A DNA stretch of 64,000 bases from an uncultured Armatimonadia bacterium. Its GTDB lineage: Bacteria > Armatimonadota > Zipacnadia > CAVVLO01. The stretch covers positions 128,001-192,000 of the forward strand of contig CAVVLO010000003.1 of NCBI GenBank assembly GCA_963749155.1, read 5' to 3'. The position numbers and the translations under genes were made by a program. Positions within the stretch are counted from its first letter, which is position 1, and every line of letters starts with the position of its first letter. The notes beneath the pieces were generated by a model. The model had not been told where the DNA came from. It did no database searches and saw nothing but the letters and a program-made list of their open reading frames with translations. Shown here piece after piece: positions 1 to 64,000 of the stretch.

Positions 1-108
1 GAGCCAATACTGGTAGTAGGCGAGCCACTCATCGGAAAGCGCCCGATTCAAAGTAAGAACAAGCTCCTCCACATCCAGCCCTACAATAGATCTGCCTTTC
101 GTACCCAT
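1..108 (-). CDS. Ferritin-like DPSL/bacterioferritin-related protein, N-terminal part (runs off window edge)
   Basis: Not in ORF track. Manual translation from ATG at 108 gives MGTKGRSIVGLDVEELVLTLNRALSDEWLAYYQYWL; LNxALxxEWLAYYQYW is typical of DPSL-type ferritins. AAGGAGG RBS upstream. Confidence 0.8.
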   Translation of the reverse strand, partial: MGTKGRSIVGLDVEELVLTLNRALSDEWLAYYQYWL

Positions 109-186
109 CTTCGTTGCCTCCTTGAGACACGACTTGCTGCCTGCTTCTACGTGTTAGTTGCAGGCACCTGCCGAGATCCTGGGAAG

Positions 187-1588
187 CTACTTCTGCTCTT
201 CGTGGTATTCCGCGTCGGTGTTGACGGCCCAGGGGTCGTAATTCTTCCCCTCGGCGATGTTGCGCGCCGCCAAGCAGCGCCGTCATCATCGAGTGGTCCA
301 TATTGTTGTATCTGTGCTGCCCGTTGCGGCCGATACAGTAGAGGTTTTCCAAGGAGTCCAGGAAGCCTCTCAGCACCCCAAGCCGCGCCTGATAGGCATC
401 ATCGTAGACTGGATAAGCCTTCGGCACGGGCACAACGTGGCCATCTTCAACCCAGTCCTCTTTCAGCAGGCCGAGTTTGGCGACCTCAGAGGCGCCCAGC
501 TCAATCAGTTTCTCTTTGGGCCACTGGTAAAGCTCATCGGTGTCCCAAAGGAAGTACTCCAGCCCGATGCAGCTCTTGCTTGCGTCAGGCACCAGGTGAG
601 GGCTCCAGTTGCCGAAGTTCTGCAGCCTGCCGACCTGCACCTCGGGCGAGTGGATGTAAATCCAGTTGTCGGGGAAGAGGTTCGGCCGGTCGACGATCAG
701 CGCCACGGTGAGGAAATCGCGATACCTGAGCGCCTTTGCGGCCTCGACCACCTCGGCGGCGGGCGCAGGCTCCATCATCAGGATAAGCTCCCGGATGGGC
801 AGCGTGGAGAGGAACCAGTCTACCGGCAGTTGCTCTGTGCCTTCTGGCCCCTCGACAGAAATACCAGCTACTCGCTTGCCCTCGAGGAAGAGTTTCGTCA
901 CTTTTGTCTCGCGCTTTACCAGGCCGCCAGCGACTTCAATATTCCCCGCCGCCGCCTCCCAAAGCTGGCCAGGCCCAAGCGGGGGATATTTGAACTCTTC
1001 AATCAACGTCTTCACGGTGCCGCCGCGCTTCGGTATCAAGGCTTTGAAGAGGGCCGTCGAGAGGGAAAGCCCCTGGATGCGCTGAGCTGCCCAATCGGCC
1101 GAAAGCTCCGTGCAGGCCATCCCCCAGACTTTTTCGGTATAGGTCTTGAAGAAGGTGCGATAGAGCCGCCGGCCGAACCGGTTGGACACCCAGTCCTCGA
1201 AGCTGACCTCGGGGCGGATGGGCGCTACTTTCGACCAGAAATAGCTGGCGACCGCCGCCAGAGAGGTGAAAGGGCCAAGCTGCATAAAGGCATCGAGCGG
1301 CTTCAGGGGATAGCGGAAAAACTTGTTGCGATAATAGATGCGCGAAAGCCGCTCGCGCGTCATAAGCGGTGCGCCCAGCAGCTCGGGCCAGAGGGCGTTT
1401 ATCTCCTCCGACTTGCTGAAGAAGCGATGGCCGCCCAAATCGAAGCGATAGCCTTTATATTCCTCGGTGCGCGCGATACCGCCCACGAGGGGCAGACTCT
1501 CGAAAACAGTCGGCGCCAGCCCGTGCCTTGTTAGTTCATATGCCGCGGTGAGGCCAGCCGGCCCGCCTCCGCCAATGGCGATTGTCAC
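187..1588 (-). CDS. NAD(P)/FAD-dependent oxidoreductase (protoporphyrinogen oxidase/UDP-galactopyranose mutase-like), frameshift near 271
   Basis: GGGPAG dinucleotide motif, DLGGHRF, GRNGQHRYNNMDHSM. After removing one base near 271 it ends LLAARNIAEGKNYDPWAVNTDAEYHEEQK* at 187, not at 29 as in the ORF track. Confidence 0.85.
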
Positions 1589-1708
1589 TTGCGCTGCCTC
1601 CTCCTGATAGAAGTAATATTATACAACCATCTGAGGGCCACTTCTCCTTCTTTAAGGAAGGACAGCAAGCCTTCGGCGCGAATTCAGTTCAAACCCACCC
1701 TCTACCGG

Positions 1709-3255
1709 ATGCACCAGGAGGAAACTTTGCACCAGTCACAGCCTGCTGACCAGGAACCATCATCTGCCATCCAGGCGCAAACAGACGCCCCTGCCAGATG
1801 GGGTTGGCTAGCTCTGAGTAACGGCCCTCGCACTGGTTCTTCGCCTCTACAGGCTTGCCTACTGGGGACTTTGGGCAGATGACGGAAAGTCTACCATATG
1901 GTATCGGCTCCGAGCGCTTGCAGCTCTGCTCGACTGGAATCAGTCCACCACTCTTCCTTCTATCTGCTTTTCGGTATTGGAATCAAGTTGGCCAAGCCTC
2001 TTTGGTGGCGCCTGCTGCCCGCGCTGCTTGGGACACTTACAGTGCCCCTGCTCTACTTTATGTTCCAGCGCACTGTTGGTTCCAGAGCAGCCCTGTTTGC
2101 TGCCTTGTTGCTGGCTGTGAGTCCGCTTCATACCGGAGAAAGCCAGGATCTGCGTATGTATACTCTGCTTACGCTCGAGTTTCTCGTGTTGTTTTGGGCG
2201 GCTGTGAAGGTCATATTGCAACCGCAAAAGCCCTTTCTTTACGCTGTGCTGGCGGCCATCTCGGCGCTAGCAATGCTCTATACCCAGTATGTCAGCGTAG
2301 TCTTCCTGGTCAGCCCTTCTACTGGCTGTGCTGCCCTACTGCTGGAAGAGCCGCCGGGCTCTCACTGCGCCTGGTTCTGGTCCTTCTTATAGTATTTGCA
2401 GGCTTTGCCCCCTGGATTCCCCAGCTCAAGCCGCTCCGACTTCCCAATGGGTGCTTTTACCGAAGAGGAACGTCTCATTAGCAGCGCTTGGCCGCCACTC
2501 TGGTTGTCTTCTCGGCGGGGCAGGTGCAGACCCAGAAAGCCGTCCGCAGCCCATCTGAACGCCTGGATTTGGTGACTCTGGCGGGCGGGGCCACCCTTCT
2601 GTTTGGGCTCGCGGTCTCCCTTGGCCTCAGACGTAAACACCGGCTGACCTGGCTGCTCGTCGCTACAGGCTTCGGCCCAATGCTCTTGCTTTATACCGCC
2701 TCTTACATAAAGCCTTTCTATCAGACTTATCCCCTGATGCCCTCCCTGATACCCCTCTGCCTGCTTGCCGGACTGGGACTGGCCCAGTTGAAGTTGCCCT
2801 CCAGGGCTGTATCTGCTCGGGTTGCTCTGTCTTGTCAGCCTGGCTCTCATCACCTATGGCTATTATGATCCCACTCTCCAGCGCAATCGAGGGCTTGGGC
2901 GAGTGGCTCAGGCAATCTGGGAGGAGTCCGGCCTGGCGATATCGTCCTCTGTGATGCGCTGATGGTTTGGCCGTTGCAGGCCCATCTCCAGGCCTTGTTG
3001 CCTGATAAGCGGCTGCGTATAGAAGCAGTGTCTCCTGACCGGTTCGAGGCTACCAGGCGCTTCTGGCTGGTTAGTCGCGTTCACCGGACCGAGGTGCGCG
3101 CGGAGATCCCCGCTGACAGGAAACAACTGTGGGAGTGGCATCAGCCCTTCGGCAGCCTGCTGATAGGGCGCGTTATGCTGGCGCTGTATTCGACCGACCT
3201 ACAAGACGAAAAACCCGCCGCCACGCCTGATTACTTGCTGCTGCCTGATAGCTAG
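1709..3255 (+). CDS. GT-C fold membrane glycosyltransferase (GT39/ArnT-like), several frameshifts; start uncertain
   Basis: Consecutive hydrophobic ORF fragments (1898-2392, 2488-2868, 2962-3255) with WRLLPALLGTLTVPLLY and SQDLRMYTL motifs. Confidence 0.65.
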
Positions 3256-4779
3256 CTCGCTGAAGTCAGACCTGGTTCGACCTGGGGAGCAGCCGGAGCG
3301 GGTCTCCTCGCTGCTTCGTCAGCTTCCGCCAGGATCCGGCTGCGCTCTGCAACCTGCAAGCAGACGGCTGACCACGCGAAGGGCAGAAAGATCGTAGGAT
3401 AATCGAGGCTTCCGCCGATCAGCCAGGCGGCAACCCACAGCCAGAGGTTAAGCCTGAAGGCATAGCAGATACCAACAAGCTCCGAGTAAGCATGGGTAGA
3501 GTTACTGATCGCTTTTTTGAATAGAAAATGCGCATACCAGATCAGAAGAATAAAGAGCCCAAACCCCAGAAGCCCCAAGATCTGCCGCGAGTCAGAAACA
3601 GGTTGTGCGGCTCGCCCCCCACCTCGGTAGCGCCAGCCTTCGCTTGCATACTCTCCAAGCTGAAGCGCACATTGCCGTATCCTATCCCCATATCGGGTGA
3701 TTAAGAAATACGAGCCAGGTCTGCTGGTTTACAGACAAGCGATAATGCTCATATGTGGGGCTGAAAGTGGCGCTCATCCTGTGACCTGTTGCAGCTCGGT
3801 ATTCTGGGGGCAGTAAGAAAGAACGCCAGCGTGCCGATTAGCGCCAAGCGCCAGGTAGGCACCAAGAAGCTTGCTGAAGCTTTTGCCTGAGTAGTTCCAG
3901 AGCAACCAGAGCATCGCCATGGCAGCAAAGAATATCTGCGCCCTGGCAAAAGTCGCAAGCAAACCCATTACCATAACGGTAGCCAGCAGGAAGCCCCAGG
4001 TTGGCATCCTCTTGCGCCCAATCAGAAGCAGCCCAAGCAGGAGGAATAGCCCAAGCGCTATCAGGAAAGCAGCGCCCGCCGGATGCTTGAAGGTCCCAAA
4101 AGCGCGCGGGATGGGTCCGAAGTAATAACCCCACGGCACCCCTTCTGCAGTAGGAAGGTGCCGCTGCAAGTAAGCGATCGGCCCGAGGACTGGCTGCACG
4201 ATACACATAAAGGCCTGGATAGACGCAATCACGACCAGGAGCCAGGAGACAAGTACGAGCCGCGCGCGCGTATTGATAAAAGCCTCAAACGAATAGGCAA
4301 GCGCGAAGGCCTGGAACAAGGGCATAACTGCCCTGAGCGCCTCGTGCCTGGGTTGTCGCGCCTAACGCGGAAAGGGTCGCCATAAAAATGAAAGAGAGCA
4401 TCACCCATTGAAGTGGAGATACAAAACGTTGCTTGCGCACGGCTTTTATGCCAATAGCCAGGCCCATCGAGACGAAGGCCAGCAGTCCAATGGCATAAAG
4501 CGGGCCCCACGCAGGAAGCCAGTCAAGGGGGATGAGGAGGATCTCGGCCAAAACTACGTAGAAAGGACTTGCTGCCACAAGCAGCGCGCCCATCCCTGCG
4601 CCAACCAGAGTGGTGTTCACCTTGCCGGGCTCCACTATGAGCCAGGCGGTGAAAAGTGAGCCCAGTATAATTGTTACTATGAGGAAGAGAGGCAGATAGG
4701 GCGATCTTCCCTGGACTGCGGCCACGTTGCGCTTGATCAAACGCTTCCCCTCCGGCACTCGGTAACTCGATTTTAACAC
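3252..4779 (-). CDS. O-antigen ligase/Wzy_C family membrane protein, frameshifted
   Basis: Fragments 4285-4779, 3774-4325, 3252-3578. RAFGTFKHP and ATFARA motifs; GIGYGN (~3672-3689) and GEPHNLFL (~3593-3616) in the intervening frame. Confidence 0.8.
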
Positions 4780-4905
4780 ACCCTCTTTCTGCCGGCATCC
4801 CTGGAAGGCCTTTTTTTAGGAAGCCTTTGATGGATTATGACCGCAGGATATTTCCTCTTTCTGGTGAATCTAAGCCTGGACTAGCTGCTCTTCAAGGAGG
4901 CCTGG

Positions 4906-6771
4906 ATGCCCAACTGGACTTGCCCTGCGGCTCATCCCTTCCTGGTCGCCAACCTGGCCCAGCTGGAAGCCGCGCGCCGCAAACTGGCAGAAGGCTTCGA
5001 GCCGGTTGCCAACGCCCTTGCCGAACTGGAGAAGCTCTCTGGCCAGGCCGCCGACCTCGAGCTACCTGGCTTCGATCACTCCTGGTTCGCCGGCAAGACG
5101 CGCGCCGACTGGGCAGCCATCTATCCTGAAGTTTTTCGCGACACCTCGCAGGGGCCAGGTCGCTATGCGATGCCCGCCCTTGGCGCCGCTCTCCACTGGG
5201 CGCTGACAGAAGAAGCTACCAGCCTCGCGGCGGCGAAGCGCATTTTGCTCCATATGCAGGCTGAATATCCCTTCGACATCGAGCACTACGATGTGGGGAT
5301 GAACTACACTGGTTTCTGCATCCCCCTGCTGTGGGCATATGACCTGCTTTATGAGACTTTTACCCCTACCGAGAGAGGCTTGCTGGACGAATTTTTCGCG
5401 CGCGCCTATTCGGCTATCGCCGAGAACGATGCTCTCTGGGTGCGCGAGGGCATCGGAGGCGCCTACAACAACCATTACGCCTGGCACAAGTTCTTCATCG
5501 CCAGCTACGGCGCCTTCTACGGGCGGGGAGAACTGATCGACTTCGCCCTCACCAGCCCGATGGGCGTTGACGACTTTATGGCGCACGGCCTGGTGGACGA
5601 TGGCCTGTGGCTTGAGAGCGCCACCGGCTACAACTTCGTCGCCGCCCACGCTCTGCTGCCGCTTGCCTGGACACTCCGCAATGCCGGCTGGCCGGAGGAC
5701 CTCTTCGAGCGTGATTTCGGACGCGGCAAACGGCTGAGACAGCTCTTCGACGCCGCGCTGTACTTGCTCTTTCCCGATGGCTCTATGCCGGCGCTTGGCG
5801 ACTGTTATGGCCGCCTGCCCACCCTCCCTGGCGACCAGTACGAGTACGCCTGGGCAATCTGGAAAGCGCCCGAATACGCCTGGGTCGTCAGTCAGCGTCC
5901 GCGGCGGTACTCTGGCTGGGGCCTGCTGCCTGCCCTGTTCGTCGCAGAGCCTGTCTCTGGTCTGGCAGAGCCCCCTGTTGGCACCCGCAACTGGCCCGAA
6001 CACGGGCTGACGCTGCTCGCGAACAATGCGCCAGGCCCGTACTTCTCCCCCACCACGGCGGCCTGTTTCATCACCTGGGGCTACAGTGGCATCCACGGTC
6101 ACGCCGACAAACTCGGCTTCGAGCTTGCGGTCGGCAAACGCCGCTGGCTCGCTGATGCGGAAGCCACCTCGCCTGGCCACAGCTTCAGCAGTGACGTGCA
6201 AGGCCAGCTCAATCGCACGAGCCTCCCCCACAGCCTCGTGACAGTGGACCATAAGCCCCAGCGCGGCCTGCGCGACAATCTCACCGTGGTCGAACTCGAT
6301 GAAGTCCGCCGGCGCCTGGTGCTGCGCGATGAGGGAGCGCTGTATGAGGGCGTGACCCAGCAGCGCGCCTTCCAGCTCGGAGAGACTGCTCTGACTGACC
6401 TCTACGAGCTTTCAGCTGATACCGACCACACTTTCGAATACCAGCTCGTTTTCTGGCCGGGGACAGAAATCACCCTTCCGATGCCTCTCTCCCCCGCCCC
6501 GCCCATCAAGGCCGGCGTGGAATACACCTGGTTGCGCGACCTGGCCAGCGCGCCTCTGCCGGCAGGGACGTTCAGCTTCGAGGCGAAGCAGGAAGAGGCC
6601 ACGCTGAAAGTTGAGATGGTCGCACCAGAGGGCTCCGAGGTGCTACTCGGCAGCCTGCCACGAACGCAGGACTGGCAGCCGCCTCACTTCCCGCTGCTGC
6701 TGGTACGCTACAGAGGGAAGCAGGCCCGGTTCGAGGTCACCTTTACCTGGGCCAAACCAACTGGCAGTTGA
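4906..6771 (+). CDS. Heparinase II/III / alginate lyase family polysaccharide lyase
   Basis: 621 aa; NNHYAW, DDGLWLESATGY, PDGSMPALGD, HGHADKLGFEL, HSLVTVD; AAGGAGG RBS. Confidence 0.8.
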   Translation: MPNWTCPAAHPFLVANLAQLEAARRKLAEGFEPVANALAELEKLSGQAADLELPGFDHSWFAGKTRADWAAIYPEVFRDTSQGPGRYAMPALGAALHWALTEEATSLAAAKRILLHMQAEYPFDIEHYDVGMNYTGFCIPLLWAYDLLYETFTPTERGLLDEFFARAYSAIAENDALWVREGIGGAYNNHYAWHKFFIASYGAFYGRGELIDFALTSPMGVDDFMAHGLVDDGLWLESATGYNFVAAHALLPLAWTLRNAGWPEDLFERDFGRGKRLRQLFDAALYLLFPDGSMPALGDCYGRLPTLPGDQYEYAWAIWKAPEYAWVVSQRPRRYSGWGLLPALFVAEPVSGLAEPPVGTRNWPEHGLTLLANNAPGPYFSPTTAACFITWGYSGIHGHADKLGFELAVGKRRWLADAEATSPGHSFSSDVQGQLNRTSLPHSLVTVDHKPQRGLRDNLTVVELDEVRRRLVLRDEGALYEGVTQQRAFQLGETALTDLYELSADTDHTFEYQLVFWPGTEITLPMPLSPAPPIKAGVEYTWLRDLASAPLPAGTFSFEAKQEEATLKVEMVAPEGSEVLLGSLPRTQDWQPPHFPLLLVRYRGKQARFEVTFTWAKPTGS

Positions 6772-6786
6772 GGAGGAGAGGTAGCC

Positions 6787-8934
6787 ATGCGCGCGCCTCG
6801 GGTTGGACTTTTGCTGGTTTGCTTCGCGCTAGGGTTGGCTTGCTGCTTGTGCGCTTTAGCGTCGGCCGACCAGTATGTCGCCTACTCGCTCAAGGCGGCT
6901 CACGAGCAAGTTGCCGCGAACACTGACTTTCGCGCCGACAAAGCCCTGTTCGAGTTGGGCGGAATCACGCGCCCCGCTGGGCTGCTGGTTGACACTGCCT
7001 CGGGCGACCTGATGCTGGTAGGCCTTGCGGAAGAAGGCCCTCCCCTGACCCTCGACGACCTTTCTCTTGCGCTCAGGGCCAGGTTCATCTATGGGAAGGA
7101 TCCCGATGTACGTTACCGGCCTCCCCTCAAGGAGGGCGCGCCTGCCAGCGTAAAGCTGCGAGGCGGGGTCGAGGGCACTCCCTTTGGGGAGGCGCTGACA
7201 GCCGGAGGCGCCTGGCTCGCCAAGCGCGCCCAAGCCGAGCAGGACCCCCCCGTCGTCTTGTGGCTTTATGTGACCTTGCCAGATATACAGGCGAACGAGG
7301 GCGCCGTTGCGCTTGGGGCGCTGGACTCTATCACCTGCGCGCTACCGTCTGCTCAGGACGGCTCCTCTGCGCCTTCAAGACTCGATGTCGCCTTGGGAAA
7401 CCGCATCACGTCAGACTTCGTCACTGCCCAGGCGCAGAACGAACCGCTAGCCCGGCTTGAAGGATTGGCGGGTCTGGTTGGACTCGGCGCAGGGCTTGAA
7501 TTGCTTCCCCTGTCCGAGCTCTCCGACCTGGCCTGGTGGCTGTCTTCGTACCCCTTGGACTTGCCACCGCCTGTCTTCCCTCTTGTCACCCCCGATACCC
7601 CGCCTGAGTCCGATATGCTGCGAGCTGGGCTTTGCCTTGCGTCCTTTGCGTCAGTCAGCAATTCTGCCGAGGCTCTTGCGCCTGCAGAACCTGTCCTCGC
7701 TGCCCGGCCAGACTCCAGCGCGCTCAGGTGGACCTTCGAATACTCGGACTGGGGCACTCGGGCAGACCAGTCCCCTGACCTGGGAAAGCTGGCTGCCCAG
7801 GCGCTCTTCCTTGCGGGAGAAGGGCAATCTGGCCCCGCTGTTTCGCTACTTGACGATTACCTTGCCCTCCGGCCTGAGAGCGCCACCGCTGCTTACCAAT
7901 ACCCCAGCCAGCTATTTGGCCTGGGCCAACTGGAATTGGCTGCCTCCAAGACTGATGAGTTGGTCCGCATGACGCCCTTCTGGGGCAAAGCCAAGACTCT
8001 GCAGGCGTCCTTCCAAATCATGCTGGGCGAACCTGAGGCGGCGCTGCCCCTCTGTGAGGCTGCCCTCGAGCTTAATCCTGTGCTCGCAGAAGCGATGGCG
8101 CGCAAAGGGATAGCCTACCGCGACCTGAACGATGCAGAGTCCGCTCTGGAACCGCTCACCACTTCGCTCCAGCTCGATCCGACGAGTTCGATCGCCTGGG
8201 ATGCGCTTGCTGCCGTGTTGGCTAGCCTTGGGCGTCTTCCAGAAGCTGCCGACGCTGGACGCAAAGCAGTATCGCTCGAACCCGACTCGTCCATCAACTG
8301 GTACAACCTGGGGCTAACTCTGTCCGACCAAACCAAGTACAGTGAGGCCGTTCGCCACTATGAGAAGGCGGTTGAGCTCGATCCTGAGCTGGGTTTTGCC
8401 TGGAACAACCTGGGCATGTGTCTCGACCAGCTTGGGCGAAGCGAAGAGGCTTTAGTCGCCCTCGATCGCGCCCTTGCGCTTGACCCTTACATCGTTGCTG
8501 CCTGGCACAACAAAGGCCTGGCTTTCTTCCACCTGGGCCGGGTGGAGGAGTCGCTTGCCTTCTACGACCGGGCACTTGAGTTGAATCCAGATCATGGGGA
8601 CGCGCTGACGAACAAGGGCGTTGCTTTGCTTGCGCTTCAGCGGAATCAGGAGGCTTTGAGCTACCTGTCCAAGGCCGTGCAACTGGATCCCGAAAACGTG
8701 ACAGCGTGGGCTAACGGAGCCGTGGCCTTGCTAGCCCTTGGTCAGCCTGCCCAGGCCCTCTCCTGTGTGGACAAGGCACTGGAAATTGATCCTGACGAGC
8801 TTACCGCGCTCACAAGCAAGGGGCTGGCACTGGCTGCGCTTGGCCGAACTGATGAGGCCAGAGCAGCTCTCCAACGCGCCGTGGACCTTGGGGATGATCG
8901 CGCCCGCGACTTGCTTAACCAGCTTGGGGGCTAA
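6787..8934 (+). CDS. Secreted protein with DUF1598-like N-terminus and about ten C-terminal TPR repeats
   Basis: Signal peptide; LGGITRPAGLLVDTASGDLMLVG...LTLDDLSLALRA; repeated W.NLG/NKG...A..LDP TPR units; GGAGG RBS. Confidence 0.8.
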   Translation: MRAPRVGLLLVCFALGLACCLCALASADQYVAYSLKAAHEQVAANTDFRADKALFELGGITRPAGLLVDTASGDLMLVGLAEEGPPLTLDDLSLALRARFIYGKDPDVRYRPPLKEGAPASVKLRGGVEGTPFGEALTAGGAWLAKRAQAEQDPPVVLWLYVTLPDIQANEGAVALGALDSITCALPSAQDGSSAPSRLDVALGNRITSDFVTAQAQNEPLARLEGLAGLVGLGAGLELLPLSELSDLAWWLSSYPLDLPPPVFPLVTPDTPPESDMLRAGLCLASFASVSNSAEALAPAEPVLAARPDSSALRWTFEYSDWGTRADQSPDLGKLAAQALFLAGEGQSGPAVSLLDDYLALRPESATAAYQYPSQLFGLGQLELAASKTDELVRMTPFWGKAKTLQASFQIMLGEPEAALPLCEAALELNPVLAEAMARKGIAYRDLNDAESALEPLTTSLQLDPTSSIAWDALAAVLASLGRLPEAADAGRKAVSLEPDSSINWYNLGLTLSDQTKYSEAVRHYEKAVELDPELGFAWNNLGMCLDQLGRSEEALVALDRALALDPYIVAAWHNKGLAFFHLGRVEESLAFYDRALELNPDHGDALTNKGVALLALQRNQEALSYLSKAVQLDPENVTAWANGAVALLALGQPAQALSCVDKALEIDPDELTALTSKGLALAALGRTDEARAALQRAVDLGDDRARDLLNQLGG

Positions 8935-9018
8935 CGCTTACTTGGGAGTGCCAGTTGATGCAACCTGACGACTAGTGCAACCAGTCGGACATGCCGCCCG
9001 AACTTGGTGTCAAGAACG

Positions 9019-9801
9019 ATGAGCAGCGTTCTGAGGCTGCCAAAGCCGCTTTCCAAACGCGCTTTACCTGGGGGAGAACTAGTGGAGCCTGACGACCAGA
9101 CCGAGCAAGACCTTATCGAAGCTGAAGGCCTCTCGCGCCAGTCTACGGAGTCTCAGGCCTTCCTCAAACAGCTTGACGAGAAGACCCGCTTCACTCTCTA
9201 CGAGCTTATGGCGGTCCAGTTTGGCGGCGGGTGCGTGGGGGCAATCCTGGCTTTGGTCGTCATCGGCACTGATACGCTTGCCTGGCTGGTGCGTTACCTC
9301 CACGGCAAGCCTGAGCCTCTCTTCCTGGTCGGCTGGGATACGATTATCTTCGCCCTACCACTCTTCATCGTCGGACTGTGGTTCGGTGGCTGGCTTGGGA
9401 AGCGCCTTGCAGAGCGTTTCAGCGGGAAGGTAAACAGCCAGTGGATGGGTATGCAACAGGCCTGGCAGCGGGAGGCAGAGCGCAAAGGCGGCTTCCGCGG
9501 CTGGACTGCGGTGAATATCGTGAGCCTCATCGTGCTTTTCTTCGCGCTCAACAGCTTCGTCGCGGTGGATGATTCGGGGATAAGCTACGCCAGGTTCGGC
9601 AAGCTGAAGCCTGTCACCTATACCTGGCAGGACGTTTCTTCGGTCTGGGAAGGCGAACTAACTGGCGGTATCAGAGCCTTCCGGGTGGAGTTCTCCGATG
9701 GCCAGGTCTGGCGCTCGAACGAGCTTGTCTCGATGCGCCACTGGGAGCAAGCCCGGGACGCCTTTGATTTCGTCGTCGCAAGAACGAAGCCGGCGCCCTA
9801 A
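9019..9801 (+). CDS. Hypothetical membrane protein (about 3 TM segments)
   Basis: Long ORF with hydrophobic segments filling the gap; start uncertain (9004 or 9019 or later). Confidence 0.6.
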   Translation: MSSVLRLPKPLSKRALPGGELVEPDDQTEQDLIEAEGLSRQSTESQAFLKQLDEKTRFTLYELMAVQFGGGCVGAILALVVIGTDTLAWLVRYLHGKPEPLFLVGWDTIIFALPLFIVGLWFGGWLGKRLAERFSGKVNSQWMGMQQAWQREAERKGGFRGWTAVNIVSLIVLFFALNSFVAVDDSGISYARFGKLKPVTYTWQDVSSVWEGELTGGIRAFRVEFSDGQVWRSNELVSMRHWEQARDAFDFVVARTKPAP

Positions 9802-10914
9802 TACCTCCCATACTTCTCCACCAGCTCGCTGACCAGGCGGACGCGCTCCATATCGCCGTCTGGGGGCACCTGATCGCAGGTGCCGATCAGCACTTTGCCC
9901 TCCTCCATCAGCTCTTCGAGTATCTCCCTGACGCAGCGCTCGACTGTCTGAGCGGGATAGAGAGGGCTGAAGAGCGCCCCAGGCACGCCAGTCCAGAGCA
10001 GCACCTCGGGCCCGGCAAGCTCCCTCATCTGGCGAGGGGTCAGATCGCCGACCGGCGCGGGGGTCAGCGATTGCGCGCACTGGATGCCCGAGGCCGCGAC
10101 TTGCTCCAGCACGCCGCGCATCGTCCCATCGATATGCACAAGCGTATGCTTGCCCGCCTTCCGCACCTGCGCTGAGCGCTTGATATGGTAGGGCAGGTAG
10201 TAATCACGAAACACTTTTGGCCCGACGACCTCGGCCGAGATGTTCTCCCCGAAGCACACGAGCGGCGCTGGCGAGTCGCACACGATGGGATAGAGTCGCT
10301 CGTCCCGCTCGTCCAGCGCATCCAGTGTGCGGTGGACCTCTTCGCGGTCGTCCAGCAGCGCGTAGACGGTATTGGTGACGCCCATCCAGATGACCAGCAG
10401 GTCCGCCATCGGCATCCGCGGGGGGATGGTCCCAGGGATACCCTCCCCGCCCCACTTTTCAATCTGCAGCAGCTGGTGAGAGTAGTCGGCCTCAAACTGG
10501 GTGTGATGACAGAGAAACTGCAGCGTCCTGAGGTCGGCGCTGGTCTTGCAGGGGTATTCGAGATAGGCCCAGGTGTAGCCAAGTGGTTCAAACTGCTGCA
10601 CCTGATGGAGGCTGCCGACGGGGGTCGTCCACTCGACGTGAATCAACCGCTTGCCCTCGCGCTCCTCCTCCCAGCTCTTTACGGCAATCTCGTCGGTGTC
10701 ATAGGTCTGGCGCCAGGGGTTGGCGAGCACCTGTTCCATCCCGCCGATGCCATAATCGCGGTAGAGGTCGACGACTCCCCAGCCCTCATACCGCTCGGGG
10801 AGCTTGCCCGGCCTGCTGCATCGCGCTATACCAGTAGGAGAGATCACCCGCCCACGGCACAACATCGGGCCGCCGCCCCTCGAATACTGCAATGATGCGC
10901 TCAAGGTGGGTCAA
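9798..10914 (-). CDS. Uroporphyrinogen decarboxylase (URO-D)/MtaA-CmuA family protein, frameshift near 10808
   Basis: Corrected N-terminus from TTG at 10914 is MTHLERIIAVFEGRRPDVVPW, with AAGGAGG RBS; HIDG and CDQVPPD motifs; close paralog of 12474-13590. Confidence 0.85.
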
Positions 10915-10929
10915 GTGGGGCGGGCCTCC

Positions 10930-11616
10930 TTAGGTAGTGCGCGAAACCTCGCTGTGCCAGCGGTCTGCAAGCAGGAGTGCCAAAGCCGCAGCCCCTATCA
11001 CTCCGAAGCCAGCGGTAAGATATTTGGGAGACACGGCGAAAGCCAGTATGCCCCCCGCAAGGACTGGGATGCCATATTTGACAAACTGCAGCGCCACCTG
11101 GCCTGGCAAGGGTGCTTTTTCAGCAGACTGCTCGGACCAGCTCTTGAACATAAGAGAGAAGACGACAATATATGCTAACATTGCAAGCAGCAGCCAGTTG
11201 CCCGGGCTCAGTCCCCAGTGCCACAGCACCCACCACCCCACTGCCCACACGCTAACACCGAGGGCTACGTACCTCGCAAGGCTTAGGAGATTGCGCTTCT
11301 CGGCTGTAGTCTTGCAAATATAACGGAGGCACAGCCAGTGCCCACTAAAAACAAGCAGCACGCCAAGCGCGAACGTCGCAACCCTCCACTGCATCCCGAG
11401 TGGCTGCTCAGGGGCAACCGCCCAGGCACAAAAGAAAAAGCCAGCATAATCCAGCAACTGTGTTACCGGATATAGAGGGTTCACAGACCTAACATAGGGA
11501 TTGACCTGGTGCTCCGGATGAATCTCCGGCCACGGTGTCCCGCAGGCAGGACAGACGTCCAGCTTGCCTGAGTAAACGGTATAGCAGTTGGAGCAGATTC
11601 GCTTGCGACCTGTCAC
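10930..11616 (-). CDS. Hypothetical multi-pass membrane protein with N-terminal zinc ribbon
   Basis: CSNC...CPAC followed by about 6 hydrophobic helices; AGGAGG RBS before GTG. Confidence 0.7.
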   Translation of the reverse strand: MTGRKRICSNCYTVYSGKLDVCPACGTPWPEIHPEHQVNPYVRSVNPLYPVTQLLDYAGFFFCAWAVAPEQPLGMQWRVATFALGVLLVFSGHWLCLRYICKTTAEKRNLLSLARYVALGVSVWAVGWWVLWHWGLSPGNWLLLAMLAYIVVFSLMFKSWSEQSAEKAPLPGQVALQFVKYGIPVLAGGILAFAVSPKYLTAGFGVIGAAALALLLADRWHSEVSRTT

Positions 11617-11712
11617 GAAGCTCCCTCCTGGCTAGAACCAAATCTCATTGATCCGAACCCGAAAGCCTTTGGTAACCTGCTCGTAGCACCTCGAAACAGC
11701 CTCGTAGCCTCC

Positions 11713-11828
11713 CGCTCTGTTGCGGTCTAGCTACCTCCTCCCTAACCCCCACCCTCCCGGGGGTGCAAGCAGCGTGCCAGAACCTGGCCAGGAAGGCGCT
11801 CCAGACAAAAGATTTTCGAAAGGTTTAC
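11713..11828 (-). repeat. Dispersed sigma54-promoter/G-tract element, copy 1
   Basis: Aligns with copy 2 (18381-18497) over ~115 bp; core TGGCACGCTGCTTGCACCCCCGGGAGGGTGGGGGTTAGGGA. Confidence 0.9.
11764..11779 (-). promoter_or_regulatory. sigma54 -24/-12 promoter facing gene 10930-11616
   Basis: TGGCACGCTGCTTGCA matches TGGCACG-N4-TTGCW with GG-N10-GC spacing. Confidence 0.75.
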
Positions 11829-11850
11829 ACGGTGGAAACCCGCTTCACCT

Positions 11851-12451
11851 CTAACCCGGGGTTTCGCGCTCCTCGGATCTTGCCCCAGTCAGCAGCTCCC
11901 CACTAGTGAAGGCCAACTGGCTGCCCACCACTGCTGGCACGAGCCAAGGCTGAGCGAGCGCGAGGATGACCACGGGCAGCGCCACGGCTCCGTAACAGCA
12001 GGAAGTAGTGAAGTGCGCCTCCCCACTCGGTTCCGGACGCATACCTCGGGCAACGCAAGACCGTCAGGGCGAACCAGGCCAGGTAACTGTAAAACGCTAT
12101 CATCAACCAGAGTGAGTAACTGAGCCGCGCCACGTAAAGTAGCAGGCCCCCAGCCACCGCAAGCGCCAGTATCCAGAGATAGGCAACCGCCGCGCGGCGC
12201 AACTCGCCTGGGTCCGCCCGGTCCCGCAGCCCGAACGCAGCAGCGCAGAGGCCGGCAAGCAGGAGGAACACAAAGGTCACGGCGAGAGAGGCTAGTTCCA
12301 GCGGGAGACTTAGCTCCGCGTGAAGAATAACGGCCACGAGCAACCCCGCCAGTCCCACCACCAGCAGCAGCACTTCCAGTGCATAGGCAAGCCCTCGCAC
12401 TAGCCACCGGTGCTCGCTTTCGGACTGCTCCCCAGACTCAGGCTCTGCCAC
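11851..12451 (-). CDS. Hypothetical multi-pass membrane protein, frameshift near 12000-12040
   Basis: ORF 11903-12451 is hydrophobic; the hydrophobic tail continues in ORF 11851-12042; GGAGG RBS. Confidence 0.6.
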
Positions 12452-12473
12452 GGCAGATCGACCTCCGCTCCCC

Positions 12474-13590
12474 TCAGTACCTCCCGTGCTCTTCGACCAG
12501 CTTCGTAATCAGCTCGCACTTGTGCGGCTGACCGTCGGGAGGCATCTGGTCGCACACTCCAATTATCAGTTTAGCACCTTCCATCAGGTGTTCGAGACAT
12601 TCCATCACGATTTTTTCAACCGCGGAGTCCGGATAAAGATTGCTGAAGTAGGCGCCAGGCACGCCCGTCCACAGGATTACATCCGGCCCGGCCATTGCGC
12701 GCATCTCGCTTGGGGCGACATCTCCCACCGGGTAAGGTGTCAGCGACTGGGCGCACTCGATGCCTCCCAGATGGAAAAGCTCCAGCACGCCGCGCATCGT
12801 CCCATCAATATGCACGAACCCATGCTTGCCCGGCCTCGTGGATCTGCTTGCCGCGCTTTTGGTGGAAGGGGATGTAAAACTCCTTGTACAGCTTCGGACT
12901 CACGACCTCGGAGGTGATGTTCTCCCCGAAGTAGACCATCGGCGCCGGGGAGCCGCAGACGATTGGGTAGATCTTCTCGTCCAGCTCGTCCAGCGCTTCG
13001 ACCGTCCGCCAGACCTCGTCCGGATCGTCCGCGAGGGCATAAGTAGTGTTCATAACGCCCATCCAGATGACTATCAGATTGGCCAGGGGGATGCGCGGCG
13101 GGATGCTGCTCGCGATGCCCTGCTCTCCCCACAGCTCGATCTGGCGCTCCTGATGGATATAGTTCGGTTTCACCTGGGTATGCCGGGCGAGAAACTGCAA
13201 AGTCCGCAGGTCGGCTGCATCTTTGACAGGATAATCAAGGTAAGCCCAGGTGTAGCCCATCGGCTCATACTGCTGCACCTGATGCAGAGTGCCGACAGGG
13301 GTGATCCACTCGGTGTGAGCGATCTGCCGGTCGCCCTTCTGCTCCTGCCAGCCCTTCACCTGGATCTCGTCGGTGTCATACCACTGCTCCCAGGGCTGGG
13401 CCAGCACATGCTCGTGCGCTCCGACGCCGAGGTCTTTGTAAAGCTGCACGACGCCCTCGCCCATATATTTCTCGGGCATCTGGCCGGACTGCGCCATCGC
13501 GTTATACCAGTAAGTCAGATCGCCAAACCAGGGCACCACATCAGGCGTGCGCCCCTCGAAAACGGCGGTTATGCGTTCTTTGGGTGTCAT
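12474..13590 (-). CDS. URO-D/MtaA-CmuA family protein, frameshift near 12820
   Basis: MTPKERITAVFEGRTPDVVPW; ORFs 12805-13635 and 12474-12815 join at HIDGTMRG; CDQMPPD. Confidence 0.85.
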
Positions 13591-13603
13591 TTTGAGCTCC
13601 TTC

Positions 13604-14623
13604 CTAGTCAGCGCGCCAGGCGCGTCCAGCGGCAATCATCGCTTCGAGATTGGCAATAGGGGTCTCGGCTGGCAGGTCGCAGCCCGTGCTAAGTACAAAA
13701 TTGGGATAAGGCGCCATCTTGGCGAGGAGAGCCTCTGTCTCCGCCGTCACAGCCTCGGGCCTGCCGCGCAGTATCGTCCCCGTCGGTGACAGATTGCCAA
13801 CGATAAGCACACCCTCTCCGGCCTGGTCGGCTGCCTCGGCCAAATCCAGTCCAGTCTCGGGAGAATCAAGGCTCAGCGCGTCCGCGCCTGTGGCCACCAT
13901 AGATTTGATGAGGTGAGTGGTGTTGCCGCAGATATGCAGCACCGCCGCCGCCTCGCGAGAATGCACCAGGTCTGTCAGCCTGGCGCACCACTTGCCTGAA
14001 AAGCCTTCGAACTGGCGCGGCCCCAGCATTACAGCGCTCGGTTCGAGCAGGCAGATGACCTCAGCGCCCGCCTCGAGCAGCGCCTGGGCGAAGAGGGCCA
14101 GCTTGCTCGTAGCCAGCTCGCACAGTTCCTCCATCCGCTCAGGCTCTTCCAGCGTCAGCAAGGCGGCTTCCTCAGCGCCAACCAGCAAGCCAACAAGCGA
14201 GAAGGGGCCGATCATATACGCCCCGCAGAGGACAGACTTGGGCAGCAGTCCACTCATCCGCCTGACCGCTTCCAGGTACGCCATCACGCGGCCATCCTGC
14301 AGCAGCTCAACGCCGGCGATGCGCTCAAGTTCACCCGGCTTCAAGGCAGAATGGCGCACTGCGCCGACATCATCAACAGGATAAACTGTAAGCTTGCCCA
14401 GCGCATTGGCCTCCAGCGTCAGGTCCATCAGCGGGAAGAGGAGATCAATATCCAGCCTCTCCACAAGCGCCCGCAGCACTTTCTCATGCTCGACAGCGTT
14501 TTGCTGCGCCAGTTTCATCGTCGTATCTACAAGTTGAAGGCCAGGAGCCCCGGCCAGCGGCACGATGAGTCTGCGCCCCTCAGCTAGTGCTTGCTCCTGC
14601 GCCTTTGGCAAGGCCTTGCTCAT
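13604..14623 (-). CDS. URO-D/MtaA-CmuA family methyltransferase-like protein
   Basis: DLTLEANALG, GPFSL, LHICGNT, GNLSP, FVLSTGCDLP (HxC...C metal ligands typical of MtaA/CmuA). Confidence 0.9.
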   Translation of the reverse strand: MSKALPKAQEQALAEGRRLIVPLAGAPGLQLVDTTMKLAQQNAVEHEKVLRALVERLDIDLLFPLMDLTLEANALGKLTVYPVDDVGAVRHSALKPGELERIAGVELLQDGRVMAYLEAVRRMSGLLPKSVLCGAYMIGPFSLVGLLVGAEEAALLTLEEPERMEELCELATSKLALFAQALLEAGAEVICLLEPSAVMLGPRQFEGFSGKWCARLTDLVHSREAAAVLHICGNTTHLIKSMVATGADALSLDSPETGLDLAEAADQAGEGVLIVGNLSPTGTILRGRPEAVTAETEALLAKMAPYPNFVLSTGCDLPAETPIANLEAMIAAGRAWRAD

Positions 14624-14635
14624 CTGAAAAGCTCC

Positions 14636-16114
14636 TTATAACTCTGCAACTTGCAGAAAGGTCTTGTACGCCTCATCAAAGGCCCCGGTATCTTCAGGTG
14701 TATACGTTTCCAGGCCAAAGGAATCCCGGATGACTTCGCGAGCCTCACTGAGGCCGGCCAACTCGCCCGTCGCGATGGCCTGCATCAGGATATTTCCGAG
14801 TGCCGTCGCCTCGTAAGGCCCGACGATGACCGGCACGCCGCAGGCATTGGCCGTGAACTGCGAGAGCAGCCTGTTCTGCCCACCGCCACCGACGATATGG
14901 ATAGTGTCCAGCTTGCCGCCGCGTATCTCCTGCAGCTTCTCGAAGGTCCACTTGTACTTCAGAGCGAGACTCTCGAGCGCCACGCGCACCAGTTCGCCCT
15001 TGCTGGTCGGCACCTGCTGGCCGCTTTCCTGGCAGAACTGCGCGATACGGGCCGGCATATCGCCAGGCTTCAGGAAAAGCTCGGCGTCCGGATCAATGAC
15101 CGCGAGGAAAGGCTTCGCCTCGGAGGCCATCCGGGTAATGGTGACATAGTCCAGCACCTCGCCCTCGCGCTCCCAGGTGCGGCGACACTCCTGGATCAGC
15201 CACAGGCCCATAACATTTTTGAGGAAACGGAAGGTCCCGTCCACACCGCCCTCGTTGGTGAAGTTGTACTTCAGCGCTGCCTCGGTCACCAGCGGCTCCT
15301 TCACCTCAAGGCCTGGCAGCGACCAGGTGCCGCTGCTGATGTAAGCATGGTTGGTGCCCCGCGCAGGCACTGCGGCTACGGCCGAGCCCGTGTCATGCGT
15401 CGCAGGCGCGATAACGGGCACAGCGCCCAGGTTGGTCTGCTCCTGCATCGAGGGATGCAGCGGCCCAAGCAGCGTGCCGGGCGGGACGATCTCGCCCAGG
15501 AACCCGCTCGGGATGCCCAGCTTGTCGAGCAGCTCCGTCGCCCAGCGCCCCTCGCGCGGGTTGTAGAACTGCGTCGTCGTCGCGTCCGAGAACTCATTGG
15601 CCTTTACGCCCGTCAGCCAGAAGTTGAAAAGGTCGGGTATCATCAGAAGTCGCTTGGCATTGTCCAATAAGGAGCTCTGCTGCTTCACCATCGCAGCAAG
15701 CTGGAACAGCGTATTGAGCTGCATAAACTGGATGCCCGTCTGGTTGAAGATCTCCTCGCGCGGAACGAGGTCAAACACATAGTCCAGCATCCCGTCGGTG
15801 CGCGCATCGCGATAGTGCCAGGGGTTCGAGAGCAGCACATCGTCCTTGTCCAGCAGGCCGAAGTCCACCCCCCAGGTGTCGATACCTATGCCTTTCAGCT
15901 CTTCGACCTCGGCGGCGGCCATCCGGAGGCCGTTGCGTATCTCGCCGAAGAAGCCAAGCACGTCCCAGTGCATTCCGGTGGGCAGTATGGTACCGCCGGT
16001 TGGGAACCTGTGGATCTCGCGCAGCGAGACCTTGCCTCCGGTGAGTTCGCCGATTACCGCGCGACCACTTTCAGCACCGAAATCAAAAGCCAGATAGGTA
16101 GCGGATTTCGCCAT
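14636..16114 (-). CDS. rhaB: Rhamnulokinase (FGGY carbohydrate kinase)
   Basis: YLAFDFGAESGR, IGIDTWGVDFGL, HDTGSAV, ISSGTWSL, FTNEGG, FLKNVMGLW, EATALGN. Confidence 0.9.
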   Translation of the reverse strand: MAKSATYLAFDFGAESGRAVIGELTGGKVSLREIHRFPTGGTILPTGMHWDVLGFFGEIRNGLRMAAAEVEELKGIGIDTWGVDFGLLDKDDVLLSNPWHYRDARTDGMLDYVFDLVPREEIFNQTGIQFMQLNTLFQLAAMVKQQSSLLDNAKRLLMIPDLFNFWLTGVKANEFSDATTTQFYNPREGRWATELLDKLGIPSGFLGEIVPPGTLLGPLHPSMQEQTNLGAVPVIAPATHDTGSAVAAVPARGTNHAYISSGTWSLPGLEVKEPLVTEAALKYNFTNEGGVDGTFRFLKNVMGLWLIQECRRTWEREGEVLDYVTITRMASEAKPFLAVIDPDAELFLKPGDMPARIAQFCQESGQQVPTSKGELVRVALESLALKYKWTFEKLQEIRGGKLDTIHIVGGGGQNRLLSQFTANACGVPVIVGPYEATALGNILMQAIATGELAGLSEAREVIRDSFGLETYTPEDTGAFDEAYKTFLQVAEL

Positions 16115-16370
16115 CCAGATCACCTCAACGAGACCTTGATAGGGCGGCGCAAAGCCCTCTTGGGAAGAGGCTTGCGTCGGGGCTAGCAACCCTTTCGGGC
16201 CGCAGGATACCTGCCTGGAAGCCACTTGGCAATAGAAAAAGGACAAGCGCCTGCGATGCATACAAAAGTTCTGTCAAAGTGACGCGCTTCCTCCTAGTCC
16301 AGGGCAGGAACCGCCTTCCCTTCAGCGAACCTGCGGCAAGTCAGAAATTAGCAGTCAGGAGGCGCGTCCA

Positions 16371-17384
16371 ATGCGCAACGCCACAATCGTTTTTCCCGCC
16401 AAGGGAGAAGTCATACTTGAAGATCGTCCCATACCCGCCGTCGCAGAAGGCATGCTGCTTGTAAGGACCTTGAAGACCCTAATCAGCACGGGCACCGAGA
16501 GCATCTGTTTTCTATCGAAGTTTACTCCTGACACCCACTGGGCCAACTGGGTGAAATATCCCTTCCAGCCTGGCTATTCTCAAGTGGGCATCGTTGAAGA
16601 AATCGGCGCCGGTGTGACTGGCTTTGAGGTTGGCGAGCTTGTCGCGACCGAGACCCAGCATCAGGCCTGGGCCAATATCTGGCCGCCCTCGGCTATCAAG
16701 GTGCCTGAGGGAGTAACGCCGACTGACGCGACCTGGCATTCACTGGGACGCATCGCACAGGTGGGCGTAAGGAAAGCCGACCACGAGTTAGGCGATGCCG
16801 TGGTGATTATCGGGCTTGGGCTGCTTGGCCAGCTTGTCACCCAGTATGTGCGACTGATGGGCGCGCGGCAGGTCATCGCGATAGACACTTCGGATTTCCG
16901 CCTCGAGCTTGCCAAAGAGCATGGCGCCACCCACTGCCTGCTGATGCCTGTGCAGGACGCGAAAGACACCGTATTGGAACTCACCGGTGGCCGCGGCGTG
17001 GATGTGGCCTACGACATCACGGGCGCCTGGCAAGTGCTGCCCCACGCGCTGCCCCTGGTCTGCAGGCATGGCAAGGTGCTGATACTCGGAGACACGGGCC
17101 ATCCAGAGAAACAAGTGCTGACTGGTGATGTCGTCTGTCGCGGCGTGAGCATCATCGGCGCTCATGCTGTGCTGCCCAGTTTCGAAGTTACAGACAAGGA
17201 ATACTGGAGCCGCGGCAACATCGAGAGCCTCTTCCTGGAGTATATCCGACGCGGCGATATGGTTGTCGAAGACCTGGTTACGCATATCTTCTCGCCTGCC
17301 GACTGCGCGGAAGCCTATGGCGCGCTCGAAGAGCAACGCGAGACGATGATGGGCGTTGTTTTCGACTGGGAAGCTGACCTCTAA
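16371..17384 (+). CDS. Zinc-binding/MDR family dehydrogenase
   Basis: ISTGTE, PGYSQVG, GLGLLG Rossmann motif; AGGAGG RBS. Confidence 0.9.
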   Translation: MRNATIVFPAKGEVILEDRPIPAVAEGMLLVRTLKTLISTGTESICFLSKFTPDTHWANWVKYPFQPGYSQVGIVEEIGAGVTGFEVGELVATETQHQAWANIWPPSAIKVPEGVTPTDATWHSLGRIAQVGVRKADHELGDAVVIIGLGLLGQLVTQYVRLMGARQVIAIDTSDFRLELAKEHGATHCLLMPVQDAKDTVLELTGGRGVDVAYDITGAWQVLPHALPLVCRHGKVLILGDTGHPEKQVLTGDVVCRGVSIIGAHAVLPSFEVTDKEYWSRGNIESLFLEYIRRGDMVVEDLVTHIFSPADCAEAYGALEEQRETMMGVVFDWEADL

Positions 17385-18253
17385 TCAGCTTTTGGTTTTA
17401 GTCGCGCGTCAAGCCATTCGACAATTACCTCAGTTGGGGTGGGCATGCCAGGCGTAGTGAGCTGGCCATGACCTGCCCCTTCATAGGTTACGAGTTTGGC
17501 TTCAACTTTGGCGGCTTCGAGCCTCGCAAGCAAATCAACTGACTGCTGGTAAGGCACCAACTTGTCCGCGGTGCCGTGCAGAATCAGCACGGGCGGGTCG
17601 GCTTCATCTACCCATAATATCGGAGAGGCTTGTGTGAGGCCTTGCATGACTTGCTCCTCAGGGGTGCCTGCGGGGAAGAAACCGAGTATCTCGGGCCTTT
17701 GGGCAATAGAGCGCAAGTCGGTCGGGCCAAAGAGGGAGACCACTGCTTTGATGCCCAGATTGCTGGCCTTCCAGACCTGCGAGTCCCCGGTATCGGCCAT
17801 ATCGGACAGGCCTGTCATAAGCGCCAGATGCCCTCCGGCGGAGCTTCCCATCACAGCCAGGCGATCGGGATCGAGTTTGGCGCGAGTCGGAAGCTGGGCG
17901 CGCGCGAACTTCACTGCCTGGAGGCAATCGTAGAGGTTCGCGGGCCAGATCATATTGGGCGTCAGGCGATACTGGATGCTTATAACAACGTAGCCGGACT
18001 GCTTCAGTTGGGCCCAGGCGCAGGGGCTTTTATCGCCGTTGCGCCAGCCGCCCCCGTGGATGAAGAGGACTCCTGGGAAGGGCCCCTCTCCCTCGGGGAT
18101 ATAAACATCGAGCCTCAAGGGAGGCTCGGTATAGTCGGCGAATACTAGATCCGACAGGTCGGGCTGGATCGGGGCAGGCCTGGCAATTTGTGCCTGAAGA
18201 GCCAGGGCTGAGCAAGCCAGCAAGAGTAAAACAAGCGGTAGGATTTTTTGCAT
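17381..18253 (-). CDS. Secreted alpha/beta hydrolase (BD-FAE/HSL-type esterase)
   Basis: Signal peptide MQKILPLVLLL; HGGGW, GSSAGG, HGTADKLV, GAGHG. Confidence 0.9.
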   Translation of the reverse strand: MQKILPLVLLLLACSALALQAQIARPAPIQPDLSDLVFADYTEPPLRLDVYIPEGEGPFPGVLFIHGGGWRNGDKSPCAWAQLKQSGYVVISIQYRLTPNMIWPANLYDCLQAVKFARAQLPTRAKLDPDRLAVMGSSAGGHLALMTGLSDMADTGDSQVWKASNLGIKAVVSLFGPTDLRSIAQRPEILGFFPAGTPEEQVMQGLTQASPILWVDEADPPVLILHGTADKLVPYQQSVDLLARLEAAKVEAKLVTYEGAGHGQLTTPGMPTPTEVIVEWLDARLKPKAD

Positions 18254-18380
18254 TGGTAAAGCACCCCCCTTGGGGAGATAGACGCCCAGAAGTGGCGAGC
18301 TGTTCACCTGGACTGTTAAGAGATTTGGGAGTGATACTCTGGCAACACTTCAGAGCAACGGTGTCACAAGCCTGCAACCG

Positions 18381-18497
18381 CGCTCTGTTGCACTTCTAGT
18401 TTCACCATCCCTAACCCCCACCCTCCCGGGGGTGCAAGAAGCGTGCCAGAAGCGGGGCAAAAGGAGAGCCAGGATGAAAGGTTTACGGAAGGTTTAC
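18381..18497 (-). repeat. Dispersed sigma54-promoter/G-tract element, copy 2
   Basis: TGGCACGCTTCTTGCACCCCCGGGAGGGTGGGGGTTAGGGATGGTGAAACTAG on the minus strand. Confidence 0.9.
18433..18448 (-). promoter_or_regulatory. sigma54 -24/-12 promoter facing the esterase gene
   Basis: TGGCACGCTTCTTGCA, consensus match. Confidence 0.75.
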
Positions 18498-18560
18498 GTT
18501 TTAGATACGCAAAAGGCCAACGCCAACGGGGACCAGTCTGTAGAGAGTTGCAGCCTTCGA

Positions 18561-19913
18561 GTGCTTCCTCTCCCCTCGATTTGGGCTTTGACGCTTGCGT
18601 GCCTGGTAACAGTGATTTCCCTTCCTCCTTCGCCTTCCCCGCCTCGGAGCGGCCTTTTGCCCCTTGTCTTGCGGATTTTCTGGCAACTGTCTACGCCCCG
18701 CCAGACCAGTTCGACGCGGACCTCGGCAATGGGATGATCCGGCTCTGGCTTTCGAGTGCGACTGGAGCACCGTCGAGCCGCAGCGGGGCGAGTGGCATTT
18801 CGAGGCGATGGACAAAGTGGTTCTCGCCCTGCACGAGCGCGGTATGCAGGTCGTGCCCCTGCTTGCTTACACCGCCGGATGGGCCTCCAGCGCGCCCGAT
18901 GGCAACGGCAACGCTCCCCCGCGCGAGGTTGCAGACTGGGAGAACTACGTCGAGAAGATGGTCGCTCGTTATTCACGCCCGCCCTTCAACGTGAAGTACT
19001 TCCAGCTCTGGAACGAGCCCAAGTGGAGTGTCGATACTGGCTTCTGGACTGGCACAGGCCCCGAGTGGGTGGATATGATTTTCATCCCAGGGGCACGTAT
19101 CATCCGCAAATATGGCTGCAAGACCGTCTTCGGCGGTTGGCCTTGCAACCAGCCGCAGGACCTCGACACCGCTCTCGAATACAACGACTGCTGGCGCTGG
19201 GTGGATATTATCGACGTCCACTATTTCCCCGTCGACATCTTTCAGGATATGTGGGACAAATACCTCTCTACTGGGCGTTGCGAGGGGCTTTGGCAGACCG
19301 AGATCGGCTGGCTTACTTTCCCGAACTACCTGCCCAACTGCTATCTGCGCGCGCTCTACTGGGCGCTTGGACACGGCTGGGAGGAGGGTTCGGACAGGTA
19401 CAAGCTGTTCTGGTTCGCTTGCTGGGGAGCTGGACCGGATGGGCCAGCCAGCCTTACTCAACCAGGGGAAGGCGGCAATGTCCTCTCCCAGCATGGGCTG
19501 CGGCAGAAGGTTCTGAACGAAGTGCTCGGGGGCGAGCAGCTTGCCAGGTATGACGATTACACTACCAGCCTCAATCTGCAAGCCGAACTTACCGAGGAGA
19601 AACCCACCGGACTCGGCTTCCAGGTAGGAGAAGCGCGTCGAGTGGTGGCGCTGCTCCTCACGCCCGACTTGCTGAAAGCTAACGCCTCAGTGGTCGTTAC
19701 TCTGGGAAGTCTCTCCAGACAGCCTGCCTAGCGTACGCCTTCTGGATGTACTGGGGAATCCCCTGACGGTTGACTCCTCCTGGGCTGATGGGAAGCTGAC
19801 CTGCACCTTCCCAACCGACCAACTGAAAGCCCGAGACTGCCCGAAACTATGGCGTGGACTTCCCCATCGCGCCGGCTTATCTGGTGGTGGATTGCGCCAA
19901 TCCTGAGCCCTGA
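18561..19913 (+). CDS. Clan GH-A glycoside hydrolase (GH5/GH39-like), frameshifts at both ends; boundaries approximate
   Basis: DWSTVEPQRGEWHF, FQLWNEP (acid/base), LWQTEIG (nucleophile); coding continues past 19731 in shifted frames to ...FPIAPAYLVVDCANPEP*. Confidence 0.75.
19859..19893 (+). repeat. 35-bp direct repeat, copy 1 (partner 20147-20181)
   Basis: CTTCCCCATCGCGCCGGCTTATCT is identical for 24 bp; 3 mismatches over 35 bp. Confidence 0.9.
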
Positions 19914-19974
19914 GACTGGACTCTCAAACAAATCTTGGCCAGTTTTCCGCAGGTTAAGCGCCTATTTCACCTTG

Positions 19975-20029
19975 CTGGCACGCTTCTTGCTTACCCCGGG
20001 TGGGTGGGGGCTAGGGATGGTGTAACTAG
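19975..20029 (+). repeat. Dispersed sigma54-promoter/G-tract element, copy 3 (promoter 19976-19991)
   Basis: CTGGCACGCTTCTTGCTTACCCCGGGTGGGTGGGGGCTAGGGATGGTGTAACTAG; inverted relative to copy 2. Confidence 0.9.
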
Positions 20030-20146
20030 CGCGAACCGCGTAACTGGAGTGTTACCGGGTTTTTAGGAAAAGGCTGCAACCTGTGGAATTGCTACCAGCA
20101 CCTTCAGCTGAATAAAGGAAAAGTCGCTCTCGACTCCGCAACCGTT

Positions 20147-20181
20147 CTTCCCCATCGCGCCGGCTTATCTACTGGTGGAAT
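20147..20181 (+). repeat. 35-bp direct repeat, copy 2
   Basis: See 19859-19893; reads FPIAPAYLLVE in the equivalent frame. Confidence 0.9.
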
Positions 20182-20227
20182 TAAAAATGCAGAAAAATAA
20201 TCCTTCGTCCGGCTAAAAACCACTAAC

Positions 20228-20253
20228 AGGTACGAAGATTGCATATGTATAAT
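20228..20253 (+). promoter_or_regulatory. sigma54-like promoter AGGTACGAAGATTGCA with adjacent TATAAT
   Basis: GG 20229-20230, N10, GC 20241-20242; TATAAT at 20248-20253. Confidence 0.55.
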
Positions 20254-20395
20254 AAGTGTGAGAGATTCAGGATTCGCGTTTAGGTGGAGTATTGCTGGGG
20301 TAGATATAAGTTAGGTCGCAACCTGCACGCTGGCTCTTGGCTTTGTCTCCACCCGAAAAGGGGCGCTGTCAACTTCGACAGCGTCCCTTTTTCTT
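20254..20395 (+). ncRNA. Candidate sigma54-dependent small RNA (~140 nt)
   Basis: No credible ORF between promoter and terminator; long imperfect hairpin GGTGGAG(20283-89)/CTCCACC(20347-53) with apical TAGGT-CGCA-ACCTG. Confidence 0.5.
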
Positions 20396-20396
20396 T
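20356..20396. terminator. Bidirectional intrinsic terminator
   Basis: AAAAGGGGCGCTGTC-AACTTC-GACAGCGTCCCTTTTTCTTT; lies between the candidate sRNA (+) and the GH95 stop (-). Confidence 0.85.
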
Positions 20397-20408
20397 GAGC
20401 CAGTCGGC

Positions 20409-22718
20409 CTAGATAGCCCGCAACACCAACAGCTGACCTGGTTCGGTATCAAACTCCAGATAGCCAAGCTCGTTCTGTTCTACACGTACCGGTTCATCTG
20501 CGAGATAAGCCTCGCACGCGACATCGGGCGCCATTATCAAGCACTTCCCCCCCTTGCGAGAGAGGATACTCGCTTCGACAAATTCGTCATTGCGCCAGGT
20601 GATATCGACGACGAAGCCGCCCCGCGCGCAAAGTCCCGTCACCTTGCCTTCGGACCAGGCCTCGGGCAGTGCCGGCAGCAGATGGATAAAGCCCCGCTGG
20701 CTTTGCAGCAGCATCTCGGCCATCGCCGCTGTCGCTCCAAAGTTGCCATCTATCTGGAAGATATGCGGCGGGTGCAAATCCAGCAGGCTGGGCGTCGTGA
20801 ACTGCCGCAGCAGCTCCTGGATATGTTCGAAAGCCAGGTTCCCTTCGAGGAAACGAGCCCACAAAGCGGCAGTCCAGGCGCGACTCCAGCCCGTATGCCC
20901 CCCGCCCGCTGCAAGTCTGAGCTCCAGCGAGACGCGCGCCGCTGTAAACAACTCCGGTAGCCTCTCAGGGGTCATCAGCTCGCCGGGGAATACACCGACC
21001 AGATGGGAATAATGCCGATGACCTGGCTCTACTTCCTCGAAATCTTCCAGCCACTCCTGAAGCTGGCCCTTCCGGCCAATGTGGAAGTCAGCCAGGTGTT
21101 CGAGCGCATATAGCCAGTCCGGACGCAGTGGATCATCCAGTCCAAGCAACTGGCTTGCCGCAAGGCAGCGCTCGAAAGTCTCGCGTACAAAGACCAGGTC
21201 CATTGTCGAAGCGACACCGATACTGACAGGTTCCGCCCCCCCTCTGAACCGGTTCTCGGGCGATTGACTCGGCACGGTAACCAGTTTCCCGTCCTCGGCT
21301 TGCACCAGGTAGTCCAGGTAGAACTCTGCCACCAGTTTGTAGAAGGGATAAGCCTGCTCGCGAAGGAATTCCTCCTCTCCCGAAAACTCCCACCGCTGCC
21401 AGAAGTGCTGCGCGAGCCAGGCCGCAGCGCCTGTCCAGATGTCCCAACCAGGCGACTCAGGGGTGCACCGGGCCCAGACATCATCGGTGATTGGGAAGCA
21501 CACTCCCTTGCACCCGTAGAGCTTATTGGCGGCATCCTTGGCATAGGGCACGGCGCGCCAGACGAATTCGAACAGCGGTGCGGTGCATTCAGGCAGGTTG
21601 CAGATCTCGGCCAGCCAGTAGTTCATCTCGAGGTTTACATCCTGATGGAAGTCCGCATCCCAGGGAGGCGCAAGTTCGGCATTCCAGAGGCCCTGCAGGT
21701 TGGCGGGCTGGTCCGAGTTGCGGCTCGAGGCCATCAGCAGGTAGCGCCCGTAATTAAAGTAGAGCGCCGGTAGTGAGGGATCGTCTTCGCCAGTCCTGAC
21801 TCGCGCCAGGCGTTCCTCAAGGGGCAGAGATTCAAGTTCCTCATCGCCCGGTAAATCCAGGCTGACGCGTGTGAAAAGCGTCTTGTGCTCTCTGGTATGA
21901 GCTTCCAGCACCTCATCGAAGTCGCGCGACAGCAGGTCGAGTCTTTCGGTGCAGCATGAGACAGGATCAGGACACTCGTAGTTGGTGGCCATCGTCAGGG
22001 CAATCCAGGCGGATTTTGCCTCTCCGACAAGCACTTCCCTCTCGTGGCCCGAGGTGTAACCTCCCTCGACGAACAAACGCGCTTCCGCTGCGAAGGCGAT
22101 GCCTTCTTCGAACAAGCCCTCAAGCCCCAGGGAATGCGGGCTGGCCCAGGTGGTCAGCTTGCAGTCGGGATCCAGTGTCCGAGTAAGCTCCGCGGTAAAG
22201 GCCAGAGCGCCTTCGGTATCCGCTTCAAGCTGCACCGACTAGCACGTTGTCAACCGCCGAAGCGAAGACTCGCCTGGTGTAGCCAACTCCCCCCGCCTCA
22301 TAGCTGACCTCAACAACGCCCTTCTTCCAGATACAAGACTCGCGAATAATCACGCGGTTCAGGCTGGTCAAGCAGGTGGAGCACCAATTCACCCAGCGGG
22401 TTGATAGGGCTCTACCCTCCGGTCGTGCCCTGACAGGTGTTCAGTCGCAAGCGCCGCGCCTTCGAGCCATTCTCCAGCAAGGAGTTTCTCTCTGATTGCT
22501 GGCAGGTGGCCTCGCACCATCGGGCAGCTTCGGTCATTGGTACGCCCGCGCCAAAGATTCTCGTGGTTGAGCCAAAGTCGTTCTTCCGGCACGCCTCCTG
22601 CCACCATCGCACCTAACTGGCCATTGCCGACGGGCAAGGCTTCAAGCCACTCTTCGGCTGGCGAAGCTAGCCAAAGCTCGGTTAATATCCTCTCGGCGTC
22701 TTCCATATGCGCCGTCAC
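20409..22718 (-). CDS. GH95 alpha-1,2-L-fucosidase, frameshifts at ~22235-22400
   Basis: WLEALPVGNGQLGAM, FNYGRYLLMASSR, PANLQGLWN, VNLEMNYW, GQLQEW, HRHYSHL, FQIDGNFG. Confidence 0.9.
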
Positions 22719-22736
22719 CTGCCCTTCCTGCGCCTC

Positions 22737-23636
22737 TTAAGGCGTTGATACGCTCCCGACCGCAGCGCCTTTCACATAGAAAGTCACCGTATACTGCCCG
22801 CTACCGCTAGTCTGCCAGGTGTGGTTGGCCCCCCAGGAGCAGACTCCAGTTGTGCCGTTCACCACGCCCAGATAACCGATTTTCTGCTTGCCGCCCCCGG
22901 TTACGCCTTGCCCAGTGCAGGAAGCCTCTATATCCACTGTGCCGCCTGGACTGAAAAACTGCCCCTCGCCCCGGTTGTTCAGATACCAGAGGGGATAGTA
23001 GAAGACCTCGCTAGGGTTGAACTCAGTCTCGGCCAGGGTCTCCTCGCTCATCCTCAGCCAGCCGAATACCGAATTGCCCTCTTTGCTCACTGTCATCTCG
23101 GCGGTGCCCCCTGCGATAAGACAGGTACCCGCGCCGACCGCACCGCCAGTGGTCTCGGTAGTGGTTTCTGCAGGTCCTGTTGTCGTCGAATCGCTGGGAG
23201 TGTAATCTCCAGCGGGAGGAGGCGTTACCTGATGCGGCTGGAAGCCCGGATTCGCAGCCTCCTGCTTCACTTTGGCAAGTTCCGCCGCCAGGTTGCCTTC
23301 GCCTCCGAACAGGATATTGGAAAGGTCCACTGCGCCAGCGCCAATCCCAGCCCCAGGCAGCGGCGCCAGTACGGCCTTCAGTCCTGACTGGACGCCCACA
23401 GCGCCCAGTTGCTGCACCGCTTGATACTCTTCACCGCGATGCTGCTCGAAGGGATCCGCCGAGGCCGGATCATAGGCCGGATCCTGCATCGCGCGTTCGG
23501 CCTGGGTAAAAATAGCATCCAGGTGTTGTTTGTCAGTCATCGCGTTCTTGCTCAACGCATAAAGCCCGCCACCGACTGTAACTGCAAGCAGCAACCCCGT
23601 CACTACAAAGCCCGATTGCTTGCGCGAAGTCTTCAT
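22737..23636 (-). CDS. Hypothetical exported protein with class III (prepilin-like) signal
   Basis: MKTSRKQSG|FVVTGLLLAVTV; Thr-rich linker; ATGA overlap with the upstream gene. Confidence 0.65.
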   Translation of the reverse strand: MKTSRKQSGFVVTGLLLAVTVGGGLYALSKNAMTDKQHLDAIFTQAERAMQDPAYDPASADPFEQHRGEEYQAVQQLGAVGVQSGLKAVLAPLPGAGIGAGAVDLSNILFGGEGNLAAELAKVKQEAANPGFQPHQVTPPPAGDYTPSDSTTTGPAETTTETTGGAVGAGTCLIAGGTAEMTVSKEGNSVFGWLRMSEETLAETEFNPSEVFYYPLWYLNNRGEGQFFSPGGTVDIEASCTGQGVTGGGKQKIGYLGVVNGTTGVCSWGANHTWQTSGSGQYTVTFYVKGAAVGSVSTP

Positions 23637-25204
23637 CTGATTATCTCCCCCTCCGCCAGGCTCTTCTCGGCGCTCCACAGCTTGCCGTCCTTGAAGCCAA
23701 GAATCAGACAATCGTCGAAAAGCAGATACACCAGTTCTCCAAGCACTGGAGAAGAACGCGTATAAGTCACCTTGGGTGGCCCGAAGATGCGCTCCGCCAT
23801 CGTCTGAGTCCAGTTCTGACTCAGCTTCCAGGGCTCGAGCAGCAGGGGATGAGTCGCTGCATCGCCCTCAAGAGGGTCCATCTCGAGCGCCCCAGTGAAG
23901 ACCCCATTACGGAAGTAGAACTGCCTGGGCTGATACCTGCCGAACACCTTGCCCCCGGCGCCCGTGTAGTAATAGCCATAGACCTCGCACCACACCTGCT
24001 GCTCCTCGTCGAAGACGATTGTGAAAGTGTTTGGCATCCCAAGGTCGGCTACCAGCTTCGCCTGGTCGCTCGAAGGGGGCCGAAGCGTCGGCAGAAGCCG
24101 CCAGTCCACCTCGGTATATTGCATCTGGAACGACCAGTTGGTATTCCACGTGCCGGCTGAGCCTTTGCGCCAGCGCCCTTTCAGCCACTGGCCATCTGCC
24201 GAAAGACGTAGTTCGAACTGCCCGGCGTCGTTCGGCTCCTGATAGCTGGGCGCCTGACGCCAGGTGCCTGAGAGCAGATCTCCCACCAGGATGCCTTCGA
24301 GTTGCCCCTTGTTCTGAGTGTAGACCCCTGTGATACGGTCGCCATGCTGGGTCAGGGTCAGTTTGTTGGTCTCGCCCTGCCACCAGGTGCCAAGCAGGGG
24401 GCCGCCAGGTGGGATATCGTTCAGGATAAGGTCACTTGGCACATCGCTTGCGCCAGTAGTCGTGCCAGAGGTATCGGTCCAACCGCCAGTAGCGCCGCCC
24501 GGGTCGGTAACGTCGCCTCCAGTGTCAGACGTACCGCCTCCAAGCCAGGGGGGAGCAAGTGGTGTAGTGCCTTTGAAGTAGCTCTCATCCGAGAACCAGG
24601 GCTCGGTGGAAGGGATATTGAAAGATTTCGGCGGCGTTGGAGGCAGCTTGTCTACGGTCTGAGAGGTCTGCCCTGCGCCGACAGTCACTTCGCTCGCGCC
24701 GAGCATCCCGCCTAAAAGGCCACCGCCTGGCTGCCGGAACACGACCGAGCCTTCGTAGCATCGCACTGTGCCAATCTGGTCGGCGGTAATCAGCTCTGCT
24801 CGCGCCGAAACCAGCTCGGACACGCCTCGGGCTGTCTTGATGAAGAGCGCTGGCGAGCAGCCTTCCGCCTTCAAGAAAAGGACGCCGGACTTCACCTTCC
24901 AGCTTTCCTTGCCCGCATCACTTTGAGGGCCGAGGTACTGCACCTGGGTCGAAGGCCCAAGCCTCAGCCAGGCGCCTTCAATAAGGGCGATCTCGCAAGC
25001 CCCATCGAGGCCTGTAGCCAGCGTCGCGCCAGGCAGGATACCTTCCCCCGCCCCCAAATCGGCCTTGGTGCCATCGCCATAATCAACGGTGACCTGGCCG
25101 CGCGCATAGGTAACGAAGGGCCCCTGGGGCAGCGGGGTCAGGGCGACCAGTAGCAGTCCGGCAAATGCAATCCCAAGTAATACTAGAGGCTTGGTTGGTC
25201 TCAT
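23633..25204 (-). CDS. Exported FecR-domain multidomain protein
   Basis: Signal peptide; FecR pattern (ILPGATLATG..GACEI..LRLGPST..VRCYEGSV); G/T/D-rich linker; Trp/Gly beta-barrel-like domain; GGAGG RBS. Confidence 0.75.
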   Translation of the reverse strand: MRPTKPLVLLGIAFAGLLLVALTPLPQGPFVTYARGQVTVDYGDGTKADLGAGEGILPGATLATGLDGACEIALIEGAWLRLGPSTQVQYLGPQSDAGKESWKVKSGVLFLKAEGCSPALFIKTARGVSELVSARAELITADQIGTVRCYEGSVVFRQPGGGLLGGMLGASEVTVGAGQTSQTVDKLPPTPPKSFNIPSTEPWFSDESYFKGTTPLAPPWLGGGTSDTGGDVTDPGGATGGWTDTSGTTTGASDVPSDLILNDIPPGGPLLGTWWQGETNKLTLTQHGDRITGVYTQNKGQLEGILVGDLLSGTWRQAPSYQEPNDAGQFELRLSADGQWLKGRWRKGSAGTWNTNWSFQMQYTEVDWRLLPTLRPPSSDQAKLVADLGMPNTFTIVFDEEQQVWCEVYGYYYTGAGGKVFGRYQPRQFYFRNGVFTGALEMDPLEGDAATHPLLLEPWKLSQNWTQTMAERIFGPPKVTYTRSSPVLGELVYLLFDDCLILGFKDGKLWSAEKSLAEGEIIR

Positions 25205-25278
25205 ATTCTCCCTCCAAGCGAGTCTTGGCCGGGCCAATATTCGCCGCGAAAACCTCTCCTCCTGCCTGCCCCAGACTC

Positions 25279-25307
25279 TTGCGCGGCCCTGCGCGATGCG
25301 TTATACT
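25279..25307 (+). promoter_or_regulatory. sigma70 promoter of tRNA-Asn
   Basis: TTGCGC-N17-TATACT, 18 nt before the tRNA. Confidence 0.6.
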
Positions 25308-25325
25308 CCATCCGCACTGAGGCGC

Positions 25326-25401
25326 TCCTTGGTAGCTCAATCGGCAGAGCGGATGGCTGTTAACCATTAGGTTGTAGGTTCGAGTCCTACCCAAGGAGCC
25401 A
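25326..25401 (+). tRNA. tRNA-Asn (GTT)
   Basis: 76 nt; acceptor TCCTTGG/CCAAGGA, anticodon loop CTGTTAA, GGTTCGAGTCC T-arm, discriminator G, encoded CCA. Confidence 0.97.
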
Positions 25402-25593
25402 ATCTTCCCCTATTTCCCTATCAACAGTTACAGTTTGTTCTAATCATGCTTCACAGACTAGGCCCTTCTTTGTCGTTCTGGGAGTGTGCGCAAGTCTATG
25501 GCAGACCGAAGTCCATACGCAGCCCTTGCCGGGTATTACTACCAGTTTGACCATACGATTCTGTTGCCCTCTGGCGGATAGCGCTCCTGGGCG

Positions 25594-27396
25594 CTAGCTG
25601 GGTTCTGGCTTTTTTGCGTGTATGCTCACCCCAGAGAGATGGGGCGCGCGGCTCTTGCCGGTAACTTCGACCTTCAGTTCTCCATCACTGACCCTAACTT
25701 CGAAAGGGCCATACTTGCGCCAGTCCCCAGTTCGTAGTGCCCCCAGATTACGCCCTGCCAGGACGTCTTCCAGCATCACGTCGAAGACACGCTCGAAAGA
25801 CCAGTAGAAATCACCCCACTCGAAAACCCACAGGTAGACGTCATAGAGCCCCTCCTCCAGCGGTTGCCGAAGGGTGAAGGCGGCCTCTGCTGTAAGGGTA
25901 CTCTGAAGCATCGCGCTTAGGTCTTGCCCTGGAAAAGGAGCCGGTGCCTCGGGTCTCGTTAGCGCAGAGGCGCCTTCGACTCGCAAGCCTTGCGCCTGGG
26001 CTCTCTCCATCCCCAGCCACGGGTTGCCTTCGATGACCGCATCTGGACCGCCCAGGTTGATGCCCAGGACGAAGGGTCGCTCCTCCCTTGCCTGCCCACT
26101 CGCTACTCTCACCATAATCTGGGCATACCTGGTCAAAGCCGGCTCTCCACTATCGGTCACCTCGCATACAAGACATATTTTATCTCCATAACAAGCCTTT
26201 TCCGGTACGATCAGCAAGGCTTCTCGCCTGGTGGCGTTTTCTAGCTGGGGCGGTTCCTCACAACTACTGGGCCCAGCATAATACCACCAGCGATAGGCCA
26301 ACTCGTCCCCATCGGCATCACTGGCGGTCACGCTCAGGTGAAGACGATCTCCTTGCCTGGCGATGAGATCAGCCTGGCCTTCCAGTTGCACAACGGGAGG
26401 GTGGTTAGCCTCTTCCGGGCCCCTTACGCACCAGTCGGCCCGGGCGGCAAGCTCTCTCTGGAAGGCTGGTGTCCAGCGCCAGACAGGCTTCGTGACGTCA
26501 AAATCGTCCAGTGTGTCCTGCCAGTGCACCTTGCTGCCAGGCTCAAGCTCGTAGCGCCCGCCCCAACTGCCGAGGTCTGGCTCGGACAAGCCGCGGAGGC
26601 CAACAGGTAGTGCATGCAGGAAGGTGACCGAGTCGCCTTCCCCGATGAACAGGCCCCCCGAGGCGCCTGGCCGGTACGAGCACAGCGCTCCGTGGCCGAC
26701 CGTAACATGCTCCATCATCCAGCTTGACGCGTAGTATTCGTTTTGCTCGGGCGGCACAAAGAGCGACGTTGCGTAGCCGATGCCCTTCCAGCCACCGTAC
26801 GCCCCGATGGTCACCAGGTCGGGCCAGTTGGGCCAGATAGAGTCCTCCAGCGAGCTGTCCTGGTTTAGGGTAAACACGAGACGCGCTTTGCGGCACACTT
26901 TTGCCATCTGCTCCGGCTGATGTTTCCGGATATGCTCCAGCGCCCGGGCAATCGTATTGTTGCCGCCCCATGACAGCAGGAGCACAGGACGCTCATCTTC
27001 ATCCAGCAGCACCTGGGCAAGGCGATCGGCGCCCGGCGTGTCAGTGCTCATATCTCCTGTGGAGGCAATGTTGCCAACAAAGACACGCTGCAGCAGTAGC
27101 TCGGGAGCTGGGTATGCGCCATCGTGTTGCGCCAGGCTGGGATAGACCTCCGCATAGCGGGTCAGGGTGGCCTGGATCCAGTCAGTGCCAGCCCAATTGC
27201 CGTTCGCCACCGAGTGGAAGACTGAGCTTGTATAGATGAGCCCTTCCAAATCGAATTCGTTGGCGCAAAGCAGCAACCGCACCAGGGAGCATTGGTCATC
27301 TACCTCCCCATCGGTGGTGACTAGCGCCCGGGGCTTTTGACACGCTGCGGGAAGAGCCAGCAATATGACTATTGCTCCCGGCCAGTACGCAAGCAA
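25594..27396 (-). CDS. DUF1593 (Sde182-like nucleoside-hydrolase-like) protein with C-terminal malectin-like domain; start uncertain
   Basis: LVTTDGEVDDQCSLVRLLL, WGGNNTIARAL, GEGDS, SWGGRY, AARADWC..ANHPP; C-terminal GINLGG..RVFDVMLED..VSDGEL. Confidence 0.8.
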   Translation of the reverse strand: MLAYWPGAIVILLALPAACQKPRALVTTDGEVDDQCSLVRLLLCANEFDLEGLIYTSSVFHSVANGNWAGTDWIQATLTRYAEVYPSLAQHDGAYPAPELLLQRVFVGNIASTGDMSTDTPGADRLAQVLLDEDERPVLLLSWGGNNTIARALEHIRKHQPEQMAKVCRKARLVFTLNQDSSLEDSIWPNWPDLVTIGAYGGWKGIGYATSLFVPPEQNEYYASSWMMEHVTVGHGALCSYRPGASGGLFIGEGDSVTFLHALPVGLRGLSEPDLGSWGGRYELEPGSKVHWQDTLDDFDVTKPVWRWTPAFQRELAARADWCVRGPEEANHPPVVQLEGQADLIARQGDRLHLSVTASDADGDELAYRWWYYAGPSSCEEPPQLENATRREALLIVPEKACYGDKICLVCEVTDSGEPALTRYAQIMVRVASGQAREERPFVLGINLGGPDAVIEGNPWLGMERAQAQGLRVEGASALTRPEAPAPFPGQDLSAMLQSTLTAEAAFTLRQPLEEGLYDVYLWVFEWGDFYWSFERVFDVMLEDVLAGRNLGALRTGDWRKYGPFEVRVSDGELKVEVTGKSRAPHLSGVSIHAKKPEPS

Positions 27397-27543
27397 TCCT
27401 TGAGAGTCGGCCCACTCGATTCACCTCAGGTACGTCTTCTACACCAGCTTCCCGCTTCCTGTGCCCCGCCTTCACTTGCTGCAGGGAACCGCAATCCGGT
27501 GCCGAAAAGCTGCTACACCTGGCCTGGCGCCCTGGAGGTGTCC

Positions 27544-29848
27544 GTGAGAGGACTGCTGCTTGCCCTGGTCCTTCTGCTCTGCCTGCCCCAACTGGTGCGA
27601 GCAGAGACACCGCTTGACCGCTGGCGGACGATGAAGTATGGCTTCTTCGTCCACTACGTCTGGGATGGTGTCGGCGGGGTCACCCGCAATCCCGACGGCA
27701 GCGCCCCGGCCTCGATCGACGCCCTGTGCGACAGCTTTAACGCCCAGGCCTTCGCCGACGATCTGGCTTCTATGGGCGTCGAGTACCTGGTCTTCACCGC
27801 CTGGCACTCCAATATGTACCCACTCTACCCAAGCGCTGCCATTGACCGAGTACAGCCTGGCCGCTCCCCCAAACGTGACCTGCTGGGCGACGTCCTGGAC
27901 GCTGTAAAGGCCAAAGGGCTTCGCGTTTTCTTCTACACCCATCCCGAGCAGCCGGTCTTTGGGATGCCGAACGCCGAGTGGAATGACTTCCTCAAGGAGC
28001 TTTACGGCGAACTCGTGGACCGCTACGGAAGTCGCCTCGATGGTCTGTACCTGGATGAGAACAGCATCTGGGGAGATATGAACCTGCGCGAGGACTTCCC
28101 CAGGCTGGAGCGCACCATCCGCAGCCGCCAGCCCCACCTGCTGCTCATGCAGAACTTCTACGGCAATATGTATGTCGCCGACGTCGGCGTGGCCGAATAT
28201 AACTCCTTCCAGCCTAAGGATCCGTTGACCTGGGGCGTCGGCTCCTATCAGGGCGTCGCTCATGTGATGTCCCGCACTTGGGCCGCCCAGGTGCCCCTGG
28301 GCACGCTGGCAACTCCCTTCACGCCGGAAGGAATCTTCCGCTTCACCGTGCTGCAGGCAGCCACGAACCTTGATGGAGGGGGAGTCTTCTGGGCGGCTGG
28401 CCCCTATGCCGGTGGCGGATGGGAGAGCGGTATCCTGACCACGATGCAGCAGGTCGGAGCTTATCTTGCCCCCATATCGGCGTCCATCAAGCACACGCTG
28501 GCCAGTCTCTCCTGGCCGACTCCGACGGGCACCGCCATGAGCTCTCTGGCTTGGGGAGTGGCGACCAGGGCGCCGGATGATAACCTTGAATATGTGCACG
28601 TGCTCAAGCCTCAGTTGGGAACTGCACTTCATCTGCCGCCCCCGGCTGATGGCAAAATCTTCGACTCGGCACGCCTGCTCTCCTCGGGCAAGCCCGTCGG
28701 TTTCAACCAGGACGTGGCCGGAGTTCACCTGCTGCTTCCCCCAGGCACGGACTGGGATCCTCTGGACACGGTGATCGAGTTTGACCACCCGGTGCCAGGG
28801 CGGGCCAGGCCTTGTAAACGACACCAGCTCCGCTTTCACCTACACCGGCAACTCCTGGGTTCACCTCCCAGATCGCGGCCTGGGCGAGTTCCAGAACGAC
28901 GTTCACGAAGCCACGGCAGACGGTGATGGGTTCAGCCTCGCTTTCAACGGCACTGAAGTGGAGTTGCTCGCGAGTGGAAGCGGAATTCAGTGTCAGCTTG
29001 GTCTCTACCTCGATGGCTCGCTCTTGGAGCCTGTGGAGGTGCCAGCGGGTGCTCCTCCGCGCCAGGTCGTCTTCGGTCGCACTGGGCTGGCGAGGGGCGC
29101 GCACGAGTTGCGCGGCGTCAAGCTGGGTGGGGGCTCTCTCCTTGTGGATGCCGCCCGGGTGGTCGAGTTTGTGCCGGGAGACGACTCAAGTCTGGTCGCC
29201 TCCGGCCTGGTGGAGACGCTCAATGACACCGACCCGCGTCTTACGTACTCGGGGCCGAGTTGGGCCTACCAGCCCAATCGCGATCAGGGCGAACTCGGTG
29301 CCGACATCCACTATGCGACCCATAACGGCGACTTCTTCACACTTGCCTTCACCGGCTCCGGCGTAGAGTTCCTGTCCAACGCGGGTGAGAATCGCGCGGT
29401 CATCGACTTCTACCTGGATGGGGTCTACCGCGCTACCGTGGATATGCGCGCCGGCCAGGGCAGTCGGCAGCGGATGTTCTCGCTACTTGGCTTGCCCACT
29501 GGCCCTCATGTGCTGAAGGGGGTCAAGACCTACGGGACCTGGATGGAGATCGATATGTTCCGAGTCTATGAGCCTGCCCCGGACGCCAAGGGCCCAGGCA
29601 GTTATGTAGAGCTTTCATTCACCGGCACAGGGGTAGCGCTGATCGCCCCTCGCAGCCCTGATCAGGGCACTCTTGAGCTCTACCTCGATGGCGCGCTCGT
29701 TCGCAGAGCCAACCACTACAGCTCGGCAAGCCTGCCAGAGGCCGCCACCTTCCAGCTCGCCGGTTTGGCCTTTGGCCAGCACGTGCTGACAGTGGTAAAC
29801 AAGACCGGTGACGTGCTTGCGGTGAGTGCCTTCCGCGTCTACAAGTAG
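27544..29848 (+). CDS. GH29-like alpha-L-fucosidase with repeated C-terminal carbohydrate-binding beta-sandwich modules, frameshift near 28785
   Basis: WRTMKYGFFVHY, YLVFTAWH, RDLLGD, ELVDRYG; repeated NDT...YxGxSW...FxGTxVE..YLDG modules; GGAGG RBS before GTG. Confidence 0.75.
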
Positions 29849-29939
29849 AGACTCTGCGTCAGCCTGGGCAGCCTGCGCAGGGAAACCGCTCTCCAGTTCG
29901 AACCTTTCTCAAGCCTTGGCTCGAACTCGGAGGTTCCTT

Positions 29940-31163
29940 ATGAAAGCTCTCCTGCTGCTCGCGATACTGTTCGTTGGTCTGTACAGGGCCAGTCTGGCCC
30001 AGGGTTTCGTCACCGCTGATGGTCCCAGGTTGCTGCTTGACGGCCAGGAATATCGCGCTATCGGCGTGAACCTTCCCCATCTCCACACCGCCTACAACGG
30101 CACCTGGCACCATAACGCCGAAAAATATGGCACTCCCGAGAACGCCCGGCAGGCTGTGATTGATGCGATTGAGGACGCAGAGCGAAGCAAAGTAGCCTTC
30201 ATCCGATTTTTCGCGAATCCCGGCTATCCAATCGATATAGACAAGCTGTTCACCAGAGACAACGAGGAATACTGGCGTCAGTTCGACGAGGTCGTCGAGC
30301 TATGCCGCGCGCACAATCTCAAGCTCGTGCCCTCCTTCAATATGATGAGCACCTGGCACTGGTACTTCAACGAGCCCAGGCAGGCTCTGCTTGATCCAGG
30401 TTCAAAGACCCATAAAGCCTCTTACGACTATATCCGGCAGCTTGTGACCCGCTACAAAGACGACCCGGTAATCCTGATGTGGGAACTTGCCAACGAGGCG
30501 ATGCTAGGCTGTGATGTGGATGTCGCAGGGCAGCCTGGAATGAACGCTGGCCTCTTTTCGCCGGGAGTCGAACCGCGCGAGCTCCAGACCCGCGAGGACT
30601 GTTTTACCTGGGACCTCTTGCTGCGCATCTATAAAGAACAGACCACTTTCATAAAGGCACTCGACCCTAATCATCTCGTGACCAGCGGCGATGCCAGCGT
30701 GCGCGCCGAGTGCACAAGCCGACGCGAGACCTTCCCCGATTTTAAATATCGCAGCGACACCTATCGTGAATGGATTGCCAACAACCTCGCCTCGCAGCCG
30801 GAGCCACTCGAGGTCGCCAGTTATCATATCTATGGCGGCCCTTCGGACACGACCTCCTGGGATGGCGCCTTCAAGCTGCCCCCGCTCGAGTTCTACAGAG
30901 GCCTCATACGCGCAACTCACGCGGCGCAGATGCCAGTCTTCATCGGAGAGTTCGGCCAGCACAATCCTTCCTTCCTGGAGGACCCGGAGGCTTCTTTCAC
31001 GAGGGCGCTGATTGATCTGTTCGAGCAGGAAGAGGTTTCACTGGCGGCGCTTTGGGTTTGGCATTTCAACTGGCAGCCCGACCTGACCGTCAGCAGCGCC
31101 ACCCACCCGCTACTCACCGAGCGCATCGCCGAGTTCAATCGCAAATATGCGGGGCTTGAGTAA
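29940..31163 (+). CDS. GH5 (mannanase/cellulase-like) glycoside hydrolase
   Basis: Signal peptide; RYKDDPVILMWELANE, DPNHLVTSG, PVFIGEFG. Confidence 0.85.
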   Translation: MKALLLLAILFVGLYRASLAQGFVTADGPRLLLDGQEYRAIGVNLPHLHTAYNGTWHHNAEKYGTPENARQAVIDAIEDAERSKVAFIRFFANPGYPIDIDKLFTRDNEEYWRQFDEVVELCRAHNLKLVPSFNMMSTWHWYFNEPRQALLDPGSKTHKASYDYIRQLVTRYKDDPVILMWELANEAMLGCDVDVAGQPGMNAGLFSPGVEPRELQTREDCFTWDLLLRIYKEQTTFIKALDPNHLVTSGDASVRAECTSRRETFPDFKYRSDTYREWIANNLASQPEPLEVASYHIYGGPSDTTSWDGAFKLPPLEFYRGLIRATHAAQMPVFIGEFGQHNPSFLEDPEASFTRALIDLFEQEEVSLAALWVWHFNWQPDLTVSSATHPLLTERIAEFNRKYAGLE

Positions 31164-31232
31164 CTGGCCAGGCTACTTCAAAATGGCCCAGCTCTGCAGA
31201 AGAGCTACTCCGAGAAGAAACTGAGTGCAGTA

Positions 31233-32761
31233 CTAGAAAGCAGGATAGTAACTCAGAGGCCCGTCCTGAGGACTTATCCCTGTGATCTCATCTCCGCGCC
31301 ATCGGAAGATGTAGACGCGCCCTGAGGGCATACGCTCGACACTTTCCCTCTCGGGCAGACTGTAGGCAAGCACAACCTGGCTTTGCGCAGTCAGTTGCTT
31401 TCGCGCAATCGAGGCATACTGGCCAACGCGTTCGAGGGGCTGCTCAATACCGTCGATGGTCAGCTGCAGGATGACTCAGGCGCCCAGCCAGGCAGCCTGA
31501 TCATCAGATTGGTTGGCTGGACAGGGACGACTGTCAACTCGCCGCGCTCTGCCCTGCGACTCGTCAGCGCAAGGTGGTCATCGGCATAATCGAAATGCAG
31601 ATTGATCCAGCTTGTGCCTGCGGTGTGAGTGCAGATATGGTGATAGACATCACAGAGAGTATGAGTTACGGCGGCGGTAATATCTGGAGTGCAGCCCTTC
31701 CCCGAATGACATTCTCCATGGACACCCCAGGCCCCCAGATCGCGTCGCATAAAAGTGCCTTCGGGATATGCTTCGAACTCTTCCTGGCTCATCTGCATTG
31801 GAAGTAGTCGGCAGCGAACCAGGCGCTCCACATCGTCCAGCAGGTCTTTCTGGCCCGCGCGCAAGGCAAGCCAGAGCGCAAGCTGCACCGAATCGCCGGT
31901 GCTGGCAGGTTCTCCGACAGGATCGCCGTGATTATTGGGGAAGCGCATCATGCCCAAATCATGGGGAGCCCAGCCAGATTCTCTTACGATCTGCCCGCGC
32001 ACTCCAAGCCGGTAGGTCGCTTCCACCGCCTCGACGAAACGAGGCTGCTCGGTAAGTAAACCATACAGAAGCAGGCCCCGGAGAGTGCCATGATAGGAAT
32101 GGTTATGGCCGACATTCTCACTATCAAGTATCTCTGCCCTGACTTTGCCATCTGGACTTATCGTCTGGGCCAGGTGATGGTCGGCGATACGCTTTGCCAG
32201 GTGTAAGACCCGGTCTTCTCCAGTGGCTTCATACAGCCAGACCAGGGCTTCCAGACTCCGCCCACTGGTCGCAGTAGCGTCAAACCAGCCCTCGCGCCTG
32301 GGTTCTGTGTGGGAGGGGTCAGTGGTCAGCGGGGCAAGGCCCCAACTACCCAACCGGGTGAAATCGAAGCTGCCATCCGCCTGCAGGGCGCGGTTCATTG
32401 CTTCGACCAGCCGCAAGCCTGCCTTATAAGCTGCCTGGCTTCTCCTATGAGAGACCAGCCCGCCCCAGGCAAGCAGGCTTTCGCGGAAATTGTGCGGATT
32501 GATGCACCCACCCCGCTCCGGTGGAGCAATCAGCAAAGCATCGGGATTGGCTGTCAGCCGCTGGAGATTACCCAAAGCAGCCGCTTCGAGTTCGAGGGGT
32601 ATCTCAAAGCCGAGGGTCTCTTCCAGTCGAAGCACCGCATCCCACCAGCGGCCCAGGTCATGGGCTACCTCATACCCTTTGGTTGGCAGAAAGCCGTCCT
32701 CCGGGTCGAGTATCGCCAATAACGACTGTCCGGCCAAATGGAGAGGGGCTCGCAAATCCAT
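31233..32761 (-). CDS. GH127-like (alpha/alpha)6-barrel hydrolase, frameshift near 31468
   Basis: GHNHS, C-terminal IRLPGWA; shifted frame continues LTIDGIE...YIFRWRGDEITGISPQDGPLSYYPAF* to 31233. Confidence 0.6.
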
Positions 32762-32849
32762 AAACTCACCTTTGTCAGAGGAGGTTGCTTCAAGTCAGAC
32801 TGCTCTGAGCCGCAAGTTCGCCGCCGGCGACGAGGTGCCTCCCAGGTCG

Positions 32850-33749
32850 TCAGTCCAGGCTGGCGTCCGCATAACCCACATGCTGCCCTGAGCGCGCGAA
32901 GGGGGCCTGGCGCTTGCCGACCAGCGCTTCGGCGCGCTCCATATACCACTGCCCTTGCTTGTAATTGGCAAGCTGGATCACTGGCAAGGTCACAGGCTGC
33001 TCCCCCATCTCCCCTGCCTCTTCAAAGCTGCTGCTGAAGACCACCTTTTCGACGCCAGCCTCTGATACAGGCCCGCCTGACACGTCATCGAAGTAGACGA
33101 TTGGTCTGGCATCAGGGGCTGCGTCCGGCGCCATCAGGCTGCGGCCGCGCATCGAAAACACGTAGAAGGTCATCGCGCGGTCGCTGAAGGGGATGTAGTT
33201 GGGATAGTCGAGCTCCAGGCCTTTCAAGTCAAACTTCCTGGAAAGCCCTGGCCCCTCCACTGTGAAGCTGCAATACTCGCGAGTTGCGAAATCCGCCTCG
33301 GTGCGAAATCGGTACCAGCTCCCCGGCTTTAGTGGCTGGCCGAGGTCGAGCAGCTTCCAGGTGCGGTCTTTGCTTGGAGTGCCGGCCCTGGTGGCCTCGG
33401 TGCCAGTCGCCACCCACACCGTGCCGGTGCGCTGCAGGCCGACAAGCGCCATCCAGTCGCCCCCCTTGATGTAGAGCGGATTGGCGACCCCTTCGACAAA
33501 TTCCTGGTCGATGCCAAAGATCACATCGTCAGGCAAATCAGGCTCGAAATACACGTAAGCCTGCACGAAAGAGCGACCAGGCTGTTTCAGGAAGGCTTCG
33601 ATGGCCTGCCCTTCGCTTAGCAGGGCGACCGCGCAACTCAGTCTAGAGTCTCTCTTATGACTCAGTCCTAGCCCAACCAGCAACAAACAAGCGGCCAGCA
33701 GCAGTAACATCACTTTCTTCTTCCTCGGCAGGCGCATAAAAAAGCCCAT
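32850..33749 (-). CDS. Hypothetical exported protein
   Basis: 299-aa ORF with N-terminal basic plus hydrophobic segment. Confidence 0.6.
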   Translation of the reverse strand: MGFFMRLPRKKKVMLLLLAACLLLVGLGLSHKRDSRLSCAVALLSEGQAIEAFLKQPGRSFVQAYVYFEPDLPDDVIFGIDQEFVEGVANPLYIKGGDWMALVGLQRTGTVWVATGTEATRAGTPSKDRTWKLLDLGQPLKPGSWYRFRTEADFATREYCSFTVEGPGLSRKFDLKGLELDYPNYIPFSDRAMTFYVFSMRGRSLMAPDAAPDARPIVYFDDVSGGPVSEAGVEKVVFSSSFEEAGEMGEQPVTLPVIQLANYKQGQWYMERAEALVGKRQAPFARSGQHVGYADASLD

Positions 33750-33784
33750 CCAGACCTCTCAGGCAAGTGGATTTCCTTGTCAGT

Positions 33785-34441
33785 TCACTCACGCCTGAAT
33801 AACGCCGCCACGAAGCCTGCGGTTTCATCGCAGCCTGCGCGCGGCGGCTCGGTCTCCAGTCGCTCTAACTCCGGCCCCTGATAGAGCGTCGAGGCGCAGC
33901 GCTCCAGCCGCAGCCCGGCGTTTGCGGCAAAAGCCGTAAGCTGCTCCAGGCTGAAGAAGGTCGCCTTCGAGTAGTAGTGATGGCCTGCTGCGCCTTTGGC
34001 TGCATACAGCTTGCCCCAGGCGCTGCCCGCAGGGACGAAGCCCAGTATCACCGCGCCTCCCGGCTGGGTGACGCGGGCGGCTTCTTGCAACAAAGCTTCG
34101 GGCTCCTCACAAAAACAGATAGTGACGATAACCAGCACTGCTCCGAAGACCTCATCGCCAAAAGGCAAAGTTTCACCCATCGCCTGGACCACTTTCAGAT
34201 TGCGTTTTACACTGAACTGAAGCGCGCCTCGCGCCGGATCAAGCCCAGCGTCCACTCCTAGTGCTTCACCGAAACGCCCAGTCCCCACGCCGATCTCGAG
34301 CCAGGGCCGCGCAAGGCCGCTGGTGAGCTGGCCCAGGCAGGCAAGCTCCAACTCGAAGAGCACTCGGCCTTCAGGCGTCTCAAACCAGGCGTCATATCGC
34401 GCTGCTTCGTTATCGAAAAGGTCACTGCTCCTTGTACTCAT
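33785..34441 (-). CDS. Class I SAM-dependent methyltransferase
   Basis: YDAWF, LEIGVGTGRF, GETLPF, VTICF. Confidence 0.9.
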   Translation of the reverse strand: MSTRSSDLFDNEAARYDAWFETPEGRVLFELELACLGQLTSGLARPWLEIGVGTGRFGEALGVDAGLDPARGALQFSVKRNLKVVQAMGETLPFGDEVFGAVLVIVTICFCEEPEALLQEAARVTQPGGAVILGFVPAGSAWGKLYAAKGAAGHHYYSKATFFSLEQLTAFAANAGLRLERCASTLYQGPELERLETEPPRAGCDETAGFVAALFRRE

Positions 34442-34594
34442 TTCCTTGGCCTGCCAGGTAAGAGGATTCTTGATCGACAGTTTTGAAAATCGGGCTGGGC
34501 GTAAACTAGGTGTTATTTACACAAGCTTTCATGCTATCCTGTCGGCAAACGAAAATATCCTGACGCTTGGTCAACTAAGGTATGAGGCTTGTAG

Positions 34595-35485
34595 ATGAAA
34601 GCATCACTGGAATGTCTGCCCTGTTTTGTGCGTCAGTCGCTCGATGCCATCGCGATGGCTACCGACGATGAGCAGCTTCGCCTGCAATTTTTGCGCGAGG
34701 TGCTTGGCTGGCTCAGTGAATGGGAACTGGAGCTCTCGCCCCCCATCATGGGCCAGCTTGTGCATCGCCGGGTGCGCGAGATTACCGGCCAGGCCGATCC
34801 TTACCGTAAATCAAAACAGGCCCACACTCAACTGGCTCTGGCTCTGCTTCCTGCGCTTCGAGAGCGCGTAGCGGCCTCCGACAACCGGCTCGAGACCGCT
34901 TTGAGACTGGCGGTCGCCGGCAATGCCATTGACCTGGGAGTGAAATCGTCCATCAGCCTTGCCGAAGTGCAGGTCGCGCTCGAAGAAGCCCTCCAGGCCC
35001 CTCTGGGTGGCGATCTGGCTGCTTTTCAACGCGCCACAAGTGAGGCTGCAACCCTCCTCTATCTGGCCGATAACGCTGGAGAACTCGTTTTCGACCGCTT
35101 GCTCATCGAGGAACTTGCCGCGCTGGGCGGGCAGATAACGGTGGCAGTCAGAGGCGCGCCTGTAATCAACGACGCCACTCTGCTCGAGGCGCGCGAAAGC
35201 GGCATTTTCGAGGTAGCCAAAGTTGTTGACAACGGTTCGGATGCCCCAGGCACTCTGCTTGAGGAGACCAGCCCAGCTTTCCAGCGGGCTTTTGCCGAGG
35301 CGGACTTGATTATCGCCAAGGGCCAGGGCAATTTCGAGTCTCTAAGCGAGGTCGAGGCGCCGCTGTTCTTCCTGCTAAAAGCCAAATGTCCCGTAATAGC
35401 CGGCCATCTGGGACAGTCCGTTGGCTCTTATGTGCTGGCGCCCTCGCCCTGGTGGGCCAGAGCCTCGGTAGCGCAGGCGCTCTGA
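34595..35485 (+). CDS. DUF89/ARMT1-like damage-control phosphatase
   Basis: CLPC, DPY, GNAID, DNAGE, PVINDAT, KGQGNFESL, KAKCPVIA. Confidence 0.9.
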   Translation: MKASLECLPCFVRQSLDAIAMATDDEQLRLQFLREVLGWLSEWELELSPPIMGQLVHRRVREITGQADPYRKSKQAHTQLALALLPALRERVAASDNRLETALRLAVAGNAIDLGVKSSISLAEVQVALEEALQAPLGGDLAAFQRATSEAATLLYLADNAGELVFDRLLIEELAALGGQITVAVRGAPVINDATLLEARESGIFEVAKVVDNGSDAPGTLLEETSPAFQRAFAEADLIIAKGQGNFESLSEVEAPLFFLLKAKCPVIAGHLGQSVGSYVLAPSPWWARASVAQAL

Positions 35486-35510
35486 GAAGCTACTGCCCTC
35501 CTGGCATCCG

Positions 35511-36116
35511 CTAGTCCTGCTCAGCCTGCTCGAGCGAGACTGCCCGGTCGAAGAGTTTTAGCAAATGGTCGCGGATATCCTCCGGCCAGTCGGAAATCAG
35601 CTTGGCAAGAGGGCTTCTGCTGCGCGCATAGAGGGCCCGAGAGGCCTCTTCGAAGTCCGGCAGATCGCCCGCCATCGCCCACATAAACTTGCCTGCCGCC
35701 TCGAGCGCCAGTCTGGAGCGCTCTTTGGCGGGCTGAGAGCGCATCGCCTGTTCTACCAGCTTGCGCAGGGCGGCGGACTTCCCGCTTGGCTGGCCTTCGA
35801 GCCATTCCCAGTGCCGCGGAAGCAAGGACACTTCGCGACTGGTCACTCCCAGCCTGGGACGACCAGGGCCGAAGCGCTCAGGATTTGCGTCTTGCTGGAC
35901 AAAACGCGCATCATCGGCCAGGCGCGCAAGTACTTCCTCTGGGGCGCCGCGGAAATCAAAATCCAGCAGCCTGCCTGTCGAATCATCGAAGACCAGCACC
36001 GGCGCCTGCTCGCCCTCATCAATCGCAAGCTTGGCTGCGAGTACCGTCTCGCCCAGGCTTCCCGAGCCAACGAGCTGGGTGCCGGCAAAGGCCACATAGG
36101 TCTGCTCTGCGCTCAT
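35511..36116 (-). CDS. DUF2239 family protein (putative RHH-type DNA-binding protein)
   Basis: VLVFDDSTGR..DFDFRG and GPGRPRLGVTSREVSLLPRHWEWL..QPSG.SAALRKLV, MAGDLPDFEEASRALY. Confidence 0.85.
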   Translation of the reverse strand: MSAEQTYVAFAGTQLVGSGSLGETVLAAKLAIDEGEQAPVLVFDDSTGRLLDFDFRGAPEEVLARLADDARFVQQDANPERFGPGRPRLGVTSREVSLLPRHWEWLEGQPSGKSAALRKLVEQAMRSQPAKERSRLALEAAGKFMWAMAGDLPDFEEASRALYARSRSPLAKLISDWPEDIRDHLLKLFDRAVSLEQAEQD

Positions 36117-36129
36117 TAGTTTCTCCCGA

Positions 36130-36201
36130 CCACTTTGATTGGGAGCAATATTACCCAGTATAAATACAATTAGTCAATTATTACTGGGTAAAAAAGCGCA
36201 C
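36130..36201 (-). promoter_or_regulatory. Promoter/operator cassette A; 72-bp direct repeat with 37914-37986
   Basis: Inverted TTACCCAGTA sites at 36151-36160 and 36182-36191; minus-strand TTGACT-N18-TAATAT. Confidence 0.8.
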
Positions 36202-36283
36202 GGAGAGGGAGAGGGGCAACTTGCTCCTGGCTAGGCAAGCCCTCTCGGCTTGTTAGCCAAAGGGCGACGCCCCAGCCACCAGG

Positions 36284-36868
36284 TCAATTCTCCTCGATAT
36301 CGAACAAGAAGGTGCAAGGATGTTTCCCGCCGCTACTCAGCGCAGAGGAGCGCACTGTGCAGGAGAGTCGACAACCCAGTGCGATTTGCAGGTGGTGCTT
36401 TACATGCCCGCCGCAGCAATAACAATAGGTGATGGAGACCGGCTCCTTTGCTTTACTAAGGCAGACGCAGCCGTAGGTTGCTTGCCCCTCGGGGGCAAAG
36501 CGGACGAGGATGCGGCCGTCAGCCTCTCTGGTGACACTGTGGCCGAAGACGAACCGGGTTTCGTTCGCTGCCGCGATGCGTTCCTCAAGTGTTGCGTGCT
36601 CCTTTGCGATTGCCTTACTGAGCTGCAACCTTTTCCCGCCGAGACAACAAGCGCACTTCTCGAGCACAGCGTGTCGGGTCGCGGCATCGAGCTGCGCATC
36701 CATGCGGCCCATTGCCTCCCGCATCCAGGCTGCCTTATGCTCCGGCGACGCGCCCCGTAAAAGCAACTCGCCACCAGCGAGGAGCTGGTCTCTTAGCTCT
36801 TCTGCCACTCCTAATGCTTCCAGGCTGTTCGCCAGTTGGCGAACCCGTCCATGCTCATATTCCGGCAT
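36284..36868 (-). CDS. Cys-rich hypothetical protein (DUF6144/V4R-like)
   Basis: CACC, CVC, TYCYCCGGH, SALSSGG..PCTF; AGGAGG RBS. Confidence 0.7.
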   Translation of the reverse strand: MPEYEHGRVRQLANSLEALGVAEELRDQLLAGGELLLRGASPEHKAAWMREAMGRMDAQLDAATRHAVLEKCACCLGGKRLQLSKAIAKEHATLEERIAAANETRFVFGHSVTREADGRILVRFAPEGQATYGCVCLSKAKEPVSITYCYCCGGHVKHHLQIALGCRLSCTVRSSALSSGGKHPCTFLFDIEEN

Positions 36869-36883
36869 ACAAATCGCCCTCCT

Positions 36884-37010
36884 GCCGGCAAGTATAGGCT
36901 TGATAAGGCCACTTATCGATGTTCTTTCCTCACCCTCTACTCCTGACTACTTCACCTGGAAGCACTACTAATCCTTCTGAAAAAGTTGACAATATTTACT
37001 GGGTAATATT
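36884..37010 (-). promoter_or_regulatory. Promoter/operator cassette B
   Basis: TTACCCAGTA at 36997-37006 followed 4 nt later by TTGTCA; 36884-36970 aligns without gaps to 37851-37937; TCGATA-N17-TATACT. Confidence 0.75.
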
Positions 37011-37036
37011 AGCTGCGGCGTCAGCTAAAAAAAAGC

Positions 37037-37783
37037 CTACTGAGCTGCTTTCTCTGCCACGACCATCAGTTCGAACTCATCCAGTTTGATGGCGCGCTTG
37101 CCCCACTCACCCGCGGTGCCACCCCACAGGTGCAGGACGGAAAAGCCCGCGAGCTGGAAGAGCAGCTTGAGTTCGGTGGGCGTGAAGGAGCGCTCTCGCA
37201 ATAGGAGCGGGGGCTCTCCTTCACCAAGTGGGAATTCGGTGACAGTGCTCATCGTCAGTGGATCGAATAGCCCCTGCTCGACGTCTTCGTCCGAGCGCTC
37301 CCGGATCATCTTGAAGGCACTGAGCGCGTTGAAGACCGCCTTGCCGCCCGGCTTCAGGCAGCCGTGGAGGTTGCGCAGGATGGCGAGTGGTTGCTCGATG
37401 GGGTCGTCGGTCGCGCCCAGCAAGCCGAAGGAGCCCTCGCACAGGCATATAGCGGCGTCGAATTGCTTGTCCAGCGCGAAACTGGTCGCGTCGGCCTGAA
37501 TCCACTGGACTTCGACCCCTGCGTCCTCGGCTTTGGCGCGCGCCTGGGAGAGCATCCCGGAGGAGATGTCCAGGCCCGTAACCGCTAAGCCACGCTTCGC
37601 GAGCTCGACGGAGTGGCGACCTGTGCCACAACCGACGTCCAGAAGAGAAGCACCAGGGGCAAGCTGGAGCAGGTGAAGCAGAAACTCCACCTCGTTTGCC
37701 GTGTTTTGGGTGAAGCAGAGCGCGTCGTATTCGGGCGCTTCGATGTCGTGGAACTGCTGCCAGGCGTTGTTGCTAGTTTCCAT
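37037..37783 (-). CDS. Class I SAM-dependent methyltransferase
   Basis: LLDVGCGTGRH, VTGLDIS, FDAAICLCEG, LKPGG. Confidence 0.9.
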   Translation of the reverse strand: METSNNAWQQFHDIEAPEYDALCFTQNTANEVEFLLHLLQLAPGASLLDVGCGTGRHSVELAKRGLAVTGLDISSGMLSQARAKAEDAGVEVQWIQADATSFALDKQFDAAICLCEGSFGLLGATDDPIEQPLAILRNLHGCLKPGGKAVFNALSAFKMIRERSDEDVEQGLFDPLTMSTVTEFPLGEGEPPLLLRERSFTPTELKLLFQLAGFSVLHLWGGTAGEWGKRAIKLDEFELMVVAEKAAQ

Positions 37784-37850
37784 AGGGAGTCCTCTTCTCG
37801 TCCAGAGCTAACCTCACAAGCACGGGCAATCTATATCAGAGACGGCCGCG

Positions 37851-37986
37851 GCCGGCAAGTATAGGCTTGGTAAATCCCTTTATCGATCTTCTTTCCTCAT
37901 CCTGGACTCTCTGCCACTTTGATTGGGAGCAATATTACCCAGTATAAATACCAATAAGACTATTATTACTGGGTAAAAAAGCGCAC
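37851..37986 (-). promoter_or_regulatory. Promoter/operator cassette C (composite of A-like and B-like parts)
   Basis: TTACCCAGTA sites at 37935-37944 and 37967-37976; identical blocks of 38 bp and 25 bp shared with cassette A. Confidence 0.8.
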
Positions 37987-40900
37987 AGACAGCTCTCCCT
38001 CATGCCAGTACCAGCAGGGGGTGCGCGATTCAAGCGCTGCCTCAAGCCCGTTTGCCAGGATCGCCTGCCTGCCCTGCACCTCAACAGCTACTGGCTTCTG
38101 GGGCCAGCGCCCGCTGAAGACATAATCGCCTGCTGGCAGGTCTACCACCAGTTCGACCGCGCCTGGCTTGTTTTCTCTCAGCCTTGCCGGCCCCTGCCCC
38201 TGGGGCATATGGAAGACGCTTTGAGCGGGTACCTGGCCATTATATTCCGGATACGCGAAATTGGCCGTCTTCGGGTCGTAAAGCTCATGGGCAGCACAAT
38301 AAGCATAGGTCGAGTCCACGAGCCTGAGGGCGCGCTGCTGTAACTGGGTATCTCCCTTCACGACAGCCCACTCGAAAAGGCGACGACCGAGGGCCACCCA
38401 GTTGAACTCGAGCCCCCAGGGCTGCTCTTTTTCGCCAACCAGCAGCAACCCATCGCGCTCGAAGAGTCTGGAAGCAATCCAGCCCTCGATACAGGCATCC
38501 GCCGCCTGCTTGTACTGCTCCTCGCCCGTGTCGAGATAGTATTCTCTGAGAGCCGAGAGCGAGGCCAGGGTGGTGTGCAGGCCATACCAGCTATCTACGC
38601 CCCACCCGCCCTCGGTATTGGCGTCCAGCCAGACGGCACAGAAGCCGCCCTCTTGTTCGGGGCGTTGATTTTGCTGGACAAGAAACTCCATCGCGCGCTT
38701 GCCGAAGGCCAGATACTCCTCTTTGCCTGTGAAGCGGTAAAGCCTGAGCAACTGGAAGGCCAGTTCCGCGACGTTTTCGGCCCTTACCGGGTAGTCACGG
38801 TAGATAAAGGCTCCCTCTGGCCCAAGTGGATTATGGGCAAGCCGCGAGAAGGGCGCCTCCAGGCTGAAAGGACTGACCTGGCAGACATACCGCGCCGAAT
38901 GTTCAGCCCGCGCCAGGGCGCTGACATCGCCCGTGGCCTCAAAAAGCACAAGCTCGTTGCGCAGGCCGGTCAGCCCGGCCGAACAGAAATCCGACGCCAG
39001 ACCGTAAAGTTCGGCCCGCCGCCAGTAGTCGCCGCAAGGCGTCAGCAGTTCCTCGGCCTGGAAATTGCCGACGTTGCTCATAAACTCAAGCAGTCGCTCA
39101 TCACCTGTCAGCCGATACCAGTCCTGCATTATGTCGAGGGTCGGACTTTCAAAAATCCAGTGATGATCGAACTCCAGCAGCGCATCGCCCAGGCCGTGGA
39201 AGCCCCTGCCAAGCCGCGCCAGGTTACGCGCCCAACTGTAGCTCGAGTCCTGACTCGACCAGACGCGCCAGGCCTCAGAAGCCCTTACGAGCAGCAGGTC
39301 AGACCGCTCCTCGGGCTGGCGTTTGCCCTCTGAACCCGGCAGCCAGGGCCATTGGCCCTCGATGTTTACTGTTGCGGGCCAGGATTCAACCTGAAGCTCA
39401 GGCCTTCTGGCCAGGGCGCGTTGCCAGCGGCTTGCCAACCGGCCTGAGTGGAACAGGCCCTTCGACCACCTGGATTTGCGCCGGCGTCGGAAGCACGAGG
39501 AAAGCCCAGTTGGCGAGCTCCTCAGCGCTAGTAAGGGTAAGCAAACCGGAGCGATACACCTCGGGCAGATGACTGATTGCGAAGCGCTGGGCGGCCGCAA
39601 GCTGGGTAGCCAGGCCGGCTTCGCCCTTGCCGGCGGGCACCAGGATGAAGGCGAATCCGGTTGGCGAGCTGACCTTGGCGGCTTTGAATCTGAAAGCCAG
39701 TTTGCGCCCCTCGGCCGTTAGCTCGGAGATATTGCCTGTTAGGGGCATCGCCAGGAGTTCAGTGTCATCCCAAAGCAGGCGCTCGGGCAGGCCGGCGCCA
39801 GTCGCTTCAAAGGGCTGGTTGAAGTTGAACTGGTAGGAGAACTCGACATCCCTCAGCGCGCCAGCCTGCGGGCGCAGGATAAAGGCATACAGCAGGGCGT
39901 TCTGGCCAATCGGGAAGACATAATTGACGCACAGCCACTCGGGCTGCTCTCGCTCCTCGGTAAAGACGCGGATCCACTGGTAGAGGGACTCCTCAGCGTT
40001 CATATGAGTGCCGCGCACCGAATAGCACAGGCGTAGGTCGCCGTTGCGCGCAAGCTTTGCCGTGCGGTTATTCCAGTCAAGCTGGCCAGAACTGTTTTTG
40101 AGGATATCTACCGCCTTGCCTTGCTCCGGCTTGACGAGCAACGTGCTCTCGCCAAAGGAGCCCAAATCTCCAAGCAGCACCTTGTGGAGTGGCGCCCCTC
40201 CGATTACTCCGCGCCAAAAACTGAATTGATCGCGCTGGAGGGTCGTCTCCACCTCGGGCACAGGCCAGGGGGTATCCCACGGCGCCCCGGCAAGCAGACT
40301 GACGACGTTTGCGGCCGTGTCGGCAGGCTCGACGCAAGGGCCAAGATAGCCAAGCTGACCAGCGCCTACCTTCACCAGCGCGGCATCAACGAGGCGCTCG
40401 CCCTCTTCGGGGTGATATTCGAGCAGGGAGAGATACTCGTTATTCCAGTCCTTCAGCAGTTGCAGCCTGATGCCTCGCTCTGCGCTGACAGGATGGAGCC
40501 CAAGCCGCTTCCCAAGCCTGGACTCCCAGTTGGAAGTGTGAGGCGCCAGGCCCGAGGTATGAGGCTCGATATTGCAGTTTGCGACGGTTATCCACTCATC
40601 CCAGATACGCTGCAGGTCCAGATCAGTTATCTCGCTAGCCAGCGGGCCGGGCTGCGAGATACGTAGTGGCAGCCCTTGGCCAACCCAGATAAAGCGCGCC
40701 CCCTTAATCAGCAGCTCCTCCAGCGGGATGGAGCGGCGCGTTGGGCCTTGCCACCAGGAGGTCGGGGGAAGACAGTCCACCCCCATATAGGGCAGCGTGT
40801 AGAGTCGCGAATGGTCGTAGATTTCCCCATCGCCGTCAGGGTCCACGAGGACATCGGGGGCCGCATTGCCTTCATGCGCGACAATAATCAGCGTATAAGC

Positions 40901-41144
40901 TTTCTTGCCCCCGGTCAGCGCGCCGAGGCCCACTGCATCAACCGCAAGAGGGGCGAGCTTTGCTGCTTGCAGCTCCGCCTCGAGGGTCTTTACGAGTTGG
41001 AACTCCTCCTCTAGTGTAATAACGCTCATCCGCGAAGAGGTACAGCTTCTCGGGCGAGGCGACTGCCAGGCTAGAGCTCAGCACCAGGGCAAAGGCCAGT
41101 ATTGCCAGCGCGCCAATCAGACTCGAAATCCTGCCAGAACGCAT
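37966..41144 (-). CDS. Large secreted hypothetical protein with C-terminal (alpha/alpha)-barrel-like region; frameshifts near 41020 and 39420
   Basis: Signal peptide MRSGRISSLIGALAILAF at 41144; three overlapping ORFs; repeated YRxTGDExYL helical-barrel motifs. Confidence 0.6.
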
Positions 41145-42352
41145 CAGAAGTCCCCTTTCCGTTTGGATATGACTGTTGTGAGGTCGCGCTTCCACTCGCC
41201 ATCCAGCCTGCGAAGGCCGGTCTGGTCGGTGGCGGTGTCCTGATAGGCCCACATCCACCAGCCCGCGAAGCCGTACTCATCGCCTTTGGCGAAGTGCCAG
41301 CGCAGCACTTCGGCCTCCGAAAGCGCGCTCTTGTCGAGGATAGTCCCTTCCAGGCTATGGCCTGCGCCTTTGAAATCCGTAGAGATAATCGGCGCGGAAT
41401 TGCCTTCCGCAAGGATCCGGACGATTTCGCTGAGATAATAGACGCCATCGGGCGCAGGGTCACAGCAGGGATAGGTGCTCATCACCCAGTAATCAGGGGG
41501 CAGGCGCAGGTCGGCCACGAGCCACCGGTGCACGTTGGAGAAACTGCTTAGCCGCGCCAAAGGCGGCTTGGCGCTCCAATACGGCGTGTCGGCGAAGATT
41601 GGAAGCATTATCGGCGAGCCGACGGGGCGCTTGGCGGCAGCAAGGACGCGCGGCCAGATGTATTTGAGGAAGCGCTCGGTGTACTGGCCAATTTCCGGCT
41701 GCTCGGGGAAGTCCCAGGTGACCGGCTCCGCGCCGCCCCAGTGGTAGTTGCCCATCGGCACCCAGAGGGCAATAGCCTCGGGATGCTTGACCCTTGTCTC
41801 GACGTACTGGACTAGCTGCGTGTACCAGACGGCCGCCTCGCTCCAGGGAGTGTCATCGGGCTCGGGCCACCACTCGGAGGCGCCGATATGCTGGGCGGTA
41901 TCCACGCTGAAAGGGATCCACTGGTTGGTCGCGAGGTCCACCTCGACGCTGACGCCGAGGGTATGGCAGTAGTCGAGGAAGTCCACCAGATTATCCAGCG
42001 TGCGCAGATTGGCCCATTCGGCGGCGTCCTTCGCCTCATCGCTCGGGGAAAGGCCCGGCTCCCTCAGCGTGTAGGGGATAAGCACCATCACGTCGAGGAA
42101 GTTGATGCCTGTCTCGCGCACCAGGTCGGCGAGTTCGGCGTTGACACGGTCGCGGATCAGGTGATAATCCACCAGCCAGTGGCCGCTGCCGGGTGGGACA
42201 GGCGAGGTTGGATTAAAATGCACGCCGGCCAGCTCGCGAGGCTCAGGGGCGGGCGGTATGGGAAGCTCCCCCGTCCCCACTTTCAGGCCCAGCAAGCCAA
42301 GGGCCAGCGCGAGCAGCAGCAACACAGGACCGGGCGCTGTCGCAGGTGTCAT
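41144..42352 (-). CDS. Hypothetical secreted protein, possible TIM-barrel glycoside hydrolase
   Basis: Own signal-like segment MTPATAPGPVLLLLALALG; ATGA overlap at 42349-42352; C-terminal GWWMWAYQD...GLRRLDGEWK. Confidence 0.55.
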   Translation of the reverse strand: MTPATAPGPVLLLLALALGLLGLKVGTGELPIPPAPEPRELAGVHFNPTSPVPPGSGHWLVDYHLIRDRVNAELADLVRETGINFLDVMVLIPYTLREPGLSPSDEAKDAAEWANLRTLDNLVDFLDYCHTLGVSVEVDLATNQWIPFSVDTAQHIGASEWWPEPDDTPWSEAAVWYTQLVQYVETRVKHPEAIALWVPMGNYHWGGAEPVTWDFPEQPEIGQYTERFLKYIWPRVLAAAKRPVGSPIMLPIFADTPYWSAKPPLARLSSFSNVHRWLVADLRLPPDYWVMSTYPCCDPAPDGVYYLSEIVRILAEGNSAPIISTDFKGAGHSLEGTILDKSALSEAEVLRWHFAKGDEYGFAGWWMWAYQDTATDQTGLRRLDGEWKRDLTTVISKRKGDF

Positions 42353-43762
42353 AACTCGACCCCCTGCCCGGCGGAGCTCTGCCTGCACGGCGGCGACATC
42401 CACTTCACGCGGCGTTGTCCCGGTCTTCGCGGCGATTGCGGCGGCGGCGCCAGCTCCCTGCCCCACGACCAGCGTCTGCACCATCGCGCGCAGCAGCCAG
42501 GGGTTCTCCGAGCTGACACTGCGGCCGCAGCCGACCAGCAACCCGTCCACCTCGCGCGGCACAAGGCAGCGGTACGGCACGTCAAAGGAATCAGCTCTCA
42601 GCACCTGCGAGGCCCACGCGCCAGCGCCGGGGTGCTTTACTACTGCGTCCCAGCCGACCAGCCTGCCGATGGCGTCGGGCTGGCGAACACCGGCGCCCAT
42701 ACATTCGGCGGTGAAGGAGAAGTCGCCATCCAGATAGCGCGAGACGCGCACGCCCAGATTGGTCGCTGTGTCGGCCAGGAAGGCCCGCTCGAAGCCTGGG
42801 AGGTACTTCCGATAGACGTCGGTGAGGGTGGCGGCCATCTCGCGCCCGTCTCCAAGGCTTGCGCTGATGAGGGTCGGGTCCAACCCGTCGAAGTGGGTGA
42901 AGCCCGTGATGACGTGAACGGTACCGGTCTGGCGCAGCGCGTGCATCTGGCAGGCGTCGGTGGTGTCCTGCAGGCCAACGCGAGCAGGCAAGGCGCCCTC
43001 AGCCTTCGCGCGCTGGAAGGCCTCGAGTTGCATCCCGCCCCCGTGGGGGAAGAGGAACGTCCCGCAGTCATCGTATTGAGCGAGCGCCTCGGTCAGGCTC
43101 CAGTCCACGTCCATGTACTCGGGGAACTGGTCAGGATGGGCGCGGAAGAAGCCGACGAAGGCGTCTACATCCACGTTGCCCAGGCGGAAGCAAAGGCTGT
43201 GGCTGCCCTGCTCAAATACCCGCAGGGGCGCGCCGGAAGTAGCGGCAATATCGGCATCGGCTGTGCAGTCCACCACCACGTCCGCCAGCAGCGCCTGGCG
43301 GCCGGTCTTGGTTTCCACCACGACGCCCTTGACCGCGCTGTCCTCAACGAAGGCCGCGGCCCCGCAGGCCTGAAGCAGCGTCTGGGCGCCGGCCTCCGCT
43401 ACCAGCCTTTGCAACACCAGCTTGCCGGCCTCGAGGTCGTAGATGATATGCCCCTTGTGATTGCGCCATCTGAGGCCGTAACCGGTGGCCTCGGCCAGCC
43501 TGTCAGCGACCTCCAGCGCAAGGCCAGTCGTACCGAGTCTGCCCTCGGACGTGAAGAAGCTGTTGAAGACGCTACAGCACAGCCCCGCCGTCGCGACTCC
43601 GCCGAGGAAGGCATTGCGCTCGACCAGCAGGGTTGTTGCACCAGCGCGCGCGGCCGCCGTGGCCGCCGCAACTCCGCCCAGGCCCCCTCCCACGACCAGC
43701 ACATCCCACTTGCCGGCAACGGGTACCTCTCTCGCCTCTTCCCGGATGCTGTCGGGCATCAT
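42349..43762 (-). CDS. FAD-dependent oxidoreductase (FAD_oxidored type), frameshift near 42370
   Basis: DVLVVGGGLGG, LVERNAFLGG, VDCTADAD, VPYRCLVP; true end ELRRQGVEL*. Confidence 0.85.
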
Positions 43763-44838
43763 CCTTGCGCCTCCATCCAGCTTTTGACAGCCTCGAAACG
43801 CGCCTGCGGGATAGGCAGGCCATCCGCCCCGAGCCAGAGGCAGAAGTTCGCTTCGCGCAGTCGGGGCGTGTAGAGGGCCTCCAGCGCCGCCGGCAAGGTT
43901 GAAACTGGCGCCATACAGAAGATCGCGGGGTCGAGGATGCCGATGATTACGAGGTCCTCTCCCAGCGCGTCAAGCGCCTCGTCCCAGGGCGTATTGCCAA
44001 CCGGTGGGGGCGTCAGCGCGTGGATGCCGTCCATCCCGGTCTGCTTGAAATCTTGCAGCAGGTCGCGCACATGGCCGCACATATGCACCAGGGCGACCTT
44101 GCCGGCTTCGTGGGCGAGGGAGCAGAACTCTTCCACATGAGGCAGGTTATACTTGCGGTAGACCTCGGGGCTGATGTAGTAGGTGCTGGTGTTTTCGCAC
44201 AGGATTAGCACCTCGACAGGCCCTTCGGCAAGCAGCCGGAAAGCCTCGCGGTGCTTCTCGTGGATGGTCTCAATCAGGCCCTCCATCTCGACAGGATAAT
44301 CAGCCAGCAAGTAGTAAAACTGTTCTGTCCCAATCTCGGTCTCGAGCAGCAGCGGGAGGGTCGAAGGCCCCCAGAACCGCGTCACGATGCCCGCCTCGCC
44401 GATCAGCCCGTCCAGCGCTGCAAGCACTGGAGTGTCATCGCGAGCAACATAAGAGGCGCCTTCCCAAAGCTCGCGGTACAGTCGAAGCGACTCGAGCGAG
44501 TCTACTGGATATTTGACCGGATGGGCGAGCCTGTGGGCCGAGGTCAGAGTGCCTCTGGGGGTAATGAGTTCTCTTATTGTGGTGTCGCCCTCGAGGCGCC
44601 AGCGCTCTTCGACGCCCTCAGGCCAGCGGCGCTCGGGCGAGGCGAAGGCATGAGGGGTGTTCCAGCCATCCAGCAGCAGCACGTCGCAGCCGAGGTGCTT
44701 GTAGAAATCGATGCCGCCGTTGCCGCGCAGCTCCTCCGGCAGCAGGCCGAGGGTGTAGCCATCAACCAGCGTAGTCCAGCTCAGCCCCTCGAAAGGCTGT
44801 TTGCGCAGCAGAGCGTTTATCCGCTCGCGATTCGTCAA
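43759..44838 (-). CDS. URO-D/MtaA-CmuA family protein
   Basis: MTNRERINALL, YISPEVY, VHMCGH, GIHALTPPPVGN; GGAGG RBS. Confidence 0.85.
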   Translation of the reverse strand: MTNRERINALLRKQPFEGLSWTTLVDGYTLGLLPEELRGNGGIDFYKHLGCDVLLLDGWNTPHAFASPERRWPEGVEERWRLEGDTTIRELITPRGTLTSAHRLAHPVKYPVDSLESLRLYRELWEGASYVARDDTPVLAALDGLIGEAGIVTRFWGPSTLPLLLETEIGTEQFYYLLADYPVEMEGLIETIHEKHREAFRLLAEGPVEVLILCENTSTYYISPEVYRKYNLPHVEEFCSLAHEAGKVALVHMCGHVRDLLQDFKQTGMDGIHALTPPPVGNTPWDEALDALGEDLVIIGILDPAIFCMAPVSTLPAALEALYTPRLREANFCLWLGADGLPIPQARFEAVKSWMEAQG

Positions 44839-44951
44839 GGTTGGTCCTCCCGGAGCAGAATCAGGAAGTAGGCTTTCACGCCTGGGCGTGGAAATCCTGC
44901 TCTGGGCGCGTTTTCAGGCTTTTATTGCGCGCCCCAATCCGGAGAGTGCCG

Positions 44952-47355
44952 ATGCAACTGAGCAACGTCCAGCTTGAAGTCAGCCTGAAGCCCTTCAAAG
45001 CCCTCTCCGAGGAGGGCCTGCGAGCGGTCTGTCGGACTCTGTTCGAACAGTGGCTGCCTCTCTGTCGGACTTCCCGGCAGGTCTCGGTGCTGCTTTGGGC
45101 GGCTGACGGGTCCGAGATACTGGACTATCAGGGCGATCTGAGCGCCGAGTTTGAGTGGGCCAAATGGGTCGGTGTGGCCAATCCGCGCGCCGAGAAGCCC
45201 AAAGGCCCGAAGGGCGAGGCCGTCCATCATAGCCCGCGGCTTTATATCGAGCAGCCGCCTTCCTGGACCTATGGCGACCTGAAGCGCCTGATTGGCCTGC
45301 TTAAAGAGGTCGGCGCTGAAGTGACCGGCCTGCCCGTCCGGGTTGGCGCGACCTTCGACCCGGGGCCGGAATTTGCGGTCTCCAGCTTCAAATACGAACG
45401 CCACCCCGAGTTATGTCCCGGCGAGACGATGGGCAAGGGGAGTTTTGCCGTCTGCTATGCCACTTTGCACGGTGACAACCACAAGTACGCCACCTTCCCC
45501 GAAGGCATCCCCGAGGGCACGCCCTTCGGCACTTTCCTCGGCCGGCAAGCGCGCTGTTTCATGGAGGAGCTGGGCTATGATTATCTGTGGCTTTCCAACG
45601 GGTTTGGCTTCGGATTGGAGCCCTGGGGGCTGAGGGGCGCTGTGTTCAACGGGAAGAAGTTCTTCCCAGAGCGCGCCGAGGCAGTTAAAGAAGGCAGTCT
45701 TGCTTTCTGGAAGGCGCTCAGGGACGAACTTGGCGACCTGCCGCTCGCTACCCGCGGGACCAACCTCTCGACAGGGATGGACCTGGCCTCCGACGGGGTG
45801 CCGCTACGAGAGCTGTATGCGGGTGGATTCAATTTTGAGCCGCCGCCCAACTCGCCCTGGGCCGCGCTCAACGGCGATTTCGGTCTGGAACTCATCGGCT
45901 GGATGTCTCATATCGCAGAGCTGCCAGGGAGGGACTACCCCTTCAGGTTTTATATCCACGACCCGTGGTTCCTGAACAGCCCCTGGCTGGACAGATATGG
46001 CCGGCAGCCCCATGACATCTACCTGCCCCTCGCGGTCAGCCGGATCGATGCGGCAGGCGAAGTGAGCACGCCCAACTCGCAGCTCTTGCTGACAGTGGAT
46101 GACTCTCATGGCGAGTTGCCGGACCAGGTGCCGCAGGAGGTCCTCCCCCATCTGCTGGACGCCTGGCGCACCGCCCCTGATGAGCCTGGACCGCTGGTGT
46201 GGGTTTATCCCTTCGCCGAATACCACGAGTGGACTTTTGGCTCTCCGGACCGCATCGAGGAGGTCTTCTTTGGCGACTGGTTTATGCGCGGCGCGGTAAA
46301 CGCTGGCCTGCCGCTCAACACTGTCATCAGCACGACCAGCCTGCCCTCGGCGCTTGGGCGGCTCGCGGAGTCCCTCCTCGTCAGCCCCGTGCCGGATGCC
46401 GGCAGCGCGTGGGAAGAGGCACTTCTCGGTCACGTAATTCGCGGTGGGAAAGCACTGCTGTATGGCCCGCTCGGTCACGCGGGGCCGGAACTACTTGAGG
46501 CGCTGCGAGTGGATTTGACCGCGCCACTAGAGGGCGACTTTGAGCTGGCGCTTGCCTGCGAGCAGGACCTGACCGAGACGACGCCCTTCCCCACGAGGCT
46601 TGCGCACTCGGCTTTCCTCTCAGGGGGCGGGCTGGAGGCTGAGCCGCGCGAGGGTGCCGCTCCACCGTTTGCCGCTTCGACCCAGGACGGAGCGCAGCGA
46701 GTCGCAGCAACGCTCGCTCAAGTGGGCGAAGGGACGCTGGCCTGGGTGCGCGGGACGGTGGCCTGCGACCCCGAGCGGACTACCGGTCATCTCCTCGTCC
46801 CGCTGGAAGCCGAACAGCTTCTTCCCCGCCGAGATATTGATGCGGTATGCGCTGGCCCAGCTTGGGATTCAACTGTTCGCTGACCGCGATTCACCGCGCC
46901 AGAGACCGCCTCTTGTGACCATCTCGCGCAACCAGGGGGCCTGGTATTTTGCGGGCTACAATCCTGACACGACGGTCGGTCTGCGCCTGCGTCTGCCCGA
47001 GGGGGCGCCCCTCTTCATCGGCTGCGAGACACGCCTGGTGGAGGGTCGCACCGCCCACTGCCTGCCGCGCGCCTGGCGGCACGAGTGTCGTGTCTTCATC
47101 AGCGAGCAGCCATCGGGGTTGCTCTCGTGCGTCGAGCAGTTCGCGGGAGAGGTGGGCATACGCCGTCGGCTGCGCATCACGGGGCTCGAAAACGCGACGG
47201 TGCGATTCTTCCCAGTGCCTGGGACCGAGGCCGAGGTGCAGTTGCTTCGTAGTCCAGTCCACCCCTATATGGAAGGCGACTTCCTCACGCCGGAGCGCGA
47301 GGGCAAGGCGCTTCTGGCCCGCAACGTGACGGGCGAACTGCTGATATCGTGGTGA
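44952..47355 (+). CDS. Conserved hypothetical protein (possible glycoside hydrolase), frameshift near 46815
   Basis: ORFs 44841-46883 and 46600-47355 join; DYLWLSNGFGF, YIHDPWF; precedes the isomerase gene. Confidence 0.65.
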
Positions 47356-47384
47356 CCCAACCGTCCCAGAAGGAGTGCTGAGCA

Positions 47385-48838
47385 ATGCAAATCGCGCGTC
47401 GCAAGCCGCTTACCGCCAAAGTTGGGCTGTTCGCAGTCGGATTGGACACCTACTGGGGCCAGTTCCCAGGCCTGCTCGAGACACTGCTTGGGTACCTTGC
47501 CGATCTTGAAAGCCAGCTCCAGGCGCGAGGGGTCACGGTGACCAATTTCGGGATGGTAGATAACGCTGAAGCCGCCCAGGCCGCGCTGAGGCGGATGAAG
47601 GCCGCGGACCTCGATCTCGTTTTCTGCGATATGGTCACCTATGCGACCTCCTGCACTGTCGCGCCAATCCTCCGCAATCTCGATGTCCCTCTCGTACTTG
47701 TCGCTCTGCAGCCCCGGTCTCGGCTGGACTATGAAAACGCGACTATCCGGATGCAACTGGAGAACGACAATATCTGCTCGTTGCCCGAGTTCGCTGGCGT
47801 AGCGGTCAGGCTGGGCAAGCAGGTGCCTCCAACAATTATCGGCACTCTCCACGAAGACCTTGAGGCTCAGCGCGAACTCACCCGCTGGTGCAGCATCGCC
47901 AAAGTGCTTCACGACCTCAAGGGCGCGCGGATTGGCCATTTCGGCCATCCCCTCGAGGCGATGCTGGATATGCACACCGACCCCACCGCGCTGACCGCGG
48001 CCTTCGGACTGCATGTCGTGCAGACTGAACTAGACGATCTGGAGCGCCTCCACCGCACTGTCACCGATGCCGAGGTCGAGGCGAAGCGCGGCAGAGATAC
48101 TCGGAAGTGTTCGACACCCCTGATCCGGGCGCTGATGCGCTGGCCACGAAGCTCACCGAGGCCGACCTTGCAGCCGCCGCCAGAGCCGCGGTGGCCCTCG
48201 ACAAGTTTGTGGAAGAATTTCACCTGGATGGCCTGGCCTATTATTACAAGGGGGAGGCCGGCAGCGAACGCGAACGACTGGCCGCAAGCCTTATTGTCGG
48301 CAACTCGCTGCTGACGGCGGGCGGTTTCCCGATGTGTGGCGAGTCCGACCTGAAGACCTGCGTTGCGATGCTGATAATGGACAGGCTCGATATCGGCGGC
48401 AGTTTTGCAGAGCTCCATCCCGTGGATTTTGCTGGCGATTTCGTGCTGGTCGGGCATGATGGGCCCCATCACCTCGCGGTTGCGGACGGCAGGCCCAAAC
48501 TGCGCAGCCTCACCAAATATCACGGCAAGCCAGGCGCGGGCGCCTCGGTCGAGTTCAAGCTGAAGGAAGGCCCCATCACGATGCTGGGGATTACGTCCAC
48601 CTTCGAGGGGCGCTTCAAGTTCGTCATCGCTGAGGGCGAATCGCTGGCCGGCCCCATCCCCGCCACGGGCAACACCAACACGCGCGGCCGCTTTGCCCCT
48701 GATGTAAGGAGCTTCCTCTCGGCGTGGATTGCGGAAGGCCCCACGCATCACTTTGCGCTGGGCATCGGCCACGAAGCGGCTACCCTGGCACGCCTGGGCG
48801 AGGCGCTCGGTATCGAGTCGGTCGTGGTCACGCCCTAG
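47385..48838 (+). CDS. L-fucose/L-arabinose isomerase family protein, frameshift near 48100
   Basis: GLDTYWGQFPGL, GESDLKT, GHDGPHH, YHGKPG, GNTNTR, GPTHHFALG. Confidence 0.9.
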
Positions 48839-48840
48839 CG

Positions 48841-50157
48841 CTACTCGGGCGGCAGCGCGACGCCCTCCAGATTAAGGCCGATTGCCACCTGCCCTTCGGC
48901 TCGGTTGTCGATTGCCTCCAGGCCAGCGAACTGGTTGCTGGTGAGGATTGCCGCCTTCACCGCTGGCTCGAGCACAATCTGGGCGGGCTGGGTATCCTGA
49001 AAAAGACACCCCGTCACGGTCAGGCGACCGCCTTCAGCGACCAGTCCCGCCGGCGCGTGAGCGCAGCGCGGGTCTATTGCCCTGAAATGGCAGTTGGAGA
49101 AAGACACAGGCCCCTCTCCGGCGAGTCTGCCAAACCGCACGCCCTTGGTTCCATTCATACTGCCTGCCAAAGTGCAGGCGGTAAACTTGACAGGCCCGGT
49201 GTTGGTCGCCGAGACATTGATCTCGCCGTAGAACTGACAGTTGACGAAGCTCGTGCCCATCGTGGCCATCGTGGAATCCACAAGCACCGCCGCGCCGCCC
49301 CCGTCAGCGCCTCCGCCGACGATCTTCACATCGCCCGGGCCTGGGTCATAAGGCTCTCTCTTGGGGCTGTGTATGAAGTGGAAGCCTGTTTTGTAGCCGA
49401 TGCAGAAGCAGTTGGTCATCTGCTGCCAGTCGCTGCGGGCGATTATAAAACCTTCGCCGTGTTCGGCAGTGAAGTCCTTGAGCGGCGACAGGGAGAAATC
49501 CCAGAAGGGGAACAGGTGTACGTCCTCCAGACGCACGATATCGTGACAATCGTCTATGAAGAAGCCTCGATAGATCGCCCCCGCGTAGAGGCTGCGCACC
49601 GTGTGGCGGCCCACGTAAGCCGAACCGAAATCCACAGCCTGATAGGGATTCACCATAAATATATCAATCAGGAAGGTGTCCCAGCCCAGGCTCCGGACAG
49701 TCCAGGGATAGGCCACGGGCGGGTTGGTCTTGGTCTGGTTCGGATAAAAAATGGTCAGGCCGCGCAGCCCGGCATTGTTGCCGAGGGTGATGAAGGGCGT
49801 GCCGTCCGGCTGGCCTGCGCCTTCGGTGACAAGCAACACGCTGCCCTGGAGGTTGAGCGCGCCTTCGGTGGCGCTTTCGTAAAGACTGCAGCCATGCGGA
49901 CCGACGAATACCCCTTGCAGCGCGACATTAGCCGGCAGGTTAAGATGGCCTGCAATCAGGAACTTGCCCGCCGGCAGGCTCACCGCTCCGCCCCCTGCTG
50001 CGGCACAAGCGTCGATTGCAGCCTGGAAGGCCGCAGTATCGTCTGCAATACCATCGCCGACCGCACCATAATCAGCTTTCACATCGAAGGCCGCAAGGGC
50101 AGAAAGAGTCACCAGGCAAACCAGTCCAAGCACCAAGAACAGGCTGCGAAAAAACAT
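48841..50157 (-). CDS. Secreted right-handed beta-helix protein (Pectate_lyase_3/GH55-like)
   Basis: DYGAVGDGIADDTAAFQAAID..GGGAVSLPAGKF; signal peptide. Confidence 0.85.
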   Translation of the reverse strand: MFFRSLFLVLGLVCLVTLSALAAFDVKADYGAVGDGIADDTAAFQAAIDACAAAGGGAVSLPAGKFLIAGHLNLPANVALQGVFVGPHGCSLYESATEGALNLQGSVLLVTEGAGQPDGTPFITLGNNAGLRGLTIFYPNQTKTNPPVAYPWTVRSLGWDTFLIDIFMVNPYQAVDFGSAYVGRHTVRSLYAGAIYRGFFIDDCHDIVRLEDVHLFPFWDFSLSPLKDFTAEHGEGFIIARSDWQQMTNCFCIGYKTGFHFIHSPKREPYDPGPGDVKIVGGGADGGGAAVLVDSTMATMGTSFVNCQFYGEINVSATNTGPVKFTACTLAGSMNGTKGVRFGRLAGEGPVSFSNCHFRAIDPRCAHAPAGLVAEGGRLTVTGCLFQDTQPAQIVLEPAVKAAILTSNQFAGLEAIDNRAEGQVAIGLNLEGVALPPE

Positions 50158-50181
50158 GAGGCAGTCCTCCAGTAGGTCTTT

Positions 50182-52599
50182 TTAGTCCTTGCCCTGTTCC
50201 TGATTCTCGAGCAGGTCGAGCACCGCCAAACGATAATGATCCAGCAAGCTGCGGTCTCTTTCGAGCGTCCACTGGTAACGCCGGCCCTTCAGGAGGGGCA
50301 CCTGCTCGGCTATTTCGGCCAACAGCTCAAGCGCCCTCTGCCTGAAGGCCAAGTCGGTCGTCGACTCACCAGCATCCTGCAACATCGCCAGATACTCATA
50401 GTCTTCTATACCCTCGCGCACTGCCTGCCAGTAGAGGCTGTCCGTGACACTGTCCTGGTCAAGGAAGACTGGCGAGAAGGACGTGCCCTGGACCGTATAC
50501 TCGTTCCAGGAACTGAGACCGTGCCCTAGATCGCCAAAGGCCCAGAAACCGACCCCCGTCGCCCCTTCGTTGAAAGCCTGCCAAGCCATCCGACGGTAAT
50601 ACGCATCGGGATCGAAGGCGCGTGTGGGCCCATCGCAGTTGTAGAACCAAAGCTGCTTGCCCTGCGCGCGCAATCTCTTGTAATAGTCGCGGGACTCTTC
50701 AGCGCCGTCAGCGTAAAGGCTCAGGTTCGGACAGAGGATGTCGGCCAGCAGCAACGCGTCCTGATGGAAGGTGAGATCGGGCCGCTCCCAGATAGGGTCG
50801 GAGAAGACCAGCAGGCCACTGCCTTTAAGGGCCCTTGCCCAGGTGGCGACGATCTGGTCCATCGAGTCCTCTCTCGGCTCGTCCACCAACAGCAGCGCCA
50901 ACTGTCCTGGTTGCATCCCTCTTTCCACCATATGCTCAGCAAGTGCCTGCGCCCATATGGCGACTCGCTCCTCAAAGACCCTGGTGCCCATCTCGACCCC
51001 GGCGAAGGTCGTACCCACGCTCGCGAAGACCATATAGTGCCTCGCTCCAGGCCACCTGGTCAGCCACTCATCCAGTGCCGAGAAGTCTAACTCGTGAGTG
51101 AGGTGTTGAGAGGCGTCGAATCCAGCCTCATTGGGCCACGGCAGCACCCCCGCGTGCGCCCATGGCGAATCTACGAAGTGCGACCGCATCAGCGCGATGG
51201 CCTCCTCCAGGTTACCAGGGCCCACACCCCCGTAGCCCTCGGCGTCGGTGTAGTCCCACATCCCCAGCGAAAGACGCGGAGTGCCCAGTTCGAGTCTCGA
51301 GACGCGTATTCCGAGGGGCACTGCCAGCTCTCCTCCGTACCCTTCGACTACCACACGGCCCTCATACTTTCCTTTGGCCAACCGCGATGAGTCAACAGTC
51401 AGCCACACCTTACTCGTCAGACCGGAGAGCAGCTCAAGGGTGAAAGCCCCGTCCTCATAGGGCGCCGCAACCAACGCCGAGGCGACCGGCAAGAGTTCAG
51501 CGGTATCTGTCCAGGGCACACTGGCCACTTGCAGCCAGTCCGGGTTGGGCGCGCCGGGCACATCCTTGATCCTCAGTCGCGCCGTGATCGCCTGCTGCGT
51601 AGTGTTCGTCAGCAGGAAGCCATCGGCCCTGAACTCGCCCTGCATCAGGCTTATCGACAGCTCTATCCCATCCGGGGCGGCCTGAGGAGCCTCGAAGAGC
51701 CCCAGCGGATCGAACCGGTGCTTGCGCCAGGCGAGGACCTCCGGCAGCCCGCTAGCGCTGAGTAGGCTGGCGTGGACTCTGAATAGTTCGTTGTGCAGTT
51801 CGTTCAGCGGAAGCACCGCGCGGAAGTCCTCTGAGTGCTCGATGCTGATTGACTCGGCTTCCCTGCGCAGAGCCTCTATCCGTGCATGGAGCGGGGCCTT
51901 CTCTGACTCAGGAAGCTTGGTATCATCCAACGCCTTCCGCACGCTCTCGAGGTCGGCAGCCAGGCGAGCACGCACTGCCTGGGTAACCTGCGAGTCGAGC
52001 AGGTAGGCCGCCACGTCGGAGATTACAGGCCCTTCGGGCTCCATGTCCATGAGGGCCGAATCCCCCTCGTAAACCTCAACCTCGTCGGTGAAGATATAAG
52101 GCCCGTCCGTCGTGCGCACGGCCAGCTTGACATATCTGCCCCTGGTTCCAAGAGCGTTCGTGGTGAAGGTGAAACACGAGTAATCGCCCAACGGAGGCGG
52201 TGACTCGGCAGCAAGCGCAACGAGGTCGCCCGCCAGGCGCCAGGTCTTCCCGTCATCGCTCACGAAGACCAGCAGACTACTAGGCCAGGTCACACCGGCG
52301 ACCCCAGCCGCGGTGCTGTAGGCAAGGCCGGAAATTGGCTGCACCTTCCCGAGATCAAGAGTGAACAGCACCCACAGCCGCTGCTGCCAACCGACGCAAC
52401 CGCGCTCGGTCCATATACGCCCGCTAGTGCAGCGCTGTCCGTCGGTAAGCTGAAGGGCATCCTCGGCGTCTGTGCAGCCCCAATAGCTGGGCGGTGTGTC
52501 AAACTGGACTGAACAGCCCCGGGCCACGTTATGAGCGCCACTTTGCGCGGCGCACTGTTGAACCAGGCTCAGCAGCACAAGTAAACTGGCAAGCAGCAT
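50182..52599 (-). CDS. Secreted discoidin (F5/8 type C) plus GH123/DUF4091-like protein
   Basis: NVARG, LTDG, LDLGKVQ, SDDGKTW, DEVEVY; C-terminal LWFYNC..GFWAF..WQAVREGIEDYEYL. Confidence 0.75.
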   Translation of the reverse strand: MLLASLLVLLSLVQQCAAQSGAHNVARGCSVQFDTPPSYWGCTDAEDALQLTDGQRCTSGRIWTERGCVGWQQRLWVLFTLDLGKVQPISGLAYSTAAGVAGVTWPSSLLVFVSDDGKTWRLAGDLVALAAESPPPLGDYSCFTFTTNALGTRGRYVKLAVRTTDGPYIFTDEVEVYEGDSALMDMEPEGPVISDVAAYLLDSQVTQAVRARLAADLESVRKALDDTKLPESEKAPLHARIEALRREAESISIEHSEDFRAVLPLNELHNELFRVHASLLSASGLPEVLAWRKHRFDPLGLFEAPQAAPDGIELSISLMQGEFRADGFLLTNTTQQAITARLRIKDVPGAPNPDWLQVASVPWTDTAELLPVASALVAAPYEDGAFTLELLSGLTSKVWLTVDSSRLAKGKYEGRVVVEGYGGELAVPLGIRVSRLELGTPRLSLGMWDYTDAEGYGGVGPGNLEEAIALMRSHFVDSPWAHAGVLPWPNEAGFDASQHLTHELDFSALDEWLTRWPGARHYMVFASVGTTFAGVEMGTRVFEERVAIWAQALAEHMVERGMQPGQLALLLVDEPREDSMDQIVATWARALKGSGLLVFSDPIWERPDLTFHQDALLLADILCPNLSLYADGAEESRDYYKRLRAQGKQLWFYNCDGPTRAFDPDAYYRRMAWQAFNEGATGVGFWAFGDLGHGLSSWNEYTVQGTSFSPVFLDQDSVTDSLYWQAVREGIEDYEYLAMLQDAGESTTDLAFRQRALELLAEIAEQVPLLKGRRYQWTLERDRSLLDHYRLAVLDLLENQEQGKD

Positions 52600-52768
52600 A
52601 TTTATCCCCCTTCTGCCGGTCGCGCCATGGGGCATCTTACACCTCTTCTTCCAGCCGTGCCGATGACCGAGTGGTGGCTATTTCGTTGCCGTGTCGGCTG
52701 AACCTGCTCTCCTGACCTGGCGTCCAATAAGAGGAAGCTCATTTGCAAAACACTTGGAGGGGAGTCGT

Positions 52769-53764
52769 TTGAGGAGCCTCCTGTCCCCGCTGTTAATTGG
52801 CCTGACTCTTATCGCAGTGGTATCCGGCTGTGGCAGCACGCAGCCCCAAAAACCGGGCGACTACAACTTCACTCTGATGGTTGGCGAGGTCCAGCGCCAT
52901 GCGCTGCTGCACATACCCCCTGGTTACGATGGCGGCAAGCCTCTCCCCCTTGTGATGATGCTTCACGGGGGCGGTGGCTCAAGTCGGGCTGTAAGCTTTG
53001 AGACAGGCTGGAGCGCCAAAGCCGATGCCGAAAACTTTTTCGTCCTCTATCCCGATGCGCTTGCGCGCGATCCTGCGCAACCTTCAAGTTTCAGCGGCAA
53101 TCCTCAGCTTTGGAACGATGGCTCCGAGCGTTTCCACGAAAGCACGGGGCAGGTGGACGATGTCGCCTTCCTCGCATCGCTGCTGGCTGAAGTGAGCAAA
53201 CGTCTGGCAGTAGATAGCACTCGCGTCTACCTGGCTGGTCATTCCAATGGCGCTTCAATGGCTTTCCGTTTCACGGCTGAGCGCGCCGACCTTGTAACAG
53301 CCCTGGCTCCTGTTGCGGGCGCCTGCTGGCTTGAAGAGATAAAGCTGGCCCGGCCTGTGCCCCTCTGCTATATAACAGGCCTTCTAGACCCTCTGAATCC
53401 TATGGAAGGCGGCGTCCCGACTCTTGCCAACGGCCTATTCGAGGTTGGTCGAGGCAAAGCCAAGCCGCCGGTTAAAGAAAACCTCCGGCGCTGGACCAGG
53501 GCCCTTGGCTGCCCGGACGATCCGACCTCCATTGAATCTGAGCAAGGCTATACCGTCACGACTTATGGCCCGGCCGAAAACGGCGCAGAAGCACTCCTGG
53601 TTACCATCGAAGCTCAGGGGCACAACTGGCCTGGCGGGCGCGGCTTGCTGCCCGAGTCGATGGCTGGCCCCAATTCTACCAATCTGAACGCAACCGACTA
53701 TATCTGGAGCTTCTTCCAGCAGGGCCCTGGAGAAGGCTCTGGTCCGACCATGGCCAGAGCCTAG
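52769..53764 (+). CDS. PHB-depolymerase/LpqC-type esterase lipoprotein
   Basis: Lipobox VSGC, PLVMMLHGGGG, VDDVAFL, GHSNGA, GHNWPG. Confidence 0.85.
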   Translation: MRSLLSPLLIGLTLIAVVSGCGSTQPQKPGDYNFTLMVGEVQRHALLHIPPGYDGGKPLPLVMMLHGGGGSSRAVSFETGWSAKADAENFFVLYPDALARDPAQPSSFSGNPQLWNDGSERFHESTGQVDDVAFLASLLAEVSKRLAVDSTRVYLAGHSNGASMAFRFTAERADLVTALAPVAGACWLEEIKLARPVPLCYITGLLDPLNPMEGGVPTLANGLFEVGRGKAKPPVKENLRRWTRALGCPDDPTSIESEQGYTVTTYGPAENGAEALLVTIEAQGHNWPGGRGLLPESMAGPNSTNLNATDYIWSFFQQGPGEGSGPTMARA

Positions 53765-53844
53765 TCCTTCCTCACCAGACGGATGACAGCGCCCTTGCCC
53801 AACAAATGACCTCAGAGCTGAACCTGTTCGGCCTGAAGGGCGCT

Positions 53845-54429
53845 CTACCACTCGACCCAATAGGTGCAAGAGTCTGCGCCGGTCTTGCGGCAGGGAGCAG
53901 TATCATCATGCTTCACCTTGACGAGCACCGCGCCGGCTGGCTTGAAACGCTTGGCCATCGCCTCGATGATGCCTCGGTCGAAGTCGCAAGGGTAAGGGTT
54001 ATGGCAGGTCATCTTTATCTTGCGATCGCCTGCAGCCTCATACTGGTAGTGGCCTATCCCTTCGCGCATTTTGCCTGTCTTCAGGTCGAACAAAGGAGCG
54101 CCAAGCGACTTGTGGTTCATGTGGTAAGCAACGTCAATCGCCTGCAAGGCGGCCTCGAGTGAATTGATTTCGGGCGGGAACTGCGCGTTTTCGGGTATCT
54201 GCTTGCCAATTGCATAAAGGGTTTGAGCACCCACTTTGGCGGATATGGCCTCAAAGGCATCCAGCCAGGACTGCTGGGAGTACCATCTGCCAGGTGCAGG
54301 TTCTTCGATCCCCTGTTCTTTCAGCAGTGAGACGGCGACCGCTCTGAAAGCGCCCATCCCCTGCACCACCGAAAGCACTGTCTCGCCGTTCACTTCGATA
54401 CCACTCGAAAAGGCTTTGAACTGTGCCAT
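53845..54429 (-). CDS. V4R-like small-ligand-binding hypothetical protein
   Basis: WYSQQSWL, YHMNH, CHNPYPCDFDRGII, CRKTGADSCTY.VEW. Confidence 0.65.
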   Translation of the reverse strand: MAQFKAFSSGIEVNGETVLSVVQGMGAFRAVAVSLLKEQGIEEPAPGRWYSQQSWLDAFEAISAKVGAQTLYAIGKQIPENAQFPPEINSLEAALQAIDVAYHMNHKSLGAPLFDLKTGKMREGIGHYQYEAAGDRKIKMTCHNPYPCDFDRGIIEAMAKRFKPAGAVLVKVKHDDTAPCRKTGADSCTYWVEW

Positions 54430-54597
54430 TTCTGGCCTCCCTGCCAAAAAATCTAAAGTGTCAACTCAGTTGCCTGTCGAAGTAATTATTGGCTAGACAC
54501 TTCAAAGTCCTTAGCCCCTCCAGGCAGGGAGTAAGTTAGCAATCTGTAAATCTTTTCTGTCGTTTTCTAACCTCGTTGTTTCGAGGAGGCAGCCACC

Positions 54598-55470
54598 TTG
54601 CTGATTGATGTCCATGCCCATCTTGGCCTTTTAGTTCCTGATGTAACAGAGCAAATGGACGGCGCCAATCTGGTAGCCAAGTGTGACGCCTGGGGCGTTG
54701 ATATGGCCTGCGTGCTGCCGCTCAGCGAGCATCCAGAGGGCGGCTATCTCGCCTCTGACACACTGGCGGTGCTGGCAGCATGCGAGCAATTTCCCGACCG
54801 ACTCATCCCCTTTTGCACTGTGGATCCTCGTTTCGGCAACCTGCCCGAGCCTGACTTCCGCTGGTTGCTTGAGGAATACAAAGGGCGCGGTTGCCGCGGG
54901 ATTGGCGAGTTCCTCCCCAAGCTGCCTTTTGATGATGAGCGCAGTCTCGTGCTGTACCGGCAGGCGGGCGAACTCGGGCTGCCGGTCCTCTTCGACCTGA
55001 TGGCAAGCCCCTGGCATTATGGGATGCTGGATGAGCCAGGCCTGCCTGGCCTCGAACGCGCGCTGCAGCTCTGCCCCGAGACGATTTTCATCGGCCACGG
55101 CCCGAGTTTCTGGGCCGAGATATCAGGCGAGGTGCCGGAGGAACTGCGATGGGGTTATCCAACCGGACCAGTGACCCCTGGGGGCGCTGTACCGCGGCTG
55201 ATGCGACGTTATGGGAATCTCTGGGCCGACACCTCGGCGGGCAGCGGCTACAACGCCCTCACTAGAGATGAACACTTCGGGCTGGACTTCCTCGAGGAGT
55301 TCCACCAGAGGCTGCTTTTCGGTATAGATTCCTGCCTGGCCAGCGATGTAGAACGCCTCCCCCCCATCGTGAGCTATTTCCGACGCCTGCGCGAGGAGAA
55401 ACTCCTGCCCGAGCCTGTCCTCGAAGCCCTCTGCTGGCGTAATGCCTCACAGCTATTGGACCTGGATTAA
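54598..55470 (+). CDS. Amidohydrolase_2 family protein
   Basis: IDVHAH, GIGE, FIGHG, NLWADTSAGSG, LLFGID; GGAGG RBS. Confidence 0.9.
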   Translation: MLIDVHAHLGLLVPDVTEQMDGANLVAKCDAWGVDMACVLPLSEHPEGGYLASDTLAVLAACEQFPDRLIPFCTVDPRFGNLPEPDFRWLLEEYKGRGCRGIGEFLPKLPFDDERSLVLYRQAGELGLPVLFDLMASPWHYGMLDEPGLPGLERALQLCPETIFIGHGPSFWAEISGEVPEELRWGYPTGPVTPGGAVPRLMRRYGNLWADTSAGSGYNALTRDEHFGLDFLEEFHQRLLFGIDSCLASDVERLPPIVSYFRRLREEKLLPEPVLEALCWRNASQLLDLD

Positions 55471-55550
55471 CCCGATTCGTCACCGCATTGAACCAGAGGC
55501 AATCGATATCCGTCTGATAACTCAGGGCTCACAAAGTCTAGCCTCGTGGA

Positions 55551-58391
55551 GTGGTCAGGATGTCGGTATCTGGAAGGCGAGTGCTGCTTTCGTTTGTGCT
55601 GTTGGCCTGCCTCCTTTTCGCCTTGCTTTCTACCCAGACTTTTGCTGAAAAGCCTCGCATCGAATACGAGCTTCGCGTCGCGGACGTCGAAGCCTCGGCG
55701 CGGTTTTATCGTGATGGGCTGGGGATGCAAGAGGGGGCTTTGGAGGGCAGTAACGAAGGTCGGCTTTTGGAGTTATTCGGAGTTGGCCTGAGGATACTCC
55801 CTGCTGAAGGATCGGTTGAACTCGCACCTCCCTCTGGCGGTAATCCGCTAGTCGAGTTGCTTTCTAGAACCGGATTTCGATACCTCTCGATCTGGAGCCA
55901 ATCACCCCAAGCACTAGTGCAAAGACTCGTCAGCGCTGGTTATGCGGCGCCGAGGAAGCTTTCCCAATATTGGTTTACTCAGGACCCGGACGGCAACTGG
56001 ATCGAGCTAGGAAAGCCGCCTAAAAATCTGGCTGAGGAACGGGTCTCTTGCGGGGTAGTCGTCAGCGAACTCGAGGCAAGCCTTGCCTTCTACCGGGACC
56101 TCCTTAATTTTGCCCAGCTTGCGGTCTGGCCTTTACCCGCTCCAGTTTCTGGCGATATGGTCGTGCTTCAGGCCGGGCCGACCTTGCTGAAGATGGTCGC
56201 CTCGCCCTCTGGTCCTGATACCCTCACCTCCGCGCATAATATTGGGCTTTGCAGCCTTACGCTTTATGTAGACAATTTCGAGTTGGCTACCCAGAAAACA
56301 GGCGCCCTGGCCACGTTGGCCCCTGATGGGAAGTCTCTGAGTCTGCACGACCCAGATGGCAACCGAGTCGTGCTGGCCGCCCAGGCAGAAGCTTCTGCAA
56401 GTAGCAACGGCCTGCGCTTCAAAGAGCTTCCTGACTGTGATGCCGTGCGCGATGCCTCAGGGACAGGCCAGTTGTTCGAGTCCATCGAAGTGCCTGGCCT
56501 GACTGATTCGCGGGTTGGGGTTAATGGATTTGCTCTGGCCGACCTCAATCAGGATGGTCTTGCAGACTTTATCGGCCTTACCAGTGCGCCTCGCTTCGGG
56601 GCTGGATTGGGCCAGCGCTCAAACCTACTGTCCACACCTGATCAACTGAAGCTCCTGTTGAACACCGGCGACCTGCAATTTGCGCCTGCCGAGCTCAATA
56701 TCGAGGGGGTTTCTCCCGGAGAGAACTTCCTTGAAAGCACTCAGATTCCCAACCTTGCCGACTTCAACCAGGACGGTTTTCTCGACCTGTTTATTACGCG
56801 CCATTCTCCTTCCATAGGGGGAAACCTGAGACCTGGCAAAGTAGCCCGGGGAAATATCCTGTTGCTTAGCAAGGGCAGCTGGGACACCTTTGTTGACGTC
56901 TCGGACCAGATGGGAGTTCGCAATGAGCTTGCCTATAACAGGCAAACAAGTATCGGAGATGTCAATGGAGATGGTTGGCTCGACGTCGCAATTGGCTGCG
57001 ACAATATCGGCAATGCGCAAGGAGGCTTCCCCTACAGTCGGTTGTATGTTTACCACCCAGCCGGTGAGAGTTTTATCGACGGTCATTTCGAGGATGTCGG
57101 AGGCACTGACTTGGTGCCTGACTTCGGGGGCTTCTACCACGACTCGGCGCGAGATCGGGGCGCCCCTGACATCGACCTGCGCGATCTGGATAACGATGGC
57201 GATCTGGATTTAATCCAGGCTTCCCATGTTGACGTCAGGCAGCCGCTACTCCCCTATTCTCCTGGAGAATACCGTCAGGGACTATTCTGCTGGCGCAACC
57301 TGGAGCGAGAGAAGGGCACTCTCCAGTTCGAGAAATTGTCAGGTAACGGCCTGACCTGTGAGGCTCGCCTGCGGTATAACCGGGATACCGAACGCTACGA
57401 ACCCGCCGATGAGGCCAGGGCGCCAGGATTGCCTTATCTTTCCTATGCCGATATTGATAACGATGGACTGCTGGATGTCCTTGCGGTAGGTCCAAGTGAT
57501 TCGACCTGGTCACCGAGGACTGAGTATGTGGGAGGTCGCTTTTGGCACAACCTGGGCGATCTTCAGTTCGAAGAGAGGACTTCCGAGGCAGGTCTTGATT
57601 CCCTTAATAATACTTATCGCGACTGGTATGCTTTCTTCGAATTGCAGCTAACTCCCTACCAGCTCAACTATGTGCCTCGCAACCAGAGTACTCTTTCGCA
57701 GCCTGGCCTTATTCCCCCTAATCCAATTGATAACCGGCCCTATTATGCGGACAGTGTATTCGCGGATTTCGACAATGACGGCTGGACAGATCTCGTAGTG
57801 CTGGACCGGCGCGAGACGCCGGGGATTGAGAGTCGCGCTGTCCTTTATATGAACCGAGGCGACGGCACTTTCGAGCCCAAGCCAACCACTTTCAGCGGGC
57901 TGGATGGCTCTGGCATCTCGGCAGAAGCCTGCGACCTCGATGGAGACGGCCTGCTAGACCTGTTTTTTGCCGCCGATCCTGACAACTCTGGCCTCGCGAA
58001 CAGCCCAGCCCGATACGAAAGCAAAGTATACTGGAATACTGGCCTCTTCGGCGCCAAAGAAAATCACTGGCTGAGGCTGCGCTGCTCAGGCCTGTCGGAC
58101 GCTGCGCTGATGGGGACCAGAGTCGAGGCCCATAATCCCACGACAGGCGAGTTGCTTGCTGTTCGCTGGGTTCATTCCAACCACTCTTACAAGAGCGGTG
58201 GAGCGCTAGAAGTCCATTTTGGCCTGGGCAATGAAACCACTGTTGACCTGAACCTCTTCTCCCCTGGCCTTCCTCCTGTCGAAGTCACTAACGTTAGCGC
58301 GGACCGGTACCTGGATCTGAATATGGAGACTGGCGAACTGCAGGAAGTGAAGCTGTCATCAGCTTTGCAATCAGCGCAGGTGGAGGAATGA
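55551..58391 (+). CDS. Secreted tandem VOC/glyoxalase plus FG-GAP repeat/ASPIC-UnbV (CRTAC1-like) protein
   Basis: Two V.D.EAS..FYRD.LG ... DPDGN VOC units; several DxNxDGxxD repeats; C-terminal NHWLRL..EVHFGLG. Confidence 0.8.
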   Translation: MVRMSVSGRRVLLSFVLLACLLFALLSTQTFAEKPRIEYELRVADVEASARFYRDGLGMQEGALEGSNEGRLLELFGVGLRILPAEGSVELAPPSGGNPLVELLSRTGFRYLSIWSQSPQALVQRLVSAGYAAPRKLSQYWFTQDPDGNWIELGKPPKNLAEERVSCGVVVSELEASLAFYRDLLNFAQLAVWPLPAPVSGDMVVLQAGPTLLKMVASPSGPDTLTSAHNIGLCSLTLYVDNFELATQKTGALATLAPDGKSLSLHDPDGNRVVLAAQAEASASSNGLRFKELPDCDAVRDASGTGQLFESIEVPGLTDSRVGVNGFALADLNQDGLADFIGLTSAPRFGAGLGQRSNLLSTPDQLKLLLNTGDLQFAPAELNIEGVSPGENFLESTQIPNLADFNQDGFLDLFITRHSPSIGGNLRPGKVARGNILLLSKGSWDTFVDVSDQMGVRNELAYNRQTSIGDVNGDGWLDVAIGCDNIGNAQGGFPYSRLYVYHPAGESFIDGHFEDVGGTDLVPDFGGFYHDSARDRGAPDIDLRDLDNDGDLDLIQASHVDVRQPLLPYSPGEYRQGLFCWRNLEREKGTLQFEKLSGNGLTCEARLRYNRDTERYEPADEARAPGLPYLSYADIDNDGLLDVLAVGPSDSTWSPRTEYVGGRFWHNLGDLQFEERTSEAGLDSLNNTYRDWYAFFELQLTPYQLNYVPRNQSTLSQPGLIPPNPIDNRPYYADSVFADFDNDGWTDLVVLDRRETPGIESRAVLYMNRGDGTFEPKPTTFSGLDGSGISAEACDLDGDGLLDLFFAADPDNSGLANSPARYESKVYWNTGLFGAKENHWLRLRCSGLSDAALMGTRVEAHNPTTGELLAVRWVHSNHSYKSGGALEVHFGLGNETTVDLNLFSPGLPPVEVTNVSADRYLDLNMETGELQEVKLSSALQSAQVEE

Positions 58392-59734
58392 AAAATCAAC
58401 TGACCCGCAAGCAATTACTGGCTGCCACTATAGGCGGGGCCGCTGCTTTTGCCCTCTCTCCGCTCGCGCGCGCTGCTGAGACGCTACTACCCAGGCGCAG
58501 GCCGAATATCATCCTGATTGTGTCAGATGATCAAGGCTACGCCGAGTTGGGTTGCCAGGGCTGCCGCGATATCCCCACCCCAGCTCTCGATGCTATTGCC
58601 GCAAACGGAGTGCGCTTTACTGATGGCTATGTCACTGGGGCAGTCTGTAGTCCCACCCGAGCAGGGCTAATGACAGGCCGCTACCAGCAACGCTTTGGGC
58701 ATGAGTTCAATCCTGGCAACTCGCGCGAGGCAGGCTTGCCACTTAGCGAATTGACTTTGGCTAGTCGCCTGCAAGCTGCAGGTTATGTTACGGGAATGGT
58801 AGGCAAATGGCATTTGGGTATGCTGCCGGAGCAGCATCCACAAAGCCGAGGCTTCGATGAGTTTTTCGGCTTTCTGCACGGCGCCCATTCCTATATGAAT
58901 AACTCAAAGCGCCAGGTAATTAATGATCCAATCAGGCGCGGAGTTGAGCCTGTCACCGAGCAGGAGTATCTCACTGACGCCTTTCGCCGCGAGGCTCTCT
59001 CCTTTATCGAGCGCCACCAGAGCGCCCCCTTCTTTTTGTATTTGCCCTTCAACGCCGTCCACGCCCCCCTGGAAGCCCCTCCCAACTATCTGAGGCCCTT
59101 CGAGCATATCACCAACCCAAAGCGACGCACTTTTGCCGCGATGCTGTCCGCGATGGACCAGGCGGTGGGCGCGGTGCTAGCAAAACTGGAAGACCTGAGC
59201 CTCCTCGAGGACACACTGATTCTCTTCCTCAGTGACAATGGAGGGCCAACTCACCAGACGACTTCCAGCAATCTCCCCTTGCGCGGTGAGAAAGGCTGGC
59301 TTCTTGAGGGCGGTATAAGGGTGCCTTTCCTGATGCAATGGAAGGGAGAACTGCCTGCTGGCAGGATGTGCAGAACTCCGGTTATCTCGCTTGACCTTAC
59401 AGCCACGGCCCTTGCCGCTGCGGGGGCGCCTTCAGCCCAAGACCCTACTCTGGAGGGGCACAATCTGATAAGCTTCCTCCAGACAGACTCGCCCCTCGAG
59501 CGACCGGAAGCCCTGTGCTGGCGCTCTGGCTCTCAGTCTGCAATCAGGAAGGGCCGCTGGAAGCTATACAAGAGACAAGCCCAGCCAGCGCAGCTCTTCG
59601 ATCTGGGCGTTGACCAGGGCGAGCAAGTTGATCTTGCCAGTCGCTGGCCAGAGCGTGTGCGAGAACTCGAGGCCGAGTATACCAGTTGGGATGCGCACAA
59701 CGTGGCCCCCCTATGGGTCAGGGAGTCCTTCTGA
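58388..59734 (+). CDS. Cys-type arylsulfatase, Tat-like signal
   Basis: PNIILIVSDDQG, CSPTRAGLMTGRY, GKWHLG, SDNGG, EGGIRVP; N-terminal LTRKQLL. Confidence 0.92.
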   Translation: MKNQLTRKQLLAATIGGAAAFALSPLARAAETLLPRRRPNIILIVSDDQGYAELGCQGCRDIPTPALDAIAANGVRFTDGYVTGAVCSPTRAGLMTGRYQQRFGHEFNPGNSREAGLPLSELTLASRLQAAGYVTGMVGKWHLGMLPEQHPQSRGFDEFFGFLHGAHSYMNNSKRQVINDPIRRGVEPVTEQEYLTDAFRREALSFIERHQSAPFFLYLPFNAVHAPLEAPPNYLRPFEHITNPKRRTFAAMLSAMDQAVGAVLAKLEDLSLLEDTLILFLSDNGGPTHQTTSSNLPLRGEKGWLLEGGIRVPFLMQWKGELPAGRMCRTPVISLDLTATALAAAGAPSAQDPTLEGHNLISFLQTDSPLERPEALCWRSGSQSAIRKGRWKLYKRQAQPAQLFDLGVDQGEQVDLASRWPERVRELEAEYTSWDAHNVAPLWVRESF

Positions 59735-59777
59735 CGCTGCCAGCGCGCCCAGCCTGTTTTCCAAGGGGAGGCGCGTT

Positions 59778-60821
59778 ATGAAGACAATTGTTACGGTTGC
59801 CACTTCTACCCCCGACCTGCCGCGCAAGAGCGAAGGTGACGTTCTCGAGCTTGCCGATGGGCGCTTGCTGCTTGCGTATATGGAGTTCTCCGGTGCCGGC
59901 AGCGACTTCGACAAGACGCGCATCGTGGCGGTGGGATCTGCAGATGGCGGGCTGACCTGGGGCGGGCATCGAGTGCTGGTCGAGACCGCGCCTGGGGACG
60001 TGAATGTCTACTCGCCCAACCTGCTCCGCGCGCGGGACGGCGGTATCCTGTTCTGCTTTATGCGCCAGCACGCCGCCTTCCCCAGCCTGACGACCCTCTA
60101 CTTGTGGAAATCAGACGATGAGGGGGCAACCTTCCATCCCTTTGCCGAGTGCGCGCCCGAGCAACATCACGGCCTCTGCAACGCCACCTTGAAGCGCCTC
60201 TCAAGTGGTCGCCTGCTGCTGCCGACCTCGTGGGAGAAGCCCGAGGCGCCCAATACTTTCGAGGGAGCAGTGCTGGCAAGCGATGATGATGGCTTGACCT
60301 GGCGCGAGACGGAGCAACATATCACGCTGTCGATGCGCGGGGTGATGGAGCCCCATCTCGAAGAGACGCGCGATGGGCGCGTATTGATGGTGATGAGAAA
60401 CCAACTGGGAGTCCTCTACTTTGCGGACTCTTTTGATAGCGGGCTGACGTGGAGCGAGCCCTATGCTTCGAAGCTGCGGACGCCCGAATCCTGTCCCGAG
60501 CTTGTGCGCCTCCCTGAGACTGGCGACCTGTTGCTGTTATGGAACAATGCCCCCTATGACCCAGGCTTCACTTCCCATTTTGGCAAGCGGAGCCCCCTGA
60601 CAACGGCTATCTCGAGAGACGAAGGCCGCACCTGGGAGCACTTCCACAAGCTCGAAGACGACCCAAAACGCGCTTTCTCCAACCCCGGCTGCCGCTTCAC
60701 TTCGATAGGCAAAGCCATCATCAATTACTGGACCTGTGAATACACTTCCGGCTGGTCGATGCAGGATATAATTGACCTGCGAGTGGCTGTGGTAGACTCG
60801 GAGTGGTTCTACGGGAAGTAA
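59778..60821 (+). CDS. Sialidase/BNR-repeat protein
   Basis: Five Asp-boxes (SADGGLTW, SDDEGATF, SDDDGLTW, SFDSGLTW, SRDEGRTW). Confidence 0.88.
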   Translation: MKTIVTVATSTPDLPRKSEGDVLELADGRLLLAYMEFSGAGSDFDKTRIVAVGSADGGLTWGGHRVLVETAPGDVNVYSPNLLRARDGGILFCFMRQHAAFPSLTTLYLWKSDDEGATFHPFAECAPEQHHGLCNATLKRLSSGRLLLPTSWEKPEAPNTFEGAVLASDDDGLTWRETEQHITLSMRGVMEPHLEETRDGRVLMVMRNQLGVLYFADSFDSGLTWSEPYASKLRTPESCPELVRLPETGDLLLLWNNAPYDPGFTSHFGKRSPLTTAISRDEGRTWEHFHKLEDDPKRAFSNPGCRFTSIGKAIINYWTCEYTSGWSMQDIIDLRVAVVDSEWFYGK

Positions 60822-60837
60822 GGAGGAAGCCTGCCAG

Positions 60838-62918
60838 ATGCCTGACACCGACCTGCACGCCCCTTTTGAGGCCTACACTGGCGATGAGCCGTATATCTTC
60901 GTCAGTTATGCCCACAAGGACTCGGCGCTTGTGTTTCCGGAACTGGTCGCGCTGCGGGACAAGGGCTATCGCATCTGGTATGACGAGGGGATAGATCCGG
61001 GCAATGAGTGGCCTGAGGACATCGCCAAAGCACTCAGGGATTGCGCCTATTTCGTGGTCTTTATCACGCCCTATTCGGTGGACAGTCCCTATGTCAGGAA
61101 AGAGATCGACTTCGCCTTGAAGAAGAAGCTCACTTTTGTCCCTGTTTATCTCTTGAAAACCCAGCTACCAGAGGGTCTTGAATTTCGTATTGGGCGACAT
61201 ATATGCCATTGTGCGATATAAGATGACGGCTGAGAGTTATGAGCGGAAGCTTGAGAAGACGTTGCCTGATAGTTGTCTTTCATATCACCATTTAGGGCAG
61301 CCCACCTTGTCAGCCAGGGGCAAGCCACTGATAACGCCTTTAACACCGCCATCTATAAGGCTTCCAAAGGATTTCGAGGTTATCCTGAACCAGATTGACG
61401 GTACTCAACTGGTGCTGATCCCAGAGGGCGAGTTCCTCGCTGGCGATCCGCCTTTCCCTGTTACGCTGCCAGATTATTACCTGGCGTTGCACCCCGTGAC
61501 AAATGCCCAGTATCTGCGGTTCGTCGAGGAAACGAATCATCGTCCACCGGCCGAGTCTGACTTCAATCAAAACGCCGTTAAGCCAATCTGGGACGGTCAG
61601 TTATTCCCTCCTAAAAAGGCCCAGCATCCTGTGGTGTTTGTTAGCCTGGATGATGCTAAGGAGTACTGCGAGTGGGCTGGATTGCGATTGCCGACTGAGC
61701 TGGAGTGGGAGAAGGGCGCCAGAGGTACTGATGGACGTGTGTACCCTTGGGGTAATTTATGGGATCCACGCAAGTGTCGAAATTTGACCAACAGAGGCGA
61801 TGAGACTACATGTAAAGTCTGGGAATATCCCGAGGCTCGCAGCCCGTGGGGACTTTATCAGATGAGCGGGAATGTATGGGAGCGAACGCGAGGATTCGTG
61901 GGAGAGAGACGCATATGAACGTTATAAGATGGGGACACTGACGCCGCCTGTACAGGGAAACACCCAAGTAATTCGTGGTGGCTCCTGGAATTACGACCTG
62001 GAGCAGCTCTTTCGGACTGACCATCGCCTTGAATTCGGAACGTCAGAACGTTACCCGGGCGTCGGCTTCCGTTGTGCAAAGAGTTTTGCTGACAATGACC
62101 ATGCAGGTGCCAGACCTGAAAGGATACAACCGGAGCCGAAGGTGACTGATGTCGTGGTACTGACACCACCACCTGCGAAGCCAATTGCAGTAGAGTCTCC
62201 GCCATTAACTGAGTCCTTGGTTAACGAGATCGACGGCACCCAGCTGGTGCTCATCCCAGAGGGCGAGTTCCTCGCCGGCGATCCGCCCTTCCCCGTGACA
62301 TTACCAGCCTATTATGAAGCGAAGTGTCCGGTGACTAACGCACAGTACCGCAAGTTTGTCCAGGCAACTGGAAATCCGCCGCCTGACCAAGCAGACTTTG
62401 GGCAACCTGTCTGGACTGGCAACTCCTTCCCACCGGACAAAGCTCATCACCCAGTAGTGTGCGTAAGCTGGCATGATGCCCAGGCTTACTGCGCATGGGC
62501 TGGTCTACGTTTGCCGACTGAATTGGAATGGGAAAAGGGTGCACGAGGCAGCGACGATCGTATGTACCCGTGGGGAATGACTGGGATCGCGGCGCTCATT
62601 GCTGTCACGCATCAGATGTCAGAGAAACAACCTGCAGTTGTCAGGACTTCCCCGCCGGCCGCAGTCCATGGGGGCTTGTACCAGATGAGTGGTAATGTTT
62701 GGGAATGGTGCGAGGACTGGAGCGAACATGATGCATATTCTCGCTACAAGACGGGCAACCTTTCACTGCCTGTAACTGGCTTCTTTCGCATCGTGCGTGG
62801 TGGATCATTCCGTAGTAATAAATCCACCTTATTCTGTTGCGCTTATCGCGAATATTATGGAGATATGGCTCGCTCAACACGATGATACATCGGCTTTCGT
62901 TGCGGCAAGGATCTGTGA
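60838..62918 (+). CDS. TIR domain plus two FGE-sulfatase (SUMF1/CLec-fold) domains; frameshifts near 61190 and 61885, compensating indels at 62575/62670, in-frame TGA at 62883
   Basis: [32 protein letters not shown]; twice [46 protein letters not shown]. Confidence 0.8.
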
Positions 62919-62956
62919 CACCTTGCTATCACTAGCCAGCCTGTCAATTTGGCAGG

Positions 62957-63403
62957 CTAGCCTGGTTCTTCCTCGATGGCTTGTTCGATCTTCCGGTTGC
63001 CGAGATACCCAACCAGCGCGGCAAGTGCGGCTAGCAGCGTGCAGAGGGTGAATACGATGACTGCTTTGCCGAGCAGGAACTCCGTCGACTCTCCCCAGTA
63101 TTTGAGGGTGGTGAAAGCCAGGCCGATAATCAGAAACGCCAGGTAGCCTGCAAACAGCTTCCCGAAGGAGAGGCGCCCGAAGGTTACCCCGCCGAAATAC
63201 AGCAAGAGGGCGATGAAGACCAACACATTGCCCGTCAGCAGTGCCGCGATATCCTCGAACTGCTCTGGCGTCTGGTGCAACACAAACTGACGGTAGAGGA
63301 CATCTCCCAGCAGGAAGTAGATTGTAACCAGGTAGAGGAGCGCGCAGATGCGCCCCAGAATCGTCTGGCTCCGCTCGTCCAGTCCAAACCTCTTATTGGC
63401 CAT
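62957..63403 (-). CDS. DUF6773-like membrane protein
   Basis: N-terminal DER motif, 4 TM helices; overlaps the end of the HTH gene. Confidence 0.65.
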   Translation of the reverse strand: MANKRFGLDERSQTILGRICALLYLVTIYFLLGDVLYRQFVLHQTPEQFEDIAALLTGNVLVFIALLLYFGGVTFGRLSFGKLFAGYLAFLIIGLAFTTLKYWGESTEFLLGKAVIVFTLCTLLAALAALVGYLGNRKIEQAIEEEPG

Positions 63404-63611
63404 CTTTGCCATCCTCCCAGAAAAGCTGATCCAGTGTCATCTCGAGCGCCCGCGCAATCTTGACGCACAGGTTGAGCGTTGGGTTGTAATTGCCGCTTTC
63501 TATAAGCCCAATCGTCTGGCGAGTTACCTCAACGCGGTCGGCCAGGTCCTGTTGAGAAAGGCCATTTGCGATGCGCGCCAGTTTGAGCTTCATATTGCCA
63601 GTCGTTTTCAT
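63393..63611 (-). CDS. XRE-family helix-turn-helix regulator
   Basis: LKLARIANGLSQQDLADRVEVTRQTIGLIESGNYNPTLNLCVKIARALEMTLDQLFW. Confidence 0.93.
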   Translation of the reverse strand: MKTTGNMKLKLARIANGLSQQDLADRVEVTRQTIGLIESGNYNPTLNLCVKIARALEMTLDQLFWEDGKDGQ

Positions 63612-63656
63612 CAGCAGATTCCAGAAATCGAGATGAGTTGGGAACTCTCTGCGATC

Positions 63657-63690
63657 AATGTACAGTATATATTGCATTGTGTCAAGTATA
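63657..63690 (-). promoter_or_regulatory. sigma70 promoter with probable autoregulatory operator
   Basis: TTGACA-N17-TACATT on the minus strand; imperfect palindrome GTACAGTATATATTGC overlapping the spacer and -10. Confidence 0.7.
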
Positions 63691-63821
63691 ACCAGGTTAT
63701 TTGTTTTACTTATTTTCCAGTGAAGGCTTGGCAGAGGGGGATTCGCGAGGTGGCTGAAGGGCCAATCCTCCCTGTCATGCGGAAGAATCAGCCAAACGCC
63801 AGGAGGTGAGCAGCCAGAGGT

Positions 63822-64000
63822 TCAGTCGAGACTTAAGGCCTCGATTGAGATAATCGCAAGCTCCGCCGAGTTGTTGTTCCAGAAGGGGCGGGTACCGTCA
63901 GACTCCGCGCCGCGGCCGCCATCGTTGGAATAGCCGACATAGAGCTTGCCTTCATGCTCGATTGCGTACGGGTAGGCCAGGCGCGCTTGCGGGTGGGATT
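63822..64000 (-). CDS. C-terminus of a sialidase-like protein (truncated by window)
   Basis: Manual translation SHPQARLAYPYAIEHEGKLYVGYSNDGG...NNNSAELAIISIEALSLD*. Confidence 0.65.
   Translation of the reverse strand, partial: SHPQARLAYPYAIEHEGKLYVGYSNDGGRGAESDGTRPFWNNNSAELAIISIEALSLD

Follow-up and report, generated by a model that had tools for sequence, protein, structure and literature searches.

Three intergenic repeats in the window (the whole 64,000-nucleotide stretch of DNA that was analysed) are members of a promoter-cassette family with 17 copies in the genome. The family was collected by a motif search tolerating only 3 substitutions, and all copies lie within that distance of the 19-nt G motif. 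Each cassette measures approximately 130–150 bp and has the same order of parts. Two tandem 11-nt units (GTAAAnCTTTn) are followed, 24–25 nt downstream, by a consensus sigma-54 promoter, and 5–15 nt past the promoter there is a C run with four or five G tracts on the non-template strand. The consensus of this start-site module is a C4–5 run, then G3-W-G3-W-G5-NNN-G3-AY-G2–5. The tandem units form a putative head-to-tail site for a dedicated regulator.

The G motif adjoins the promoter and lies on its non-template strand in 17/17 copies, that is, in a single orientation. A relaxed sigma-54 pattern is found ahead of the motif in every copy. The exact form TGGCA[CT]-N5-TTGC is present in 12 of the 17; in four others the −12 element reads TTGT, and one promoter is degenerate. 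The upstream block is 24–25 nt from TGGCAC in 14/17 copies, and two GTAAAnCTTTn units 11 nt apart were identified in 13/17, compared with 0.69 per kb per strand genome-wide. Alignment of the 17 copies showed that the spacings between the blocks are fixed while the intervening sequence is varied, a pattern that marks functional selection rather than recent copying. Recent duplicate pairs are nevertheless found in the family (a C2 pair, a C6 pair and a C1 pair). A non-coding RNA homologous between C1_416911 and C1_394707 is not supported, since their similarity fades approximately 105 nt past the motif. Start sites were placed solely from sigma-54 promoter geometry, by which transcription begins about 11–12 nt past the GC. 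On this basis the entire G motif is downstream of the predicted start in 14/17 copies, where it begins 8–10 nt further along than in the three copies of the window. The window copies conserve the C run and the first G tracts even though the predicted start lies beyond these. An earlier sequence-only reading had placed the motif at about −5 to +15, which suits the window copies and does not extend to the other 14.

That reading had reported three copies in the window, and these were borne out far beyond chance. The promoter TGGCACGCT(G/T)CTTGC is exact at 11765–11779 (−), 18434–18448 (−) and 19976–19990 (+); at up to 2 mismatches there are five matches against a shuffle mean of 1.01, and 1 of 100 shuffles reached five. 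The motif GGG(A/T)GGGTGGGGG(T/C)TAGGG is present at 11740–11758 (−), 18409–18427 (−) and 19998–20016 (+), three matches compared with a shuffle mean of 0.10 (0/100 shuffles reached three). As described there, ACCCC precedes the motif and CTAG follows it, by 10–13 nt, in all three copies, and the differences inside the motif are confined to the loops. The upstream pair of 11-nt units common to copies 1 and 2 had been missed.

Copy 1 has its tandem units GTAAACCTTTC and GAAAATCTTTT, the putative regulator site, at 11807–11828 (−), 25 nt upstream of the −24 element. The units are at −70/−59 relative to the G motif, and the block, 25 nt from TGGCAC, has 3 mismatches. The promoter TGGCACGCTGCTTGCA (11764–11779, −) is an exact match, and the module at 11740–11763 (−) comprises a C5 run (11759–11763) and the G motif GGGAGGGTGGGGGTTAGGG (11740–11758). 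After the G motif this copy has AGG where other copies read ATG. The first ORF downstream encodes 228 aa with a Cys-rich N-terminus (10933–11616, −) and matched no Pfam family; the next is a URO-D-like ORF (9801–10904, −).

Copy 2 consists of units GTAAACCTTCC and GTAAACCTTTC (18476–18497, −; 2 mismatches, spacing 25), promoter TGGCACGCTTCTTGCA (18433–18448, −) and a C5 run plus G motif GGGAGGGTGGGGGTTAGGG (18409–18432, −). A leader ORF of 14 codons (18364–18408, −) opens at the motif ATG, 6 nt past the G5 run; its peptide, MVKLEVQQSAVAGL, is not kept across copies. The downstream gene encodes a BD-FAE/alpha-beta-hydrolase esterase of 308 aa (17384–18307, −; Pfam BD-FAE, 162.5 bits).

In copy 3 the upstream units are degenerate. 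The promoter TGGCACGCTTCTTGC (19976–19990, +) is followed by a C4 run and G motif GGGTGGGTGGGGGCTAGGG (19994–20016, +) and directly by a 2-codon ORF, ATGGTGTAA (20017–20025, +). A 33-nt direct repeat (19859–19891 and 20147–20179; span 19859–20179, +; 94% identical, spacing 288) brackets this copy. It aims at the 3′ end of a convergent GH95 gene (20412–22235, −) and so has no co-directional gene. No intrinsic terminator was called on the + strand after copy 3, and a discrete small RNA is therefore not supported.

Across the genome, the genes downstream of the cassettes are mostly secreted carbohydrate-active enzymes, with esterases, pectate-lyase-like proteins, fucosidase, GH3 and ThuA among them. 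No co-directional gene is faced by at least three copies. We propose that the cassette family defines one regulon, composed mainly of secreted glycan-degrading enzymes.

The canonical G4 pattern, four or more G3+ runs with loops of 1–7 nt, is present in 16/17 copies; the loops here measure 1, 1 and 3 nt, and a fifth tract is frequent. When the 17 copies are aligned, all loop columns vary, and only C1_95290, which also has a degenerate promoter, departs from the others in the 14 G columns. The preferential conservation of G runs claimed for three copies thus extends to this larger set and to an environmental variant. On that metagenome contig, approximately 96% identical, the sole changes in the copy 2 module are A>T in loop 1 (18424) and ATG>ACG (18407). 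Around 9–10 independent changes fall in the loops and 1 in the G/C runs, the events being few because the copies are related by descent. Both the 3-substitution search and the pattern used for other phyla, which fixed the G tracts, make the apparent invariance of the tracts partly a matter of ascertainment. Short-loop quadruplex motifs number 36 genome-wide, of which 16 are the cassette family. Shuffled genomes gave 61, 69 and 63. With 36 motifs against approximately 64 expected, this genome shares the general scarcity of quadruplex motifs in bacteria.

Model folding energies (ViennaRNA, 16 copies) are −10.6 to −19.8 kcal/mol for the hairpin and −22.8 to −33.8 kcal/mol with the quadruplex model. 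A structural switch, in which a C-run:G-tract hairpin would compete with a three-tetrad quadruplex, fits the sequence. The sequence-only reading had put this switch in the melting region; in 14/17 copies the motif would instead come after the predicted start. Hairpin flank complementarity in this genome is 7.29 for a copy's own flank against 5.98 for the flanks of other copies; loci of other genomes gave no covariation for helices beyond the C4:G4 pairs (6.67 vs 6.58). A closing stem around the quadruplex, pairing the C run with the fifth G tract, was rejected (own vs others' flanks 5.5/5.6 and 4.58/4.57). Rfam 15 at gathering thresholds returned tRNA only over the window, and at E up to 1 it gave no match on the G motif at nine loci. 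As a C-rich partner RNA, 6C was discarded: its best match, elsewhere in the genome, scored 30.8 bits against a cut-off of 47. A C5-W-C3 scan for such a partner gave 66 sites and was uninformative.

The exact 17-mer was found in 0/40 genomes of the same class. In a 401-genome sample of the phylum there were 13 copies in this genome and one each in eight others, compared with five singles for a reversed-pattern control. This near-absence in relatives makes a kin-based comparative alignment impossible. Metagenome scans gave 0 matches for the composite of sigma-54 promoter and G motif, and 46 for the upstream unit plus sigma-54 promoter, none of them cassette-like. The same G motif was found beside non-sigma-54 promoters in Actinomycetota and in two AT-rich MAGs, which the sequence-only reading had not foreseen. 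A −10-like hexamer, TAnnnT, is ahead of the motif at 48/99 other-phylum loci against 6/99 in a control window, at distances of 0–1 or 5–8 nt.

Our preferred explanation, which we hold tentatively as quite possible, is that of a promoter cassette for one regulon, in which a hairpin/G-quadruplex element, specific to one strand, serves as the start-site module and raises output. Sigma-54 RNA polymerase would provide promoter specificity, and the tandem units would provide regulation. On strand separation the module would fold, either with the C run pairing to the third G tract as a hairpin or with four G tracts forming a three-tetrad quadruplex. The functional unit would be the folded structure on the displaced non-template DNA strand together with the first 25–30 nt of the transcript. 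The non-template quadruplex and a very stable rG:dC hybrid behind the polymerase would hold the start region open and may thereby allow more output per activation event. The same module would also place a stable 5′ structure on the mRNA. In the R-loop/quadruplex study PMC7341879, a non-template-strand quadruplex motif past the start is reported to boost T7 RNA output by such a route. That precedent concerns T7 polymerase in vitro and not bacterial RNA polymerase or sigma-54.

A purely RNA-level role suits the 14/17 copies with the whole motif past the predicted start equally well. The module would then be the 5′ end of the mRNA and act after transcription, with G5/GGAGG as a strong ribosome-binding site of a tiny leader ORF and a C-run:G-tract hairpin or RNA quadruplex gating ribosomes or blocking 5′ decay. 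An ATG is found exactly 6 nt past the G5 run in 14/17 copies, opening ORFs of 2–26 codons, and the 16S tail carries the usual CCUCC. At Gaiellales-type loci the motif ATG shares its frame with genuine gene starts (HemD-like MGPA..RVIVTR), and most starts are within 60 nt. At 23 loci without a nearby promoter, a hydantoinase-A-like ORF ends with the motif, immediately ahead of the next gene. However, the ATG is absent from 3/17 copies and is replaced by ACG in the close natural variant and in about a sixth of the cross-phylum loci. The leader peptides are not conserved, and their K/E-V-F-R stretch is better read as an inverted upstream DNA unit. The main genes begin 50–250 nt beyond the motif, and the G5 site is thus not their ribosome-binding site. 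In the window copies, and at loci with the motif directly next to the −10 hexamer, the C run and first tract are conserved although they would be left untranscribed. We regard an exclusively RNA-level role as rather unlikely.

A protein could also recognise G-rich direct repeats, a point that stands against the folding mechanism preferred here. The C run and GGGW repeats would in that case be bound by a repressor or co-activator over the start site. The motif strictly adjoins promoters, and the 8–10 bp spacing difference between the window copies and the others is approximately one helical turn, so a bound protein would stay on the same face. The sequence-only reading had offered a CsoR/RcnR-type operator, and two genes of that family are present in the genome. 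Their own compact AT-flanked palindromes, TATCCCCCCTGGGGGGATA and ATACCCTTAGGGGTAT, are different from the G motif, and this identification is not supported. The motif is asymmetric and keeps its single orientation to the promoter. Base-specific protein contacts would not usually leave variation, A/T swaps among it, exactly at the lone bases that separate the G runs, as is seen here. A metal repressor over 17 promoters of carbohydrate enzymes has no rationale, and all the phyla with the motif would need the same protein. A protein operator is accordingly improbable.

The sigma-54 assignment had called for rpoN, and the gene is present and intact, as a 468-aa ORF of contig C1 in which each of the three Pfam domains is recognised (Sigma54_AID 32.7, CBD 128.8 and DBD 107.2 bits). 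An AAA+ enhancer-binding protein was not found by profile and loop searches of the 7-contig assembly, which the sequence-only reading had not anticipated. A six-frame search with PF00158 gave only two matches (37.8 and 32.8 bits), which were read as Clp ATPases. The best PF14532 match, 19.6 bits, is under the cut-off, and a search of the genome for GAFTGA-type loops found none in an AAA+ context. Among 40 class relatives, rpoN and a strong PF00158 match occur in the same 33 genomes. The ESM Atlas puts the genome's RpoN nearest to Chloroflexota clusters and was uninformative for PurH, and its DUF1559/N_methyl proteins suggest a PVC-type genome. Other sigma-54 sites in the genome include those of flagellar rod genes. 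An OmpR-type gene (C1:931831–932550) has its own sigma-54 promoter with the same upstream block at the same 25-nt spacing.

To our knowledge, the textbook rule makes an AAA+ activator indispensable to sigma-54, and the missing enhancer-binding protein touches this rule. One reading, improbable in our judgement, is that around 30 consensus promoters (among them those of flagellar rod genes, of housekeeping genes and of the 17 cassettes) form a large sigma-54 regulon without such an activator. The quadruplex/hairpin module would supply the 'pre-opened bubble' that activator-bypass sigma-54 needs, and a winged-helix response regulator, the OmpR-type protein being the candidate, would act on the tandem 11-bp units. 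If this were true, the occurrence of the G module by sigma-70-type promoters in Actinomycetota and AT-rich endosymbiont-like MAGs would make it a general, portable DNA element for promoter opening or output boosting. If the assembly is complete, an alternative route to the firing of a sigma-54 promoter would be directly testable with defined DNA templates.

The earlier description as a portable sigma-54 promoter cassette is supported for the cassette, with its 17 copies and fixed three-part layout, and is not supported in the sense of transposition. A MITE-like mobile promoter with the G-rich stretch as passenger or end sequence would account for the recent duplicate pairs, the inverted copies of the upstream 11-nt unit at +30 to +51 in 6/17 copies, the direct repeat around copy 3 and the multi-copy element bounded by a long inverted repeat that holds the motif in the two AT-rich MAGs, but 16/17 copies have no flanking direct repeats, spacing is conserved where inter-block sequence is not, and the G and C runs are under purifying selection, which speaks against a passenger, making this very improbable.

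The cassettes share with known sigma-54 systems (glnAp2, nifH, pspA; Francke et al. 2011, PMC3162934; Danson et al. 2019, PMC7057263) the exact −24/−12 consensus TGGCAC-N5-TTGC(A), an rpoN with AID, CBD and DBD, and a conserved site upstream of the core promoter. The cell-exterior, secreted-enzyme and flagellar rod content found here fits themes reported for sigma-54. Unlike known sigma-54 promoters, these have a conserved quadruplex-capable module past −12 and are in a genome in which the enhancer-binding protein was not found. The upstream site is a head-to-tail 11-bp pair 24–25 bp from −24, whereas known sites are inverted repeats at −80 to −150.

Operators of the CsoR/RcnR family have G/C tracts flanked by AT-rich inverted repeats. 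The cassette motif resembles them in having a C tract abutting a G tract by the promoter, but it has neither dyad symmetry nor AT-rich inverted flanks, and the genes are carbohydrate enzymes in place of the repressor's own or metal-efflux promoters. Hairpins of the ompA type are portable 5′ leader or stabiliser elements. Like these, the module is short, structured and G-rich, stands at the extreme 5′ end of mRNAs unrelated to one another, and has a ribosome-binding-like stretch after it. It differs in that, for some copies, part of it precedes the predicted start, and in its coupling to a specific promoter and regulator site, with a dispensable ATG. As a compact modular promoter-leader unit, the cassette could be of practical use for an uncultured polysaccharide-degrading lineage.

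Promoter-proximal G4 examples include the G-loops in E. coli and the nasT promoter G4 of Paracoccus. Our literature search found no described bacterial multi-copy, regulon-tied G4 module of this kind, and queries for the motif string and for sigma-54 with quadruplex returned nothing relevant. The closest likeness is to the promoter-proximal non-template G4 of the R-loop/G4 model of Lee et al. 2020 (PMC7341879): a G3+ motif with 1–3-nt loops, at or just after the start and orientation-specific. The cassette module is set apart from known promoter G4s by being multi-copy, sequence-conserved and tied to one regulon, with a C run offering a competing hairpin, and by its occurrence with three promoter types in distant phyla. 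Against the quadruplex-poor background of the genome, a conserved, orientation-fixed, regulon-wide module at the start site would be among the clearest natural tests of a functional bacterial G-quadruplex. The case gains strength from the recurrence of the module with different promoter types in unrelated phyla.

When the window was searched for the three-copy element described by the sequence-only reading, all copies were found, at 11713-11828(-) (copy 1), 18381-18497(-) (copy 2) and 19975-20029(+) (copy 3). Exact matches to the promoter sequence TGGCACGCT(G/T)CTTGC lie at 11765-11779(-), 18434-18448(-) and 19976-19990(+), and to the 19-mer GGG(A/T)GGGTGGGGG(T/C)TAGGG at 11740-11758(-), 18409-18427(-) and 19998-20016(+). 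All three copies also share a C run ahead of the motif and a CTAG behind it. The 19-mer occurs three times in the window; 100 dinucleotide-preserving shuffles averaged 0.10 occurrences, and no shuffle had as many as three. The sites are real, but the unit extends beyond what was described, and most members of the family lie outside the window. A scan of the entire genome (G000; 4.17 Mb, 7 contigs, approximately 60% G+C) with the 19-mer, tolerating up to three substitutions, revealed 17 copies on contigs C1, C2, C3 and C6; the window itself corresponds to G000:C3:128001-192000. Each is preceded, in constant orientation, by a sigma-54-type promoter; the relaxed pattern fits 17/17 copies and the strict pattern TGGCA[CT]-N5-TTGC fits 12/17, with TTGT at -12 in four. 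In copy C1_95290, the promoter and the fourth G tract are both degenerate. Across the regulon, the family forms a promoter cassette of three parts, one of which is a strand-specific module at the start site (the G module) with constrained G and C runs.

The third conserved block, GTAAAnnnTTnGTAAAnCTTTCGC, lies upstream and consists in the 17-copy alignment of two head-to-tail 11-nt units, GTAAAnCTTTn. Its distance to TGGCAC is 24-25 nt in 14/17 copies. In 13/17 copies the pair is complete, with an 11-nt offset; across the genome, such units occur at 0.69 per kb per strand. Downstream of the G motif, the weakly conserved AAGTGTTTCG represents an inverted copy of the unit: six of the 17 carry it on the other strand between +30 and +51, and in two more a unit in direct orientation lies at +39 or +51. 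An OmpR-type gene (L213:152-871; G000:C1:931831-932550) has a sigma-54 promoter at C1:931780 with GCAAAACTTTTCAACTTTTTTCGC at the same 25-nt spacing, and the G motif is absent there. This shared arrangement suggests the OmpR-type regulator as a candidate protein for recognizing the tandem units.

The G module has the layout C4-5, then G3(4)-W-G3-W-G5-NNN-G3-A-Y-G2-5. The G runs are preferentially conserved, with one deviant copy among 17 across the 14 tract columns. Loop 1 is T in 15 copies and A in two, loop 2 is A in nine and T in eight, and loop 3 takes five forms. Differences were said to be confined to the loops, and 28 of 29 mismatches to the query do fall there; as the copies share descent, only about 9-10 independent loop events can be counted versus one tract event. 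A metagenome contig approximately 96% identical to the window spans copy 2. Within the module it differs only by A>T in loop 1 and ATG>ACG; three other changes in the element are all in spacers, leaving the -24/-12 elements, the C run and every G tract unchanged. G000 contains 36 quadruplex motifs with loops of ≤3 nt versus 61, 69 and 63 in shuffled genomes, and the cassette family accounts for 16 of the 36. RNA quadruplexes are reported to be depleted in bacteria. Homopolymeric G runs of 15-18 nt, which could be slippage-prone tracts, were also seen at C2:250798, C2:1301728, C2:304830, C3:598319 and C3:514436.

The gap between the 16-nt promoter and the G motif defines two classes: 13-15 nt in 14 copies and 5-6 nt in the three window copies. 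With start positions predicted from the usual sigma-54 geometry, the start in the 14-copy class would lie approximately at the C run, so that the transcript would include the entire module. For the window class, the predicted start falls after the C run and the first one or two tracts, which would place these in the melting region. The proposed placement of the motif at -5 to +15 therefore holds for the three window copies but not for the other 14, where it begins 13-15 nt past the promoter. That module parts predicted to be untranscribed stay conserved in the window copies is the main reason for favoring a role in which the DNA strand also takes part.

ViennaRNA predicted a hairpin (-10.6 to -19.8 kcal/mol) formed by the C run and the third tract; when its quadruplex model was enabled, a three-tetrad quadruplex resulted in 16 copies (-22.8 to -33.8 kcal/mol). 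These folds are mutually exclusive. The G000 copies show a longer hairpin, reaching into flanks whose two sides have both changed (AAC/GUU, AAG/UUU, AAU/AUU, AAA/UUU), and among 14 distinct sequences a flank pairs over a mean of 7.29 positions with its own partner versus 5.98 with those of other copies. No such flank-pairing support was found in G000 for a stem closing the quadruplex. We infer that the module functions through nucleic-acid folding, with hairpin and quadruplex as alternatives.

The main rival is an RNA-only leader, in which the module serves translation or stability. An ATG ends the motif in 14/17 copies, always 6 nt past the G5 run, opening ORFs of 2-26 codons, and the 16S tail carries the usual CCUCC; however, the ATG is missing from three copies and from the copy-2 metagenome variant, and the leader peptides are not conserved across copies. 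A protein operator is a further rival. The CsoR/RcnR type suggested earlier did not stand: the module does not belong with such sites, and the genome's own two CsoR/RcnR-family genes have textbook-looking palindromes, TATCCCCCCTGGGGGGATA and ATACCCTTAGGGGTAT, just upstream (L229:1780-1800(-) and L230:1310-1330(+)). A mobile promoter could be read from copy 3, where a 33-nt direct repeat (19859-19891/20147-20179, 94% identical, 288 nt apart) suggests local duplication or insertion, but no flanking direct repeats were found at the other 16 copies, and in the 17-copy alignment the spacings are constant while the sequence between blocks varies among subfamilies, which points to selection for function rather than recent copying.

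Downstream genes were identified by Pfam. Those co-directional with a cassette encode a BD-FAE esterase (copy 2; window 17384-18307), another alpha/beta hydrolase, a pectate-lyase-like protein with an F5/8-C domain, an alpha-L-fucosidase, a GH3 protein with PA14, ThuA and GFO/IDH/MocA oxidoreductase proteins, and several signal-peptide proteins without a Pfam family. Copy 1 lies ahead of two genes, one encoding a Cys-rich protein of 228 aa that has no Pfam family and the other URO-D-like. No co-directional gene follows copy 3 or two of the C1 copies; across gaps of 275-415 nt, these three face the 3' ends of convergent genes (GH95, GH76-containing and Laminin_G_3); no terminator was called after copy 3. 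C1 copies 416911 and 394707 (L128/L129), both facing convergent genes, share an extra stretch, ATTGGCTTRACAGCGCCSTTT, approximately 100 nt past the motif and may make a related non-coding transcript. The GH3 gene of copy C3_541189 is split across overlapping frames (L136:1744-3957/L136:3821-4399) that divide GH3_C, which suggests a frameshift or sequencing error. Approximately 300 nt upstream of copy C3_42756 lies a bacterial class A RNase P RNA (309.8 bits; L160:801-1200, G000:C3:42053-42452, outside the window). The sole Rfam or ARAGORN match in the window is tRNA-Asn (GTT) at 25326-25401.

The whole cassette was not found outside G000 in class relatives, a phylum sample or metagenome scans. 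The G module alone (CCCGGGWGGGWGGGGGNTNGGGA) occurs in at least 122 stretches of a species-representative genome collection, and among the matches listed none has a sigma-54 promoter upstream. These matches are mostly from Actinomycetota (Gaiellaceae, Thermoleophilia, Glycomyces). In Glycomyces (L008, L019, L034-L036, L054, L057, L068, L070 and others), the module is preceded by a recurring TTCGGGTGACA...TTGTCGnAC...TAnnnT unit, which we take to resemble an actinobacterial RecA-NDp/PafBC-type promoter. Two AT-rich MAGs labelled Holosporales contribute many copies to the matches listed (L020-L023, L042, L044, L077-L079, L097, L116, L120, L125), within a repeated element in which a -10-like GAGAAT immediately precedes the module and a long inverted repeat, GTTAACGTATTATTAA/TTAATAATACGTTAA, forms the flanks. 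Read from the sequences, these elements lie upstream of the housekeeping genes tmk, pyrG and a relA/spoT-like gene. At 23 of the listed loci, the module coincides with the end of a hydantoinase-A-like ORF and is closely followed by another gene, and the match may be partly coding-driven (PPGWVGARDG). In the 99 other listed loci, TAnnnT occurs within 25 nt upstream in 48 versus six in a control window, with 0-1 or 5-8 nt separating hexamer and C run. Downstream genes at the outside loci, again as read, include prephenate dehydrogenase, HemD-like, P5C dehydrogenase, ribosomal protein L19, class-V aminotransferase and endonuclease V. Thus, the module also sits beside non-sigma-54 promoters, making three different promoter types. 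Since the search pattern fixed the G tracts, the outside set is uninformative on tract versus loop conservation; A-(T/C)-G-G after the fourth tract, beyond the pattern, is nearly always kept among the matches listed. No helix covariation was found in this set.

The sigma factor itself is present: rpoN (L001:556-1962; G000:C1:910320-911726, mid-way along a 982-kb contig) encodes 468 aa with AID, CBD and DBD domains by Pfam. Directly after region I there is a Cys4 insert (CPLCG...CQACG) that is absent from six class relatives. The neighbors are genes for an HDOD protein and a REC-histidine-kinase hybrid. No enhancer-binding protein (bEBP) was found in six frames with PF00158, in a 7-contig assembly (100% marker completeness, 5.87% contamination) in which one missing gene is possible. 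Only two weak matches appeared (37.8 and 32.8 bits), and their sequences read as Clp ATPases. No GAFTGA-type loop in AAA+ context was seen in G000, and PF14532 stayed below cut-off. Among 40 genomes of the class, 33 have rpoN and the same 33 a strong PF00158 match, often on the same contig 3-40 kb apart; seven lack both. G000 has 45 strict sigma-54 sites versus approximately 16 expected by composition; its consensus sigma-54 promoters number about 30. For 17 intergenic-looking sites without the G motif, downstream ORFs were inspected and a chosen subset was passed through Pfam. The sites precede genes for the REC-kinase hybrid, an OmpR-type regulator, a FlgC-type flagellar rod protein (after an ORF without a Pfam family that reads as FlgB), AdoHcy hydrolase, PurH, RuvC/RuvA, TyrS, a polysaccharide export protein, an amidase and others.

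With modest confidence, we propose that the G module acts on the non-template strand once this is displaced, and on the nascent hybrid. In this proposal, the folded module would keep the start region open and raise output; its sequence would also provide a stable 5' end to the mRNA. No Rfam family covers the module, and no description of a comparable bacterial module was found in open-access literature text. G-loops have reportedly been studied in E. coli. The module fits the canonical definition of a quadruplex motif and is predicted to fold as one. Its proposed action follows the R-loop/quadruplex model, which PMC7341879 demonstrates for T7 polymerase. As a promoter, the cassette is like standard sigma-54 promoters but differs in that the bEBP required by that family was not found in G000. 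Activator-bypass forms of sigma-54, according to Danson et al. (PMC7057263), initiate only on pre-opened bubbles, and the combination seen in G000 is therefore worth testing.

Follow-up and report, generated by a model that had tools for sequence, protein, structure and literature searches.

The stretch flagged at 20228-20396 is a real feature of this DNA. It probably forms the 3′ half of a longer sigma-54 unit that has no gene and for which the first-pass annotation had named the wrong promoter. That annotation had proposed a sigma-54-driven small RNA of about 140 nt on the plus strand. An ORF-less, terminator-ended unit without an Rfam family does lie in the gap between the two flanking genes, while the promoter assigned to it did not hold up. 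A perfect sigma-54 site, called P1 here, is located 253 nt further upstream on the same strand, and the unit is more likely to be about 390 nt long. The regulon to which P1 belongs, in which promoters share a G-rich start motif and no activator could be detected, is a more unusual finding than the RNA itself. The features are listed in Table 1. Positions without a prefix are those of the window, that is, the whole 64,000-nt stretch that was analysed, and positions with the prefix C1 are those of contig C1 of the assembly.

Table 1. Positions of the features discussed in the text
Feature	Position	Strand	Description
Upstream gene, 355 aa	18664-19731	+	GH42-like match, weak
Gap	19732-20408		between the plus-strand 355-aa gene and the convergent GH95 gene
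Direct repeat, copy 1 (33 nt)	19859-19891	+	85 nt upstream of P1
P1, sigma-54-type promoter	19976-19991	+	TGGCACGCTTCTTGCT; TGGCACG-N4-TTGCT; GG 19977-78, GC 19989-90
G-rich motif	19994-20020	+	CCCC-GGG-T-GGG-T-GGGGG-CTA-GGG-ATGG; four G-tracts, loops of 1, 1 and 3 nt, C4 in front
Predicted ORF-less transcription unit	~20002-20396	+	P1 to terminator, ~390 nt
Weak hairpin followed by U5	20033-20068	+	attenuator candidate
Direct repeat, copy 2 (33 nt)	20147-20179	+	50 nt upstream of the GG-N10-GC site
GG-N10-GC site of the first-pass annotation		+	AGGTACGAAGATTGCA; GG 20229-20230, GC 20241-20242
TATAAT	20248-20253	+	adjacent to the GG-N10-GC site
Imperfect hairpin (71 nt)	20283-20353	+	3′ domain of the predicted unit
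Intrinsic terminator, bidirectional	20356-20396	both	15-nt arms, 93% complementary
GH95 gene, next after the gap	20409-22235	-	catalytic-domain match, E 4e-148
Family copy ahead of the BD-FAE esterase	promoter 18448, motif 18430	-
Family copy in the window	promoter 11779, motif 11761	-
Gene-less family copies	C1:394710 and C1:416914	-	followed by 250-350 ORF-less nt, which contain a G+C-rich hairpin and reach the 3′ end of a convergent gene
rpoN	C1:910320-911726 (L031:556-1962)		full-length RpoN, 468 aa
REC-HisKA-HATPase gene	C1:913969-915411 (L176:8970-10412)		preceded by a perfect sigma-54 promoter; two genes downstream of rpoN

The gap and its neighbouring genes

The source assembly comprises 4.17 Mb in 7 contigs, is rated 100% complete with a contamination of 5.87%, and has a G+C content of 59-60%. 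As had been noted earlier, the gene that follows the flagged stretch is convergent; its stop codon occupies 20409-20411. The GH95 region as a whole (20409-22718, minus strand) is split into three ORFs, at 22389-22718, 22225-22392 and 20409-22235, which jointly span the N-terminal domain profile. The split amounts to two frameshifts, arising either from gene decay or from indel errors in the assembly.

A search against Rfam 15, which had been proposed as a check, gave no match at E ≤ 10 within 19600-20600, with GlmY, GlmZ, Qrr, CrcZ, Pxr, 6S, SRP, tmRNA and RNase P all included. In the entire window, the gathering score was reached only by a tRNA-Asn at 25326-25401.

The two copies of the 33-nt direct repeat are identical at 31 of 33 positions, have sharp edges and are absent from the rest of the genome; the repeat is possibly a binding site or the scar of a duplication. 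A 12-nt inverted repeat (19895-19906 and 20267-20278) raised the idea of an invertible promoter, which was rejected. Such a repeat is expected at about chance frequency by our estimate, no gene would be faced in either orientation, and no strand-switch joints were seen among the metagenome contigs over the locus.

The promoter P1 and sigma-54 sites in the genome

P1 agrees with all 12 consensus positions, and its score of 29.9 bits places it 15th among the 46 sites that reach at least 16 bits. The scoring matrix was built from 31 of this genome's own sites, and the reversed genome served as the control. At thresholds of at least 18, 16 and 8 bits, the genome contains 39, 46 and 289 sites and the control 0, 1 and 92, respectively. 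Perfect TGGCACG-N4-TTGCW sites occur 22 times in the 4.17 Mb against about one expected, a figure that comes from our own arithmetic over 8.3 million positions with equal base frequencies. For most of these 22 sites a long ORF begins within ~150 nt downstream, so that they behave as real promoters. With the -12 to +1 spacing that is usual for sigma-54 promoters, transcription from P1 would begin near 20002.

The predicted transcription unit

Since P1 is a perfect site and no convincing terminator occurs before 20356, the unit would extend over about 390 nt rather than 140 nt, and the gap probably makes a non-coding RNA of this length, with the flagged stretch as its 3′ domain. The strong terminator with a U-tract that had been described at its end is present. 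On the plus strand (20354-20396) it folds with -27.5 kcal/mol (z -8.3; matched by 0 of 200 shuffles) and has the tail UUUUUCUUU. Read on the minus strand, it ends in UUUU and reaches -24.1 kcal/mol (z -4.9); the terminator would thus also serve the convergent GH95 gene. Between P1 and this terminator the only such hairpin is the one at 20033-20068, which was rejected as an attenuator: its energy is -11.2 kcal/mol (z -1.1; matched by 27 of 200 shuffles), and the stem takes up three of the five U residues.

The long imperfect hairpin was also recovered, and it is specific to the plus strand, where it folds with -25.3 kcal/mol as against -13.8 kcal/mol (z -0.2) on the minus strand. It goes only modestly beyond chance (z -1.9; 12 of 200 shuffles equally good). 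The full-length fold of 394 nt has an energy of -127.5 kcal/mol (z -1.9; 3 of 100 shuffles equally good), and in it the G-rich 5′ end can pair with CUCCACC, the 3′ arm of the hairpin, just upstream of the terminator. Taken together, the sequence features are those of an independent small RNA gene, namely a promoter of its own, no ORF and an intrinsic terminator.

A separate RNA of ~140 nt could instead start at ~20254-20260 from the GG-N10-GC site and/or the TATAAT, either on its own or together with the long RNA as a second form, which we consider improbable. Both elements are present as described: the GG-N10-GC spacing is correct, the -12 half reads TTGCA, and the site sits in an A+T-rich patch (the 20229-20253 region) that is unusual for a genome of this G+C content. 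Repeat copy 2 lies upstream of the site much as copy 1 lies upstream of P1. However, the score on the genome's own matrix is 7.9 bits, which is chance level and compares with 29.9 bits for P1. With 10 of 12 consensus positions matched, the site is on a par with 447 others in the genome, and the base that follows GG, a C in 31 of 31 matrix training sites, is replaced by T. The TATAAT has no -35 partner, and a sigma-70 scan returned 0 sites in 19500-20700. Together the two elements make a possible weak second promoter. That the gap holds a small protein or a decayed gene is very improbable indeed. There are short frames, such as the one for MQKNNPSSG at 20187-20216, which has GGTGGA upstream, but no frame of at least 7 codons in the gap has a credible ribosome-binding site, and each of the six frames contains 6-12 stops across 19732-20408, which bears out the lack of an ORF reported for the flagged part. 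Against a decayed gene, no paralogous DNA was found elsewhere in the genome for any part of the gap besides the promoter and the G-rich motif.

A G-rich start motif shared by sigma-54 promoters

The G-rich motif that follows P1 belongs to a family with the 27-nt form CCCC-GGG-N-GGG-N-GGGGG-NTW-GGGAYGG. The genome contains 17 copies, and all 17 are located 1-14 nt past a sigma-54 -12 element, one of these promoters being degenerate. A stricter pattern retains 16 copies, with 0 for the same pattern read backwards. In the alignment of the 16, the C-run and all the G-tracts are invariant and the loop bases are variable. Family copies account for 16 of the 27 tight G4 motifs in the genome; for these G4 counts the reversed genome is an uninformative control, since reversal leaves the G4 pattern unchanged.

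Four runs of at least three G with short loops, as in a G-quadruplex, are found at 19998-20016 (GGG-T-GGG-T-GGGGG-CTA-GGG), and the G4Hunter-type score of the motif after P1 is 2.17. Judged by this pattern, the motif would be of the G-quadruplex type, and the C4 could instead form a hairpin with the third G-tract. The C4/G4 pairs are constant across the copies, and the flanking pairs vary inconsistently (AAT/ATT versus AAG/TTT). In three copies of this genome, including the one in the gap, the motif begins 1-3 nt after the -12 element, so that the C4 and the first G-tract would lie upstream of the start and outside the RNA. Such short spacing would favour a role at the level of the DNA or of the start site over a purely RNA role.

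The copy in the gap and those with promoters at 18448 and 11779 have ~70 nt in common (promoter, motif and GGGAKGRKGWARCTAG) and diverge beyond; the remaining 14 copies are distributed over contigs C1, C2, C3 and C6. The genes behind the family include two alpha/beta-hydrolase esterases, a GH3 enzyme, a GH29-type fucosidase with an F5/8 domain and a pectate-lyase-like protein. No Pfam match was obtained for 7 of the 12 ORFs tested, and the identifiable ones are mostly carbohydrate-degrading enzymes or secreted enzymes related to them.

None of the 78 other class genomes contains the motif pattern, and a profile made from the 16 copies gave 18 matches in its own genome and none in the class relatives at E ≤ 0.01. 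One metagenome contig (run X2) matches the window at 19975-20022 only, that is, over the promoter and the motif, with unrelated flanks on both sides, so that related populations carry further copies of this cassette.

RpoN and the undetected activator

The genome encodes a full-length RpoN, with domain scores of 32.7 bits (AID), 128.8 bits (CBD) and 107.2 bits (DBD); six class relatives align with it over the RpoN box and the helix-turn-helix. A CxxC...CxxC insertion is present after region I, at residues ~55-75, and among the six aligned relatives G007 alone has it. The nearest ESM Atlas clusters of this protein are commonest in Chloroflexota, which is given here as a lead only.

Sigma-54 requires an AAA+ enhancer-binding protein, and no such activator (PF00158, GAFTGA loop) was found in the genome. 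PF00158 has 0 matches at E ≤ 1e-20, the best ones being to ClpA-/ClpB-type proteins at 38-39 bits. By comparison, at least one match at this threshold is present in 60 of 78 class relatives, usually exactly one, and rpoN is present in 58 of the 78. The genome contains no HTH_8 domain, its one GAFTGA is in a junk ORF, and tblastn with the activators of three relatives recovered receiver domains only. Given the division into 7 contigs and the 5.87% contamination, the activator gene may have been lost from the assembly or may lie in a gap between contigs. A canonical rpoN and ~40 strong promoters without a detectable activator present a puzzle as to how these promoters fire. Sigma-54 activators from three relatives were tested, and for the receivers of two of them the genome's best match is the receiver of the REC-HisKA-HATPase protein; the gene looks as if the ATPase part of an activator had been replaced.

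In the account of Francke et al. 2011 (PMC3162934), sigma-54 and enhancer-binding proteins co-occur near-perfectly, the exception named there being the inactive sigma-54 of Neisseria. Dozens of well-kept sigma-54 promoters in a genome without a detectable activator ATPase contradict this co-occurrence. As a long shot, one might picture a sigma-54 regulon of ~40 promoters that works without an AAA+ activator, in which a G-quadruplex-type start element on the non-template strand would help or gate promoter opening or early transcription, and in which the gene-less copies would be regulatory RNAs or decoys.

Gene-less copies of the cassette

Four of the 16 strict-pattern copies, including the one in the gap, have no ORF of at least 80 aa starting within 420 nt; the gap copy was counted among them since its only such ORF is antisense to GH95. 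The genes that face the copies at C1:394710 and C1:416914 are GH76-like or ConA-like lectin/glucanase genes. These two copies and the one in the gap are thus laid out alike: each continues without an ORF until it reaches the 3′ end of a carbohydrate-enzyme gene that is convergent with it. In front of the fourth gene-less copy there is a HEPN/nucleotidyltransferase pair. The two C1 copies are paralogous to each other over ~130 nt, a stretch in which an A+T-rich box stands ~55 nt ahead of the promoter. A block shared by three gene-less copies ~90 nt into them, ATTG(G)CT..CAGC.CC, was set aside as a post hoc pattern that is not reported by BLAST and has 4 unrelated matches, and is kept as a lead only.

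In the reading that we prefer, the gap would be a gene-less copy of the cassette made of a sigma-54 promoter and the G-rich start motif. Sigma-54 RNA polymerase would start from P1, transcribe ~390 nt without coding potential and stop at the terminator that is common to GH95. Because the cassette otherwise precedes genes for carbohydrate-degrading enzymes, the RNA would be made together with the carbohydrate-enzyme regulon, and its most likely role would be that of a co-regulated non-coding RNA acting on this regulon or on the neighbouring GH95 gene. We rate the chance that P1 drives a real co-regulated non-coding RNA as about even; the transcript, its two ends and any function are predictions from sequence. 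A look for RNA sequencing runs that cover 18300-21500 returned none, and two metatranscriptome runs from the study with the best DNA coverage contained next to none of its sequence words. A decoy or base-pairing role would be a guess, and when the RNA was paired computationally with the G-rich motifs of the 16 other copies, the result (z -0.5) was matched by 14 of 60 shuffles.

The cassette may instead have been copied into the 3′ region between two genes, in which case the transcript would be functionless and the hairpin and terminator would belong to the end of GH95 only; we regard this as possible, though rather doubtful. The 33-nt direct repeats flank P1 and its leader, as a duplication or an insertion might leave them, and together with the fourth copy in front of the HEPN/nucleotidyltransferase pair they suggest that the cassette can land unproductively, so that the copy in the gap may be debris. 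Four of 16 copies without a downstream gene and a frameshifted GH95 are in line with such an origin. The same holds for the esterase promoter at 18448, the nearest sibling at a distance of 1.5 kb, from which the gap copy differs at 6 of 55 positions (89% identity). However, none of these 6 differences falls in the 12 consensus positions, the C4 or the four G-tracts. No conservation was seen past the strain level, at which contigs share ~96% identity: the best foreign DNA match in 60 class relatives (E 0.011) covers the terminator only, and when JGI metagenome contigs were scanned with the 355-aa protein upstream as guide, no relative came up. A scan of the JGI contigs for a sigma-54 promoter followed by the motif returned 4 stretches, all of them homopolymer artefacts or chance matches. 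Within the strain level, on the other hand, the gap has not diverged further than the genes beside it. Contigs from three metagenome runs show 48 differences in 1237 nt over 19795-20414 (3.9%) and 249 in 4849 nt (5.1%) over the mostly coding flanks, as our own sums of counts in which the variant positions in the gap are unlisted. The U-tract of the terminator is better on the plus strand and the hairpin folds on the plus strand only, both of which favour the non-coding RNA, as does the single layout of three copies; the modest fold statistics, at z -1.9 for the whole RNA as well as for the hairpin, speak against it.

Comparison with known small RNAs and G-quadruplex elements

To our knowledge, sigma-54-dependent small RNAs are few and come nearly all from Proteobacteria. 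This picture would become broader with a candidate that is linked to a carbohydrate-enzyme regulon and comes from a deep-branching uncultured lineage. CrcZ of Pseudomonas and Pxr of Myxococcus are small RNAs that need sigma-54 and an activator. The Qrr small RNAs of Vibrio are described as dependent on sigma-54 and LuxO (PMC10162802). The predicted unit resembles all three in that small RNA synthesis would be tied to sigma-54, but it has no Rfam sequence or structure match to them, and the activator gene was not found in its genome.

GlmY and GlmZ of the Enterobacteriaceae, described as sigma-54-dependent small RNAs of which some have overlapping sigma-70 promoters (PMC3045617), were the source of the overlapping sigma-54/sigma-70 promoter idea in the first-pass annotation. 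As far as that account describes them, they are similar to the unit in the gap: non-coding units that stand alone, have a -24/-12 promoter of the sigma-54 type and end at an intrinsic terminator. In contrast to them, the unit has no Rfam match, is ~390 nt long, lies in a carbohydrate-enzyme locus and opens with a G-rich motif that is also common to mRNA leaders, and its genome has no detected enhancer-binding protein such as GlrR. The 5′ element shared with mRNA leaders and the end at a gene-less terminator recall small RNAs derived from leaders or attenuation, such as rnTrpL. Unlike those, the unit has no downstream gene, the next one being convergent, and the hairpin followed by U5 at 20033-20068 is unconvincing as an attenuator.

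A G-quadruplex on the non-template strand just downstream of the start is reported to raise transcription via R-loops (PMC7341879), and the GGGTGGGTGGGTGGG quadruplex is reported to have unusually high stability (PMC4880955). The motif after P1 resembles the elements described there, with four G-tracts, loops of 1, 1 and 3 nt, and a place on the non-template strand at the start site. Those studies, as far as they are described in the sources cited, were done in vitro or oriented towards eukaryotes, whereas the motif here is known as a sequence pattern.

The motif in other phyla

The ~27-nt G-rich start-site motif recurs behind different promoter types in unrelated phyla. Its pattern was found in at least 122 loci, counting one genome per species (L034-L155). 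No Rfam family covers the motif in the 20 of these loci that were scanned, and no description of it was found in the bacterial literature, including by its 13-nt G-tract core as DNA, as RNA and as the reverse complement. Conservation extends beyond the pattern: among the matches listed, an extra C stands in front in 118 of 122 and YGG follows in 121 of 122.

At least 31 of the loci are coding and lie in the C-terminus of hydantoinase A in Gaiellales-type Actinomycetota, reading ..WIPPGWVGARDG..; we take these matches as a coincidence of a protein motif with codon bias. Most of the remaining loci among the matches listed are also from Actinomycetota, with several per Glycomyces genome, and one is from a Planctomycetaceae assembly. 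In Actinomycetota and Holosporales assemblies the motif often follows sigma-70-type promoters. Many of the actinomycetotal copies among the matches listed are placed a few bases past boxes of the TGACA/TAnnnT type and are followed after 20-60 nt by the start codons of unrelated housekeeping genes. At least 12 loci are in Holosporales assemblies, in A+T-rich DNA (28-41% G+C) after a repeated promoter-like block, where they precede tRNA genes and genes that, named from their translations, are thymidylate-kinase-like and CTP-synthase-like.

Follow-up and report, generated by a model that had tools for sequence, protein, structure and literature searches.

A Probable Ribbon-Helix-Helix Autorepressor of the DUF2239 Family and Its Duplicated Operator-Promoter Module in an Uncultured Armatimonadia Bacterium

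The DUF2239 Locus

The window, i.e. the whole stretch of 64,000 nucleotides that was analyzed, carries three consecutive minus-strand genes that had been described in a preliminary description of this DNA as a DUF2239 gene, a Cys-rich gene, and a SAM methyltransferase gene, an assignment that the open reading frames and the HMM matches bear out as follows.

35511..36116, minus strand: DUF2239 gene, 201 aa (open reading frame; PF09998, 231.1 bits against a cut-off of 25, E 1.1e-68)
36284..36868, minus strand: DUF6144 gene, 194 aa, Cys-rich (open reading frame; 32 bits against a gathering cut-off of 28.8, E 1.5e-7)
37037..37783, minus strand: class-I SAM-dependent methyltransferase gene, 248 aa (Methyltransf_25, 74.7 bits; Methyltransf_11, 68.3 bits)

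The PF09998 match aligns residues 6-188 with profile positions 1-181 of 182, and the protein is thus a full-length member of the family. All NCBIfam matches of the methyltransferase fell below their respective cut-offs, and no equivalog was reached that would place it in a subfamily. Homologues of the DUF6144 protein (56-65% identity) were found in 4 of 40 relatives of the same class, together with one partial match (50%, residues 53-137). Contigs X19 and X20 from RNA libraries, which show neither transcript starts nor strand or level, cover only positions 36161-36845 plus a 35-nt piece.

The 10-mer TTACCCAGTA, which the preliminary description had reported five times upstream of these genes, was recovered by an exact search of the window at 36151(+), 36182(-), 36997(-), 37935(+), and 37967(-). 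When one mismatch was allowed, the window contained 10 matches, as compared with 1.25 ± 1.09 in 100 shuffled sequences, none of which reached 10, and 5 of the 12 exact copies present in the whole 4.17-Mb assembly are clustered within 1.8 kb at the DUF2239 locus. Reading of the minus strand agreed with two further details of the same description, namely that in each of the three intergenic regions (termed here A, B, and C) a 10-mer ends 4 nt before a -35-like hexamer, and that in A and C a second, inverted site overlaps the -10 hexamer. The two sites of a pair are the same 11-mer in mirror orientation, and on the minus strand the three regions read TTACCCAGTAA-TAA-TTGACT-18 nt-TAATAT (A), TTACCCAGTAA-ATA-TTGTCA (B), and TTACCCAGTAA-TAA-TAGTCT-19 nt-TAATAT (C). 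The promoter of region A, TTGACT-18-TAATAT, was also listed independently by a promoter scan. The elements of the three regions are the following.

36181..36191, minus strand: putative operator A1, TTACCCAGTAA, 3 nt upstream of the -35 hexamer (homologue of site 1 in the conserved pair described below)
36172..36177, minus strand: -35 hexamer TTGACT of the DUF2239 promoter (sequence and promoter scan)
36151..36161, plus strand: putative operator A2, TTACCCAGTAT on the plus strand and ATACTGGGTAA on the minus strand, overlapping the -10 hexamer (homologue of site 2 in that pair)
36148..36153, minus strand: -10 hexamer TAATAT of the DUF2239 promoter, 18-nt spacer (promoter scan)
36996..37006, minus strand: putative operator B1, TTACCCAGTAA, followed by ATA and the -35-like hexamer TTGTCA at 36987-36992 (sequence, motif search, and alignment)
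36969..36979, minus strand: decayed counterpart of the second site in region B, with 4 of 11 positions kept (alignment read against the sequence)
36891..36919, minus strand: second promoter-like element upstream of the DUF6144 gene, TCGATA-17-TATACT, inside the segment common to B and C (promoter scan)
37966..37976, minus strand: putative operator C1, TTACCCAGTAA, followed by TAA and the -35-like hexamer TAGTCT at 37957-37962 (sequence and motif search)
37935..37945, plus strand: putative operator C2, TTACCCAGTAT on the plus strand, overlapping the -10 hexamer TAATAT at 37932-37937, 19-nt spacer (sequence and motif search)
37858..37886, minus strand: second promoter-like element upstream of the methyltransferase gene, TCGATA-17-TATACT (promoter scan)

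One Promoter Module in Three Intergenic Copies

Judging from pairwise comparison, the three intergenic regions are copies of a single promoter module with the following limits.

36123..36207, minus strand: promoter module copy A
36884..37006, minus strand: promoter module copy B, a partly decayed module plus a downstream segment shared with C
37851..37992, minus strand: promoter module copy C, a complete module together with the segment common to B and C

Over 73-85 bp, copy A shows 88-94% identity to the corresponding part of copy C (37907-37992), with 94.5% over 73 nt in the best stretch, and copy C has kept both sites and the -10 hexamer. Copy B and positions 37851-37976 of copy C are 76-88% identical, with 88% over 49 nt in their common downstream segment. 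The second site and the -10 hexamer of copy B have decayed and its flanks are now 60-79% identical, yet all 11 positions of site B1 are preserved. Positions 35831-36202 are spanned without gaps by an independent contig of metagenomic origin (X2, record 14). Because A, B, and C are copies of one module, the five sites are not independent events and their number adds little; the alternative to chance is duplication, and the functional weight lies on the comparison across phyla rather than on the count in the window.

A riboswitch or leader function of the segment common to B and C was considered and discarded, as its folding was no better than that of shuffled sequences (z -1.13 and -0.65); a search of Rfam at E ≤1 over 35000-39000 returned only two sub-threshold chance matches.

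A Putative Paired Operator Is Conserved in DUF2239 Promoters across Phyla

The preliminary description had predicted a related motif, TAC..GTA or ACCCnGGT-like, upstream of other DUF2239 genes, and a search for it gave a strongly positive result in a set of 80 DUF2239 loci (622 kb) from Myxococcota, Acidobacteriota, Planctomycetota, Deinococcota, Alpha-, Beta-, and Gammaproteobacteria, Armatimonadota, Hydrogenedentota, Melainabacteria, and others. Matches to the palindrome TTACCCGGGTAA with no more than 2 mismatches were scored as sites; the window site TTACCCAGTAA is an 11-bp variant of this palindrome with A/T-rich flanks. The 200 nt preceding the DUF2239 start contained at least one such site in 71 of the 80 loci and at least two in 40, and 112 of the 120 sites in the 622 kb fell within these 200 nt. 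A paired palindrome with a spacing of 26-29 bp was found in DUF2239's own promoter in 68 of the 80 loci (26 bp, n = 5; 27 bp, n = 22; 28 bp, n = 30; 29 bp, n = 11), one copy adjoining a TTGACA-like -35 hexamer and the other overlapping the -10. A hexamer with no more than one mismatch to TTGACA begins 2 nt after site 1 in 53 of the 68 pairs, and a TAnnnT hexamer begins at position 10 of site 2 in 46, with an implied spacer of 15-18 nt between the -35 and -10 hexamers. The same paired architecture is found on a Ralstonia megaplasmid and on an Eleftheria plasmid. A cis element conserved at a fixed promoter position in distant genomes is what is expected of an autoregulated transcription factor, and these operator pairs support the proposal, made in the preliminary description, that DUF2239 is such a factor; we consider it highly likely that the protein is an autoregulatory DNA binder.

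The specificity of the motif was analyzed by scanning five whole genomes with up to one mismatch and a reversed-pattern control, 15 stretches with matches being fetched. Paired sites in A/T-rich flanks were found only at the DUF2239 promoter, and within the 15 fetched stretches the matches outside this promoter were all single sites that lacked an A/T-rich paired context. Total motif counts were at or below the control in three of the five genomes and above it in the other two (8 versus 1 in G043 and 4 versus 1 in G045). The low-GC genome G080 likewise yielded no additional paired sites. In the source genome, an 11-mer scan with up to one mismatch revealed A/T-rich flanks only at the sites of the locus and at one orphan site (C5:475335), and matches to the canonical 12-mer, including one exact copy at C1:695189, fall inside long open reading frames. 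No second paired module was found in the other 80 loci or in the five whole genomes, and therefore a multi-gene regulon is not a trait of the family.

A further comparison was carried out within one class, in which DUF2239 is present in 11 of 81 genomes. A 17-mer match lies upstream of the gene in 9 of the 11 carriers (within 100 nt in eight, at 471 nt in one), the two remaining carriers having gene fragments, whereas among the 70 non-carriers 12 showed scattered matches at control level and none a pair spaced by 26-29 bp. The motif hence tracks a patchy gene distribution. These data bear on the suggestion that a different conserved factor binds the palindromes, or that they form a special promoter element, DUF2239 being merely the regulated gene. 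Sequence profiles place DUF2239 in no DNA-binding family and its binding to the operator is a prediction, which would fit such a scheme. Nevertheless, the other factor would need to be present alongside DUF2239 in more than 10 phyla and to have essentially one target in the five scanned genomes, and the operator motif came with the DUF2239 gene into the lineage of the window, whose 40 sampled class relatives have no DUF2239. Together with the RHH-like unit described below, these observations make a different factor very improbable.

DUF2239 Contains a Ribbon-Helix-Helix-like Unit

The AF2 model of DUF2239 (pLDDT 83) shows an N-terminal alpha/beta domain (residues 1-73), a linker, an RHH-like segment, and a C-terminal four-helix bundle (residues 128-201). 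The segment of interest is encoded as follows.

35712..35876, minus strand: proposed ribbon-helix-helix DNA-binding unit, residues 81-135 (invariant columns, sub-model, and structural neighbours)

This segment comprises a GPGRP arm, a putative beta-strand REVSLL, helix A (residues 100-107), a G-x-S turn, and helix B (residues 113-127), and its invariant residues are G83, G85, R86, P87, R94, E95, L98, L99, P100, R101, H102, W103, G112, and S114. The last two, which sit between the helices, are invariant in alignments of 38 and of 62 sequences. A G-x-S/T/N turn at the start of helix B belongs to the motif of the RHH superfamily. When residues 81-135 were modeled separately (pLDDT 75.6), an extended N-terminus and two helices were obtained, and alignment of this model to 48,161 PDB chains gave only 87 chains at Z ≥2, the top 50 of which are almost all RHH proteins with 40-51 residues covered. 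The best neighbour was CopA_SO (Z 4.8, 44 residues aligned), followed by omega (4.6), ORF56 (4.6), AmrZ (4.5), the RHH domain of PutA (4.5), Arc (4.1), ParD2 (4.0), and NikR (3.9), with ParG, TraM, RelB, DinJ, and others also represented; all values are ≤4.8 and low in absolute terms. At the level of the fold, the segment thus matches the RHH unit of ~45 residues (strand, helix A, and helix B), the strand being unformed in the monomer models.

The RHH-like domain that the preliminary description had proposed is supported at fold level by the neighbours of the 81-135 model, but sequence profiles give it no clear support. None of the 38 DUF2239 members analyzed matched an RHH Pfam family at E ≤10, a PDB profile search returned two chance-level matches and no RHH protein, and hhalign against 21 NikR-type RHH domains gave a probability of 8% (P 0.004) with helix B only. 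Foldseek against the PDB found nothing for the full model or the sub-model, VIA-align of the full model matched only generic helical bundles to residues 127-201 (Z ≤7.7), and the ESM Atlas contained no usable match for residues 80-130 or 1-75. Short homologues of residues 80-135 were limited to 13 PF09998 proteins of 72-109 aa, most likely fragments, among which no bridge to named RHH families was found. Neither a metal-binding nor an enzyme motif could be recognised in DUF2239 itself, and PHROGs contained no match. On the basis of the structural models, an RHH fold is nonetheless quite likely.

The more specific assignment to a BrnA-type domain found no support. Such an antitoxin, or another type II antitoxin, was rejected because there was no match to a Pfam antitoxin family or in PADLOC and no recurrent small partner gene in the 80 loci.

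Proposed Mechanism and Control of the Neighbouring Genes

We propose that DUF2239 is probably an RHH autorepressor whose operator-promoter has been duplicated at this locus. The protein would form dimers or tetramers, and DUF2239 dimers would bind the two copies of the palindromic operator (consensus TTACCCGGGTAA with A/T-rich flanks; TTACCCAGTAA here), one at the -35 and the other over the -10, so that their occupancy would exclude RNA polymerase. Some signal, sensed by the conserved N-terminal domain or by the C-terminal helical bundle, may then release DUF2239 from the operator. The methyltransferase is probably co-regulated because a complete copy of the operator-promoter precedes it, and we lean slightly toward its control by DUF2239. 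In front of the DUF6144 gene the copy is half decayed and one of its sites is intact, and control of this gene is uncertain and rather doubtful; the promoter module was absent from the four full-length DUF6144 homologue loci inspected in relatives. Of the regulon envisaged in the preliminary description, control of the methyltransferase is thus plausible, but the sites belong to a triplicated module rather than to independent operators.

A less probable alternative, to which we nevertheless give some weight, is that DUF2239 regulates only itself, B and C being relics of segmental duplication and both neighbours using the TCGATA-17-TATACT elements with no regulon at all. These elements, located ~85-120 nt downstream of the sites, could drive the methyltransferase and DUF6144 genes independently of the operator; each of them (36919->36891 and 37886->37858) scores 9/12 in the promoter scan, and they lie in the best-conserved part of B and C. 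Moreover, promoter C has a weak -35 (TAGTCT) and a 19-nt spacer, promoter B has no second site and a poor -10, and the other DUF2239 loci and genomes examined show no extra paired modules. However, an intact B1 in so diverged a copy is only ~2-8% likely under neutral decay by our own estimate, copy C has retained both sites and the -10 hexamer at near identity to A, and a repressor bound upstream could still roadblock read-through or act by looping.

Another explanation is that DUF2239 is an activator or a dual regulator that acts, for instance, upstream of the second promoter-like elements (TCGATA-17-TATACT) in B and C. As we place them, the sites have their centres around -86 to -120 relative to these elements, and some RHH proteins, e.g. 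AmrZ, both activate and repress. Nevertheless, sites near -90 and -120 lie a long way off for direct activation, and in 68 of 80 loci the sites in the promoter of DUF2239 itself flank the -35 hexamer and overlap the -10 hexamer, which is the classic geometry of a repressor. Activation is hence quite improbable, and the autorepressor remains the preferred reading.

Comparison with Known Regulators

DUF2239 resembles the small RHH autorepressors of the MetJ/Arc superfamily (Arc, Mnt, CopG/ORF56, omega, and AmrZ) in that these are the top neighbours of residues 81-135, in the G-x-S turn between two helices, and in having repeated or palindromic operators that overlap its own promoter in repressor geometry. 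In contrast to them, it gives no clear sequence-profile match to RHH families, its RHH-like unit is internal, enclosed by an alpha/beta domain of 73 residues and a four-helix bundle of 75 residues, its operator copies are 26-29 bp apart instead of forming adjacent subsites, and its operator is almost invariant across phyla. An RHH unit joined to extra domains is also found in NikR and PutA, chains of which are both among the structural neighbours, but their RHH is N-terminal, whereas in DUF2239 an extra domain precedes it. The RHH type II antitoxins (ParD, RelB, BrnA, and TacA) share with DUF2239 an RHH-like unit, an autoregulated promoter, and a GRP-containing N-terminal arm, but DUF2239 is much larger (~200 aa, with two extra conserved domains) and has no conserved adjacent toxin gene. 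Finally, its location near MATE or GST genes provides a functional analogy to local efflux or detoxification repressors, such as TetR-family proteins beside pumps, although DUF2239 is RHH-like rather than helix-turn-helix and its partner genes are highly variable.

If the proposed mechanism is correct, a large orphan family gains a concrete and testable function, that of an RHH autorepressor for which both the operator sequence and the promoter architecture are defined. It is unusual for a local regulator that its operator should stay nearly identical from Deinococcota to Proteobacteria, and this conservation makes the DUF2239-operator pair attractive as a module for structural work and synthetic biology. 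With its triplicated module, the window would provide a clean natural example of regulon growth by promoter duplication.

Distribution, Partners, and Fusions of DUF2239

More than 7,000 clusters of DUF2239 relatives at 90% identity were scored in one search, and among 14 well-known control genomes the gene was found in Caulobacter vibrioides and Deinococcus radiodurans; it is also carried by the Ralstonia megaplasmid mentioned above. Text searches of the literature found no paper on the DUF2239 family or its operator. Whether the published Ralstonia dinF is the MATE gene behind DUF2239 was also considered, and passages of PMC10782650, PMC3413399, and PMC4916378 contain no locus information.

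A broader and more tentative reading is that DUF2239 and its promoter form a portable cassette, spread horizontally over more than 10 phyla, which gates a variable small-molecule-handling cargo in response to one common signal. According to this reading, which we regard as possible but doubtful as a whole, an RHH repressor would be coupled to an almost invariant 12-bp palindromic operator in a consensus sigma-70 promoter that often yields a leaderless transcript; the signal would be sensed by DUF2239's own conserved domains; the cargo would consist of MATE pumps, GST, amidases, APH-like kinases, DinB_2, and SnoaL and, at this locus, of the methyltransferase and the Cys-rich protein; and the window would show regulon growth caught in the act through copying of the module.

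The detoxification response proposed in the preliminary description is hinted at only by such partners in other genomes, where operon neighbours and fusions may point to small-molecule detoxification. The neighbours are heterogeneous and many DUF2239 genes stand alone. A MATE efflux gene follows or overlaps DUF2239 in 7 of 31 cases with a same-strand downstream neighbour, all in Alphaproteobacteria, and also on the Ralstonia megaplasmid, and a divergent GST gene lies beside it in 7 of 34 cases. These recurrent links to efflux and modifying enzymes raise the possibility of an unrecognised xenobiotic or stress response. Natural fusions join a complete DUF2239 to amidase, APH-like kinase, SnoaL, DinB_2, or ACT domains, an arrangement that recalls PutA (RHH plus enzyme) and NikR (RHH plus ACT-like domain).

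Operator-like Sites in the Window

An exact-match search located TTACCCAGTA at 36151(+), 36182(-), 36997(-), 37935(+) and 37967(-), and ORF and HMM annotation placed these five 10-mers ahead of three consecutive genes, as the preliminary description had proposed. The genes and their upstream regions (A, B and C, respectively) are as follows.

35511-36116 (-), DUF2239 gene (PF09998, E 1.1e-68)
36284-36868 (-), DUF6144 gene (E 1.5e-7, 32 bits against a cut-off of 28.8)
37037-37783 (-), class-I SAM methyltransferase gene
Region A, read on the minus strand, TTACCCAGTAA-TAA-TTGACT-18 nt-TAATAT
Region B, read on the minus strand, TTACCCAGTAA-ATA-TTGTCA
Region C, read on the minus strand, TTACCCAGTAA-TAA-TAGTCT-19 nt-TAATAT

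This minus-strand reading also agrees with the earlier placement of sites next to -35-like hexamers in all three regions (site 1) and of a second, inverted copy overlapping the -10 element in A and C (site 2), and a promoter scan run independently likewise gave TTGACT-18-TAATAT for A. When one mismatch was allowed, TTACCCAGTA matched 10 times in the window, compared with 1.25 +/- 1.09 times in 100 dinucleotide-preserving shuffles, none of which reached 10. The whole assembly (4.17 Mb in 7 contigs, 59-61% G+C) contains 12 exact copies, 5 of them within 1.8 kb at this locus.

Judging by their alignment, all three intergenic regions represent a single module in paralogous copies, since A (36123-36207) and C (37907-37992) share 88-94% identity and B (36884-37006) and C (37851-37976) share 76-88%, the second site of B having decayed to 4 of 11 retained positions. 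The five sites are thus the outcome of duplication, and their function must be argued from other evidence.

A Paired Element Is Conserved at DUF2239 Promoters

DUF2239 is a large and strongly conserved family: relatives made up 7,237 of the 8,000 scored candidates in one search, the best at 61% identity, and 39 columns are invariant when 38 members are aligned. For 80 loci from very diverse bacteria, the 150 nt preceding the gene were compared; these loci are the most similar 80 of at least 583 relatives, from which more distant members may differ, and their gene starts (heuristic) and neighbors come from simple ORF calling. Almost all of them share a common layout, in which the palindrome TTACCCGGGTAA lies in A/T-rich flanks with TTGACA 2 nt beyond it, and the last three bases of a second palindrome begin a TAATAT- or TATAAT-like -10 element. 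The related motif predicted upstream of other DUF2239 genes was thus found: with up to two mismatches, 71 of the 80 loci carry at least one site within 200 nt upstream and 40 carry at least two, and a pair spaced by 26-29 bp is present in 68. Among these 68 pairs, a near-consensus -35 element follows site 1 by 2 nt in 53, and in 46 position 10 of site 2 is the first base of a TAnnnT hexamer, with spacers of 15-18 nt. The same architecture occurs on the Ralstonia solanacearum megaplasmid and on an Eleftheria plasmid. The predicted start codon lies no more than 13 nt from site 2 in 34 of the 64 loci with a usable start, which suggests leaderless transcripts.

The element is largely confined to this position. 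Upstream windows of DUF2239 hold 112 of the 120 site matches (up to two mismatches) in 622 kb of loci, and in five whole genomes paired sites with A/T-rich flanks were seen solely at the DUF2239 promoter. Totals of the 12-mer in these genomes were at or below those of a reversed-pattern control in three and above them in two (G043 and G045); in 15 stretches fetched from the five genomes, a part of all matches, those outside the DUF2239 promoter were single sites without A/T-rich context. Within one class of 81 genomes, DUF2239 is present in 11, and 9 of these have a match to a 17-mer form of the site ahead of the gene (no farther than 100 nt in 8, at 471 nt in 1), the remaining 2 having only DUF2239 gene fragments; none of the 70 genomes lacking DUF2239 has a pair spaced by 26-29 bp, and 12 of them show scattered matches at control level. 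Because, across phyla, the element tracks a gene of patchy distribution and is essentially absent elsewhere in the genome, it is most simply read as a candidate binding site of DUF2239's own product.

A low-GC genome with many matches (G080) was considered as one with extra sites and rejected, its matches falling within coding regions. With a 19-mer site-plus-'-35' pattern (up to three mismatches), the only extra site away from the DUF2239 promoter in the 80 loci was in L070 (3060-3078, minus strand), a single near-consensus site joined to TATAAT that directly precedes a 133-aa ORF and lies about 920 bp away from DUF2239.

The window sites are all 11 bp long, one base shorter than those of the family, site 1 being TTACCCAGTAA and site 2 its mirror image, and each retains one perfect half-site, the outer one; their spacer to the -35 element is one base longer than that of the family (TAA versus TA). 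This variant is no assembly slip, since the stretch 35831-36202 is also spanned, gap-free, by an independent metagenome contig. Compared with alignments of family members, the proposed ribbon-helix-helix (RHH) segment of the window protein has no unusual residue.

A Possible RHH Domain in DUF2239

The full-length AF2 model of DUF2239 (pLDDT 83) comprises the following parts.

Residues 1-73, alpha/beta domain
Residues 74-95, low-confidence stretch
Residues 100-107 and 113-127, two helices
Residues 128-201, four-helix bundle

Structure searches with the whole model returned nothing specific. A separate model of residues 81-135, built with 62 sequences excised from the loci, was then aligned to 48,161 PDB representatives, of which only 87 chains reached Z >= 2. 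The best 50 neighbors (40-51 aligned residues; low Z scores of 2.7-4.8) are almost all RHH proteins, four of them named as such in their titles, including CopA_SO, omega, ORF56, AmrZ, the PutA RHH, ArtA, TacA, SvtR, PrpA and Arc, and further ParD, NikR, ParG, TraM, RelB, DinJ and others. The RHH fold suggested earlier is therefore favored by the structural neighbors of this segment, but sequence searches with DUF2239 found no RHH family. Between the two helices, G112-x-S114 is invariant and fits the RHH turn motif. The GPGRP arm ahead of the strand, also invariant, resembles an AT-hook-like minor-groove arm and would suit the A/T flanks of the sites, which position counts show to be conserved. 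We infer DUF2239 binding and repression, and likewise its oligomeric state.

Possible Control of the Neighboring Genes and Proposed Origin of the Locus

Module C keeps both sites and the -10 element, with a poor -35 element and a 19-nt spacer, and module B keeps a perfect site 1 in a copy otherwise 60-79% identical, having lost site 2 and the -10 element. Both contain a second promoter-like element, TCGATA-17-TATACT (9/12), at 36891-36919(-) and 37858-37886(-), within the best-conserved segment common to B and C, and this element may be the real promoter of the DUF6144 and methyltransferase genes; folding energy indicated no structured RNA in the shared segment. Given the state of the two modules and this second element, control of the methyltransferase by DUF2239 appears slightly favored, and that of DUF6144 is rather doubtful.

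Among 40 same-class relatives, DUF6144 homologues (56-65% identity) were found in 4, with one more partial match (50% over residues 53-137), and DUF2239 in none; neither the module nor the methyltransferase adjoins DUF6144 at the four full-length loci inspected. The absence of DUF2239 from these relatives and of the module from these loci fits an import of DUF2239 with its promoter and a subsequent local copying of the module, an order that we infer.

The only other module remnant in the genome is one fragment with 20 identical bases at C5:475332 (contig C5). This orphan stretch (475335-475378; about 3001-3045 of locus L003) has TTACCCAGTAA plus 9 more identical bases and a second copy, CTACCCAGTAA, in direct orientation 33 bp downstream. 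The convergent genes around it are 124 bp apart, a terminator-like hairpin lies beside it, and it has no downstream gene. A DNA contig from metagenome run X2 (depth 4; shorter side 36 letters) fuses 36202 straight to 37988; the missing 1785 bp are exactly the DUF6144 and methyltransferase cassette between copies A and C, which is also found in X2 (record 15). The junction may be a population variant arising by direct-repeat recombination or an assembly shortcut. A long ORF at 37966-39600(-) has its stop codon inside operator C1, and its last approximately 6 codons use sequence also found, non-coding, in copy A (36181-36201). Immediately past the DUF2239 3' end are genes for an ARMT1-like damage-control phosphatase (34595-35485, plus strand) and a second class-I methyltransferase (33785-34441, minus strand), both without an operator.

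Neighbors and Fusion Partners of DUF2239

Neighbors of DUF2239 are heterogeneous across loci. A MATE efflux gene lies close downstream in 7 of 31 same-strand neighbors, following or overlapping DUF2239 in L035, L048, L061, L070, L072, L076 and L082, all Alphaproteobacteria and hence not independent. A divergent GST gene accounts for 7 of 34 upstream neighbors in the same group (including L048, L070, L072, L076, L079 and L082), largely the same loci. On the Ralstonia megaplasmid (L139, 3992-6003) the MATE gene overlaps the DUF2239 stop codon. Fusions among 29 longer relatives (P0134-P0162) join DUF2239 to an amidase (14), an APH-like kinase (10), SnoaL (2), DinB_2 (1) or ACT (1), with the complete DUF2239, the RHH-containing part, N-terminal, a domain order confirmed on rescanned proteins. 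DUF2239 matched no defense-system or phage family. A literature text search by family name and identifiers found no paper on DUF2239, and the papers listed as sharing the operator words appeared unrelated from their titles and the beginnings of their abstracts. The detoxification response suggested earlier is compatible with these partners elsewhere (MATE, GST and the fused enzymes), which give a hint of small-molecule detoxification or efflux. In a phage collection, two records named Acinetobacter phage MD-2021a (H13 and H14) carry a DUF2239 homologue (38% identity) that lies about 1.4 kb or less from one end of the record.
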